NCBI GenBank assembly: GCA_946487895.1
Contig: CAMLUO010000001.1
Span: forward strand, 41,540-105,539
Direction of reading: 5' to 3'
Source: an uncultured Clostridium sp.
Lineage (GTDB): Bacteria > Bacillota > Clostridia > TANB77 > CAG-508
DNA length: 64,000 nucleotides
The notes under the pieces were generated by a model, which saw only the letters and a program-made list of their open reading frames with translations, made no database searches and was not told the origin of the DNA. The translations under genes and the position numbers were made by a program. This document shows, piece after piece, positions 1-64,000 of the stretch. The number at the start of each line of letters is the position of its first letter. The stretch's first letter is position 1.

Positions 1-61
1 TATAAGTCTCTTCTTTCAGATGCTAAATCTGTTCTAAAATTATACATACACTCATTCCTCC

Positions 62-128
62 TAAACAGGGATTCAAGGGACGGTCCTAAAAATCCCTGTT
101 TTTAGGGATTCGGGGACGGACCTTTAAA
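62..128. repeat. GGGGACGG-family repeat: one full 32-nt unit plus a partial direct copy
   Basis: The element reads cagggattcaagggacggtcctaaaaatccctg tttttagggattcggggacggacc. Confidence 0.65.
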
Positions 129-230
129 TCTAATTAATCAAAATTTTTATTTATTATTTACAAAAAGGTGAATTTTTATGTGTATTTTTTTAAATTTAAA
201 TAGTTTTCTTAGTTTTATTCACTATTTTAC

Positions 231-259
231 TTGAAAAATAATAAAATCCAATATATAAT
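231..259 (+). promoter_or_regulatory. Sigma-A-like promoter (TTGAAA, 17-nt spacer, TATAAT) upstream of the three-gene operon
   Basis: ttgaaa at 231-236, a 17-nt spacer, then tataat at 254-259. The first ORF follows with an aggagg RBS. Confidence 0.35.
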
Positions 260-290
260 TGACATAACTTAATATAAGGAGGTATATATT

Positions 291-608
291 ATGAAACTAT
301 CATTAATTAATGTATTTCAGAATGCTAGTTTTAAAAAATTAGACTGGCTGCCAGATTTGTTTTTTGGAATTGGATTTTTTGTTACTTTCTTGGCTATGTT
401 TTGGTTTCGGCCCAACTTAAACTGGCTTGCAATGTTAATGCTTCCCATATTGGTCGGCCTAGTAACAGAAGGATTATTTATGGTTATACATGGAATTTGC
501 ATCTGTTTAAAAAGCGATAACCATGAAATAAGATACCATAAATTTGATGAAGAAGATGACAAAAGTTATATATCTTCTAAATCTGATGAAAGATATAATA
601 AATTCTGA
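291..608 (+). CDS. Small membrane protein with two predicted TM helices and a charged C-terminal tail, hypothetical
   Basis: An AGGAGG RBS sits 7 nt upstream of the ATG. Two hydrophobic segments are present. It is first in the operon with the Ubl and rSAM-JAB genes. Confidence 0.4.
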   Translation: MKLSLINVFQNASFKKLDWLPDLFFGIGFFVTFLAMFWFRPNLNWLAMLMLPILVGLVTEGLFMVIHGICICLKSDNHEIRYHKFDEEDDKSYISSKSDERYNKF

Positions 609-698
609 AATTCCAAAAACAATTTGCAATAATATTGAAAGGAGGGTAGTTTTTTAGTAACAAGTAGACTCTTTTGTATTATGAAAGGATAAATTATT

Positions 699-1124
699 AT
701 GACAAAAAGAAAACTTATTAAAGTGTATGTAACTGTTGATCGGCAAAGAGCAACTCAAGTATCAATTCCAATGGATATCGATGAAGTTCAACTTAAAGCT
801 CAACTTAGAGACTTAGGGTATATTTCTTCTTATCGTAATTCCTATCTTACTACCAAAGTTTATCTTGATGATAATGGTAGTGGAAAGGAAATCTGTACTA
901 ATGAATATCGTTCATTACAAGAATTAGGAATTAAAGAAGGAAGTGGTATCATCATCGTGCCTGGAGAACCAGAGCCTAGACCTATATATAGAGATCTCTT
1001 TTCTATGAGATGCTTATATGGTTGTCCTATGGCACAAAGTGTTGAGGATGCAATCAATCAGGCTGAGAGTTATTCAGATGATGATAGTTCAGTAACAACT
1101 GGTTCTATTTCTGAACCTGATTAA
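699..1124 (+). CDS. Ubiquitin-like beta-grasp protein (YukD/EsaB-like) with an acidic, Cys-containing C-terminal extension
   Basis: Residues 5-95 alternate beta-grasp elements (KVYVTV ... VQLKAQLRDLGY ... LQELGIKEGSGIIIV). From memory this resembles the YukD/ubiquitin terminal pattern L-x-x-x-G-I-x-x-G-x-x-L-x-I. The tail ...FSMRCLYGCPMAQSVEDAINQAESYSDDDSS has two Cys. There is an RBS and no C-terminal GG. Confidence 0.5.
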   Translation: MTKRKLIKVYVTVDRQRATQVSIPMDIDEVQLKAQLRDLGYISSYRNSYLTTKVYLDDNGSGKEICTNEYRSLQELGIKEGSGIIIVPGEPEPRPIYRDLFSMRCLYGCPMAQSVEDAINQAESYSDDDSSVTTGSISEPD

Positions 1125-1140
1125 TTGAAAGGAGAACTTA

Positions 1141-2772
1141 ATGGAAAATTACTCAACTTGTAAATATCCATTGCATACTCTCTTTTTTGAAGTAACTAGC
1201 AGATGTAATGCACTTTGCGACCATTGCGGTAGTAGATGCAATGCTAGTAAAAAGGATGAATTGTCTCCTGAAACATTCAAAAAAGTACTTGATGATGTAG
1301 CTAAAAATTTTGGTACAAAAACTATTATGCTTAACATCACAGGTGGCGAACCTCTTATGAGAAAAGATTTGTTTGAAATTACTGGATATGCAGACAGTCT
1401 TGGCTTTAAATGGGGATTAGTAACTAATGGTATGTTAATAACAGATGATGTTATAAGAAAAATGAAAGAAACACACATGTCAACAATTACAATTAGTCTT
1501 GATGGAATGAAAAAGACTCATGAAGAATTTAGACATGTACCTGGTTCTTTTGATAAAATTATTTCTGCAATTGAAAAACTTAAAAAGAGTAATTTTATTG
1601 AACACATTCAGGTTACTTTCATAGCAACTAAAAATAACATTTATGAATTACCAGAGGTTTATCGCTTATTAAGTATGTTGGAAATTGACTCACTAAGAAT
1701 TAGTGGTGTTGATCCTATTGGTAGAGCCAAAGACAATGAAGATTTAATGCTAAATCAAGAAGATTATTTTTTCCTTTTTGACTTTATGAAAAAGCATTCT
1801 ACTTCCCCACTTCCTGTGGTCTGGAGTTGTACTCATTACTTTGGTAATACTGAAAGCAGTTTAGATCCTACTGGCAAGAAATTTGCCTGCTATACTGGAA
1901 TTCATATTGCATCAGTTCTTTCTAATGGCGATATTTTTGGATGTCCTAACATTCCAAGAAGAAAAGAATTGATACAAGGCAATGTTTTAAAAGATGATTT
2001 TTGTCAAGTTTGGAAAAACAATTTCGAATTCTACAGAAATCCTAATAGAACAAGAGCCAAACAGTGTGAAGATTGTGAATATTGGGATTATTGCAAAGGA
2101 GATAGTTTTCACACCTTTGATTTTGAAACTAATATTCCACAATTTTGTTACAAGGAAATTTTTTCAAGAAAAATTTATCCAGTCAATTCTGAAGATGTAA
2201 CCTATGATAGTATTATTGCATCACTAGTTCAAAAAAATGGAACAATGAAGCATTTAACTATTAGACCATCTAAATTTGAGCCACAGAAAACAGTAATATT
2301 TACACCACAAGCTACGAAGGATTTAATTAACATTTTTCATTATGGAGAATATCATCCTAGTAACTTGTATGAGCAACAGGCTGCACTAATTGGAAACAAT
2401 TTCAATGGCATTTCTTTGGTAAAATATGTCATACCAGCAATTTTATACAATAGAGCTGGAAATATGGCTACAATGGATGATTTCTGTTTAAGTCAAATTA
2501 TGGATGAGGTTTCAATTATAAATGAAAACATATCCAAATCTGACCATATTTATCAGGATTCATATGGAGATGTCAGTTTCCTTGGATTTGCACATAGTCA
2601 TCCAGGGAATACAGATTTTAGATTTAGTATCAATGATACTAAAAATCACAAAGACTTTGTGAAACGTTTTGGTGATTTTTTGTCTATTATCCTTAATCCT
2701 CAAAAGGAAAAAATTGTGTGCTTTTCAGGAACAGATTGTGTTCAGTCAAAATTAATATTGTTATCTAAATGA
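1141..2772 (+). CDS. Radical SAM / SPASM-domain enzyme fused to a C-terminal JAB/MPN+ (JAMM) metalloprotease-like domain
   Basis: The N-terminus carries CNALCDHC (CxxxCxxC) followed by GGEPL. A SPASM-type Cys cluster follows (CYTGIHIASVLSNGDIFGCP ... CEDCEYWDYCKGD). The C-terminal roughly 190 aa has E...HSHPGNTDFRFSIND, the same HSHPG as Rpn11-type JAMM but with one extra residue before S-x-x-D. Confidence 0.7.
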   Translation: MENYSTCKYPLHTLFFEVTSRCNALCDHCGSRCNASKKDELSPETFKKVLDDVAKNFGTKTIMLNITGGEPLMRKDLFEITGYADSLGFKWGLVTNGMLITDDVIRKMKETHMSTITISLDGMKKTHEEFRHVPGSFDKIISAIEKLKKSNFIEHIQVTFIATKNNIYELPEVYRLLSMLEIDSLRISGVDPIGRAKDNEDLMLNQEDYFFLFDFMKKHSTSPLPVVWSCTHYFGNTESSLDPTGKKFACYTGIHIASVLSNGDIFGCPNIPRRKELIQGNVLKDDFCQVWKNNFEFYRNPNRTRAKQCEDCEYWDYCKGDSFHTFDFETNIPQFCYKEIFSRKIYPVNSEDVTYDSIIASLVQKNGTMKHLTIRPSKFEPQKTVIFTPQATKDLINIFHYGEYHPSNLYEQQAALIGNNFNGISLVKYVIPAILYNRAGNMATMDDFCLSQIMDEVSIINENISKSDHIYQDSYGDVSFLGFAHSHPGNTDFRFSINDTKNHKDFVKRFGDFLSIILNPQKEKIVCFSGTDCVQSKLILLSK

Positions 2773-2775
2773 CTA

Positions 2776-2815
2776 CAAAATGCAGATAAGCTATAATTAT
2801 AGCTTGTCTGCATTC
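2776..2815. terminator. Bidirectional hairpin terminator between the rSAM-JAB gene and uvrA
   Basis: The sequence atgcagataagctataattatagcttgtctgcat is a perfect inverted repeat between convergent genes. Confidence 0.5.
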
Positions 2816-5734
2816 TATTTGTTTAGATATTTCTTTAAAAATTTTCCTGTATAACTTCTTTCATTATTACATATTTGCTCTGGTGTACCAACTGCAACCA
2901 CTTCTCCACCATTGTCTCCACCTTCTGGTCCTAAATCTATTATGTGGTCACATGTTTTGATTAAGTCTAAGTTGTGTTCAATTACAATTATTGTGTTTCC
3001 TGTATCTACTAATCTTTGCAAAATATCAACTAATTTATGAACATCTGCTATATGAAGTCCTGTTGTTGGTTCATCTAATATATATAATGTTTTTCCTGTT
3101 GCTTTTTTAGATAGTTCTGTTGCAAGTTTTACTCTTTGTGCTTCTCCACCTGATAATGTTGTTGATGGTTGTCCTAATTTAATATAACTTAGTCCTACAT
3201 CATATAATGTTTGAATTTTTTGTTTAATACGTGGCACTTTATCAAAAAATTCTAATGCTTCTTCTACTGTCATATCTAAAACATCTGCAATTGTTTTTCC
3301 TTTATATTTTACTTCTAATGTTTCTCTGTTATATCTTTTTCCTTTACATACTTCACATGGTACATAAATGTCCGGTAAAAAGTGCATTTCTATTTTATGA
3401 ACTCCGTCACCATTACAACTTTCACATCTTCCTCCTGCAACATTGAAACTAAATCTTCCTTTTTGATATCCTCTAACTTTTGCTTCTTCTGTTGCTGCAA
3501 AAAGGTCTCTTATAAAATCAAATACTCCTGTATATGTTGCTGGATTTGAACGTGGTGTTCTTCCTATTGGTGATTGGTCTATATTTATTATTTTATCAAT
3601 ATTATTTAATCCTTTAACTGCTTTACATTTTCCTGGTTTTTCATTTGAACCATTTAATTCTTTTGCAATTGTTTTATATAATACTTCATTTACAAGTGTT
3701 GATTTTCCTGAACCTGAAACTCCTGTTACGCAGTTAAATACTCCTAATGGAAATTTTACACTTATATTTTTCAAGTTGTTTTCTGTTGCACCTTGAACTT
3801 CAATAACTTTTGTTTTTGTATGTTTTCTTCTTTTTTTAGGTACTGGTATTTGTTTTCTACCACTTAAATATTGTCCTGTTACTGAATCCTCAACTTGTTT
3901 AACTTCTTCAGCTGTTCCGCTGTGCCATAACTTGTCCACCATGTGTTCCTGCACCTGGTCCAATATCAATTATTTGGTCTGCTGCATACATTGTGTCTTC
4001 ATCATGTTCTACAACAAGTAAAGTGTTTCCTAAGTCTCTTAACTTCTTTAATGTTGCTAATAACTTATCATTATCTCTTTGATGTAACCCTATACTTGGT
4101 TCATCTAAGATATATAATACTCCTGTCAAACCTGAACCAATTTGTGTAGCTAAACGGATTCTTTGAGCTTCTCCACCTGATAGTGTTCCTGCATTTCTTG
4201 ATAATGTTAAATATTCCAATCCAACATCCATTAAAAATTGCAATCTTTGGTCTATTTCTTTCAAAATCAGTTCTGAAATCATTGCTTCTGTTTTGTTTAG
4301 CTCTAAGTTATTTAAATATGCCTTTATTTTATCAATTGACATTTCTGTTAATTCATTTATATTTTTATCTCCTACTTTTATTGATAAAATTTCCGGTTTT
4401 AATCTTGCTCCATGACAATCATAACATTCTGAATTTGTCATATACATTTCATAAAAATCTCTCATTCCTTGAGATTTTGTCTCACTATGACGTCTATCTA
4501 ATGTTGGCAATACTCCTTCAAATGGTGCTGTAAATTTTCTTGTACCTGCATAAGATGAATATTCAAAGTCAATTTCTTCATCACCTGTACCATATAAAAT
4601 CTTTTCCATAAACCATCTAGGCAAATCTTTTATTTTTTTGCCTTTTATATCTATTCCATAATGTTTTCCTATTGCTTCAAAATACATTTTTGCCATTGTG
4701 TCGCCTTTTTTCATAGTGCTTGAACCAAATGCCTTTATACCATCATAAAGTGTTTTGTTTTTATCTGGCACAATTAAATCTTCATCCATTTTCATTAAAT
4801 ATCCTATTCCTGTACAAGTTGGACAAGCTCCAAATGGATTATTGAATGAAAACATTCTTGGTGTTAATTCTGGAAAACTAAATCCACAATCAGGACATGC
4901 ATAGTTACAACTATATAATTTGGGTTCTTTTCCTACAATATCTATTAAAACTAATTGATTTGCATGTTTTAAAGCTACTTCTACTGATTCTGTTAATCTA
5001 CTAACTATATCTGGTTTTATTACTAATCTATCAACTATAAGCTCTACATTATGCTTCTTTTTTCTATCTATTTCTATATCATCAGAAAGTTCATATACTT
5101 CTCCATCTATTCTAACTCTTACAAAACCTTCTTTTTGATATTCTTGTAACTGTTTAGTAAACTCTCCCTTTCTTCCTCTTACAACTGGTGCTAATACTTG
5201 AATTCTTGTTCCTTCTTCTAATGTCATTATATTATCAATTATCTGGTCAATTGATTGTTTTTCTATTTTTTTATGACAATTTGGACAATATGGTACTCCA
5301 ATTCTTGCATATAGAAGACGTATATAGTCATATATTTCTGTTACTGTTCCAACTGTTGAACGAGGATTTTTTGATGTAGTTTTTTGGTCAATTGAAATTG
5401 CAGGTGATAATCCATCTATTCTTTCAACATTTGGTTTTTCCATTAATCCTAAGAATTGTCTTGCATATGATGATAGGCTTTCTACATATCTTCTTTGTCC
5501 TTCTGCATATAATGTGTCAAATGCCAAACTAGATTTTCCAGAACCTGAAAGTCCTGTAATTACTACTAATTTGTCTCTTGCTATTTCTAAATCTATATTT
5601 TTTAAATTATGTTCTTTTGCACCTTTTATCACTATTTTATCATTCATTGAATCCTCCTTATTCTGCATCCATAAAATAAAAGCAGCTATAAAAATAACTG
5701 CAATTATTATACTACATAAATTCAAATAAAACAA
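2815..5734 (-). pseudogene. uvrA: Excinuclease ABC subunit A (UvrA), split into 608-aa and 384-aa ORFs by a 1-nt insertion
   Basis: The N-terminal ORF reads GLSGSGKSSLAFDTLYAEGQRRY... and the C-terminal ORF reads ...[10 protein letters not shown].... The two ORFs overlap at 3908-3969. The sense sequence is gca cag C gga aca gct. Removing C (plus-strand g at about 3919) gives ...GGQVMAQ|GTAEEV, a typical UvrA junction. Confidence 0.85.
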
Positions 5735-5752
5735 GAGTTTGGTTGGTGTTTT

Positions 5753-7423
5753 TTAAAATATTCCCACAATTTCACCATTCTCATCTATATCAATACTCTC
5801 TGCTGCAGGTATCTTTGGAAGTCCAGGCATAGTCATAATTTTGCCTGCAAGAACAACTATAAATCCTGCACCAGCTTTTAACTCAACATTTCTAACATGT
5901 ATATTATATTCATCTTTACATTCTAAGTTTTTTGCATCATCTGAAAAAGAATATTGTGTTTTAGCAATACAAACTGGGAAATTCTCATAACCTAATTTTT
6001 CTATTTTCTCAATTTCTTTTTTCGCTTCTTCTGAATATTCAACATCTTTCGCTCTATAAATCTTAGTTGCAACTTTCTGTATTTTAGATTTTATACTTTC
6101 ATCTAAATCATACATATACTTAAAATCTTCTTTTTGTTCAGTTAAATTTACTAATTTATTTGCAATGTCAGTTGCACCTTCTCCACCTTTTGCCCATCCT
6201 TCAACTAGACTTAATTCAACACCTTTTTCATTCAATTTTTGTTCTATAAACTTAATCTCTCTTTCTGTATCTTGATTATATCTATTTAGTGCAACTATAA
6301 CATTTAATCCAAATTTATTTTTTAGATTATCTATATGTCTGTATAGATTATCCATTCCTTTTTCTAGTCCTTCTAGATTTTCTTCTTGTATCTTATCTTT
6401 TTCTACTCCACCATGATATTTAATTGCTTTAATCGTTGCAACTAATACTACTGCATCTGGTTTTAATCCTGCTTTTCTACATTTAATATCTAGAAATTTC
6501 TCTGCTCCTAAATCTGCACCAAATCCTGCTTCTGTTATAACATAATCTCCTAGTTTTAAAGCCATTCTAGTTGCAATAATACTATTACATCCATGTGCTA
6601 TATTTGCAAATGGTCCACCATGCACAATTGCTGGTGTATGTTCTAAAGTTTGTACTAAGTTAGGTTTAATAGCATCTTTTAAAAGAACTGCCATTGCACC
6701 TTGTGCATTTAATTGTCTGCTATATATTGGTTCTCCTTCTTTATTATAACCAACTAAAATATTTCCAAGTCTTGTTTTCAAATCTTCTATATTTTCTGCT
6801 AAGCAAACAATTGCCATAATTTCAGATGCAACAGTTATATCAAATGAATCTCTACGTGGCACTATTTTCTTTTCTCCAGATAAACCTGTTTCAACTGCTC
6901 TTAATTGCCTATCATTTAAATCTACACATCTCTTCCATACAACTTTATCAAAACCTAATTCATTTCCAAAATAGATATGATTATCAATTAGGCTAGATAA
7001 TAGGTTATTTGCTGCTGTCATTGCATGGATATCACCTGTGAAATGTAAATTTATATCTTCCATTGGTGCTATTTGTACTTTTCCTCCACCTGTTGCTCCA
7101 CCTTTTATTCCAAAAACAGGTCCTAGTGAAGGTTCTCTTAATGCAAGTATTGATTTTTTTCCTATTTTTTGTAGTCCATCAGCGATTGCTATTGACATAG
7201 TAGTTTTTCCTTCACCTAATGGTGTTGGACTAATTGCTGTAACTAATATTAATTTTCCATCTTTTTTTTCTTTTCTTTTCTCATATACTTCATTTGAGAT
7301 TTTAGCTTTATATTTTCCGTATTGTTCTATATTGTCTTCTTCAATTCCTACTTTTTTAGCTACATCTACAATTTTTTCTAATTTTGTATTTCTCGCAATT
7401 TCAATATCTGTCATAACAATCAC
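5753..7423 (-). CDS. fhs: Formate--tetrahydrofolate ligase
   Basis: 556 aa. PTPLGEGKTT P-loop-like motif and full-length similarity to Fhs. Confidence 0.9.
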   Translation of the reverse strand: MIVMTDIEIARNTKLEKIVDVAKKVGIEEDNIEQYGKYKAKISNEVYEKRKEKKDGKLILVTAISPTPLGEGKTTMSIAIADGLQKIGKKSILALREPSLGPVFGIKGGATGGGKVQIAPMEDINLHFTGDIHAMTAANNLLSSLIDNHIYFGNELGFDKVVWKRCVDLNDRQLRAVETGLSGEKKIVPRRDSFDITVASEIMAIVCLAENIEDLKTRLGNILVGYNKEGEPIYSRQLNAQGAMAVLLKDAIKPNLVQTLEHTPAIVHGGPFANIAHGCNSIIATRMALKLGDYVITEAGFGADLGAEKFLDIKCRKAGLKPDAVVLVATIKAIKYHGGVEKDKIQEENLEGLEKGMDNLYRHIDNLKNKFGLNVIVALNRYNQDTEREIKFIEQKLNEKGVELSLVEGWAKGGEGATDIANKLVNLTEQKEDFKYMYDLDESIKSKIQKVATKIYRAKDVEYSEEAKKEIEKIEKLGYENFPVCIAKTQYSFSDDAKNLECKDEYNIHVRNVELKAGAGFIVVLAGKIMTMPGLPKIPAAESIDIDENGEIVGIF

Positions 7424-7431
7424 CCTTTCTT

Positions 7432-7872
7432 TTACGCAATTAATCCTACCACTAATCCAATTAATGCTCCTACAAATACTTGTACTGGTGTATGTCCTAA
7501 TACTTCAACTAACTTTTCTGAAACTTGAACTCCTGTTAATCCTGGTGTTTCCACTAATTTATTTAACAATGCTGCTTGCTTTCCAGCTGCTCTTCTAACA
7601 CCACATGCATCATACATTACAACAAATGCAACAATAAAAGATAGTGCAAAAAGAGGAGTTCCTACACCTTCATATTTTCCAATTAATGTCGCCAATCCTA
7701 CAACAACTGCTGAATGAGAACTTGGCATTCCTCCTGCTCCTAAAATTCTTTTAAAATTAAATTTCTTAGTTGTTACTAAGTCATATATCAATTTAAATAA
7801 TTGTATACAAAACCATAATAAAAATGGTATATATATGTATTTATTTTGTATAAAAGTCATAAAATCGTTCAT
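7432..7872 (-). CDS. Divergent PAP2 / YuiD-family membrane protein
   Basis: GGMPSSHSA and the VVMYDACGVRRAAGKQAALLN motif are characteristic of DUF212/YuiD. Confidence 0.6.
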   Translation of the reverse strand: MNDFMTFIQNKYIYIPFLLWFCIQLFKLIYDLVTTKKFNFKRILGAGGMPSSHSAVVVGLATLIGKYEGVGTPLFALSFIVAFVVMYDACGVRRAAGKQAALLNKLVETPGLTGVQVSEKLVEVLGHTPVQVFVGALIGLVVGLIA

Positions 7873-7914
7873 ACTTCTCTCCCTTTTATTCTTAATTTTC
7901 TTTAGATTGAGTTA

Positions 7915-8154
7915 TTAGTTATTTTCTGCATCAAAATTTTCTTCTTTCATATCTCCATCTTGATTAACTAAAATTGTAATTTTCTTTTCAGCCTCTTCTA
8001 AGACCTTGTTACACTCTTTTGAAAGTTTAATACCTTCTTCAAATTTTGCAACTGAGTCATCTAAACTTAAATCTCCTTTTTCTAATTCTGTTACTATTTT
8101 TTCTAATTCTGCCATTTGCTCTTCAAAATTTTTATTTTTTTCCATTCTACTCAC
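7915..8154 (-). CDS. xseB: Exodeoxyribonuclease VII small subunit
   Basis: 79-aa helical protein (FEEQMAELEKIVTELEKGDLSLDDSV) located downstream of xseA. Confidence 0.8.
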   Translation of the reverse strand: MSRMEKNKNFEEQMAELEKIVTELEKGDLSLDDSVAKFEEGIKLSKECNKVLEEAEKKITILVNQDGDMKEENFDAENN

Positions 8155-8189
8155 ATTCCTTTCCTTTTATGCTTCTATTAGGTTGGAAA

Positions 8190-8311
8190 AGAATTAAATT
8201 TTGGCAAGGAAAACGAGTTTGAAATTTATGAGGCGTACTTGTTGTACGTTGATTAAATTTCAAATGAAGTTTGACGACGCCAAAATTGTAATTATTTTTC
8301 AACCTGTCTTC
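8190..8311. repeat. About 125-bp nested-hairpin intergenic repeat, copy A, between xseA and xseB
   Basis: Near-identical to 10330-10458. An outer stem aattttggc/gccaaaatt encloses the inner palindromes tttgaaattta/taaatttcaaa and cgtac..gtacg. Confidence 0.7.
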
Positions 8312-9520
8312 CTAATCCCTGACAATTGCATTCTTCTTTCCATCAGCTAACCTTATTAATATTTCATCACCTGATTTTAGTTCTGCCACTTTTTTTACTA
8401 TTTTACCATCTTTTTCTGTAATTGAATATCCTCTTAAAAGTGTTTTTAGTGGACTATATGCATCTAGTTTTGCAGTTAATTCAACAAAGTTTGACTTTTC
8501 TTTTTCATATTTTGTTTTTATTATATTCTCTAATTTTTTTATGTATTGGTCTATTACTAAATATTGTTCTTGTATCTTTCTAGTTGGTTCTTTGAATACA
8601 CTACTTGCCATACATTTTTCATATCTCATCTGCATAAGCTCTACTTTTTTTATTAAAGATATTCTTAATCTATTTTGATATCCTAATATTTTTTGCTTTA
8701 CTTCATAAATATCTGGCACTGCAAGTTCTGCAGCAGCAGATGGTGTTGGAGCTCTTAAGTCTGCAACGAAATCTGATATTGAAAAGTCTGTTTCATGTCC
8801 TACTGCTGATATTATTGGTATTTCTGAAGCATATATTGCTCTTGCAACAATTTCTTCATTGAATGGCCATAAATCTTCTAATGAACCACCACCTCTAGCT
8901 AAAATTAGTACATCAGCTAAGTTATTTTCATTCATATATCTAATTCCATCTGCTATTTTTTCTGCTGCTCCTTCTCCTTGTACTGCTACTGGTAACAATC
9001 TAATGTATACATTTGGATTTCTTCTTGTTGAAACATTTATTATATCTCTTATAACAGAACCAGTCTGAGATGTTAATACCCCTATAACTTTTGGCATTGC
9101 TGGAATAGGTTTTTTATGTATTTCATCAAATAATCCTTCTTTTTCTAATTTTTCTTTTAATTCTTGATATTTTGCATATAAATCACCTACACCCTCTTCT
9201 TCCATGGCTTGTGCATATACTTGGTAAACTCCATCTCTTTCAAATACTGATACACTTCCTAATATAAATACCTTCATTCCATCTTTTGGTGTAAAGTTTA
9301 ATTTTTGTGCATATGATTTAAACATTATACATTTTACTAATGATTTTTCATCTTTTAGCGTAAAATACATATGTCCAGTATAATGATGTTTAAAATTAGA
9401 TATTTCTCCTTTTATTAATATATGATTTAAATATTCATCATTTGCTATTTTTTCTTTTATATATTGATTTAGATAAGATACCGTAATTGCCATATTTGCA
9501 TATTTCATTTTTTTTCTCAT
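8312..9520 (-). CDS. xseA: Exodeoxyribonuclease VII large subunit
   Basis: 402 aa. OB-fold N-terminus and ExoVII_L-like core (LARGGGSLEDLWPFNEE). Confidence 0.85.
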   Translation of the reverse strand: MRKKMKYANMAITVSYLNQYIKEKIANDEYLNHILIKGEISNFKHHYTGHMYFTLKDEKSLVKCIMFKSYAQKLNFTPKDGMKVFILGSVSVFERDGVYQVYAQAMEEEGVGDLYAKYQELKEKLEKEGLFDEIHKKPIPAMPKVIGVLTSQTGSVIRDIINVSTRRNPNVYIRLLPVAVQGEGAAEKIADGIRYMNENNLADVLILARGGGSLEDLWPFNEEIVARAIYASEIPIISAVGHETDFSISDFVADLRAPTPSAAAELAVPDIYEVKQKILGYQNRLRISLIKKVELMQMRYEKCMASSVFKEPTRKIQEQYLVIDQYIKKLENIIKTKYEKEKSNFVELTAKLDAYSPLKTLLRGYSITEKDGKIVKKVAELKSGDEILIRLADGKKNAIVRD

Positions 9521-9544
9521 TCCTTTCCCAACTTAAGACACAAT

Positions 9545-9625
9545 ACCAAGTTAGAAAAAAATTAAATTTTGGCAAGGAAAATGTTTTCATTTGCCACAGC
9601 CAAAATTGTAATTATTTTTCAATTT
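9545..9625. repeat. Truncated copy B of the hairpin repeat, with the inner hairpin deleted, downstream of nusB
   Basis: Shares aaattaaattttggcaaggaaaa...gccaaaattgtaattatttttcaa with copies A and C but lacks the central roughly 50 nt. Confidence 0.6.
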
Positions 9626-9656
9626 AACAATAGAAATATTTTTCGTTTTGTATGTT

Positions 9657-10055
9657 CTAGTTTACAATACTTGCTAATACTCCATTAACAAAGTTTTTAG
9701 ATGAATCTTCTCCATATTTCTTAGCTAGTTCTACTGCTTCATTTATAACAACTTTAAATGGTAGTTCTTTATATTGAATTTCATAAATTGCTAATTTCAA
9801 AATTGCTAAATCAATTTTTGAAATTCTATCTAATTTCCAATCTTTTTTTAGATTTTTCTCTATTTGTTCTACTATTTTTTCTTTGTTTTTTTCAATTCCA
9901 AAAACTGCATCTTTTATATATTCTTGTGCATTTTTATCTGTTATTTCATTATTTTCAATATATAAATCTACCGCTTCTTGTAAATCTTCTTGTTTTTGTA
10001 TTTCTAAGCTATATATTAGTTCAAATGCTTTTTCGCGTATTGCTGACCTGTTCAT
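9657..10055 (-). CDS. nusB: Transcription antitermination factor NusB
   Basis: 132 aa. [20 protein letters not shown]... is typical of NusB. Confidence 0.85.
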
Positions 10056-10078
10056 AATCTTACTTTTCCCCTTTAATT

Positions 10079-10291
10079 CTACATTTTATCTATAAAACCT
10101 TTTAATCTTGATTTTACATCTTCTTTGTTCTGTTGTACATAATTTCCAATAAAAGCACCTAATATTAATACTACAATTGCTAATATTAAGTCATGTAATC
10201 TAGTTACTAAAATTAATATTGCTACTATAATACCAATTATTGCTCCTTTGTATTGACTCCAGAAATTCTTAAAATTATCCATTTGAATCAT
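10079..10291 (-). CDS. DUF2273 small membrane protein (Asp23 locus)
   Basis: 70 aa with a single TM helix ([14 protein letters not shown]). It lies in the Asp23/AmaP neighbourhood. Confidence 0.55.
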
Positions 10292-10329
10292 TCCTCTCTG
10301 ATACTTCCAATTATTTTATACTTTACGCA

Positions 10330-10458
10330 AACCCGATTGGAAAAGAATTAAATTTTGGCTAGGAAAACAAGTTTGAAATTTATGAGGCGTACTATTTGTA
10401 CGTTGATTAAATTTCAAATGCAGTTTGACGACGCCAAAATTGTAATTATTTTTCAATC
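10330..10458. repeat. About 125-bp nested-hairpin repeat, copy C, at the 3' end of the amaP-like gene
   Basis: Roughly 95% identical to copy A. Its terminal ttatttttcaa overlaps the stop codon of ORF 10446..11000. Confidence 0.7.
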
Positions 10459-11000
10459 GACTCCTTTGGAGCAACTTTCTTAACAGTAATATTTACTTCC
10501 TTAACTTCTAAATCTGTTGCCACTTTAATTTTGTCTTTTATTTTATTTTGTAAATTTGCTGATAAATCTTTAATAACTGCATTTGCATTTACAATTAATG
10601 TAACATATACTCTAACATTGTTATCTTTATCTAAATCTACTCTTGTTGTCACATCTTCAGCACTTTCAAAATTTAATGCAACTGAATTAACTAAATTTTC
10701 AATTGTTTCTTTTGATATCATCAATTTTCCATTGTCATTTTCTAATAAAACACCTTGTCTTTCTTTTATTTGTTCTCTTGATGTTGAATCAAAGAATATG
10801 CATTTTATTGAAAGTAAAATAAATATTACACATACCGCTAAAACAATATTTGTAATTGTTCCTCCTGATACCATTCCTTCAACTACTCTACCTGCTACAT
10901 CTATATCTAGCCATCCAAATATTAACAAACATAATATTATAGATAATATTAATATTATATTAGAATATATAATTAATGTGATTTTTTCTAAAGTTTTCAT
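10446..11000 (-). CDS. Asp23-associated membrane anchor protein (AmaP-like)
   Basis: An N-terminal TM segment is followed by an Asp23-like soluble region. The gene sits between the Asp23 and DUF2273 genes. Confidence 0.5.
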   Translation of the reverse strand: MKTLEKITLIIYSNIILILSIILCLLIFGWLDIDVAGRVVEGMVSGGTITNIVLAVCVIFILLSIKCIFFDSTSREQIKERQGVLLENDNGKLMISKETIENLVNSVALNFESAEDVTTRVDLDKDNNVRVYVTLIVNANAVIKDLSANLQNKIKDKIKVATDLEVKEVNITVKKVAPKESIEK

Positions 11001-11076
11001 TTTATTTCCTCCTATTTTGCTTTATTTTTTATTATTTCCTTATAACATTTAATTTAGTCTTTATATTTTTCTCTTT

Positions 11077-11532
11077 TTATTCATCTTCTTGATTGTCATT
11101 TTCTGTTTCTGTTTTCTCAGATACTGCTGTATCAGTATTTACACCTTGAACATGAACATTAACTTCTTCAACAACTAATCCTGTCATGTTTTCTACTGCT
11201 TTTTTTACTCTATTTTGAATTTCGAAAGCTACATCTGGTATTCTTGAACCATATTCTACTATGATATTTACATCTAGCTTAGCTTTCCCATCATTAATAT
11301 CAGCCTTGATTCCTTTTGCAAGATTTTTCTTACCACTAAATACTTCTGATATTCCTCCTGCAAATCCTCCTGACATTCCAGCAACTCCTTGTACTTCTGA
11401 AACAGCTACTCCTGCAATAACAGCTACAACATCACTTGATATTTGTATACCGTCATTTTCTGATTTTATTTCTTCTTCTAATTCTACAACTTCCCCTTTA
11501 TTATCTTCATTCACTTTGTTTTCTTCACTCAT
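11077..11532 (-). CDS. Asp23/Gls24 family envelope stress protein
   Basis: An Asp23-like core (VVAVIAGVAVSEVQGVAGMSGG) is present. The likely start is MSEENK, which has a ggagg RBS. The ORF-track N-extension is probably not translated. Confidence 0.7.
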   Translation of the reverse strand: MSEENKVNEDNKGEVVELEEEIKSENDGIQISSDVVAVIAGVAVSEVQGVAGMSGGFAGGISEVFSGKKNLAKGIKADINDGKAKLDVNIIVEYGSRIPDVAFEIQNRVKKAVENMTGLVVEEVNVHVQGVNTDTAVSEKTETENDNQEDE

Positions 11533-11619
11533 ATGAATTCCTCCTATCCATATATCAAAAAAGATATACTTATTTTTTCCATATAAGTATATCAATTTTT
11601 TTTATATTTTACAACTATT

Positions 11620-12576
11620 TTATTCAAAAACATCAAATTCTTGTATTGAATTTCCTCTTAGATAATCTTGAATTGACATTCTTTTTGCATTTTCTCCTTG
11701 AATTTCCAATACTTTTATAATTCCACCTTTTGCTTTAATATATAATCCATCTTTACTATCAGACAATAAAACTACACCATTTCCTAAGAAATCAAGGTTT
11801 TCTACCATTATCTCATCTTCTTTAGCTAAATCTACTTTCCAGAACTTAATCTTTTTACCATTTAAAAATGTATAAGCTCCCATAATTGGATTTAATCCTC
11901 TAACTAAATTCTTAATTTCTTGTGCTGTTCTTTTATTCCAGTCAATTTTCGCCATTTCTTTTGACAACATTGGAGCAGTAGTAAAATCATCTCCTTGTTT
12001 TTCCCTTGGAGCTGTTCCTTTCTCTATTTCTCTTAAAGTTTTAACCAAAAGTTCTCCACCAATTTTAGAAAGTCTATCCCACAATTCTCCTGTTGTTTCA
12101 TCTTCTCCAATTTCTACTTCTTGTTTTAAAATCATATCACCAGTATCCATTCCTTCGTCCATATACATTGTTGTAATTCCAGTTGTTTTATCTCCATTTA
12201 ATACTGCCCATTGAATTGGTGCTGCACCTCTATACTCTGGAAGTAATGAACCATGTACATTAATACAACCTAATTTTGGTATTTCTAATATTTCTTTAGG
12301 TAGGATTTTCCCATATGCTACAACACATATAACCTCTGGATTCAAATTTTTGATTTCTTCAATAAATTCTACATTTTTTCTTACTTTTTCTGGTTGATAT
12401 ATTTTTAGTCCTTTTTCTTGTGCATATTCTTTTACAGGAGATGCTACCATCTTCATTCCTCTACCCTTTGGTTTGTCTGGATTTGTTACTACTCCTATAA
12501 CATCATAATTTGCTTCTACTAAGCTTTTTAAAGACTCCTCAGCAAAGTCTGGTGTTCCCATAAACAAAACTCTCAT
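11620..12576 (-). CDS. fmt: Methionyl-tRNA formyltransferase
   Basis: MRVLFMGTPDFA..., a HGSLLPEYRGAAPI motif, and location adjacent to def. Confidence 0.9.
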   Translation of the reverse strand: MRVLFMGTPDFAEESLKSLVEANYDVIGVVTNPDKPKGRGMKMVASPVKEYAQEKGLKIYQPEKVRKNVEFIEEIKNLNPEVICVVAYGKILPKEILEIPKLGCINVHGSLLPEYRGAAPIQWAVLNGDKTTGITTMYMDEGMDTGDMILKQEVEIGEDETTGELWDRLSKIGGELLVKTLREIEKGTAPREKQGDDFTTAPMLSKEMAKIDWNKRTAQEIKNLVRGLNPIMGAYTFLNGKKIKFWKVDLAKEDEIMVENLDFLGNGVVLLSDSKDGLYIKAKGGIIKVLEIQGENAKRMSIQDYLRGNSIQEFDVFE

Positions 12577-12597
12577 ATTTTTTATCCTTTCTACTCT

Positions 12598-13086
12598 TTA
12601 ATTTTCTTCAGGCTCAACATACTCTAAAGTTCCTGGAATTATTTTATCAATAAAAATTTCTCCATTTAAATGGTCTAATTCATGTGATATGGCTTGTGCT
12701 AATAATTCTTTAGCTTTTACTTGCATCCTTTTTCCATCTCTATCAGTATATTCTGCTACAACTTCGGCAGGTCTAATTATTTTTGCAAATTCATTTGGGA
12801 AACTTAAGCATCCTTCTTCTACCTCTTGCTCTCCCTTTGTTTTAATAACCACCGGATTTATCAATACTATTGGTCCTTTATCATCATATAAGTCAATTAC
12901 AACAATTCTTTTTAATACACCAACCTGAACTGCTGCTAGTCCAACACCATTATATTTATGCATTGTTTCAATCATATCATCTATAAGTGTTTGTATTTTT
13001 TCACTTGATATTTCTTCTTCTGGAACTTCTTTTGATTTTTTCTTTAATATGTCGTCTCCTTGATATCTTAAATTTCTAATTGCCAT
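12598..13086 (-). CDS. def: Peptide deformylase
   Basis: GVGLAAVQVG, EGCLSFP and HELDHLNG motifs are all present. Confidence 0.9.
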   Translation of the reverse strand: MAIRNLRYQGDDILKKKSKEVPEEEISSEKIQTLIDDMIETMHKYNGVGLAAVQVGVLKRIVVIDLYDDKGPIVLINPVVIKTKGEQEVEEGCLSFPNEFAKIIRPAEVVAEYTDRDGKRMQVKAKELLAQAISHELDHLNGEIFIDKIIPGTLEYVEPEEN

Positions 13087-13107
13087 TTCTATCTCCTTTC
13101 TTTACTC

Positions 13108-13143
13108 ACAGGGATTAGGGGACGGTCCTAAAAATCCCTGCTA
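13108..13143. repeat. GGGGACGG-core palindromic unit (cagggattaggggacggtcctaaaaatccctg) abutting the priA stop codon
   Basis: The same 32-nt unit occurs at 62-95 and as an inverted pair at 38745-38870. Confidence 0.7.
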
Positions 13144-15462
13144 ACTCATATTATTTGGATTAACATCTATTGAAATTCTTGTGTCCTTTATATTTTGCTT
13201 ATATATATTTTTTAAAGAATCATTTAAAATTTTATTTATTTCTTCTGTCATATTTCCTTTTATTATAATTCTCCATCTATATCTATTTTGTATCTTATCA
13301 ATTGGACAAGGCATTGGTCTAAATAATTTTACTGCATTCTCGTCACCTTGCATCATTTCACTTTTCTGTAAATTATTTAGTTCTTTTTGTAATTCTTCAT
13401 ACATTAGATTTGATACTTTTTTTATTTCATTTTCATTATAACTATTAAATCCAATTAATATTATATCGCAAAATGGTGGATATTTCAATTGTTTTCTTAA
13501 AGCAATTTCTGTTTCATAAAATTTCTCATAATTTTGCTCTCTTGAACATTGTATAGCAAAACTTTGTGGGTTATATGTTTGAATTATGACTTTTCCGGGT
13601 AAATTCTCACGTCCCGCTCTTCCTGCTACTTGTGTTAAAATTTGAAAGGTTCTCTCATTTGCTCTATAATCATCTATATTTAGCGAACTGTCAGCTGCAA
13701 TAACACCAACTAATGTTACATTTGGAAAATGATGTCCTTTTACTACCATTTGTGTTCCAATTAAAATATCTATATTTTCATTTTTGAATTTATTTAATAT
13801 TTCTTCATGTGAATTTTTCTTTGTAACAGTATCTATATCCATTCTTATTGTACTTGCATTTGGAAATTGTTTGTGTATTTCTTGTTCTAATTTTTGCGTA
13901 CCTGTTCCAAAGTATCTTATTTTATCACTTTTACATTCAGGACATACTGTTACTATATTTTGCTCATATCCACAATAATGACATTTTAATTTTCTTTCAT
14001 AGCTATGATATGTCAAACTTATATTGCAATTTGGACATTTTACTGTATACCCACAATTCCTACACATTATGAAAGTTGAATATCCTCTTCTATTTAGAAA
14101 TAATATTGTCTGTCTCTTATTTTTCAAATTTTCTTCTATGTTAGAATATAGATCCATACTTAACATTGAGCGGTTTCCATTTGCAAGTTCTTGTTTTAAG
14201 TCTATTATTTCAACTGATGGAAGTGATGAATTGTTGGCCCTTTTTGTTAATTCTAACAATGTGATTTCAGGATTCATTTGCTTTTTATTTATCTCTGACC
14301 TTATATTGCCATTATTTAAAATTTTTTCTGTCGCTTTATAATATGTCTGCAAATCAGGTGTTGCACTTCCAAATAATAATGGAATATTGTTTTCTTTTGC
14401 TAACTTCTTCGCTATCTCTTTTGCATTGTATTTAGGTGTTGTCTCTGACTTATATGAGCTATCGTGTTCTTCATCTATTATAATAATTCCTACATTTGCT
14501 AATGGTGCAAATATAGCAGATCTTGCACCTATTACAATTTTTGCATCTCCATTTCTTATTTTTTCCCATTCGTCATGTCTTTCACCTATTGAAAGTTTAC
14601 TATGTAATATTGCTATATCTTCTTTTCCAAATCTTGATACAAATCTTTCTAGCATTTGTGGAGTTAATGAAATTTCTGGAACTAATACAATTGCTGTTCT
14701 TTCTTTTTCTATTACTTTTTGTATTAGTTGTAAATATACTTCTGTTTTTCCAGAACCTGTTACTCCATATAATAAAAACTGTTCAAATCTATTTTCATCA
14801 ATTGCTTTTTCTACTTTTTCAAATGCTTCTTGTTGCTCATCTGTTAATTGTAATTTTTCAGTCTTTTTGTAATTTTTAAATAGTAATGGATTTCTCTCTA
14901 CCTTTTTTTCTACAATTTCTAAATATCCATTTTTTATTAATGTATTTACTATTGCTCTTGATGTATCAGTAAACATCTCTATTTCAGGTATTGTTGCACC
15001 TTCATTATCTTTTACAAATTTTAATATTTTTATTTGCTTTTCAGATTTTATTTTTTTAGTTTCTATTTCAAATTCTATTTCTTCTATGTCTTTTTTTAAA
15101 TATACTGTATTTATGATTTTATCTTGAATTCTCTTTTCTTTGTTTTTTGTTCTTGTTCCAGGTGTTAGCATAAGTTTTATACAATCTGATACATTACAAA
15201 AATATCTATTTGCCATCCATTTTGCAAGTTCTATTTGCTTATCTGTTAAGTTTTCTTCTATTTTTATAATGTCTTTATTCGCAAATTCAGATTTTTCTTT
15301 TAATTTGACTACAAATGCTTCTTCTTGTTTTTCTCCTTTTCCAAATGGTACTATGACTTTGCTTCCCACTAAGATTAAGTCTTCTAGTTCTTTTGGTATG
15401 TTGTAGTCAAATATTCTATTTAGTTTTTTTGCTCCTCTATTTATTATTACTTCTGCTACCAT
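13141..15462 (-). CDS. priA: Primosomal protein N' (PriA helicase)
   Basis: 773 aa. Walker A GVTGSGKTEV, a DEEH box, and a Cys4 zinc-finger region (CRNCGY...CPNC...CHYCGY). Confidence 0.9.
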   Translation of the reverse strand: MVAEVIINRGAKKLNRIFDYNIPKELEDLILVGSKVIVPFGKGEKQEEAFVVKLKEKSEFANKDIIKIEENLTDKQIELAKWMANRYFCNVSDCIKLMLTPGTRTKNKEKRIQDKIINTVYLKKDIEEIEFEIETKKIKSEKQIKILKFVKDNEGATIPEIEMFTDTSRAIVNTLIKNGYLEIVEKKVERNPLLFKNYKKTEKLQLTDEQQEAFEKVEKAIDENRFEQFLLYGVTGSGKTEVYLQLIQKVIEKERTAIVLVPEISLTPQMLERFVSRFGKEDIAILHSKLSIGERHDEWEKIRNGDAKIVIGARSAIFAPLANVGIIIIDEEHDSSYKSETTPKYNAKEIAKKLAKENNIPLLFGSATPDLQTYYKATEKILNNGNIRSEINKKQMNPEITLLELTKRANNSSLPSVEIIDLKQELANGNRSMLSMDLYSNIEENLKNKRQTILFLNRRGYSTFIMCRNCGYTVKCPNCNISLTYHSYERKLKCHYCGYEQNIVTVCPECKSDKIRYFGTGTQKLEQEIHKQFPNASTIRMDIDTVTKKNSHEEILNKFKNENIDILIGTQMVVKGHHFPNVTLVGVIAADSSLNIDDYRANERTFQILTQVAGRAGRENLPGKVIIQTYNPQSFAIQCSREQNYEKFYETEIALRKQLKYPPFCDIILIGFNSYNENEIKKVSNLMYEELQKELNNLQKSEMMQGDENAVKLFRPMPCPIDKIQNRYRWRIIIKGNMTEEINKILNDSLKNIYKQNIKDTRISIDVNPNNMS

Positions 15463-15569
15463 TTTAATCTCCTTTTTTACTTTTGTTAGTATATCAAATT
15501 TTTATATTTTAAACAATACCAAAAAGAAAATAGATATCCCTTTTACAGAAATATCTATTTTCATAAACT

Positions 15570-16433
15570 CTAGCCTTTGAAATGTACAACTGGCTTTAAT
15601 AATGCTTTATTAGATATTGCTTTATTGAAATATTCTATTGTTTTCAACAAAGCATCTTCGTGTGAAGCAGTAATGTAAATTGTTCTATCTACATTTTTTG
15701 ACTCCGGATTTTGTGAATCCTTCGGAACTATTCCATCACTTAAATCTGCTCCAAACACTTTATGAGCAAACTCACTTATTTGTTCAGTCGATGCAATAAC
15801 ATTAAACCATCTATGGCGTTTCAACTCAGCATTATCAACTTTTAATAATACCTTATGCCTTTCAGATAATTCCTCATCTGGCAAATGATAAATTTGAGTA
15901 ATTTTTCCGTACTCTTTTATCCTTTCAAAAAAGCCTGTTTTTGACTTAACAAATTTTTTGTCAGCCATATGAGTTCCAAAAAATGGTGTTGCAATCGTAA
16001 CAATTCTTATTGTTCGATTTTCTTCCAAATATTCTGGAATATTTACTGCACACAGTCCACATTCGCCTAATGCAAAAAAGGTTATTGATGTGTACTTTCT
16101 AAATATATTTGTCTCATCAGAAGTTTCTTTGTTAATCATTCTCGCTAACTGACGAGCCACATATTTAAACCTTCCTTTTTTAGCATTTTTTCTTGGCTTA
16201 CTTGGAATATATAACTGCATTATATCTCCTGACAATTCATAGTCATCAGCTGTTAAACTCCGCAACTCCCTATTGTCTAAGCATATGATATTTAACTTTT
16301 TACTTTCTGGAATACATTTAATCCATTTTAATATCATGCTTGGAGTTTGTAAGATGATTTCTTCTCTCTTTTCAACGAGTTCCTTTTTGGTAGTCTTGCT
16401 CTCCTCCACTTTGCTTTTCATTTCTTCCCGCAT
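15570..16433 (-). CDS. Hypothetical protein
   Basis: A 287-aa ORF with coding-like composition. No motif I can place with confidence. Confidence 0.4.
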   Translation of the reverse strand: MREEMKSKVEESKTTKKELVEKREEIILQTPSMILKWIKCIPESKKLNIICLDNRELRSLTADDYELSGDIMQLYIPSKPRKNAKKGRFKYVARQLARMINKETSDETNIFRKYTSITFFALGECGLCAVNIPEYLEENRTIRIVTIATPFFGTHMADKKFVKSKTGFFERIKEYGKITQIYHLPDEELSERHKVLLKVDNAELKRHRWFNVIASTEQISEFAHKVFGADLSDGIVPKDSQNPESKNVDRTIYITASHEDALLKTIEYFNKAISNKALLKPVVHFKG

Positions 16434-16578
16434 TATTAATTTCTCCCTTCTAAAATTATTTAGTATAGAAATATGTGTTAATGAGTTACAGAGTCTATTT
16501 TACCACATTATGTATATTTTAGCAAGAAAAATTTCAAGAGTCATATATAATTAAATTTGACACTTGAAATCTTCATTC

Positions 16579-18981
16579 TTATTTTCTTAATTCTGCATGT
16601 AAAGTTTTCTCTAATTCAGAAATAATTGCATCCATAACATTATTTATTTCTTCATCACTAAGTGTTTTATTTTTATCTCTAAAGATTAGTGAATAAGCAA
16701 CACTTTTCTTGTTTTCTCCAAGTTTTTCATTTCTGTAAATATCAAATAATTTCATACTTTCAAGAAGTCTTTTACCTTTTTTAGTAATTATCTTTTCAAT
16801 TTGACCTACTTCAACTTCTTCATCAACAATTATTGCAATATCTCTTTCAACTGCTGGGAATTTAGGAATTTCAACATATTTTTTATTTTCTCTTGAATAT
16901 TTTACTAATTTTGTAATATTAATTTCTGCTAAATATGCTCTTTTTTCTATATCATAATTTTGTAATACTTCTGGATGTACTTCTCCGATTGTTCCTATTA
17001 CATCAATTCCTATTTTAATATTTGCACATCTTCCTGGATGATATGATTTGTTATCTCTTTCTTTTTCTACATCAGATCTATTTACACTTATTGCTTCTAA
17101 GATATTTTCAATAATTCCTTTTAGTACATAGAAATCAACATCTTCTCCATACATTCCTATTGTTAAAATATCTTCTTGTACTGGAACTTCTCCATCTTCT
17201 ACTTGATGATTTGTATTTTTATAATTTCTAGATATATCAAATAGTTTTACATTTTGATTTTTCTTGTTTGCATTTGTTGCAAGTATTTGCATCATACTTG
17301 GTATTGTTGATGGTCTCATTAATCTGAATTCTTCACCTAATGGATTTTGTAATGTTATTGCATATTTTTGAACTTCTTCTGAAATGTTTGATTTTTCTAA
17401 GTCTTTTTTGCTTATAAATCCATATGTGTAAATTTCTGATAGACCACTATCTACTAATACATCTCTAACTTTCTTAATTATTTTTTGTTCTTTATTTCTA
17501 ACACCTAAAGTTGTATCTGCTTTTATTAAAGTTGTATCTAATTTGTCATATCCGTAAAATCTTGCAACTTCTTCTGCGATGTCAGCTAAACATGTTAAAT
17601 CCATTCTGAAATATGGTGAAATTGCTACATCATTTTCTACTCTTATTTCTAATTTTTCTAATATATCAATCATTTCTTGTTTTGATAATTTAGTTCCTAG
17701 TAGATTATTGATTCTTTCTACATCTAATTTTATTTTATGGATTTCTTGTTTTGTAGGATAAACATCAACTTTTCCATCTACAACTTCTCCACTACCAGTT
17801 AATTCAACTAATTCAACTGCTCTATTTACAGCTCTTAATGCATTTTCAGCAGATAAACCTTTTTCAAATCTTGAAGATGCTTCTGTTCTTAGTCCTACTT
17901 TTTTAGCTGTCTTTCTTACACTTCCACCATAAAATACTGCTGACTCAAATACTACTGTTTCAGTATCATTTTCTATTTCTGAATTTAGTCCACCCATAAC
18001 TCCAGCAATTGCTACAGCTTTCTTGTCATCTGCAATTACTAAATCATCTTCATTTAATTCTCTTTCTTGTTCATCTAATGTTGTAATTTTTTCTCCATTT
18101 TTAGCTCTTCTAACAGTAATATGTTTTCCTTCAATAGAATTAATATCAAAAGCATGCATTGGTTGACCTAACTCTAACATTACATAGTTTGTAATATCAA
18201 CTATATTATTGATACTTCTAACACCACAAGCTCTTAATCTTCTTTTCATCCAATCTGGTGATTCTTTGATTTTTACATTTTTTACAACTCTTGCAATATA
18301 TCTATAACATAAGTCAGGAGCTTCGATATCAACTTTTAATCCTTCTATTTCTTTTTTATCTTCAACTTCTAATTTATCTAAATTTCCTCTTGGATTTTTA
18401 AATTCTTTATTCAAAGATACTGCTGTTTCTCTTCCTAATCCTTCAATAGAAAAACAATCTGGTCTATTTGAAGTAATTTCAAAATCGATAATATCTTCTC
18501 TTAAATTTAAAACTTCAACAATGTCTTTTCCTAAATCTTTTTCTAAACTTTTATCTAAAATCATTATTCCATGTTCGATTTGTCCTGGATAATCCGCTAA
18601 ATCTAAGTTTAGCTCTCCAACTGAGCACATCATACCACATGAATCAATTCCTCTTAATTTTCCTGTTTTAATTTTAACACCATTAGGTAATTCTGCTCCA
18701 TCTTTTGCAATTGGTACAATATCTCCAACTTTTATATTATCTGCACCTGTAACAATTTGTATTTTTTCTGTTCCAACGTCAACTTTTGTAACTACCAATT
18801 TATCTGCATCTGGATGTTTTTCTATTTCTAAAATTTTTCCAACAACAACATTTTTTATATCATTTCCTTTTTCGTCTATTGTTTCAACTTTAGAACCTGT
18901 CATTGTTAAAATATCACCTAATTCTGTTGGCTTTACATCAATATCACTATACTCTTTTAACCATTCAATACTTGCTTTCAT
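16579..18981 (-). CDS. pheT: Phenylalanine--tRNA ligase beta subunit
   Basis: 800 aa. N-terminal tRNA-binding domain, then B3/4, B5 and FDX-ACB-like regions. Confidence 0.9.
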   Translation of the reverse strand: MKASIEWLKEYSDIDVKPTELGDILTMTGSKVETIDEKGNDIKNVVVGKILEIEKHPDADKLVVTKVDVGTEKIQIVTGADNIKVGDIVPIAKDGAELPNGVKIKTGKLRGIDSCGMMCSVGELNLDLADYPGQIEHGIMILDKSLEKDLGKDIVEVLNLREDIIDFEITSNRPDCFSIEGLGRETAVSLNKEFKNPRGNLDKLEVEDKKEIEGLKVDIEAPDLCYRYIARVVKNVKIKESPDWMKRRLRACGVRSINNIVDITNYVMLELGQPMHAFDINSIEGKHITVRRAKNGEKITTLDEQERELNEDDLVIADDKKAVAIAGVMGGLNSEIENDTETVVFESAVFYGGSVRKTAKKVGLRTEASSRFEKGLSAENALRAVNRAVELVELTGSGEVVDGKVDVYPTKQEIHKIKLDVERINNLLGTKLSKQEMIDILEKLEIRVENDVAISPYFRMDLTCLADIAEEVARFYGYDKLDTTLIKADTTLGVRNKEQKIIKKVRDVLVDSGLSEIYTYGFISKKDLEKSNISEEVQKYAITLQNPLGEEFRLMRPSTIPSMMQILATNANKKNQNVKLFDISRNYKNTNHQVEDGEVPVQEDILTIGMYGEDVDFYVLKGIIENILEAISVNRSDVEKERDNKSYHPGRCANIKIGIDVIGTIGEVHPEVLQNYDIEKRAYLAEINITKLVKYSRENKKYVEIPKFPAVERDIAIIVDEEVEVGQIEKIITKKGKRLLESMKLFDIYRNEKLGENKKSVAYSLIFRDKNKTLSDEEINNVMDAIISELEKTLHAELRK

Positions 18982-19014
18982 CTATCTTTCTTCCTTTCCT
19001 GCTATTATTTTTTC

Positions 19015-19320
19015 TTATCTATCCCAACCATTAAATCTTCTGTCTGGTTGATATCTCTTAGCATTTTGCCAATTTCCAAGTGTTGCTTCATTATTAGTTT
19101 CCATTTGTTTTCTTTTTATTGCTTCTAATGAATCTTTTCTAAACTTATCTCTCCAATCTGGAATTAAAACTTTTACTATATAATTTTCATTTTCATCAAA
19201 ACTAGCTTGTGTATCAACATTGTCATTTTTTCTCATAATTTGTTTTATTTCTTCGATATAACTTTTGTTTCTTTTTCCGTCTTGGAATTTAAATATTTTT
19301 GTTTTCACTAATTTTAACAC
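19015..19320 (-). CDS. Small hypothetical protein between pheS and pheT
   Basis: About 95-101 aa. An alternative GTG start (VKTKIF...) has a taaggagtg RBS. I do not recognise the family. Confidence 0.35.
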   Translation of the reverse strand: MLKLVKTKIFKFQDGKRNKSYIEEIKQIMRKNDNVDTQASFDENENYIVKVLIPDWRDKFRKDSLEAIKRKQMETNNEATLGNWQNAKRYQPDRRFNGWDR

Positions 19321-19440
19321 TCCTTAATAAATTAAATTTTTAATAATTATTATTTACAAGAAAAATTATTTAATCACTTTCTTAAATCTTGCTACTATTG
19401 ATTTTCACAATCTTTATTGCATCAAACTTTTTTAATCTTA

Positions 19441-19500
19441 CTGCTTTTTAACCTGTCCCTTTTGCACTATTTAATGCAAAAGGGGGCCGTCCCCAATGCA
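19441..19500. repeat. GGGGACG-containing hairpin immediately downstream of the pheS stop (terminator-like)
   Basis: The sequence cctgtcccttttgcactatttaatgcaaaagggggccgtcccc pairs tttgca with tgcaaaa and gggac with gtccc. Confidence 0.5.
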
Positions 19501-20532
19501 TTAAAATTGTTTTAAAAATCTTACATCATTTTCAAATAACAATCTCATATCTTCTATTCCGAATTTTGCCATTGCTACTCTCTCTACTCCAAATCCAAAT
19601 GCAAATCCTGAATATTCTTCTGGGTCTATTCCACAATTTCTTAAAACATTTGGATGTACCATTCCACATCCTAAAAGTTCTATCCAACCTTCTCCTTTAC
19701 ATACTCTGCATCCTTTTCCGCCACATACGAAACATGATACGTCTGCCTCTGCTGATGGTTCTGTAAATGGGAAATGATGTGGTCTAAATCTTATTTTTGT
19801 TTTTTCTCCTAAGCATTTTTTAGCAAACATTTCTAATGTTCCTTTTAAATCTGTCATTGCAATATTTTTGTCAACAACTAGTCCTTCTACTTGATGGAAT
19901 ACTGGTGAATGTGTTGCATCTACGCTATCTGAACGATAAACTGCTCCAGGGCATATTATTTTAATTGGTGGTTTTTGATTTTCCATTACTCTTGCCTGTA
20001 CTGGTGATGTTTGACTTCTTAATACTATATCATCTGTGATATAAAATGTATCTTGAACGTCTCTTGCAGGGTGGTCTGGTGGTGTGTTTAATTTATCAAA
20101 ATTATATATTGCTTTTTCGACTTCTGGTCCGTCTGCTATTTCATATCCCATTCCTAAGAATATTTCTTCTACTTCTTGAATTACTTGTGTTATTGGATGT
20201 AATGATCCTAAATTTACTTTTTTACTTGGTTCAGTAACATCAATATTTTCTGTTTCTAATCTTTTTTCTAATTCTTTTCTATTTAGTTCTTTTTCTTTTT
20301 GAGTAAATAGTTCATCTAATTCATCTCTTACTTGATTTACAAGACTTCCTATTACTGGTCTTTCTTCAGGTGATAATTTACCCATTCCTCTTAGCACTAC
20401 TGTTAATTCACCTTTTTTACCTAAATATTTTACTTTTAAATCTGCTAATTGTCTTAAATCTTGACAGCTATTAATTTCTCTTTGTGAATTTTCTTTGATT
20501 TTTGCAATTTCTTCTTTCATTTTTAATATCAT
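19501..20532 (-). CDS. pheS: Phenylalanine--tRNA ligase alpha subunit
   Basis: 343 aa. Class II aaRS motifs ([27 protein letters not shown]). Confidence 0.9.
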
Positions 20533-20544
20533 TCCTTTCCTACA

Positions 20545-20919
20545 TTAATATGGTCTATAAATATGTGTTTCTTTATATTGTCCATAAATTCTATTACTAT
20601 ATTTTTCAAAGCGTTTTTGCGCTTTATCTTCTTTTGTTTTTTTATTCTTTTTGGTATTTTCAGTTAATAATAACTTATTTTTCTTTTTAAATTTTAATTT
20701 TATAAATATATTTTTTATAAAATTATTTCTATTTCTAAATGTAAATATTATTATATATACTCCAAACTTATTTAAATGTACTTGTACATCTATCTTTTTA
20801 TTTGGAAATTCTTTTTTAGTTTCGTCGATGCTCTTTTGTACTTCATCTTTACTATATATTTTTGAATCCATATAGTATTCTAAATACTTCGTTTGGTTCA
20901 TATTCTCACATCCTATCAA
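20545..20919 (-). CDS. Hypothetical Lys-rich small protein between the T-box terminator and pheS
   Basis: A possible start MNQTKY has an AGGA about 12 nt upstream. The C-terminal half is low-complexity and K-rich. It may not be a real gene. Confidence 0.3.
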   Translation of the reverse strand: MIGCENMNQTKYLEYYMDSKIYSKDEVQKSIDETKKEFPNKKIDVQVHLNKFGVYIIIFTFRNRNNFIKNIFIKLKFKKKNKLLLTENTKKNKKTKEDKAQKRFEKYSNRIYGQYKETHIYRPY

Positions 20920-20924
20920 ATTTT

Positions 20925-21215
20925 ATTTAAAATTTAATTTTCTAACAAAAAACCACTTCATCCTCGAATTAGGACGAAATGGCTATCTTTCGTGGTACCA
21001 CCTAAATTTATTAGCTTTCTATAACTTTATCACTAACCTCATTATTGTTTTAACGGTGTTCTACCGCTTTTCTCTACTCTTACTATTTCAAGAAAAGACC
21101 TAAAAAAGTGAAATTTCTATATAATATTATCAATGGATTCCAGCCTTTGTCCATTTTCTCTTGTGATAATTTTTCCTTATATATACTTTGCTTTTTTGTT
21201 GGTTTTATATATTTG
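20925..21215 (-). promoter_or_regulatory. T-box riboswitch leader (Phe-specific by context) upstream of pheS
   Basis: The minus strand carries aaatttAGGTGGTACCACG, matching the T-box consensus AGGGTGGNACCGCG region. It is followed by a terminator hairpin (ccatttcgtcct...gaggatgaagtgg) and a T-run. The overlapping 69-aa ORF 21083..21292 is therefore not coding. Confidence 0.6.
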
Positions 21216-22484
21216 CTATACTTTTTCAGCAATTTCAGCTGTTTCTGCACTTCTGCCTGAGTTTCCAATCTTAATATTTCTAACATGGTCAATTTTCTCC
21301 CATGATGTTTCTCTTTTAAATAAACATTTAAAGTTTATTAGTAACCATGAACCCATGAATAATGGATAACAAATTAATCCTTTAATCATTGGTTTTATTG
21401 GTCTTCTATCTAATAGCATTGCAATTACTGCTGTACCGATAGGTAATAAGAATGTTGGTACTAAGAATTTTACTATATTAAATACTAATTCTTCGTTTGT
21501 CATTCCATTTCCTGCATACATTAAGAAGTTTGTTGCTAATATTATTAGAGTAATTATAAACATTGGTATACTTCCAATTATATATAAGAAACCATCAAAA
21601 TTCATCATTGTTTTCTTTTCTTTTGCAGCTGTTACTAGTTGTTTTGTATATTCTTTTATACATTGCATATGTCCAACTGTCCATCTGCTTCTTTGTGACC
21701 AACTTTGTGCAAATCCTGTTGGTTGTTCGTCATAACAGATTGCTTCTGTTGACCATCCTAATCTTTTACCTTTTATTATTCTTTTTAAAGAAAATTCAAT
21801 ATCTTCAGTTAATGTTACTGTTTTCAAACCACCTTCTGGTTTTATAACATCAAATCTTACCATAAATCCTGTACCATTTAATAATGGTGATAGTCCTAAA
21901 TTATATCTTGCTAAATGATAAAATCTATGCATTGTCCAGTAGAATAACGCATATCCTGCTGATATCCAGTTATCTGTTGGGTTTTTAATATCTCTATATC
22001 CTTGAACTACATCTTCACCTTGACATAGTTTTTTATTCATTGCTTTGATGAAGTTTGGGTCTACTATGTTGTCTGCATCAAATACTAAGAATGCATCGTA
22101 GTCAGCGTTTTCATCAATTTTTTGTTGTAAAAACCAGTCTAAGGCATATCCTTTTGTTTTCTTTGTTTCATCAAATCTTTCATATACTATTGCACCTGCT
22201 TCTTTTGCAATTTTTGCTGTGTTGTCTGTGCAGTTATCTGCAATAACATATATATCATATAATTCTTTATCATAGTTTTGATTTTTTAGGCTTTCAATTA
22301 AGTTTCCAACTACTGCTTCTTCATTATGTGCTGGTACTATAGCCATAAATTTGTGATTCTTGTTTACTTTTAATGGTTTTTCTTTTATTTTTACTAGTGA
22401 GCATAAACTTACCATTATTTGATATAACCAGAATATTGTAATTATCCATAACAATGCTTCTCTTAGTATATATAAATAATCCAT
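21216..22484 (-). CDS. Membrane glycosyltransferase family 2 (processive, cellulose/PNAG-synthase-like)
   Basis: The GT2 core reads PAHNEE...DNCTDNT...DADN. A QxxRW-like motif (QRSRW) and multiple TM helices are present. Confidence 0.75.
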   Translation of the reverse strand: MDYLYILREALLWIITIFWLYQIMVSLCSLVKIKEKPLKVNKNHKFMAIVPAHNEEAVVGNLIESLKNQNYDKELYDIYVIADNCTDNTAKIAKEAGAIVYERFDETKKTKGYALDWFLQQKIDENADYDAFLVFDADNIVDPNFIKAMNKKLCQGEDVVQGYRDIKNPTDNWISAGYALFYWTMHRFYHLARYNLGLSPLLNGTGFMVRFDVIKPEGGLKTVTLTEDIEFSLKRIIKGKRLGWSTEAICYDEQPTGFAQSWSQRSRWTVGHMQCIKEYTKQLVTAAKEKKTMMNFDGFLYIIGSIPMFIITLIILATNFLMYAGNGMTNEELVFNIVKFLVPTFLLPIGTAVIAMLLDRRPIKPMIKGLICYPLFMGSWLLINFKCLFKRETSWEKIDHVRNIKIGNSGRSAETAEIAEKV

Positions 22485-22609
22485 TTTCTACCTCTCTTTT
22501 TATTTTTTCGTTTATTTAATATTATTATGCTACCTTTTCTATTATACTATTATTGTTAAAATTTTGCAATATTTTCGCGTCAATTTCTTGAATTTTTCAT
22601 GATTTTTAT

Positions 22610-23503
22610 TTAATATTCCCATTTAGGCACATATTCTTCTTCATGTTCACCTAATTCTTGTATAAATCCATTCTCTATTCCAAGTTTCTCAACATAATCT
22701 TCAATCTCATTCCACTCTTCTTTTGTCAATTTTCTATTTATTTCTTTTACTTCTTTTGCTTTATATGTTGGGAAATATTGGGCCATTATGCTGACATATG
22801 TATAATCTTCCATATTTTCTTTTATCCATTGCAAAATCTTTTTACTATTTTCAATATTATTTGGTAATACTAAATGCCTTATAATCATTCCTTTTTGCAT
22901 GATACCGTTTTCATTAAAAAGTGGTTCTCCAACTTGTCTTTGCATTTCTTTTAAAGCATTTGTTGTTATTTCAAAATAATTATCAATTTTAGAATATTTT
23001 TTTGCCATGTCATCAAAATAATATTTGAAATCTGGCAAATAGATATCCACATATCCTTCTAGCATTTTTAAAGTTTCTACTTTTTCATATCCATTTGTAT
23101 TGTATACAATTGGTATATTAAGTCCATTTTGCTTTGCAATCCTAATTGCCTCAATAATTTGTGGTACATAGCTTGTTGGTGTTACTAGATTTATATTTTC
23201 CACATTTTTTTCTTGTTGTTTTATAAAAATTTGAGCTAAATCTTCAATAGATATTTCTTTTCCTTTTCCTAATTGACTTATTTCATAATTTTGGCAAAAA
23301 ATGCAGTTTAAATTGCAGTTAGAAAAAAAGACTGTTCCTGAGCCTTTTTCTCCACTAATACATGGTTCTTCAAAATTATGAGTAGAATATAATGCTATTT
23401 TAATTGTATCTTTTGATTTGCATCTTCCTATTTGATTTTCATTTCTGTTTATATTGCATTCATGTGGACATATTTTACACTTCATTAGATACTCTTTGTA
23501 CAT
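22610..23503 (-). CDS. Radical SAM protein, PflX/YjjW-like (pyruvate formate-lyase activating enzyme family)
   Basis: An N-terminal Cys cluster (CKICPHECN...GRC) is followed by CNLNCIFCQN (CxxxCxxC). Confidence 0.6.
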   Translation of the reverse strand: MYKEYLMKCKICPHECNINRNENQIGRCKSKDTIKIALYSTHNFEEPCISGEKGSGTVFFSNCNLNCIFCQNYEISQLGKGKEISIEDLAQIFIKQQEKNVENINLVTPTSYVPQIIEAIRIAKQNGLNIPIVYNTNGYEKVETLKMLEGYVDIYLPDFKYYFDDMAKKYSKIDNYFEITTNALKEMQRQVGEPLFNENGIMQKGMIIRHLVLPNNIENSKKILQWIKENMEDYTYVSIMAQYFPTYKAKEVKEINRKLTKEEWNEIEDYVEKLGIENGFIQELGEHEEEYVPKWEY

Positions 23504-24140
23504 ATATATTATCGCCTTCTTTTTTTAATGTTACTATTTTTTTAGTGAATTTATCTAAATTATTTTTTACTATATCTTGACTACTACTTTCTTGATTTTC
23601 TTCTACTTTTCCTATTTCTTCATCATTTAGATTTTTAATAATTATTTGAGATTCTTGAGAATAATCTTCTAAATATTCTACTATTTCTACTTCATACCCA
23701 GTATCTGTTGGGTTTATTTGATTCAACAAAAAGCAATCTTCTTCTTGGTCTAGTCCCATTCCTGTTGCATAATATTTGCCTGTTTGCTCATCATATGTAA
23801 AATTTTCTGTTCCCTCTTTTGGGAATTCTTTTGTAAAGTCTGGTCCGAATAATTCTTTTGCTTTTTCTTGAATTTGGTCATAACTTAATTCATAATCTTC
23901 TAGATTCTTTTTTACCGCTTCCCATGTCCACATGTCATTTGCATCATTTATATTTTCAAATGTAGGTAATGCTTCATTAGTCACTTCTTTCCACATATAT
24001 ATTTTTGTTATATATGTTTGTATTTGTTCTATTTCTTGTACACTTACTTGGTTGCTTGAACTTATTGCCATATTTCTATATATTATCATTCCAACAAATA
24101 TTATTAATAAAATAATTATTGCGACAATCATTTTTCTCAT
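23475..24140 (-). CDS. Membrane-anchored hypothetical protein
   Basis: An N-terminal TM helix and an acidic extracellular domain. It lies upstream of the two-component system. Confidence 0.4.
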   Translation of the reverse strand: MRKMIVAIIILLIIFVGMIIYRNMAISSSNQVSVQEIEQIQTYITKIYMWKEVTNEALPTFENINDANDMWTWEAVKKNLEDYELSYDQIQEKAKELFGPDFTKEFPKEGTENFTYDEQTGKYYATGMGLDQEEDCFLLNQINPTDTGYEVEIVEYLEDYSQESQIIIKNLNDEEIGKVEENQESSSQDIVKNNLDKFTKKIVTLKKEGDNIYVQRVSNEV

Positions 24141-24227
24141 TTTACCTACATTCCTCTCATGTTTTTATCTCTCGATTGTCATTTTATCACACGTATTTTT
24201 TGATTTCAATATATTTTAATTCAAAAT

Positions 24228-26252
24228 TTAATATGTCCACTCCATCACAACTTTAAATAAATCACCATCTATAACAATATCAAAAGTTCCTCTTTGTAGT
24301 TCAGTTAAGCTTTTTGCAATTGATAAACCTAATCCGCTTCCTTCAGTATATCTTGATTTATCACCTCTAACAAATCTCTGCATCAATTCATCACTACTAA
24401 TATTTAGTCTATCTTTAGAAATATTTTTTATACTAATATTAACTTTTTTATTTGTCTTTTTTACATCAATATATACTCTTGAATTTTCTTGTGCATATTT
24501 GCTAATATTGCTAAATAGATTTTCCATAATCCTAAACATATATCTATTATCTGCATCTATTCTTACATCTTCATGTGGTATATCTGTTTCTATTTGGAGA
24601 TTTCTACTTTCAAGTCTATCTTTAAATTCTCCAATTGTCTGATTTATTAATTCTTTGATATTTATGCTTTCAATATTTAATTTAACATTTCCAGAAGATG
24701 CTTTTGATGCTTCAACTAAATCTTCTGTTAATTTTTTAAGTCTTTGTGATTTAACATCTAAAATATCTATATATTCTTTAATTTTTTCATCTTTTATATC
24801 TTCTTTTTTCAATAAATCTACATAGTTTATTATAGATGTTAATGGTGTTTTTATATCATGTGATACATTTGTAATTAATTCAGTTTTTAGTCTTTCTGAT
24901 TTCAAATTTTCTTCAATTGCGTTTTTAAATCCACCTGCTATATCATTAATATATACTGCCATTTCTTTCAATGTCCCTTCAAGTTCTTGTTCGTTTATGT
25001 GAACACTGGTATCTCCGTCGTAGATTTTTTTTAAAGTTTCCTTAAGCATTTCTTCTTGTCTCACATATTTTCTTAATTTATAATATGCCCATATCCAAAA
25101 AGCTATTACGATTAATATTGCTATTCCTGTTACAAACATACTTAGAAGTATTGTTGTTATTAACACAAATCCCCAATAAAGCCAGAATACCTTTTTAGTG
25201 TTAGATGTCTTATTTTTGAATTCGTCTGTATATTTTTTTATCTTATTTTTACACCATCTTAATATTTTATATGTTAAAAAACTTCTCCAAAATTGTTTTG
25301 CTTTTATTCTTTTTATTGTTGTGATTGTTAGTGCTGCTGTCATTACATAACAAATTATATATGAAATTATTAATATTGTTACAAATATATAATTAAAACT
25401 ATCTGTTACACTATTTACTGCTATTGCCCAGAACATTGGTATTATGCAGCAAAATAGTAAAAATACTAATTCATATGGAAGTTCGTCTATAAAGTTTAAA
25501 GTTATTCCTTCTTTTCCTTTTTTGTGTCCAATTGCCCATAATAGATATATTGCTATTATTGTTAATAATATTAAACTGATTGCTAGTGCATATACCGGTA
25601 ATTTTTGATTTGAAGTGACAAATTGGTATATATCTTGTGTTGTTACAAAATCGAATGATTGCTCTGTTCTTGTTTGATTATATGATGTGTATATATCATA
25701 ATCTCTTAAAGTTTTTGCAGTTTCATCTATTAATACTGGTTGTGTATCAATCATTTCATGATAATATGTATAATCATATTTCATATTATCTTGGTTCATA
25801 TAATTTATGTCTGTTTGTATCTGCCCATTTACAATATTCCAATAATATGGATTTGAACTATTTTCATTCATAGTTTGTTGATAGTCATTGCTTTTTATGT
25901 TTGTATACATTTTGCCTGTTTCTTTATCTATTATTATATAATTTATACAGATTTCTGAATCATGATTATAATCTTCTGAATAATAATATTGTTGTCCCTT
26001 TGAATCTTCTAATTGTATGTATTGTCCTGTTTCTTCACTTCTTTCGGCTTTTCCTACTTTATCTAATACAGAGTAGAAATATTTATCTGCAAACCATTGA
26101 CTTTGCTTATATTCTGTTGCTATATTATCATTCATTTCAAATTCATTTAGATATGTTATATGAACTATGCTAAGAAATAATATTGCAGCTAATATTGGAA
26201 TTAATATATAACATAATATTTTTAAAATAGATGATTCTCTTAATTTCTCCAT
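24228..26252 (-). CDS. Sensor histidine kinase with multiple TM segments
   Basis: An H-box (SHDIKTPLTSI) and the N/G1/G2 boxes (ENLFSNISKYA, GSGLGLSIAKS) are present. Confidence 0.8.
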   Translation of the reverse strand: MEKLRESSILKILCYILIPILAAILFLSIVHITYLNEFEMNDNIATEYKQSQWFADKYFYSVLDKVGKAERSEETGQYIQLEDSKGQQYYYSEDYNHDSEICINYIIIDKETGKMYTNIKSNDYQQTMNENSSNPYYWNIVNGQIQTDINYMNQDNMKYDYTYYHEMIDTQPVLIDETAKTLRDYDIYTSYNQTRTEQSFDFVTTQDIYQFVTSNQKLPVYALAISLILLTIIAIYLLWAIGHKKGKEGITLNFIDELPYELVFLLFCCIIPMFWAIAVNSVTDSFNYIFVTILIISYIICYVMTAALTITTIKRIKAKQFWRSFLTYKILRWCKNKIKKYTDEFKNKTSNTKKVFWLYWGFVLITTILLSMFVTGIAILIVIAFWIWAYYKLRKYVRQEEMLKETLKKIYDGDTSVHINEQELEGTLKEMAVYINDIAGGFKNAIEENLKSERLKTELITNVSHDIKTPLTSIINYVDLLKKEDIKDEKIKEYIDILDVKSQRLKKLTEDLVEASKASSGNVKLNIESINIKELINQTIGEFKDRLESRNLQIETDIPHEDVRIDADNRYMFRIMENLFSNISKYAQENSRVYIDVKKTNKKVNISIKNISKDRLNISSDELMQRFVRGDKSRYTEGSGLGLSIAKSLTELQRGTFDIVIDGDLFKVVMEWTY

Positions 26253-26275
26253 TTTTTATTTCATTCCTTTCTTAC

Positions 26276-26976
26276 TTATTTTTCAATATTCTCTATTTTG
26301 TAGCCAATCCCCCATATAACCTTCAAATATCTAGGTTCTTTTGGATTTATCTCAATCTTTTCTCTTATGTGTCTTATATGTACTGCTATAATATTTTCTG
26401 CTCCATAGCTTTCTTCTTTCCAAACATTTTCATATATTTGTGGAATAGAATACACCTTTCCTTTGTTTTTTAATAAGAATTTCAATATATTAAACTCTGT
26501 TGCTGTTAATTTTACTTCTTTGCCATCTACTGTAACTTTTTTAGTTTCATCATCAAGTATTAATTCTCCTGTTCTATATATTTGTTTATTGTCTTTTTTC
26601 TCCATTGCGCCTAATGACACATAACGTCTTATTTGTGAATTTACTCTTGCAATTAGTTCTAATGGATTAAATGGTTTTGTAATATAATCATCTGCTCCTT
26701 GATTTAATCCACCTATTTTGTCATAATCTTCAGATTTTGCTGACAAGAGAATTACTGGTATAGATTTATCTTTTCTTAATTCTTCTAATGTCTCTAATCC
26801 GTCTTTTTCTGGCATCATGATGTCTAGAATTATTAGATGTATTTCATTTTCCTTTACTTTTTCTAATGCTTCATTTCCATTGTAGGCTTTTATTATGTTA
26901 TACCCTTCCTTTTTTAAATAAATTTCAATTGCTCCTACTATTTCTCTATCATCATCAACAACTAAAATATTGTACA
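26276..26976 (-). CDS. OmpR-family response regulator
   Basis: A receiver domain (MYNILVVDDD...LDIMMP) and a winged-helix C-terminus (YLKVIWGIGYK). The true start is probably MYNIL, not the longer track ORF. Confidence 0.85.
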
Positions 26977-27060
26977 TTGTAAATCCCTTTCCTTTCATTT
27001 TCTGATAATAGTATACCACAAATATTATGAAGAAAAAATAGAGAAAAAATTAATTTTTTA

Positions 27061-27558
27061 TTAATATGTTCGTACACCTGATATATGAATAAATCTAATC
27101 TTTTGAAATAAATATTCTGAAATTGCCTTATTAAAGCTATCAAATGTATGTGAAGCAATTTTAATTTTGGATAATGTGAATTTATTTTCAATATTTACAA
27201 TCATTAAAGTATGCTCAAATTTATCTCCATCAAAGGATAATTGAGCTATATCACCTATTTCTATTTCATTTATTTTAGCTTCTTTTCCATATGGACCTAC
27301 ACTTTTATTATTTATCAAAAACTTATATAAAAAGTCTACTCCACTCCAAGACGGAGATTTATTGTTTCCGTTTATATAATACCAGCCTACATCTTTTGTG
27401 TAATTCATAACCTTTGCACCTGCAAATATGCATTGAGATACAAAACTTGTACAATCTCCTCCAACATTATCAAAGTTATAGTATTTTGGATTTCTTGATA
27501 ATGCCCACTTTTTTGCATATTCAATTACTTTATTTCTATCATATAATAACTCTTTCAA
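27061..27558 (-). CDS. Putative amidase-domain protein (NlpC/P60 or CHAP-like cysteine peptidase fold)
   Basis: 165 aa. The GGDCTSFVSQCIFAG motif resembles a papain-like amidase active site. Confidence 0.45.
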   Translation of the reverse strand: MKELLYDRNKVIEYAKKWALSRNPKYYNFDNVGGDCTSFVSQCIFAGAKVMNYTKDVGWYYINGNNKSPSWSGVDFLYKFLINNKSVGPYGKEAKINEIEIGDIAQLSFDGDKFEHTLMIVNIENKFTLSKIKIASHTFDSFNKAISEYLFQKIRFIHISGVRTY

Positions 27559-27645
27559 CTATATCCCACCTTCTTATTTTCCAACAAATATTTGTATATA
27601 TCATTTATATTTATATAAGGATGTCTATTATACAAGAACACACCA

Positions 27646-27690
27646 AAAAAATGTCGCATGAGAAACGTCCCCAATGCGACACTTTTTTAT
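27646..27690. terminator. GGGGACG-core hairpin with flanking T-runs, downstream of clpX (bidirectional terminator)
   Basis: The stem atgtcgcatgagaaacgtccccaatgcgacac forms from gtcgcat and atgcgac. It is followed by tttttt. Confidence 0.55.
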
Positions 27691-29003
27691 GCTGCAGGTG
27701 TTTGTCTTTTCTTTTTACCTGTAGGCTTATCACTATTTTCTTCCTTGTTTTTATTTTTATTTATAACTAATTCTGGCCCTTTATTCTCCAAAATTGTTTC
27801 TTTTGTTATAATACATTTTTCTATATCTGGATTAGATGGTATTTCAAACATGATGTCTCTCATTCTTTCTTCTATTATTGAACGAAGTCCTCTTGCCCCT
27901 GTTTTTCTTTCAATTGCTTTATCAACAATTGCTTCTAAGGCTTCTTGTTTAAATACTAATTCTACTCCATCTATTTCAAATAGTTTTTGATATTGTTTTA
28001 CCAATGAATTTTTAGGTTCTACTAATATTTGTATTAAAGCATCTCTATCTAAGTCTTTTAGTGTTGCTACTATTGGCAATCTTCCTATAAATTCTGGTAT
28101 TAGTCCGAATTTTAATAAATCTTGTGGTAATAGTTCTTGGAATATTTCATATTTATTGATTTCTTTTTGGCTTTTTATTTGTGTTCCAAATCCTATTGCT
28201 TTTTCACCAGTTCTGTCTTTTATGATGTTTTCAAGTCCTTCAAAAGCTCCCCCACATATTATTAAAATGTTTTCTGTGTTTATTTGTATTAATTCTTGGT
28301 TAGGATGTTTTCTTCCTCCTTGTGGTGGTACTGATGCAATTGTTCCTTCTATTATTTTTAATAATGCTTGTTGTACTCCTTCACCACTTACATCTCTAGT
28401 TATTGATGGATTTTCTGATTTTCTTGTTATTTTGTCTATTTCATCAATATATATAATTCCTTTTTCTGCTTTTTGAATGTCCCCATCTGCTGCTTGTATT
28501 AATTTTAGTAAGATATTTTCAACATCTTCTCCAACATATCCTGCTTCTGTTAATGTTGTTGCATCTGCTATTGCAAATGGTACATTTAAGATTTTTGCTA
28601 ATGTTCTTGCTAAAAGTGTTTTTCCACAACCAGTTGGTCCTAATAATAAGATATTACTTTTTTGTATTTCTATATCATTTTTGTTTGAAACTTCTTCATG
28701 TGCTACTCTTTTATAATGATTATATACTGCTACTGATAATGTTTTTTTAGCTTCTTCTTGACCAATTACATAGTCATCTAAGACTTCTTTTATTTCTTTA
28801 GGACTTGGTATATCATTTAATTCGTTTAAACTGTATCCTGCTTTTTCATCTTCATATAATTCTGCTTCTATTATGCTATTGCAAAGCTCTACACATTCAT
28901 CACAAATATATACCCCTGGTCCTGCTACTATTTTTCTTACATTTTCTTGTGACTTACCACAAAATGAACATCTTACACTTTTAGGTGCGTTATTCTTCGC
29001 CAT
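27687..29003 (-). CDS. clpX: ATP-dependent Clp protease ATP-binding subunit ClpX
   Basis: An N-terminal zinc ribbon (CSFCGK...CDEC), Walker A GPTGCGKT, and location adjacent to clpP. Confidence 0.9.
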
Positions 29004-29187
29004 TTTCTCTTCTCCATTCTCTTTACTATTTTTCTTATTGTATAGGAAAAATCCGCTTTTATCTTGACCATATATAAGATTTTTCCGTATACAAAAAGGT
29101 TAATTTTCCTTTGTACGTGTAATAATCGCGAAGCGATTTTACACATCAGGACGTCGAAATCTTTGATTTCGCTAACGTCCAATTTTC

Positions 29188-29793
29188 TTATTTTCTTTTG
29201 TCCATAATTCCGTCTATTAATCCATATTTTAATGCTTCTTCAGCTGTCATGTAATTATCTCTTTCAGTATCTTTTTGGATTGTTTCAACAGTTTGACCTG
29301 TTCTTTCACTTAGGAATTTATTTAATTTTTCTCTTGTTTTAACTAAGTGGTCTGCATGTATTTTGATTTCTGTCGCTTGACCTGAAAGTCCGCCACCACC
29401 GATTAATGGTTGGTGAATTAAGATTTCAGCATTTGGTGTTGCAAATCTTTTTCCTTTTTCTCCGGCTGCAAGTAATGCTGCTCCCATGCTTGCTGCCATT
29501 CCGATACATATTGTTGATACTGGACATTTGATATAATTCATTGTATCTATTATACCCATTCCATCTGTTATTGATCCACCTGGTGAATTTATATATAAAT
29601 TGATATCTTTGTCTGGGTCTTCTGATTCTAAGAATAATAATTGTGCAATTACTAGACTTGCTGTTGTTGCATTTACGTCTTCTCCTAAAAATATTATTCT
29701 ATCTTTTAATAATCTTGAGAAAATATCATATGATCTTTCTCCTTTGCTTGTTTGTTCGATTACATATGGTACTAAACTATTTTTTTCTAACAT
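29188..29793 (-). CDS. clpP: ATP-dependent Clp protease proteolytic subunit
   Basis: The active-site region contains GMAASMGA. 201 aa. Confidence 0.9.
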
Positions 29794-29960
29794 AATTCTA
29801 TTCCTCCTTGTTTTCCTTTATTAATTATATACCATTATTTTGAAATATAAACAATAGTTTTTAATTTTTTTGTTAAATTTATATATAAGTTTAATATAAA
29901 TGATAAGTAACAAATAAATGCTAAAAGCTAGGATACTTTTTACACCCCAGCTTTTATCTA

Positions 29961-31247
29961 TTATTTCATTTTTGCATTTTTTACTAAAAATTCTATTGCT
30001 TTTTGTGATGTTAATCCATCTTTAATGTAATTTCTTACATTTTCATTTTTCATGAATTCTTCATCATTTTCTTTTCCATAATTTTTAGCCATTTCTTTCA
30101 TTTTTTCGTCAACTTCTTCTTCTGTTGCTTCTATTTTTTCAGCTTTTATTACTGCCTCTAAAGCTAAACGTGATTTTATACTATCTATTGCTTGAGGTTC
30201 ATATTCTTTTCTCATTTCTTCAGTAGTTTTACCCATCATTTGAAGATATTGTTCTAATTTTAATCCTTGATATGATAATCTTTGTTCAATATCTTTTATC
30301 ATGTTGTCTACTTCAGTTTCAATCATTCCTGATGGAATATCTACTTTTACATTTTCACAAACTGCTTTTATTACTGCATCTTCAGTTTCATATTTTGCTT
30401 TATCATCATTTTGTTTTTGTTGTTTTTTCTTTATATCTTCTTTTAATTCTTTTAATGTATCAAATTCGCTTACATCTTTTGCAAATTCGTCATCTAGTTT
30501 TGGTAATTCTTTTTTCTTTATTTCATGTAATTTAACTTTAAATGTTGCATCTTTTCCAGCTAATTCTTTTGAGAAATATTCTTCTGGGAATTTAACATTT
30601 ATATCTTTTTCTTCATCAATTTTCATTCCAATTATTTGGTCTTCAAATCCTGGTATAAATGTGTTACTTCCTATTTCTAATTCATGACCTTCTGCTTTTC
30701 CACCGTCAAATGCTTTTCCATCAACAAATCCTTCAAAGTCAATTGTTGCAATATCTCCGCTTTCTACTGGTCTGTCTTCTACTGTAATCATTCTTGCATT
30801 GTGTTCTTGCATATGACTTAATTCATGATTTACGTCTTCTGCTGTTACTTTGTATTCTATTTTTTTGATTTCTACTCCTTTATATTTTCCAAGTTCAGCT
30901 TCTGGTTTTGTTTGCATTACTGCTGTAAATATTAAGTCTTTTCCTTTTTCTATTTGTGTTACATCAATATCAGGTCTTGATACAACATATAAATCGTTTT
31001 CTTTTACTGCTTCATCTAATGCTTCTCCTGCTACTTCATTGAAAGCATCTTCATAAAAGATTTCTTTTCCATAATATTTTTCTACTATATTCATTGGTGC
31101 TTTACCTTTTCTGAATCCTGGTATATTAAAATATTTTGCACTTTTGAAGTATACTTTTTTTATTGCATCATTAAATTTTTCTGCTTCTACTGTTATTTCT
31201 AATTTTACTTCATTTGCGTTTTTTGTTTTTTCAACTTTACATTTCAT
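29961..31247 (-). CDS. tig: Trigger factor
   Basis: Ribosome-binding, PPIase and C-terminal domains are present. The true start is MKCKVEK, which has an aaaggat RBS. The track N-extension runs into repeat 31264-31335. Confidence 0.9.
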   Translation of the reverse strand: MKCKVEKTKNANEVKLEITVEAEKFNDAIKKVYFKSAKYFNIPGFRKGKAPMNIVEKYYGKEIFYEDAFNEVAGEALDEAVKENDLYVVSRPDIDVTQIEKGKDLIFTAVMQTKPEAELGKYKGVEIKKIEYKVTAEDVNHELSHMQEHNARMITVEDRPVESGDIATIDFEGFVDGKAFDGGKAEGHELEIGSNTFIPGFEDQIIGMKIDEEKDINVKFPEEYFSKELAGKDATFKVKLHEIKKKELPKLDDEFAKDVSEFDTLKELKEDIKKKQQKQNDDKAKYETEDAVIKAVCENVKVDIPSGMIETEVDNMIKDIEQRLSYQGLKLEQYLQMMGKTTEEMRKEYEPQAIDSIKSRLALEAVIKAEKIEATEEEVDEKMKEMAKNYGKENDEEFMKNENVRNYIKDGLTSQKAIEFLVKNAKMK

Positions 31248-31263
31248 TCTATTCAATCCTTTC

Positions 31264-31335
31264 TTGCTTTCTAATGACAGGGGACACACCTTACTCTTTG
31301 GTCATTTCTAATTAAGTTTAGGAATGTCCCCTACC
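31264..31335. repeat. GGGGAC-core imperfect palindrome upstream of tig
   Basis: The element reads gacaggggacacacc...ggaatgtcccctacc. Confidence 0.5.
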
Positions 31336-31490
31336 AATTCATTTTTCTAAAGCCTATTTATTATACCACATTTTTCCTAATTTGCAAGGAATTTTTCATA
31401 ATTTTCAAAAAATACTTGTTTTTTTTATTTTTTTGTGGTAAACTTGTAAATAGTCAATTTATTTATGAAATTTAGGAGGTGCAGTTAAGA

Positions 31491-31688
31491 ATGGCAGTAT
31501 GTGAAATTTGTCAAAAATCAGCTAGTCATGGAAATAAACTTAGCATTACTCGTTCTCATATAAGCAAAAGATCACCACGTACTTGGAAACCAAACTTAAG
31601 AAGAGTTAAAGCAGATGTAAATGGTGAAACAAGAAGAATTTATGTATGTGCTAAATGTTTAAAAGATGGAAAAGTAAAAAGAGCCTAA
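31491..31688 (+). CDS. rpmB: 50S ribosomal protein L28
   Basis: MAVCEICQK...RRIYVCAKCLK. An aggaggtg RBS sits 10 nt upstream of the ATG. A terminator hairpin (agagcctaagctct) plus a T-run follows at 31680-31712. Confidence 0.85.
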   Translation: MAVCEICQKSASHGNKLSITRSHISKRSPRTWKPNLRRVKADVNGETRRIYVCAKCLKDGKVKRA

Positions 31689-31793
31689 GCTCTTTTTTTG
31701 TTTATTCTTTAATTCCAAATATCAACTTTACGATACCTCTTAGAAATTTTGGTACTTTTTTTACTACAATCGTCATATGTATCTCCCTCCTTT

Positions 31794-31943
31794 TTAACAA
31801 GCAAGCCACATTATTCCAATACTTACCACGGCTACTCCTATTATAAATAACCAACCTGTTGTTGGAAGTAATAAAACCATTAATATTCCTAACCCTAATC
31901 CAATTAGACAAACAGCTAATGTTTTTCTTAATATTCTACGCAA
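31794..31943 (-). CDS. Possible 49-aa hydrophobic peptide (TTG start, GGAGGT RBS). A second 24-aa peptide with a GGAGGGAG RBS lies at 31702-31776.
   Basis: Hand translation gives LRRILRKTLAVCLIGLGLGILMVLLLPTTGWLFIIGVAVVSIGIMWLAC. This is absent from the ORF track, and the call is speculative. Confidence 0.2.
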   Translation of the reverse strand: MRRILRKTLAVCLIGLGLGILMVLLLPTTGWLFIIGVAVVSIGIMWLAC

Positions 31944-31998
31944 TTTTATTACCTCCTTTTTTGTATATTATATTCTCTTTTCTATTATTTGTTCCTAA

Positions 31999-34338
31999 TT
32001 ATGTTATTTCATATTCATGTACATTGATTGTCTTAATATTTATTTTTGAAAAATCGTTGTCTTTTTCTTCAAAATTAACCATATGAAATTCTTTTTTTGA
32101 TTTTTCTTCTAGTTGTACTTTACTTATATCTACTAGAATTTTAGTTGATAAGTCTTGCCCGACTGGTAAGGTTTTGTTTTGATTGTCGTAAAAAATAATA
32201 TTTGTATAGCTAATTGCATTAATTCCTTTTTTTAAATTTATTTTATATAAATTGATTTTATTTCCTGCTTTTTCAATTATATCATTCATTTCAAATTCTT
32301 CATTTATATTAAATAAATTAAAGTTTCTATTATCAAGTTCTCCATCCATAATCGCTTTATATATAGGTAAATCATCAACTATTACTACTTTCTGAATAGC
32401 ATTTTTGATATTTTCTGCCACTTTTTCTAATGCAAGCTTATATCCTATTTGTTTTGTATTTTTATTTATTTCTAAAATACTATATTTATCTTTTGCTATT
32501 TCTCTGTGCTTTTTATTTTTTATTTTTGATATTTTTGTTTTATCTTGCGCCATTCCTCCAAAAATATCAAATTCTTCATCTGCTGTTAGCATTTTTTCTT
32601 CTTTTGCTTCTTTTTTTATTTCTTTTAAACTATTTTCTATGTCTTTAGGTAAAACTTCATTGTTTTTTACTTTGTTTAAGATTTCAGCCACATTTGTTGA
32701 TAGAATATATAAGCTATCTGTTTCGTCTTTTGTCAAAACTCTCCTTTGGATTTTGTCCATCATTTTTCCAAACTTTTCAAAATCTTCTTCAAAATCAAAA
32801 ACTTTTGTGATTTTTTTAATCGTACTTACTTCTTCAACTTCACCTTCTGCAAGTGCTGCTACTTCATCTTTATTTGTATATTTCCAAAATTCAAATATAC
32901 TTTTTTTATGACTATCTATTTCTTCAATAAATTTTGTAGCATTTTCAATCTTCTTTTTCCTGTTTTTATTTTTTAGTTTTAAAGCATTTATATCCATTAA
33001 TAAATTTTTTAATTCTGTTTCTAATTTTGCTAATTCTTGATATAGCTCTAAAAGCTCTTCGATTGTATAATTATCTTTTTTAGATCTTTTTCTTGTTTTT
33101 TTCTTGATTGTTTTTTCTGGTTTTTCATCATTTATTATTTCTTCTTGTTTTTCTATTTTTTTATTTTTACCTTTTTTACTATACTTAAAATAATATTTAA
33201 ATTTACCAAAAAATGTTTTTTTGCACTCTAAAAATGTTGATATTTGCTTTTCTTTTGCAAGATACTCTATTTCTTGTATTGCTCCTTCTTCTTGTAATTT
33301 CTTTAATTTTCTTTTACTTTCTTCTATCAATTCATTTGCTACATCTATTTTGTCTATTCCTAAATTGTATTCGTTTAATATCCATTGTGGCAATTCTAAA
33401 TATTCCATTTTTATATCTTCAAAATAGAATTCTATTTCTCCATTTTTGTCTATATCTGTCCTAAAATGGAAATAATCTGGAAGTTCTGTTTGTAAAATAA
33501 ACATTGCTTTCAATAGTTTATAAAATTGAGTTGCTTCGTCTTTTGTTTTTAATTTTTTATTGTAATAGCTCTTTACTTTTTCATAAACTTCAGTTTCTCC
33601 AACAATCTGAATAGTTAATTCTTCTTTTTTATCATATACTTCATATATTAAAGGCCAATCTTTAGTAAATAGCCATAAGTAGTTTTCTAAATCTTCAAAT
33701 TCATTTTTCCTTATATATTCACTACTATATCCAACATTTCTAATTGGTACAAATATTTTTCCCGTTCTTCTTTTTTCTAATTGTTTTTTTAATAAAAAGA
33801 AAAATGTTGAATAATCTGATTCTTCAGTAGGTACTAACATAAAATATTTGTCTGTATTTTCTGAATAGTAAATTTGCCATAAATAATTTCCTTCAAATTT
33901 TACTTTGAATGGTATCTTTTTGTTTAGATTTGCTTGTTCTTCTTCTACTTTTTCTATATCTTCTATTTTAACTTGTTTAAGCATTTCTAAAAATTTAGTA
34001 TGTTTTAAAATATTTTCTTCTTTTTTCTGATCTAGATATTCATATAATGGACTTGCCTTTTTATATTTTTCTTCTAGTTCATCTAATCTATTTGTCGGTG
34101 TTAATAATATTTGAATATCTTTTATCGGAACATAGCGATATTGCCTATATTGCTTTTCATCGTAAAATTTAGGAATTCTAAAGTCTAATGGCTCGAATTT
34201 TTTTATTGATGCAGGTATTTTGCTTAAATCTAGTCCTATGTATTCTAATTTCCCCTCTATATTTTCTTGTATCTGTTCTTTTCTAGGCAATTCTCTCTCC
34301 TCCTCATTTAATGATGTCATAAAAATTTTCAAATTCAT
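31999..34338 (-). CDS. Large K/E-rich coiled-coil hypothetical protein (779 aa)
   Basis: A long uninterrupted ORF with heptad-like charged repeats. No catalytic motif I recognise. Confidence 0.5.
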   Translation of the reverse strand: MNLKIFMTSLNEEERELPRKEQIQENIEGKLEYIGLDLSKIPASIKKFEPLDFRIPKFYDEKQYRQYRYVPIKDIQILLTPTNRLDELEEKYKKASPLYEYLDQKKEENILKHTKFLEMLKQVKIEDIEKVEEEQANLNKKIPFKVKFEGNYLWQIYYSENTDKYFMLVPTEESDYSTFFFLLKKQLEKRRTGKIFVPIRNVGYSSEYIRKNEFEDLENYLWLFTKDWPLIYEVYDKKEELTIQIVGETEVYEKVKSYYNKKLKTKDEATQFYKLLKAMFILQTELPDYFHFRTDIDKNGEIEFYFEDIKMEYLELPQWILNEYNLGIDKIDVANELIEESKRKLKKLQEEGAIQEIEYLAKEKQISTFLECKKTFFGKFKYYFKYSKKGKNKKIEKQEEIINDEKPEKTIKKKTRKRSKKDNYTIEELLELYQELAKLETELKNLLMDINALKLKNKNRKKKIENATKFIEEIDSHKKSIFEFWKYTNKDEVAALAEGEVEEVSTIKKITKVFDFEEDFEKFGKMMDKIQRRVLTKDETDSLYILSTNVAEILNKVKNNEVLPKDIENSLKEIKKEAKEEKMLTADEEFDIFGGMAQDKTKISKIKNKKHREIAKDKYSILEINKNTKQIGYKLALEKVAENIKNAIQKVVIVDDLPIYKAIMDGELDNRNFNLFNINEEFEMNDIIEKAGNKINLYKINLKKGINAISYTNIIFYDNQNKTLPVGQDLSTKILVDISKVQLEEKSKKEFHMVNFEEKDNDFSKINIKTINVHEYEIT

Positions 34339-35203
34339 ATCCTTGTTCTCTTAAATATGAAATAATTTGTGGTAATGCTTCTGCTGTTACTTTTTTAATT
34401 GGTGCGTCATGCATTAATATGACAACACTATTTTTATTTTGTATTGTTTCTTGTAGTCTTGTTAGTTCGAAATCAATACTCAAATTATTTGTTTCAGCAT
34501 CACCATTTAAAGCATTCCAATCCACATGTGCTATATTGTTTTGTTTTAACAATTCATTTGCTTGACTTTTTATTTCTGCATATTTACCTCCTACAAGTCC
34601 ACCTGGAAATCTAAACAAATGTGAATTGTATTCTGGCACTCCTATCGCGTTTTTTACAGCGTCATTACATTTATTATATTCATCTAAAACTGCTTGCGGA
34701 CTCGCATAAATATTTTCGTAAATATGTGAATAACTGTGATTTGCAATATAATGTCCTTCATCATAAATTCTTTTTACTACTTCTGGTTTTGCTTCTACTC
34801 TTGACCCTAAAACAAAAAATGTTGCTTTTACATTTTCTTGTTTTAATACATCTAAAATAGTATTTGTTACGCTTGAAGGTCCATCATCAAAAGTCAGAAA
34901 TGCACGTTTTGTATCAGAATGATATATATTTTCTATATTTTGCATTCCCTGCTCTGTTAATTTTGGGATTTTTGCTTGTCTTTCTGCTTCTTCTTGTTCT
35001 TTTAAAATTGACAACTGTTCTTCATATTGTTTATATATTTCATTATTTTTAATTATATTTATTGAATTATTTGCAACAAATATCAGTAGTATTAATGTTA
35101 TAATAATTAATACTACTAATGATATTTTAATTGCAATATTTTTCTTTTTCTTATTTTCTGTGTTTATTAAATATATATTTGGTTCTCTAAATTCATTAAT
35201 CAT
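34304..35203 (-). CDS. Polysaccharide deacetylase (NodB-homology) family protein, membrane anchored
   Basis: An N-terminal TM helix. The FLTFDDGPS and NHSYSH motifs and a later histidine motif (ILMHD) are present. Confidence 0.75.
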   Translation of the reverse strand: MINEFREPNIYLINTENKKKKNIAIKISLVVLIIITLILLIFVANNSINIIKNNEIYKQYEEQLSILKEQEEAERQAKIPKLTEQGMQNIENIYHSDTKRAFLTFDDGPSSVTNTILDVLKQENVKATFFVLGSRVEAKPEVVKRIYDEGHYIANHSYSHIYENIYASPQAVLDEYNKCNDAVKNAIGVPEYNSHLFRFPGGLVGGKYAEIKSQANELLKQNNIAHVDWNALNGDAETNNLSIDFELTRLQETIQNKNSVVILMHDAPIKKVTAEALPQIISYLREQGYEFENFYDIIK

Positions 35204-35232
35204 TTCATTTCTTACATCCTCTTACATAATGT

Positions 35233-35478
35233 TTAATTTGTTTTTTCAATTGTTCTTGTTACGTTTTGATTTGCATTATTATCTACTGTTTGAGTGTTTT
35301 GTATACCTTGAATATAGAATGAATAGCTAATTACTGCAATAAAGAATATTACTACAATTACTAATACTCTAAACACTATATCTCCCAAAGTTGTTTCTTC
35401 CTTGTGTTTTCCTTTTTTCACTTTCTTTTCTTCTTCTTTTTTGTTTTGTAATTTTGTGTCGTCTTTTGTTTCTTTCAT
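35233..35478 (-). CDS. Small membrane protein
   Basis: 81 aa with a K/E-rich N-terminus and one TM helix. Confidence 0.4.
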   Translation of the reverse strand: MKETKDDTKLQNKKEEEKKVKKGKHKEETTLGDIVFRVLVIVVIFFIAVISYSFYIQGIQNTQTVDNNANQNVTRTIEKTN

Positions 35479-35524
35479 GATAAATCTCTCCCTTCATTTT
35501 TTAATAAATTTATTACCTTTATTA

Positions 35525-37105
35525 TTAACTATTTTTCATTGCACTTTTTAAATATTCGATTTCCTCTTCTGGTTTTAATCTCATAAAGATTGGTTCACCC
35601 TTTTCTATTACTCTAGCACTTTCTATTTTGTTGTATTCTCCTTTTAAGCTATTCCAGTTTTTAAGATTTTCATCATTTACACCTATTTGTCTTAATATAT
35701 TATCTGCTGTTTCATTCATAAATGGCTTAATTAATATTGCTATTCTTCTTAAATTTTCAATTAAATGATACATTGATGATTTTAATTGTTCTGTTTTTTC
35801 TTCTTTTGCTAAACTCCATGGCATTGTTTCATCAATATATTTGTTTGTTCTAGAAACTAAATTCCAGATTTCTTGAATACTATTTGCTATTTCATATTCA
35901 TTCCATTTTTCGTCAAATTTATTGATTTGTTCAATAGTATATTTTTCAAATTCTTCGTCAACTTCATTTGGTGTTCCATTATATTCTGGAACTTGTCCAT
36001 CAAAATATTTATTTACCATTGATACAGTTCTATTTAATAAATTACTTAAATCATTACATAGGTCAAAATTATATCTTTCAACAAAACTTTCTGGTGAGAA
36101 TATTCCATCTTGTGATACAGGTAATTCTCTTAATAAGAAATATCTAGTAGCATCTAAACCATATCTATCAATTAGTGTTTCTGGATATATTACATTACCT
36201 TTTGATTTTGACATTTTTCCATCTTTCATCATAAACCAGTTATGAACTAAAATTGTTTTTGGTAGTGGTAGGTCTAATGCCATTAAGAATATTGGCCAAT
36301 AAATCAAATGGAATCTTGCAATATCTTTTCCAACTATTTGTAAATCTGCTGGCCAGTATTTTTTGAATAATGTATCATCTTCTGATAAATATCCGAGTGC
36401 TGTTAAATAGTTTGTTAAAGCATCTACCCATACATATATTAAATGTTTTGGATCTTTTAGAACTTTTATTCCCCAATCAAATGAAGTTCTTGTTATACAT
36501 AAATCTTCTAATCCTGGTTTTATGAAGTTATTTATCATTTCTGTTTTTCTGTAAGCTGGTTTTATAAAGTCTGGATGTTCATCATAATATTTTAGTAATT
36601 TGTCAACATATTTTTTCATGTTAAAGAAATATGCTTCTTCTTTCATAAGCTTTACTTCTCTTCCACAATCTGGACATTTTCCATCAACTAATTGTGTTTC
36701 AGTAAAATATGTTTCACATGGTATACAATACCATCCTTCATATTCACCTTTATAAATGTCGCCTTGCTCCATAAATCTATCAAATATTTTTTGAACTATT
36801 TTTGTATGTCTTTCTTCAGTTGTCTGAATGAAATCATCATATTGTATGTCCATTTTTGCCCATAATTCTTTTGCCATTTTTGCCATTTCATCAACATACT
36901 CTTTTGGTGTTTTTCCAGCATCTTCTGCTTTTTGCTCAATTTTTTGTCCGTGCTCGTCAGTTCCTGTTAGCATGTATGTATCTTCGCCCTTTAATTTATG
37001 ATATCTTTTAATACTGTCTGCTAGTACTGTTGTATATGCTGTTCCTATATGGAATCTTCCACTTGGATAATATATTGGTGTTGTCACATAAAATTTATCA
37101 CTCAT
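35525..37105 (-). CDS. metG: Methionine--tRNA ligase (short form)
   Basis: A P-x-G-x-F-H-I-G-x-A-type HIGH motif (PSGRFHIGTAYT), KMSKS and a zinc knuckle (CPDCG). The true start is MSDKFYV, which has a ggagg RBS. The track N-extension covers repeat 37120-37185. Confidence 0.9.
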   Translation of the reverse strand: MSDKFYVTTPIYYPSGRFHIGTAYTTVLADSIKRYHKLKGEDTYMLTGTDEHGQKIEQKAEDAGKTPKEYVDEMAKMAKELWAKMDIQYDDFIQTTEERHTKIVQKIFDRFMEQGDIYKGEYEGWYCIPCETYFTETQLVDGKCPDCGREVKLMKEEAYFFNMKKYVDKLLKYYDEHPDFIKPAYRKTEMINNFIKPGLEDLCITRTSFDWGIKVLKDPKHLIYVWVDALTNYLTALGYLSEDDTLFKKYWPADLQIVGKDIARFHLIYWPIFLMALDLPLPKTILVHNWFMMKDGKMSKSKGNVIYPETLIDRYGLDATRYFLLRELPVSQDGIFSPESFVERYNFDLCNDLSNLLNRTVSMVNKYFDGQVPEYNGTPNEVDEEFEKYTIEQINKFDEKWNEYEIANSIQEIWNLVSRTNKYIDETMPWSLAKEEKTEQLKSSMYHLIENLRRIAILIKPFMNETADNILRQIGVNDENLKNWNSLKGEYNKIESARVIEKGEPIFMRLKPEEEIEYLKSAMKNS

Positions 37106-37119
37106 TTTTTTCCTCCTCG

Positions 37120-37185
37120 TCCCTTTTGTCCTTTTGGGGACGTTTCTTTTTGGACATTTTTGTCCATTTAGGGACACAATTTCTA
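37120..37185. repeat. GGGGACG / ggacatttttgtcc palindromic repeat upstream of metG
   Basis: The element reads cgtcccttttgtccttttggggacgtttctttttggacatttttgtccatttagggacac. A related copy is at 50285-50345. Confidence 0.6.
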
Positions 37186-37345
37186 ATTTTTTATTCTCTT
37201 TTTTACTAGAACTATCTTATCATAATTAAATAAAAATAGCAATAAATTTTATTGCTATTTCAGGATAAAATATTATTTTACATTGCAATTTATACATAAT
37301 AAGATGTATAATATAATATATTTAACTAAAGAAAGGACTGGTTAT

Positions 37346-38758
37346 ATGCTAGAAAAGTTTATAAATGAAAATAAAGAAAGAATGATAAAAGATTTACAAG
37401 GATTAATACAAATACCAAGCTATTATTCAAAAAGCGATAATCCTAAATATCCATTTGGAGAAAATATAAATAAAGCTTTAGAATACACTTTAGATTTAGG
37501 ACAAAGCTTAGGTTTTAGGACAAAAAACATTGACGGTTATTGTGGATATATTGAATTTGGCGAAGGTGATGAATTAGTTGGAATTATTGGACACCTTGAT
37601 GTTGTTCCTGAAGGTGAAGATTGGACATATCCTCCTTATAGTGGAAGAATTTCTGATGGTTGTATTTTTGGTAGAGGTGCCATTGATGATAAAGGCCCTG
37701 TAATTAGTTCTCTATATGCTATGAAATATGTAATGGAAACAGTAAAAATAAAAAAACGTGTTAGATTAATATTGGGATTAAATGAAGAAAGAAATTGGGA
37801 CTGTATTAAATATTATAAAGCTCATGAAGAAATACCCTCTATTGCCTTTAGTCCAGATGCTGATTTTCCTTGTATTTATGCTGAAAAGGCTGTTCTTACT
37901 CATGAAATAAAAACTGATATTTCTCAATTTAAAAATTTTAATATTAAAATAACTGACATTGATTGTAATAATAATGCTACTAATGTTGTTCCTAAAATTT
38001 GTAGTGTTGTTTTAAGTATTAATACGGATAAGATAAAAACTGAAGATTTTATTAATAATTTAAAATCTATTATTAAGGAAACTAATTTCGAAATTGATAT
38101 TTATAAAATTGATAATGAAGAAATAAAATTAACTTCACATGGTATTTCTGCACATGCTGCACATCCTGATTTAGGCATTAATTCTATTTCTAGATTAATA
38201 ATTATCCTTGATAAAATTTTTAAAGTTTATGGATATACTATTGATTTATTTGACTTTTTCACTAAATATATTGGTTTAGAATTTAATGGTAAAAACTTAG
38301 GAATTGCATTTGAAGATGAATCTGGAAAATTAACTTTAAATGTTGGATATTTTGGAATTGAAAATGGTTTTATGAAAATAAAAATGAATTTGAGAGTTCC
38401 TGTTCATACTGATATTACTAAGATTGGAGCTGCTTTTATAAAGGCTACTTGTGAATATATTAATCTTGACTTTGATACATCACATTATATGCCAGCATTA
38501 TATATTGATCCAAACTCTAGCTTAGTACAATCTCTTTGTAGAATTTATAATGAAGAAACTAATTCTAATTGCAAACCAATTGCAATTGGTGGTGCAACTT
38601 TTGCGAGAGCGTTTCCTAATTGCGTTTCTTTTGGGGCAAATTTTCCTGGTGATAAAGATATGTGCCATCAAACTGATGAATTTATTAGTATTGATAAATT
38701 ACTTTTATCTTGTAAAATTTATGCAAAAGCTATTTTGTTCTTGGGAGACAGGGATTAG
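37346..38758 (+). CDS. pepV: M20-family dipeptidase (PepV/Sapep-like)
   Basis: GHLDVVPEGEDW, GRGAIDDKGP and the C-terminal region HQTDEF match M20 dipeptidases. The last 5 codons (LGDRD) are encoded by the repeat unit. Confidence 0.8.
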   Translation: MLEKFINENKERMIKDLQGLIQIPSYYSKSDNPKYPFGENINKALEYTLDLGQSLGFRTKNIDGYCGYIEFGEGDELVGIIGHLDVVPEGEDWTYPPYSGRISDGCIFGRGAIDDKGPVISSLYAMKYVMETVKIKKRVRLILGLNEERNWDCIKYYKAHEEIPSIAFSPDADFPCIYAEKAVLTHEIKTDISQFKNFNIKITDIDCNNNATNVVPKICSVVLSINTDKIKTEDFINNLKSIIKETNFEIDIYKIDNEEIKLTSHGISAHAAHPDLGINSISRLIIILDKIFKVYGYTIDLFDFFTKYIGLEFNGKNLGIAFEDESGKLTLNVGYFGIENGFMKIKMNLRVPVHTDITKIGAAFIKATCEYINLDFDTSHYMPALYIDPNSSLVQSLCRIYNEETNSNCKPIAIGGATFARAFPNCVSFGANFPGDKDMCHQTDEFISIDKLLLSCKIYAKAILFLGDRD

Positions 38759-38870
38759 GGGACGGTCCTAAAAATCCCTGTTTTTTATTTTATTTGTTAC
38801 AGGTCCGTCTCTCATTCCCTAAAAGTAGGGATTTTTAGGACCGTCCCCTAATCCCTGCAAACAAAAAAAT
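38745..38870. repeat. Inverted pair of the 32-nt GGGGACGG unit separated by about 45 nt
   Basis: The forward arm is cagggattaggggacggtcctaaaaatccctg and the reverse arm is gggatttttaggaccgtcccctaatccctg. Confidence 0.75.
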
Positions 38871-39334
38871 ACCCCGCCTTAGCCGTCAGATACTTGGAAT
38901 TTTTAAGGACCTGCTCCTAAAAACAGGTGGGTGCCTACCTAAATACTCCTGGGCTTCTCACTACAAACGGTGAGCTTGCACGCCATATTTATGAGATCAG
39001 CCCCTCTTATAAATTTGTTGGTTCTAAAAATTCTGTCTATACGCACTACGCAGGGAAAATTAATTACTATTTAATTATTTTAATGTACTCTTTTTTGTAT
39101 CTATTTTTAAGTTATTTATATTTTAGCATATAGTAATTTGATTTACAAATAGCATTTTTTTAGTTTAAAGTGTTTTTCATTATTCTATATTATTTTATCT
39201 CACTTTTTATTAATCATTCTCATTTATTTTAACTTTTTTGAATTTGATTTTTATATAAATTTATGCTAAAATTAGTTAAATTTATGTGGAGATTTTAGGC
39301 TTTATTCACCTTATATAAAGTCTTTTTTTATTTT

Positions 39335-40009
39335 CTACATTACATATAATAATATGCAAAAAAATTGTAAAATACTACCTGCTAAAATAAATAAATGAAA
39401 TACTGAATGCATATATTTATGTTTTTTGCCTAAAGCATATAAAACTGCTCCTACGGTATATGCTATACCTCCAGCAAGTAATAATATAAATCCAGTTTTT
39501 CCTAATAATTGTGGTAATAAATTGATTTTTACAACTATACACCATCCCATAATCAAATAGCATATCATTGAAAATTTTTTATATCTTTTTATATCTATTG
39601 AATTTAATGTAATTCCTAAAATTGCAACTGCCCAAATAACTCCAAAAATGACCCAACCAGTTGCAGTGTCATATTCTCTTAAAGTACATAGTGCAAATGG
39701 TGTATATGAACCTGCAATCAATAAAAATATTGAGCAATGGTCTAAAACCTGAAAAACTCTTTTTGAATACCTTTTTGGACTTAATCCATGATATATGCTA
39801 GACATTGTGTATAAAATAATCATTGTGACTCCATATATTGCTCCGCTAACAACTCCATATACATTTCCATGAATTGCTGCAAATACAACGCATAGAACTA
39901 ATGCAACTATACCAACAGCTGCTCCTACTATATGAGAAGTCATATTAAAAATTTCTTCACCTTTTGTATATGTTGGTAATATTCTATCTTTTAATTTTAT
40001 TCTTGTCAT
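39335..40009 (-). CDS. Hemolysin III / PAQR family membrane protein
   Basis: Seven-TM topology (my estimate). The conserved segment MTSHIVG...HG appears in helix 1. Confidence 0.75.
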   Translation of the reverse strand: MTRIKLKDRILPTYTKGEEIFNMTSHIVGAAVGIVALVLCVVFAAIHGNVYGVVSGAIYGVTMIILYTMSSIYHGLSPKRYSKRVFQVLDHCSIFLLIAGSYTPFALCTLREYDTATGWVIFGVIWAVAILGITLNSIDIKRYKKFSMICYLIMGWCIVVKINLLPQLLGKTGFILLLAGGIAYTVGAVLYALGKKHKYMHSVFHLFILAGSILQFFCILLYVM

Positions 40010-40120
40010 AAACCTTCCCTTTCTTCAATTTATTTTTAATATTATACCACATTTATTATATTTGAAAAGTTTTTTTACAAGAATTTCACATTTCATATTT
40101 AGTATTTTATTTTTCAATCT

Positions 40121-40832
40121 TCACTCTTTTATTTCTTTTGAAAGCTTATCAATTGCCTTAGTCTCAATCCTTGAAACATATGAACGAGAGATTCCCATCA
40201 TTGAAGCTATTTCATGCTGAGTTTTCGGTTTATGACCTCCTATCCCAAATCTTAATTCCAAAATTGTCCTTTCTCTATCTTTTAATACTTCCTTCATTTT
40301 TTCTAATAGTAACTTTATTTTCATTTTGATATCTACTACTTCTTCAATGTTTCTTTCATTGTTTTCTAATACCTCTTGTAAAGTTACTATATTATCATCT
40401 TTGTCTTTTCCAATTGGTTCATTTAAATACACTTCTGCACCTAACTTTTTCGTAGCTCTTAAGTGCATTAAAATTTCATTATCTATGCATCTTGAAACAT
40501 ATGTAGAAAGTCTTGCTCCTTTTTCCATTTTAAAACTATTGACTCCTTTTATAAGTCCAATAGTTCCTATTGATATCAAATCATCTTGGTCAACTTTTGC
40601 TGTACTATATTTTTTTGCAACATGTGCAACTAATCTTAAGTTTCTTTCTATTAATAAATTTCTTGCTTCTTCATCTCCTTGTTCCATTAATTCTAAGCAT
40701 TTTTTCTCTTCTTCACTAGTTAATGGTTCTGGAAATAACGCTCCTCCTTGAATATATCCGAACAACAAAAACTGCTGATTTCAAAAATTCTATAAGTCCT
40801 AAAAGACCCGTCATACAAAGTGATGCAAACAT
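40121..40832 (-). pseudogene. sigK: Sporulation sigma factor SigK (pro-sigma-K) with a 1-nt insertion between the pro-sequence and the mature protein
   Basis: The body reads FPEPLTSEEEKKCLELMEQGDEEARNLLIERNLRLVAHVAKKY..., which matches B. subtilis SigK as I recall it. A good ATG at 40832 has a ggaggtg RBS and encodes MFASLCMTGLLGLIEFLKSAVFVV in another frame. Removing the c in gtt gtt C gga tat joins the two into ...AVFVV|GYIQGGALFPEPL. No skin-like insertion is present. Confidence 0.8.
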
Positions 40833-40974
40833 ATTAGCACCTCCATTTATTCTCATACTCAAATTATATGTTTGAAAAAAATAAAAGTGCCTGACCTTAC
40901 AAATTTGTTCTAAAATGTTTTTTTCTTCATAGTTTTTACTATATAATATTCAAATTTTAATTAGGTGAGGGGTT

Positions 40975-41784
40975 ATGAAATCTTTTTTTATTGATTCTTT
41001 AAAAGGTATTGCTCTTGGTGCTGGAGCTATTTTACCTGGAATTAGTAGTGGTGTCCTTTGTGTTATTTTTGGAATTTATGAAAAATTGTTAGATAGTATA
41101 TTGTACTTTTTTAAAGATATTAAAAAGAATTTTAGATTTTTATTACCTATTTTTATAGGTATATTTGTTGGTGTGTTGATTTTTAGTAATTTTTTACAAT
41201 ATTTTTTGATTACATTCCCTATCCAAACTAATTCTATTTTTATAGGACTTATTTTAGGAACTATTCCTAGTCTTTTAAATAGTTTAAATATCAACTTAAA
41301 AAAGATAACTAATTTTAAATATTTTTTAGCTTTTTTTATATGTTTTTCTATTGGTGTTGGAAGTGTATTATTGGAAAGCTTACTTTCTACCACAAATATA
41401 GAAAGTATAGAAAATGTAAGTTTTCTATACTTAATGTTATCTGGTTTTCTTATGTCTGTTGGAATTGTTGTTCCTGGAGTTAGTAGTACTATAATTTTGA
41501 TGCTACTTGGTGTGTATTCTATTTATTTAACTGGTATTTCTACACTATCTTTTAATGTGTTAATACCTATGGGAATTGGATTAATTATAGGTTGTTTTGT
41601 TTTTATGAAATTTACTAAATTCCTTTTAGACAGATTTCATAATATAACATTTGCAGGAATAATAGGATTTACACTAGGCTCAATCTTTGTACTCTTCCCA
41701 ACCTTCTCATCTGGTATAGAACTTCTAATTATTCTAACTTGCATTATTTTTGGTTTTATAATTTCATCTGTTTTTGAAAAATAA
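40975..41784 (+). CDS. DUF368-family membrane protein (proposed undecaprenyl-phosphate translocase family)
   Basis: A polytopic membrane protein with duplicated halves. GAGAILPGISSGVL and VPGVSSTIILML match the GxSRSG-like DUF368 repeats. Confidence 0.7.
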   Translation: MKSFFIDSLKGIALGAGAILPGISSGVLCVIFGIYEKLLDSILYFFKDIKKNFRFLLPIFIGIFVGVLIFSNFLQYFLITFPIQTNSIFIGLILGTIPSLLNSLNINLKKITNFKYFLAFFICFSIGVGSVLLESLLSTTNIESIENVSFLYLMLSGFLMSVGIVVPGVSSTIILMLLGVYSIYLTGISTLSFNVLIPMGIGLIIGCFVFMKFTKFLLDRFHNITFAGIIGFTLGSIFVLFPTFSSGIELLIILTCIIFGFIISSVFEK

Positions 41785-41895
41785 TAACTATTTAAATTGA
41801 TAAAGTTTTCAGTTTTTTTCTATCAAAAAGTCCAGCTTCTTAAAGCTAGACTTTTTGATTTCAGAGATTCATTTTAAATCCCTTTTCCAATTATT

Positions 41896-43188
41896 TTACG
41901 ATTTAAAAAAGACTTTGAAAAAAGCATAATGAACATGATTTTCTCTCTCTTTATAAAATTCCTCGATTTTTTTTGCCTCTGTTTCACTTACGTTACCATC
42001 ATAACCACAATCAAAAACTTCTGTACATTCATTTTTTTCAAATAAATATATTTTGTTGAAGTCTATATTTCTTGTATGATATGTACCGTAGGGTATACAG
42101 TAACTGTTTCCAACTTTCTCTATATAGCCGTACTCTGGTAAAATACTTTCATCAATTTCACCAATTGTCTCATTACATATAGTTGATTCAATTGTTACAG
42201 AATCACCTAACCTTGCTTCAACACTCCGCTTATATTCATTTGGCTTAATTGTCACAATGGTAAAATATTGGCCTGTTTTTGATCTAACTATTGGGAATGT
42301 TTCTTTTCCCTCATAGAAAACACCACTTAGTCCATTCTTGGTGACTTTTTTTATTCTTATTTGTGCCGGAATTTCTTCTTTAGGAAATATAATATAATTA
42401 TATATCCTATTTACTAAAAATTCGTAATCAGTTGGAAGGATTTCACCAACTATTGATTCTAAGTCTTCTTGTATTGAGACAAATAATACTCTTTTTACTA
42501 CTAATTCATTATCAATAGCATATATATCTTCAGTATTCGCATTTGTTATAAACATAATTGGATTATTCTCAAGAAGTATCTTTCTATATTGTTTTAAGAT
42601 CTTAAAAGCTACTTCTTCACATAGTTTTTCTTTTAAAGATTTTCCAACGAAGCTTTCAAAATTTCGCTGTTTATTTCTTAAAGTCTCTTTAAGGTCCTCA
42701 CATTTCCATTTTATGTGTCCCCAATCTTTTTCATATCTTAAATTCATCATAGTAAAAGATGTACTTATCCATCCTGTTTCTGAGGTTATGTTTTGCATGA
42801 TTCTTGCAAATTTTTCATTGCATTCCTCAAAACATTCCTTCAATACTTTATGAGCATCCTTCTTTATTTTGAAAAAACACCTTGGTGCAATTTCAAACCA
42901 CATAAATTCGTCTTCGTACTCGTCCTCGTCTTCATACTCACTTTCAGTTTCACTCTTATTTTCAGCTTCAGAAATGTAATATAACTTTTTGTCTTTCCAT
43001 AAGAATATAACTTGTTTCGGTATTTTGATTTCAATATTTTCCCACATATCTTCAAGTAATGCTTCTACTGTACTTTCCTGATATGTTCTTTGAAAATATG
43101 CTTTAAACATATCATTCATAATCTCTTCTGCATATTTTCCTCCATCAAATTCATGCCGTTTCTTTTCATCAAGATTAATAACATACAT
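41896..43188 (-). CDS. Hypothetical protein (430 aa)
   Basis: A long ORF with an acidic stretch (SEYEDEDEYEDE). It contains an in-frame CGG-A arginine codon at about 42226. Confidence 0.5.
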   Translation of the reverse strand: MYVINLDEKKRHEFDGGKYAEEIMNDMFKAYFQRTYQESTVEALLEDMWENIEIKIPKQVIFLWKDKKLYYISEAENKSETESEYEDEDEYEDEFMWFEIAPRCFFKIKKDAHKVLKECFEECNEKFARIMQNITSETGWISTSFTMMNLRYEKDWGHIKWKCEDLKETLRNKQRNFESFVGKSLKEKLCEEVAFKILKQYRKILLENNPIMFITNANTEDIYAIDNELVVKRVLFVSIQEDLESIVGEILPTDYEFLVNRIYNYIIFPKEEIPAQIRIKKVTKNGLSGVFYEGKETFPIVRSKTGQYFTIVTIKPNEYKRSVEARLGDSVTIESTICNETIGEIDESILPEYGYIEKVGNSYCIPYGTYHTRNIDFNKIYLFEKNECTEVFDCGYDGNVSETEAKKIEEFYKERENHVHYAFFKVFFKS

Positions 43189-43368
43189 AGCTAATCCTCC
43201 TTAGATGCTTTTTACTTTGCTAACCTTCTCAATACAAAAACTTTATAACTTTATGCTTTTTTCTATCTCCTTTCTAAATATTTTATTGGATATTGTTACA
43301 ATAATAAAAATGTAACATTTTACAAATATACGTGTATATTATATCGTCTTTCACTAATTATGTCAAGT

Positions 43369-44598
43369 TTATTTTTTTCTTCTCAAAATCCAATCTTTTT
43401 CACACTTAATAGGTAACTTCATCTTCACCAATTGCCCTTTAACACCAGGACTTATTTCTGTTATCGCCTCATCAGTTTCATCATTCCACAACTTTTCTAT
43501 AGTAAATACATAAGGCTCAATCTTATTTGGAATCAAAATTTCTAAAGTATCTCCTACCATCAATTTATTCTTAATTTCAATTACTGATTTTTCTTCTTGG
43601 TATTCTACAACTTTTCCACCAAACTCATAATTTTCATTATACTGTCTTCCGCCATATTCTTGAATATCCTTATTATTTCTATCATTAAAATAAAAAGTAG
43701 TAAGTCCTCTTGTTTTAACTTTATCTAATTCATTTAAATATTTAGTATAATCATAATTCTCAGGATTTTTTTGATAATCATCAATTGCATTTCTATATGC
43801 ATTTATAACACTTGCTAGATAATACTCTGTTTTTAACCTTCCTTCAATTTTAACACTATCTATTCCCATATCAATAATTTCTGGAATTTCTTTTATTAAG
43901 CATAAGTCTTTTGATGAAAAAATACTTGTTCCGTATTCACTTGTTTCTATTGGCATTAATTCTCCTGGATTATTTTTTTCTTCTGCATACAAGTTATATG
44001 ACCATCTGCAACTTTGAGCGCAATCACCTAAGTTTGCACTTCTACATGTTAAAAAATCGCTTAAAAAACATCTTCCAGAAAACGCAAAACATATTGCTCC
44101 ATGTGCAAATATTTCTACTTCTAAATCTTTTGGTTTATTTTCCATTATGTATTTTAACTGTTCTTTATTTATTTCTCTTGCCATTATTACTCTTTTTGCT
44201 CCATATTTGTACCAGAATTTACAATCTTGCAAACTGATAATATTTGCTTGTGTACTTACATTAATTGGCACACTTGGTGCATATTGTTTCAAGGTTTCTA
44301 TTACTCCTACATCTGATGCAATTATTCCATCTGGTTTTAATGTTTCTAATTCTTTTGCCATTTCAATTATTTCTTCATATTTTTCATCCCATGCAAATAT
44401 ATTTAGTGTTACATATACTTTTTTTCCTATCTCATGCGCATATTTTATTGTTTTCTTTAAATCTTCATCTTCCATATCTGCTCTTGCTCTTAATGATAAT
44501 GATGATGTTCCGCAATATACTGCATCTGCTCCATATAAAAATGCGATTTTTGCTTTTTCAAATGACCCTGCTGGGGCTAATAATTCTATTTCTTTCAT
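43369..44598 (-). CDS. Peptidase U32 family protein
   Basis: MKEIELLAPAGSFE...AVYCG... and E-x-F-x-H-G-A-x-C-type motifs (EIFAHGAICFAFSGRC). Confidence 0.8.
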   Translation of the reverse strand: MKEIELLAPAGSFEKAKIAFLYGADAVYCGTSSLSLRARADMEDEDLKKTIKYAHEIGKKVYVTLNIFAWDEKYEEIIEMAKELETLKPDGIIASDVGVIETLKQYAPSVPINVSTQANIISLQDCKFWYKYGAKRVIMAREINKEQLKYIMENKPKDLEVEIFAHGAICFAFSGRCFLSDFLTCRSANLGDCAQSCRWSYNLYAEEKNNPGELMPIETSEYGTSIFSSKDLCLIKEIPEIIDMGIDSVKIEGRLKTEYYLASVINAYRNAIDDYQKNPENYDYTKYLNELDKVKTRGLTTFYFNDRNNKDIQEYGGRQYNENYEFGGKVVEYQEEKSVIEIKNKLMVGDTLEILIPNKIEPYVFTIEKLWNDETDEAITEISPGVKGQLVKMKLPIKCEKDWILRRKK

Positions 44599-44750
44599 TT
44601 ATTTGACCTCTTTCTTTTTTAGTTAAACACTATTATTATACATTTTTTATCAACTTTTTTCAACATTTTTGTTTATTTATGTTTAATACTATGATATAAT
44701 TGGTCTTAAACAATTATAAACAAATTACATAAATACATTGAGGTGATTTA

Positions 44751-46679
44751 ATGGCTTATTTACTTAAGACCCCTTATGATTTTAAAAAAGATTTAGATAA
44801 TTATTTAACTGAAAACCCTTTAGATTTAAGTTATGAGAAAACTCTTTTGGATAACTTTTCTTCTGATAATTTATCTGATTTATATAAATTATTTTTAGAC
44901 TTAAAAGATTCTAAGTTGAATAAAAAATTATATAATGAATTAAAAAATATTTTAAGCAATACTTTTTCTATTAATCCTAATCAAATATTCACATTAGATG
45001 ATGATGAAAATGATATTGTATGTATATCTAAAGATATTCATATTCCTTTATTGTTGGAAATTATAAAAAATAAATATTTAGATTACATCAAGACTTCTTC
45101 AACTATTGATAGTGAAGAATTGTTTAAGCTTTCTTTAATTGTAAATAAGAATTTTCCTGAACTTTTCTTACAATTAATAGAATCACCAAATCAAGATATA
45201 GGTCAAGCACAAAATTTTGTTAAAGAAAAAATTTTAGAAACAATAGATGAATGGCATTCTAACACTTCTAAAGATGCTGATGAAGAAAATAGAGATATTG
45301 CTGGTGCATTTTATATAACTGCTAGAAAGCTTTATCCAGATTTAAGTATTTATATTCCTGGTAGAGTTAAATCTATGAAAAGTTCTCTTTCTAATATAGA
45401 AAAAGAAACTAAAGATAGTCTTTTATCTTTACATCCATCTAACTATGAAATTGGCTTGACAAATGAAGATATCGAACAACAATTTAATTTAAATAATGCT
45501 ACAACTGACTTTTCTGCTTTAACTATTGTTCTTACAAATACTGATGATACATTGCATTTTGATAAGAGTGACCCTGAAAGTTTAGAAATATTAAAACTCA
45601 GAAAAATTAGACAAGATAATATAAATTTTACACATAGTTTGGAAAATTTTTTATCTGAAAACGAAACTAATGAGACTACTAATTTATCAAGGATTCAATT
45701 GCTACAAATAAAAATAGAATTATTACAAATATTAAGAGAAGCTTCTTATGAAGAATGTACACAAGAATATCATGGAACTTCTTTTAGTGAACTTTTAAAG
45801 AAAAACATTGAAAAATATAACCAAGAATTTGAAAATCCTAATGATGAAAATCTTAATATTGACGATTTAAAATATATAAGAGAAATGGATGAAATTTATG
45901 AGTTATTAGATGAATTAAAGAAACGTGTTCATGACAAATATCAAGCTAAATTGTTAGAAATAGCTATACCTGAAATTTTAGAGGACAAAATATTTTCAAA
46001 AGAATTAAAAGTCAAATCATATTTTGTAAAAAAAGTTAGAAAGAAAAATGGTTTTTGCAGTGATTATTATTGTATAGAAACTTCAGATGGAAGAAAAATT
46101 GAATTGCAAGCTCAATCTAAAAAGCGTTTTGACGATTCTAAAAATGGACCTTCTGACCATAGTTTACTTCCTAACAAAGAAATTGATATTTCACGTTTTT
46201 TTGAACCTGTAAATTCAAACTTTGGTGAAGGAAATTTTGAGTATTTTTTGGATTTTTTAAATAATATGCCAATCGCAACAAAAAATTATTTACTTAACAC
46301 TCCTGATACTGATTTATCATCATTTGATAAACGTACAAAAAGAAAGCTAAAAATTGCAATTGAAAATGTAAAATTAAAAGATAATATAAATATTACTCTT
46401 CCTATTTTTGCTGAATATGTTTCTCCGAAACTAATGACAGTTAGTTCTCACCATACCAGAGTTAATACAAGTGTTGCAGGTTATAATAAAAAATCTTTAG
46501 TTTCTGGATTTACTGAAGTATTACTAAAACATGATTCCACAACTTGTCTTTCTCAAATGTTAATTGATAAATTAGAAACTCTTGTACCTAGTGACAAAAA
46601 TCAAGTTTCAAAAAATGGTATAGGAAAACGTGCTAAAGCTCGTTTTGATAAAAAATCTAATTCTATCGATGAACGTTAA
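44751..46679 (+). CDS. Hypothetical protein (642 aa)
   Basis: A long ORF with no secretion signal. Residues 200-260 carry ...YIPGRVKSMKSSLSNIEKE...DFSALTIVL..., which weakly resembles the start of a RelA/SpoT-type nucleotidyltransferase domain. That resemblance is low confidence. Confidence 0.45.
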   Translation: MAYLLKTPYDFKKDLDNYLTENPLDLSYEKTLLDNFSSDNLSDLYKLFLDLKDSKLNKKLYNELKNILSNTFSINPNQIFTLDDDENDIVCISKDIHIPLLLEIIKNKYLDYIKTSSTIDSEELFKLSLIVNKNFPELFLQLIESPNQDIGQAQNFVKEKILETIDEWHSNTSKDADEENRDIAGAFYITARKLYPDLSIYIPGRVKSMKSSLSNIEKETKDSLLSLHPSNYEIGLTNEDIEQQFNLNNATTDFSALTIVLTNTDDTLHFDKSDPESLEILKLRKIRQDNINFTHSLENFLSENETNETTNLSRIQLLQIKIELLQILREASYEECTQEYHGTSFSELLKKNIEKYNQEFENPNDENLNIDDLKYIREMDEIYELLDELKKRVHDKYQAKLLEIAIPEILEDKIFSKELKVKSYFVKKVRKKNGFCSDYYCIETSDGRKIELQAQSKKRFDDSKNGPSDHSLLPNKEIDISRFFEPVNSNFGEGNFEYFLDFLNNMPIATKNYLLNTPDTDLSSFDKRTKRKLKIAIENVKLKDNINITLPIFAEYVSPKLMTVSSHHTRVNTSVAGYNKKSLVSGFTEVLLKHDSTTCLSQMLIDKLETLVPSDKNQVSKNGIGKRAKARFDKKSNSIDER

Positions 46680-46734
46680 TATACTCTTTTTCATATTTAT
46701 ATATTAATTTTTATTATAAATTTGGAGGTATCTT

Positions 46735-47728
46735 ATGAAAACAAATTATAAAATAGCAATTGTTGGCGCCACACGGTTTAGTTGGAAGAACCTCATTAAA
46801 AGTATTAGAAGAAAAAAACTTTCCACATGTTAGTTACACACTTTTTTGTTCTTCAAAATCTGCCAACTCAAAAATAACTTTTTTAAACACGACATATATT
46901 GTGCAAGAATTAACTGAAAAATCTTTTGATACACATTTTGATTATGCAATTTTTTGTGCAGGTGGCTCTACTTCTAAAAAATATGCTCCTATTGCAGCAA
47001 AACAAGGATGTATTGTTATTGATAATAGTAGTGTATTTCGTATGAATAAAGATGTACCATTAGTTGTACCTGAAGTAAATCCAGAAGATATAAATAAAAA
47101 TCATGGTATTATTGCAAATCCAAATTGTTCTACTATTCAAGCTGTTTTGCCTTTAAAAGCTATTGATGATAAATATGGAATTAAAAGAATTGTTTATTCT
47201 ACATATCAAGCTACTTCTGGTGCAGGTAGGTCTGGAATTGAAGATTTAAAAAATAAAGCTGAAGGTGATAAACTTCAAAAATTTCCATATTCAATTTATA
47301 ATAATTGTATTCCTCATATTGATGTTTTTATGGAAGATGGCTATACAAAGGAAGAGCATAAAATGATTGATGAAACTAGAAAAATCTTGCACAAACCTAA
47401 CTTACCTATTACTGCAACGACTGTTAGAGTTCCTATCGTAAATTGTCATGGTGAATCAATTAATGTGGAGCTAGAAAGTGATTTCGATATTTATGATGTT
47501 AAAATCTTGTTAGAAAACTATCCCGGAATTATTGTTGTAGATAATCCAGAGAAAAACCATTATCCACTAGCTAGTCGTGCAGATGGTCATGATGAAGTCT
47601 TTGTTGGTCGAATTCGTCGTGATTATAGTGTCCAAAATGGTTTAAATATGTGGGTTGTAGCTGATAATTTAAGAAAAGGTGCTGCTTCGAATGCTATTCA
47701 AATTTTAGAGAAGCTTTTATATTCTTAA
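46735..47728 (+). pseudogene. asd: Aspartate-semialdehyde dehydrogenase with a 1-nt insertion after codon 13
   Basis: The ATG at 46735 has a ggaggta RBS and gives MKTNYKIAIVGAT, then the frame breaks. Downstream in +1 the protein reads GLVGRTSLKVLEE...NPNCSTIQ..., an Asd active-site Cys region. The sequence is gcc aca C ggt tta, and removing the c at 46774 yields IAIVGAT|GLVGRT. Confidence 0.85.
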
Positions 47729-47819
47729 GTTTTCATTAAATCTGCCTTATGTAATTGAACTAGCATTGCTAATATGTTATAATAGAAAAGAAGTACATAA
47801 GATATAAAGAGGTATCTAA

Positions 47820-48356
47820 ATGAAACAAATAGTCAAAGAAATTATTGACAAGGATGTCGAATTTCAAAATATTATAAAAGAACTGGTTGAGAACAAAACT
47901 GTTCAAAAAATGAAGAATTTTAAACAGCATTATGAAACAACTTGTTTTGACCATTGCTACACTGTCTCTTATTATTGCTATTTAATTTGTAAAAAATATA
48001 ATTTGGATTATATATCAACTGCAAGAGCTGGTATGCTTCATGATTTATTTTTATATGATTGGAGAAAAAAACAACCTGACCGCAAAGGTTTACATGCATT
48101 TACTCATGGAAGAACTGCTTGTAAAAATGCTTCAGAACTATTTGATTTAAATGAAAAAGAAAAAGATATGATTATTAAACATATGTGGCCAGTAACTACT
48201 CAACTACCAAGTTCGCTTGAAGGTTTAATTTTAACTTTTGTTGATAAATATTGTGCTATGTCTGAAAGTTTTGATATATTAAAAACAAGGCTTCTTTTGA
48301 GAAAACCTTTACGTTATTTATATAGTTTTTTAAGTATGGTATCAATTCATTTGTAA
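47820..48356 (+). CDS. HD-domain phosphohydrolase
   Basis: H...HD motif (FDHCYTVS...MLHDLFLYD). Confidence 0.6.
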   Translation: MKQIVKEIIDKDVEFQNIIKELVENKTVQKMKNFKQHYETTCFDHCYTVSYYCYLICKKYNLDYISTARAGMLHDLFLYDWRKKQPDRKGLHAFTHGRTACKNASELFDLNEKEKDMIIKHMWPVTTQLPSSLEGLILTFVDKYCAMSESFDILKTRLLLRKPLRYLYSFLSMVSIHL

Positions 48357-48407
48357 AAATTTTTTTGTAAAAAATAAAAGTCTGAATAACTAATTCAGGC
48401 TTTTTGC

Positions 48408-48749
48408 TTACATTTTATCTTCTGACCATCTCATCATTCTTATATCTTTATATTTCGATAGAACTTCCTTATATTTATCATATTCTTCTTCCCATAATCC
48501 ATCTGGAACTTTATCAAATGCTTTAAATATTTTTTCCGCTTCTGCAAGATAAATTAATTGTTCTTGTGGAGACATTCTTTCATATTGTTTTGCAAAATTG
48601 TATAATTTGTCTAACATTTGGTTTGCTTCTATAAATCCCCAAAAATCCTTTACTTTCATTCCAAATAATTTTATTTGTAATACTGCATAGACTACTAATG
48701 CAAATATAATAAATACTAGTATATATATTATTGCCCATATACCATTCAT
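48408..48749 (-). CDS. Small membrane-anchored protein
   Basis: 113 aa with an N-terminal TM helix. Confidence 0.4.
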   Translation of the reverse strand: MNGIWAIIYILVFIIFALVVYAVLQIKLFGMKVKDFWGFIEANQMLDKLYNFAKQYERMSPQEQLIYLAEAEKIFKAFDKVPDGLWEEEYDKYKEVLSKYKDIRMMRWSEDKM

Positions 48750-48851
48750 TTTTTCACCTCTTTAGTTTGTAGCTCTATATTTTATCATTTCAATAATATC
48801 TTTATTTTATATTTTTGTCAATAGAATAATTATCTTTATAATTATTTCTGT

Positions 48852-50219
48852 TTATGCACGCCTTGTATCTTCACCAGGTACTCTTTCTTTTTCAGCTTGA
48901 TTTTCTAAGTCTTTTGCTATATCATCCAAACTATTTTCTATTTCTTCTTTACTTAAATATTCCTTATTCTTGACTTTCTCTTTCAATTTATTTTCTATAT
49001 CATTTTGATTATATGTGTCTCTAAGATCTGGATTCTTATCTAAAATTTCTCTAGCACATACTTTTATATATGCATCCTCCATAGCCATTACATGCTCTGA
49101 TTTTGTTGAAGGATCCCCATCTATATCTTTTTCTGTCACCTTATTACAATCTTTGTGTTCTTTTTCATGAGCTTTTATTTCTTCTAGATTTTCTTCTACT
49201 GTGTCTTCTCCATTTCTTTCATATTCTCCAATTACACTTCTTTGTGAAGTATCTGGTACAAAAATTGTATTACTATCTCTTACTTGGACTCCCATTGTCT
49301 CAGTAGAATCTCTTGCTTCTTCTCCTATGTTTATTTCAACTCTTCCCATTTCTTTGTTATCTAGTTGTATTATTTTATCTCCAATTTCATATTCACTCAA
49401 AATGCTATCTTTTTCTACTGTTCCATCATCTCTAACTTGATATTTTTCTGGTATTGGATTGTCACCTGATGCTGACCTTTGTTGTAATTCTGGTATGTAT
49501 TTTTGCAATGGTTCAACTTTTCCGTCTTTGCTTATTGCAACTAAAGAATATCTTGTTGAGTTTCTATCATAACTTTTGCCATTTTCATCTTTCATTTTGT
49601 TCATCTGTTCAGAATAAATAACTCCAACTTTTGTAATATCTTTTGGGATTTTTCCTCCTAGCCATTTGCGAATATCATGCATATCATTTGCTCTTTCACT
49701 TAGTTCCATTTCTTGTAATATATTTGTATTTTTTGTTGTATTTTCATTTTCTTGCTTATTCTCTAAATTAGAACTGGCTTTATTTTGTTTTTTCTCTTGC
49801 TCTTCTTTCACATCATCTCTGTCACCTAGTTCTAAAATTCTTACATCTCTAATATGACTTCTTTCTATTCCTATTTCATCTATATATTTATCAATTTCTC
49901 TTGTTTCTTTTGCTGCACCTTCAATGTCTTCTCTATCTAATTCATCTATTTGGTCTTTAATTTGTGCACTTAATTCATTTTCTAATGTGTTTTGTTTCTC
50001 TGCTTTTTCTTGCTCCATTACACCTAATTTTTGAAGTGCTGCTATTATGTATGAATCTTCTCTCATGATAATATTTCCATATTTCATTATATTTGTATTT
50101 AGCTCACCTATCTGAACATTACCAATATAATATTCATACTCAAATTTATTTTGTTGATTTTTAACTACTGTTACTTCAATGTTTTTTCCATTTAAATTAA
50201 TTTTCATTTTTAATCTCAT
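48852..50219 (-). CDS. Acidic hypothetical protein (455 aa)
   Basis: A long ORF that is highly E/D/K-rich. Confidence 0.45.
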   Translation of the reverse strand: MRLKMKINLNGKNIEVTVVKNQQNKFEYEYYIGNVQIGELNTNIMKYGNIIMREDSYIIAALQKLGVMEQEKAEKQNTLENELSAQIKDQIDELDREDIEGAAKETREIDKYIDEIGIERSHIRDVRILELGDRDDVKEEQEKKQNKASSNLENKQENENTTKNTNILQEMELSERANDMHDIRKWLGGKIPKDITKVGVIYSEQMNKMKDENGKSYDRNSTRYSLVAISKDGKVEPLQKYIPELQQRSASGDNPIPEKYQVRDDGTVEKDSILSEYEIGDKIIQLDNKEMGRVEINIGEEARDSTETMGVQVRDSNTIFVPDTSQRSVIGEYERNGEDTVEENLEEIKAHEKEHKDCNKVTEKDIDGDPSTKSEHVMAMEDAYIKVCAREILDKNPDLRDTYNQNDIENKLKEKVKNKEYLSKEEIENSLDDIAKDLENQAEKERVPGEDTRRA

Positions 50220-50284
50220 TCCTTTCTAAGGCTCAAATCTGGTATTGAAACAAAAGGGAGATACCCTATAAATTTTAATAAAAA

Positions 50285-50345
50285 AAGATGTGTCCCCATT
50301 TGGACATTTTTGTCCATTAGGAAACGTCCCCAAATGGACATGCTA
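50285..50345. repeat. GGGGAC / ggacatttttgtcc palindromic repeat overlapping the rimO 3' end
   Basis: The element reads gtgtccccatttggacatttttgtccattaggaaacgtccccaaatggacatgc. The last 8 rimO codons (ACPFGDVS) lie inside it. Confidence 0.65.
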
Positions 50346-51699
50346 TCAGGTCATAAGCTTTAGAATCAGTAATTTTGCATTTTATAAATTGGTGTATGTA
50401 TTTACTAGGATTCTCAGTATTGCTTTTTATATATACTAACCCATCAATATCTGGTGCATCTTGCATTGTTCTTCCAATTAAGTATTTTCCATCAAATGAT
50501 ATATTTTCTACTAAGACTTCACATTCTTTTCCTATTTTTTCTTTCATTTTTTCTGCTGCAATTTTTTGTTGTTCTTTCATTATTTTATTATATCTTGCTT
50601 TTTTAGTGTTTCCGTGTATTTGTTCTGGAAGTCTTGCAGCTGGTGTTCCATCTTCTTTTGAGTACATAAATGTTCCTAGTCTATCAAATTTTGTTTCTTT
50701 TACGAATTCTAATAAATCTTTAAAGTCTTCTTCTGTTTCGCTTGGGAATCCTACAATTAAGCTTGTCCTTATTATTGCATCTGGAATTTTATTTCTTATT
50801 TTTCTTATTATTTCTTTTATTTGCTTTTTATTTGTTTTTCTGTTCATTTTTTTCAATATAGTATCACTAGAATGTTGAATTGGTATGTCAAAGTATTTTG
50901 CAATTTTATCATTTCGAGCAACGACTTCTATTAATTCATCTGTTATTCCTTCTGGATAAGAATATAGGAAACGAATCCATTTTAATTCTTTAATTTTGCA
51001 TAATTCTTGTAATAGTTCTGCTAACTTACTTTCTTCATATATATCAATTCCATATTTAGTTGTATCTTGTGCTATTATTATTAATTCTTTTATTCCTTTT
51101 TTTGCAAGCATTTTCGTTTCTTCTATAATATCTTCTTTTTTTCTACTTACAAATGGTCCTCTTATATATGGAATAGCACAATATGTACATTTGTTGCTAC
51201 ATCCTTCTCCGATTTTTAGATATGCATAGTCTTGTCCAGTTGTGATAGTTCTTTCTAAAAATTGTTCTTGTGTAATCATTGGCATTTTAGGAATTTCTGT
51301 TATTTTTTTGCTACTTTTTTTCTTTTTTATTACAATGTTTCTTTTTATTAAATCTTCTATTTGTTCCCACAATGTATCATAATCTTCTATTTTTACAAAT
51401 AAATCTACTTCTGGCAATGCTTTTATAAGTTCATCATAATATCTTTGCACTAAACATCCCATTACTATTAAATATTTACAATTTTTATTTTTGTATTCTG
51501 CCATTTCTAGTATTGTATTTATAGCCTCTTCTTTGGCAGATTCGATAAAACCACAGGTATTTATTACTAAAATATCTGCTTTTTCTTCATTATTTACAAC
51601 TTTAAAGTTATGTTTTTTAAACATTCCTATTGTTGCTTCAGTATCTATTAAATTTTTACTACATCCAAGTGATATAAATCCTACATTCATTATTTTCAC
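50317..51699 (-). CDS. rimO: Ribosomal protein S12 methylthiotransferase RimO (MiaB family)
   Basis: An MTTase N-terminus (ISLGCSKN...CGF), a radical SAM cluster CSNKCTYCAIP, and a TRAM-like C-terminus. Confidence 0.85.
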   Translation of the reverse strand: MKIMNVGFISLGCSKNLIDTEATIGMFKKHNFKVVNNEEKADILVINTCGFIESAKEEAINTILEMAEYKNKNCKYLIVMGCLVQRYYDELIKALPEVDLFVKIEDYDTLWEQIEDLIKRNIVIKKKKSSKKITEIPKMPMITQEQFLERTITTGQDYAYLKIGEGCSNKCTYCAIPYIRGPFVSRKKEDIIEETKMLAKKGIKELIIIAQDTTKYGIDIYEESKLAELLQELCKIKELKWIRFLYSYPEGITDELIEVVARNDKIAKYFDIPIQHSSDTILKKMNRKTNKKQIKEIIRKIRNKIPDAIIRTSLIVGFPSETEEDFKDLLEFVKETKFDRLGTFMYSKEDGTPAARLPEQIHGNTKKARYNKIMKEQQKIAAEKMKEKIGKECEVLVENISFDGKYLIGRTMQDAPDIDGLVYIKSNTENPSKYIHQFIKCKITDSKAYDLIACPFGDVS

Positions 51700-51713
51700 C
51701 CTTTCTACTGGGA

Positions 51714-52895
51714 TTAGTGTGATATTATATGTTTTCTCGTCAACTCCATCAAATCTAGTTTTGTAAATCCTTCAACTTGTACTTTACTTCTATCTTTTTT
51801 TATTTCTTCTTTAAGTAGATTTTCAATTTTTTCTCTGTTGCCTTCATCCTTCATGTCAATATAGTCAATTATTACTATTCCACCTATATCTCTTAGTCTT
51901 AATTGTTTTGCTATTTCTATTGTAGCTTCTTCATTTACTTTGTATATTGTTTGCTCTAAGTTTTTTGTTCCTGTATATTTTCCCGTATTTACATCAATTG
52001 CAGTTAGAGCTTCTGTTTTATCAATTGTTATGAATCCCCCACATTTTAACCATATTTTTCTGTTTTGCATTTTTTCTATTTGCTTTTCTAAATCATATTT
52101 TTCAAAGATATTATTTGATTTGTCTAGTTCTATTTCTGTGTCTTGGTATTCTTTGTTTTCTTTTTTATATTCTCCTAATTTGTTTAAATCTTTTTGTGTA
52201 TTTACAATTATTTTGTCTATTTTTTCATCTGCTAAATCTAAGAGCATTTTTTCTATCAGACTTTCACTTTCATATAATAATTTTGGTTCGTGTAAATCTG
52301 GATCTACTGATGTTTTTATAATGCTTTCCCATTTTGCTTCTACTTTTTTTATGTCTTTAATTACTACTTCTTCTTTTCCTTGCGCTGATGTTCTTATCAC
52401 GGCTCCATTTCCTTTTCTTAAATTTTCTTTTACTAATTTTATTAATCTTTGTTGTTCTTCTTTATTTTCTATTTTTTGCGAAACTGTAATTATATCAGTA
52501 TTTGGCATTAATGCAATATATTTTCCTGGTAAATTTATATGTGTTGATACTCTTGCACCTTTTTGCTCTGTACTATCTTTTTTTACTTGAACTAAAATTT
52601 TCATATTTGGTTGTAATATTTTTGTTATATCTATATTATTGTCTAATTTTTCTTTTGTCTCATCTATTTTTTTCATTACATCTTTTAAATGGATAAAACT
52701 ATTTTTGTCACCTCCTATATCTATAAATGCTGCTTGCATTCCTTTTACGATATCTTTAACAATTCCTATATATATGTTTCCTTCTTTTCTGTTATTATGT
52801 TGTGAATTATCTTCATAGTATTCAACTAGTTTTCCATTTTTTATTAATACTATTATTGTATTTTCTTTTTGTCTTTGTACTATAATTTCTGTCAT
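51714..52895 (-). CDS. rng: Rne/Rng family ribonuclease (RNase G-like)
   Basis: An S1 domain with NIYIGIVKDIVKGMQAAFIDIG, as in E. coli RNase G. Confidence 0.8.
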   Translation of the reverse strand: MTEIIVQRQKENTIIVLIKNGKLVEYYEDNSQHNNRKEGNIYIGIVKDIVKGMQAAFIDIGGDKNSFIHLKDVMKKIDETKEKLDNNIDITKILQPNMKILVQVKKDSTEQKGARVSTHINLPGKYIALMPNTDIITVSQKIENKEEQQRLIKLVKENLRKGNGAVIRTSAQGKEEVVIKDIKKVEAKWESIIKTSVDPDLHEPKLLYESESLIEKMLLDLADEKIDKIIVNTQKDLNKLGEYKKENKEYQDTEIELDKSNNIFEKYDLEKQIEKMQNRKIWLKCGGFITIDKTEALTAIDVNTGKYTGTKNLEQTIYKVNEEATIEIAKQLRLRDIGGIVIIDYIDMKDEGNREKIENLLKEEIKKDRSKVQVEGFTKLDLMELTRKHIISH

Positions 52896-52948
52896 AAAAT
52901 TCTTTTCTCCTTTTTGCTTTATTCTAATTTTTATATGTTCTTTTGTCC

Positions 52949-64000: not shown

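Follow-up and report, generated by a model that had tools for sequence, protein, structure and literature searches.

A two-gene locus encoding a ubiquitin-fold protein with a Tyr-Gly-Cys-Pro tail and a radical SAM/SPASM enzyme fused to a JAMM domain: a candidate maturation module

Described systems closest to the locus

In ThiS/MoaD-type carrier systems (QbsE/QbsD and CysO/Mec+), a JAB peptidase cuts the Gly/Cys bond at the C-terminus of a ubiquitin-like protein (Ubl). These systems need an E1-like adenylating enzyme, their carriers end in GG, and they are without a radical SAM (rSAM) partner. Bacterial Ubl-E1-E2-JAB operons encode a Ubl extended past its Gly together with a neighboring JAMM peptidase, and experiments with the bacterial JAB BilC have demonstrated pre-processing of the Ubl, which exposes its C-terminal Gly (10.1101/2023.09.26.559546). 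The locus described here shares the extended Ubl and the neighboring peptidase with these operons. On the other hand, it has no E1 or E2, its JAB is part of a fusion with an rSAM/SPASM enzyme, its Gly is preceded by an invariant Tyr instead of another Gly, and the extension is 33 aa long and conserved; in its family, the same tag is also found on non-Ubl cargo.

Among the rSAM systems, those of the mycofactocin (MftA/MftC/MftE), PQQ, and bottromycin type employ a SPASM rSAM enzyme that modifies a ribosomally made precursor in a Tyr-containing C-terminal region, which a dedicated metallopeptidase then trims. Their enzymes are separate, RRE-dependent polypeptides, and the mycofactocin and bottromycin peptidases are the creatininase-like MftE and the amidohydrolase BotAH, whereas the enzyme of this locus is a fusion carrying a JAMM domain. 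In the bottromycin pathway a C-terminal follower peptide is removed by a Zn hydrolase, and JAB, JAMM, and MPN are nowhere mentioned in a 2023 review of RiPP proteases (PMC10885120). Spliceases of the SPASM rSAM type target xYG motifs, LYG and MYG among them, and the two papers concerned describe no fused protease (PMC11414181, PMC11626197). Like the family reported here, these spliceotide systems (PlpX, RhaX, RasX) combine an rSAM/SPASM enzyme with an x-Tyr-Gly substrate, and spliceases can take proteins, not only peptides, as substrates. However, they show no specific sequence kinship to the present enzyme, and the motif of the present family is longer (Y-G-x-P).

The rSAM family that scored best is TIGR04133, which forms a two-gene module with TIGR04134 in Bacteroidales and Treponema; both are NCBIfam hypothetical equivalogs. 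The TIGR04133 enzymes, of about 360 aa, lack a JAB domain. In 72 of 78 loci their TIGR04134 lipoprotein partner carries (E/M)-Y-G-x-P just past the lipobox, x being T, S, C, A, M, or V. No description of an rSAM-JAB/YGxP family was found in the searched literature, and the enzyme family is apparently undescribed.

Organization of the locus and its two products

The window is the 64-kb stretch of DNA that was analyzed, and all nucleotide coordinates are given in its numbering. The features described in the first-pass annotation are present, except that the conserved unit consists of two of the three genes. The features are as follows.

63..105, + strand: terminator-like hairpin upstream of the unit (11-bp perfect arms at 63-73 and 91-101, then a T-run)
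231..259, + strand: sigma-70-like promoter candidate (TTGAAA-17-TATAAT, 11/12 matches)
291..608, + strand: 105-aa hydrophobic ORF with two hydrophobic segments, co-oriented, outside the conserved system
699-1124, + strand: gene of the 141-aa putative substrate protein (ubiquitin-fold domain and disordered tail)
699..968, + strand: ubiquitin-like beta-grasp domain, aa 1-90, the proposed cargo (AF2 model)
969..1016, + strand: flexible linker, aa 91-106, including Cys105 (alignment; pLDDT drop)
1017..1028, + strand: Y107-G108-C109-P110 motif, proposed rSAM (Tyr/Gly) and JAB (Gly108/Cys109) site
1029..1124, + strand: conserved acidic tail and stop codon; a helix is predicted at aa 113-122, and the enzyme is proposed to remove the tail as a recognition tag
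1141-2772, + strand: gene of the 543-aa enzyme (rSAM/SPASM fused to JAMM/MPN+)
1141..2160, + strand: rSAM core and SPASM domain, aa 1-340 (PF04055, PF13186, and TIGR04133 matches)
2161..2772, + strand: C-terminal JAMM/MPN+ (JAB) metalloprotease domain and stop codon (profile, fold, catalytic residues)
2371-2373, + strand: catalytic E411
2593-2637, + strand: H485-S-H487...S496-x-x-D499
2779..2814, + strand: intrinsic-terminator-like hairpin (16 bp, then a T-run), end of the unit

Sequences resembling Shine-Dalgarno sites are present at 276-282, 683-689, and 1127-1134. The upstream hairpin probably insulates the two-gene unit from upstream transcription. The promoter assignment is weak, because promoter-like sites in this AT-rich DNA are not enriched (33 found against 26.9 expected from shuffled sequence). 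The three genes had been taken as one operon. The Ubl and enzyme genes adjoin in every complete Ubl-type locus, in agreement with a functional linkage, but the 105-aa ORF gave no family match in profile searches, and tblastn found no counterpart of it in the related loci; hence a three-gene operon is not conserved.

The AF2 model of the 141-aa protein has a beta-beta-alpha-beta-beta-(3-10 helix)-beta grasp fold at aa 1-90 (pLDDT about 80-88) followed by a disordered tail with a single helix at aa 113-122. The ubiquitin-fold assignment was thus correct. The YukD identity proposed with it was rejected, since the protein has no Pfam match at E up to 1, YukD (PF08817) included, and the fold is generic ubiquitin-like. 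As noted from the sequence, CLYGC is present at aa 105-109 and there is no GG terminus. However, the conserved element is Y-G-C-P: Y107, G108, C109, and P110 are invariant in the alignment of the Ubl family, while the linker varies in length and sequence among homologues and Cys105 is not conserved. The acidic tail that follows has the consensus MAxSVEEAINQAExYSxxDSxVTTGxI. Conjugated Ubls have a Gly or Gly-Gly right after the fold and a cognate E1/E2, and the 141-aa protein does not show this arrangement; its YG lies about 18 residues past the last strand. Apart from residues 107-110, the window contains no further YGxP in its reading frames of 60 or more codons.

[quoted passage not shown] Its CxxxCxxC cluster, CNALCDHC (aa 22-29, nt 1204-1227), is kept in all full-length homologues. 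The enzyme matched Radical_SAM PF04055 (E 1e-21; 78.3 bits, cutoff 29.5) and, at aa 250-313, SPASM PF13186 (22.7 bits, cutoff 21.5), and seven to eight Cys residues, CxxCx5C among them, lie within aa 230-337. The closest solved structure is CteB (1.5e-17). No match to an N-terminal PqqD/RRE domain was obtained with Pfam and NCBIfam profiles, the rSAM motif beginning at aa 22, and the enzyme has no signal peptide. Among 80 families the best was TIGR04133, with 273.8 bits over aa 7-337 and about 35% identity; as this is below the cutoff of 425, the enzyme belongs to a sister clade and is not a member. TIGR04103 (nif11-class maturase 3), which we take to be a splicease-type, PlpX-type family, gave 105.7 bits (cutoff 725), no better than many other SPASM families; the AhbD, NirJ, and MftC families scored as well or better.

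The window protein is under the Pfam gathering scores of PF14464 and PF01398 (Prok-JAB PF14464: E 0.05, 13.9 bits, cutoff 25); remote relatives of the same JAB subfamily pass PF01398 (23.0-28.9 bits against 22.5). A 30-sequence profile of the C-terminal domain matched only JAMM/MPN proteins among PDB sequences, the best being AMSH-LP (3.5e-5), whose alignment covers HxH..SxxD. In addition, the AF2 model of the domain (pLDDT 91) had top Foldseek PDB matches that were all MPN/JAMM proteins (Rpn11 homologues, CSN5/6, BRCC36, AMSH, and PfJAMM1; E down to 8.7e-10). The 30-sequence alignment shows no variation at E411, H485, H487, S496, or D499, and these five residues of the JAMM site are kept down to about 27% identity; HxH...SxxD is present in all listed homologues whose sequence extends to the C-terminus. 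The motif corresponds to E...HxHx7Sx2D except that the HxH-to-Ser spacer is 8 residues instead of the usual 7. These results bear out the earlier JAB call. The nearest standalone JABs (37% identical over 163 aa, E 8e-28) sit in Ubl-ThiF(E1)-UQ_con(E2)-JAB operons, in accordance with the earlier remark that classical Ubl/JAB systems pair with an E1. The Ubls of these operons end in ...VTG-VAA or ...PDG-MWDA, that is, Gly and then a short extension.

YGxP precursors in the enzyme family

A survey was performed of 54 species-level genome loci of the fusion enzyme, with fetched flanks of up to about 6 kb per side. A same-strand ORF with YG[CA]P, in one to six copies, directly adjoins the fusion gene in 52 of the 54 loci (upstream only in 25, downstream only in 25, and on both sides in 2). 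About 95 YG[CA]P occurrences were counted over all ORFs of the loci, compared with about 4.2 expected from amino-acid composition, and nearly all of them adjoin the enzyme gene. No other conserved neighbor of at least 90 aa was found among these loci. The producers are gut and rumen Clostridia.

The precursors end in YG(C/A)P and a tail of 13-36 aa. Their cargo parts are Ubls, Zn-ribbon-Ubls, small lipoproteins, and amphipathic peptides, the last encoded by up to six genes in tandem. Most family members carry non-Ubl cargo, and Ubl cargoes are spread over at least three enzyme clades. Judging from these sequences, the Ubl is one of several interchangeable cargoes. In 89 unique precursors, Y, G, and P are each invariant (89/89), the residue before YG is Y, L, H, or F, and the position after YG (Cys+1) is Cys in 86 and Ala in 3, namely both precursors of locus L051 and one of the two of L043. 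The motif xYG of spliceotide precursors is thus present in all 89, whereas the enzyme does not belong to the splicease clade. The 97% conservation of Cys+1 within the family calls for explanation. A Cys at position -3 occurs in 43 of the 89, and a second conserved Cys is found in the tails of L060 and L061. Assignment of the enzyme to the sactipeptide/ranthipeptide maturases, which have an essential donor Cys and an RRE, was rejected, Cys+1 and Cys-3 being variable and no RRE being found. The small precursors combine a conserved tail with a hypervariable N-terminal part, and at least 12 of them have lipoprotein signal peptides. Alignment of the window's clade showed the tail to be as conserved as the Ubl, strongly so to its end.

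Some partners in the family are lipoproteins, as are the TIGR04134 proteins; the window partner and five related precursors gave no TIGR04134 match. In TIGR04134 the motif is close to the N-terminus, with the lipobox before it and a beta-rich domain after it, while that of the window precedes the proposed disposable C-terminal tail. The occurrence of YGxP in the partners of TIGR04133 links the motif to this rSAM clade.

Neither the window nor the retrieved flanks of the 54 loci contain E1 or E2. Apart from L060 and L064, no E1, E2, or transglutaminase gene is within reach in the window and the other loci, and E1 and E2 were found only in the related locus L064. There, a YGCP-tailed Ubl and an rSAM-JAB enzyme adjoin an 85%-identical tail-less Ubl paralogue with E1, E2, and JAB, the last being 37% identical to the JAB of the window. 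In L060, genes for transglutaminase-like, protein kinase, and vWA products come after the Ubl-YGCP and rSAM-JAB genes; the transglutaminase and kinase genes recur beside the E1-E2-JAB cassette in L062-L064. At system level PADLOC returned nothing; its matches were to pVip, through an rSAM resemblance of a generic kind (83.8 bits across the rSAM core), and, weakly, to a JAB component (E 0.009). No phage or plasmid members of the family were found.

A proposed maturation pathway and its alternatives

The family probably modifies and trims proteins and peptides that carry a conserved Tyr-Gly-x-Pro tag. We lean, with moderate confidence, toward a two-gene maturation module in which the rSAM domain acts on Tyr-Gly, the JAB cuts Gly/Cys, and the tail is removed. 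The sequence analysis establishes the domain identities, the conservation of catalytic residues and motifs, the gene linkage, and the family relationships; where the cut falls, in what order the steps run, which chemistry takes place, and which fragment is the product are inferred. The enzyme would recognize the C-terminal tag of its neighbor's product, [aromatic/Leu]-Tyr-Gly-(Cys/Ala)-Pro plus a helical tail of 13-36 residues. The rSAM/SPASM domain would perform radical chemistry on Tyr-Gly, the candidates being splicease-like excision of tyramine at xYG or a Tyr-centered crosslink. The fused JAMM domain would then hydrolyze the Gly/Cys bond, in analogy to related JABs, which trim Ubl precursors behind the reactive Gly. 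Finally, the tail would be discarded and the N-terminal cargo freed with a new, modified C-terminus; the cargo of the window, a cytoplasmic ubiquitin-fold protein, would end in ...M-R-C-L-Y*-G. Given the conservation pattern of the small precursors, the tail resembles a recognition tag that can be taken off, and the hypervariable N-terminal part resembles the product. Comparison of the net charge of the tails with that of the enzyme domains gave no clear pointer to a tail-binding domain.

The first-pass annotation had regarded the Ubl as a leader or carrier and the tail as the product, on which SPASM chemistry would place a Cys thioether or crosslink, as in sactipeptides and ranthipeptides, before the JAB freed a product starting with Cys-Pro. 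Its general idea, modification of the tail followed by proteolytic processing, is still the best general model. The specific version we consider rather unlikely, even though Cys+1 is so widely conserved, Cys-3 is frequent, a second Cys is conserved in the L060 and L061 tails, and the thioether-forming CteB is the nearest structure. The strong conservation of the tail to its end in the window's clade also means that the tail could itself be the product. Thioether or Cys crosslinking is disfavored by the Ala substitutions at Cys+1, by the variability of C105, and by the residues T, S, C, A, M, and V at the equivalent position in the sister family, which argue against x as the reaction site; moreover, the enzyme has no detectable RRE/PqqD domain. 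The conservation pattern of the small precursors is the inverse of that expected for a leader. Fe-S enzymes of the rSAM/SPASM kind are cytoplasmic, and the present enzyme is without a signal peptide, so cleavage before export would part the tail from the exported portion and an N-terminal lipoprotein signal peptide would be useless for exporting the tail. The same tail is found behind lipoprotein signal peptides, amphipathic peptides, and Zn-ribbon-Ubls, so that the Ubl is unlikely to serve as a dedicated leader.

Canonical JAMM deubiquitinases accept Gly-Gly at P2-P1, whereas the proposed cut at Gly/Cys puts Tyr at P2. Therefore, either the pocket differs, or the Tyr is remodeled first, or the cut lies elsewhere. 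If remodeling comes first and the JAB cuts only afterward, the gene pair would be a self-contained, ATP- and E1-independent machine that makes a special, possibly reactive C-terminus. Tyramine excision or cleavage between C-alpha and C-beta of Tyr would leave a ketoamide-Gly or a Gly-Gly-like junction; at loci such as L060 the pair would take over the function of the Ubl-E1-E2-JAB cassette of the same transglutaminase/kinase context, and the proteins served would include a true ubiquitin-fold protein. We hold this version of the pathway to be improbable. An equally tentative place is given to a purely Ubl-directed role, E1-independent maturation or activation in which the reactive Ubl C-terminus is joined to targets, possibly by transglutaminase-like partners at some loci, in conflict or defense. 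The kinship of the JAB to those of Ubl-E1-E2-JAB operons, the arrangements at L064 and L060, and the presence of Ubl cargoes in at least three clades are in its favor; it is made doubtful by the predominance of non-Ubl cargo, by the lack of E1, E2, or transglutaminase near the window and the other loci, by the negative PADLOC, phage, and plasmid results, and by the at least 18 variable residues between fold and YG, compared with the tight ubiquitin tail read by conjugation enzymes. A catalytically silent JAB domain that only docks the substrate in place of an RRE, with proteolysis left to unlinked host proteases, would fit the missing PqqD-like domain, the 8-residue spacer, and the Pfam score under threshold. 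This is very unlikely, as pseudo-MPN domains typically lose the JAMM catalytic residues, all of which are invariant here, and as TIGR04133 works on YGxP partners without a JAB, so that the JAB is not needed for docking.

The locus joins two separately studied worlds: the maturation of peptides by rSAM enzymes and ubiquitin-type processing by JABs. Should the favored two-step module be correct, x-Y-G-(C/A)-P plus a helix would be a portable tag directing radical modification and precise C-terminal cleavage of arbitrary cargo, of interest to protein engineers and natural-product chemists, and JAMM peptidases would join the proteases of RiPP and protein maturation. The large uncharacterized TIGR04133/TIGR04134 pair of gut Bacteroidales would likewise gain YGxP as a target motif with testable chemistry. 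Surface lipopeptides and amphipathic peptides, encoded in hypervariable multi-copy arrays, make up many of the cargoes, so that the products may matter in microbe-microbe or microbe-host relations. On the favored model, L064 and L060 suggest how bacterial Ubl systems swap activation and processing modules.

Gene organization and the conserved YGCP motif

The genes and signals of the window locus are as follows.

63-105: upstream hairpin with perfect 11-bp arms (63-73 and 91-101), followed by a T-run
231-259: promoter-like site, 5' of the three ORFs
291-608, plus strand: 105-aa two-TM ORF with a Shine-Dalgarno-like sequence
699-1124, plus strand: 141-aa ORF (Ubl) with a Shine-Dalgarno-like sequence
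1141-2772, plus strand: 543-aa ORF (enzyme) with a Shine-Dalgarno-like sequence
2779-2814: strong terminator-like hairpin, 3' of the three ORFs
2815-5734, minus strand: uvrA as two overlapping ORFs (2815-3969 and 3908-5734), frameshifted near 3908-3969

The promoter-like match is without statistical meaning at the 28% G+C of this DNA. An Rfam scan of positions 1-3000 gave no riboswitch or other RNA family and one sub-threshold match over the terminator. An 18-nt direct repeat, GGGACGG(T/A)CCT..AAATC, was located at positions 77-94 and 113-130, and a longer motif of the 63-130 region, AGGGATTCRRGGGACGGWCCT, occurred only once in the window with up to two mismatches allowed. Because the frameshifted uvrA and a formate-tetrahydrofolate ligase gene lie downstream on the opposite strand, the setting is chromosomal. 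The two-frame uvrA was also found in a MAG contig (L008, 98% identical); the split is therefore a real frameshift or pseudogene, or an assembly error common to both.

The first-pass annotation noted C-L-Y-G-C in the Ubl tail. Among the homologues of the window Ubl, the first Cys varied (C, Y, A, F or V) and Y107-G108-C109-P110 was invariant, so that Y-G-C-P takes its place; the tail consensus of these homologues was LYGCPMAxSVEEAINQAExYSxxDSxVTTGxI. Many homologues of the fusion enzyme were found, with identities down to about 43%. In the metagenomic loci of the distant ones, the neighbors were not homologous to the Ubl, and the motif was present in all of them. For example, the putative precursors of L001 were four tandem peptides of 64-76 aa and two Zn-ribbon proteins; L003 has a lipoprotein-like peptide of 62 aa, and L005 combines a peptide of 57 aa with a Zn-ribbon protein of 178 aa. 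At L005 (2813-4271), and at none of the other loci, the precursors are preceded by two additional proteins: a small radical SAM protein of 247 aa (Fer4_12 and Radical_SAM, activase-like) and one of 243 aa.

A genome scan with one genome per species yielded 54 loci, all from Clostridia MAGs of gut or rumen. In 52 of them, one to six copies of a same-strand YG[CA]P ORF directly adjoined the enzyme gene on its 5' or 3' side; in one of the other two, the contig begins inside the enzyme gene. About 95 YG[CA]P motifs were observed in all ORFs of the 54 loci, compared with about 4 expected from composition. These co-occurrence statistics exclude a chance adjacency of enzyme and tagged genes and bear out the pairing proposed by the annotation. 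Ubl domains are the cargo in the window's clade and at L060 and L064; other cargoes are Zn-ribbon-Ubl proteins, which hhalign identified as homologues of the window Ubl (90% probability, E 1.4e-6), at least 12 small lipoproteins with canonical lipoboxes, and peptides that start with an amphipathic helix. At L016 (3912-4256) and L018 (7835-8173), a tail-less paralogue of the Ubl lies near the Ubl-YGCP and enzyme pair; these paralogues are 112-114 aa long, lack YGCP and are about 33-35% identical to the window Ubl.

All-against-all clustering of neighboring ORFs of at least 90 aa showed that nothing recurs apart from the enzyme (with its shadow ORFs) and the precursor of the Ubl type. The 105-aa two-TM ORF matched no family, and none of the related loci contained a homologue; this ORF may encode an unrelated small membrane protein or be no gene at all. 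Since no other neighbor is conserved and this ORF has no counterpart elsewhere, the three-gene operon previously assumed reduces to a unit of two genes, the enzyme and at least one tagged substrate. No full-length fusion enzyme was detected in the phage and plasmid collections, and carriage on mobile elements is therefore not supported.

Domains of the fusion enzyme

In a Pfam search, the enzyme matched Radical_SAM (1e-21), SPASM barely over the threshold, and Prok-JAB weakly (aa 472-507). The top NCBIfam match was TIGR04133, 'rSAM_w_lipo' (273.8 bits, aa 7-337), under its cutoff of 425. CxxxCxxC was kept in every listed homologue reaching the N-terminus. Among solved structures, the thioether synthase CteB came closest to the rSAM part (1.5e-17), a likeness that is generic for SPASM enzymes. 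At aa 265-270 (window 1933-1950), the SPASM region reads D-I-F-G-C-P-N, resembling the substrate tag Y-Y-G-C-P-N; the resemblance probably arose by chance from the Gx4C motif of SPASM domains. One homologue (P0247, 670 aa; L051 4588-6600) has two inserts missing from the window enzyme, one near the N-terminus and the other further in, with low-complexity repeats of RDAQI(S/A)QI(D/E) units.

Thirty homologues were aligned over their C-terminal 204 aa, and the resulting profile gave 18 matches among PDB sequences, all JAMM/MPN proteins; the best was AMSH-LP (3.5e-5), with an alignment spanning HxH...SxxD. An AF2 model (pLDDT 91.4) matched Rpn11 homologues, CSN5/6, BRCC36, AMSH and PfJAMM1, with E-values down to 8.7e-10. 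In addition, E411, H485, H487, S496 and D499 were invariant, and HSHP-x8-S-x-x-D was kept in every listed homologue reaching the C-terminus. The profile matches, the fold matches and the invariant catalytic residues together confirm the JAB-type domain proposed in the first-pass annotation. Its JAMM site looks catalytically competent, and the invariance of the catalytic residues contradicts the idea of a silent JAB.

Proposed site of the radical chemistry and direction of processing

Motif statistics were collected over 89 unique precursors. Position -2 was occupied by Y (58), L (25), H (5) or F (1), and position +1 by C (86) or A (3); Tyr at -1, Gly at 0 and Pro at +2 were each found in 89/89. 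Both precursors of L051 have YYGAP in place of YYGCP. The tail past the Gly measured 13-36 aa (median 18). In the small precursors, the tail was conserved (cYYGCPNSKKAxKLQLxRKlyr) and the N-terminus was hypervariable.

Annotated TIGR04133 proteins, some 360 aa in length, lack a JAB domain and share about 35% identity with the window enzyme; their genes adjoin those of TIGR04134 'radical SAM-associated putative lipoproteins', just as the window enzyme adjoins its tagged partner. Such annotated pairs were obtained as a by-product of the plasmid collection matches. In 72 of 78 loci, the TIGR04133-adjacent protein contained (E/M)-Y-G-x-P a few residues past the lipobox Cys, where x was T, S, C, A, M or V. 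In the TIGR04134 proteins of Bacteroidales and Treponema (L065-L148), YGxP is followed by ...Y-x-[IV]-K-G-K-V. Judging from these sequences, YGxP travels with the TIGR04133/fusion rSAM clade regardless of JAB, and its x position is free. Because the motif is common to JAB-less relatives and x is free, it points to Tyr/Gly, not Cys, as the site of radical chemistry. YGxP, apparently not stated elsewhere for TIGR04134, thus provides a testable target for the uncharacterized TIGR04133/TIGR04134 pair.

The following reading builds on what was observed: the identity of the domains, the conservation of their catalytic residues, the motif, the gene linkage and the relationships among the families. 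The tail may act as a recognition tag, because the enzyme lacks an RRE and a helix is predicted in the tail. The rSAM domain would modify the Tyr-Gly junction, and the JAB domain would cut after Gly. JAB pre-processing of a bacterial Ubl, which exposes a reactive Gly, was demonstrated experimentally for BilC/BilA (10.1101/2023.09.26.559546). By homology, the scissile bond would most likely be Gly108|Cys109. JAMM DUBs normally accept Gly at P2, whereas P2 of the proposed cut is Tyr; it may be speculated that remodelling of the Tyr beforehand would resolve this mismatch. The N-terminal cargo would be the product, because a presumably cytoplasmic enzyme would part signal-peptide cargoes from the tail before export. 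Tail charge showed a weak negative correlation with that of the rSAM/SPASM part (rho -0.37) and a positive one with that of the JAB part (rho +0.52); confounded by phylogeny, this comparison gave no clear pointer to the domain that binds the tail.

The opposite assignment, in which the Ubl is a leader and the JAB domain releases a Cys-crosslinked tail as product, was the model of the first-pass annotation. It would account for the 97% conservation of the Cys at +1 and the highly conserved tail of the window's clade. However, four observations disfavor it: Ala can occupy +1, x is free in the sister family, C105 varies, and conservation runs opposite to a leader-core layout, with a constant tail and a hypervariable N-terminus. 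Formylglycine formation of the anSME type was rejected, because the tag C-P-x-S/A-K misfits the motif C/S-x-P/A-x-R and its Cys is replaceable. As for modification at Tyr/Gly, SPASM spliceases excise tyramine at xYG, LYG and MYG included (PMC11414181, PMC11626197), but the window enzyme has no specific relationship to them; a three-residue cyclophane over Y-G-x and scission of the Tyr side chain are equally open alternatives.

Relation to Ubl-E1-E2-JAB operons and known systems

When 1.84 billion representative proteins were searched with a profile, only 245 relatives of the JAB domain were found at E <=1e-3, 55 of them at E <=1e-10. Besides fusion proteins, these included standalone JABs of about 400-460 aa. 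One standalone family, P0262, is encoded in operons of the order Ubl (93-94 aa), ThiF/E1, UQ_con/E2 and JAB, together with transglutaminase-like, kinase and AAA+ genes. The Ubls of these operons end in ...VTG-VAA or ...PDG-MWDA, with a short extension after the Gly.

L064 encodes a Ubl of 123 aa (ending ...EEDVCGLYGCPTSREIEG...) together with an rSAM-SPASM-JAB enzyme of 540 aa. Directly downstream of this pair lies a set of Ubl, E1, E2 and JAB genes, whose Ubl lacks the tail and is 85% identical to the first one; the JAB of this set is 37% identical to the window JAB domain over 163 aa (E 8e-28). At L060 (6726-10501), genes for transglutaminase-like, protein kinase and vWA proteins come after those for a Ubl-YGCP and the fusion enzyme. 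These two contexts suggest an E1-independent activation or conjugation of the Ubl, although most loci give it no support.

A PADLOC scan returned generic rSAM and JAB similarity only, with no assignment to a defense system, and NCBIfam, Pfam and PADLOC hold no model for the substrate or the fusion. No description of the rSAM-JAB fusion, the YGCP tag or TIGR04133 was found in the part of the literature that was searched, and an earlier mention elsewhere is possible; a 2023 review of RiPP proteases nowhere mentions JAB, JAMM or MPN. We regard the system as a variant of known processes, namely maturation by rSAM enzymes and the processing of Ubl-type C-termini by JABs, and there is a real chance that its chemistry is new.

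Several of these loci have further neighbors. L062, L063 and L064 (277-13260) are conflict-system-like operons containing two transglutaminase-like genes, a Ubl, a ThiF-type E1, one or two UQ_con-like E2s, a 419- to 422-aa JAB with a long C-terminal extension, a Ser/Thr kinase, a small Fer4_12/radical SAM protein and a ClpB-like AAA+ protein. The vWA protein of L060 carries a long ADPFGGSAPAGE repeat, and Ser/Thr kinases are encoded directly upstream at L061 (46-4391).
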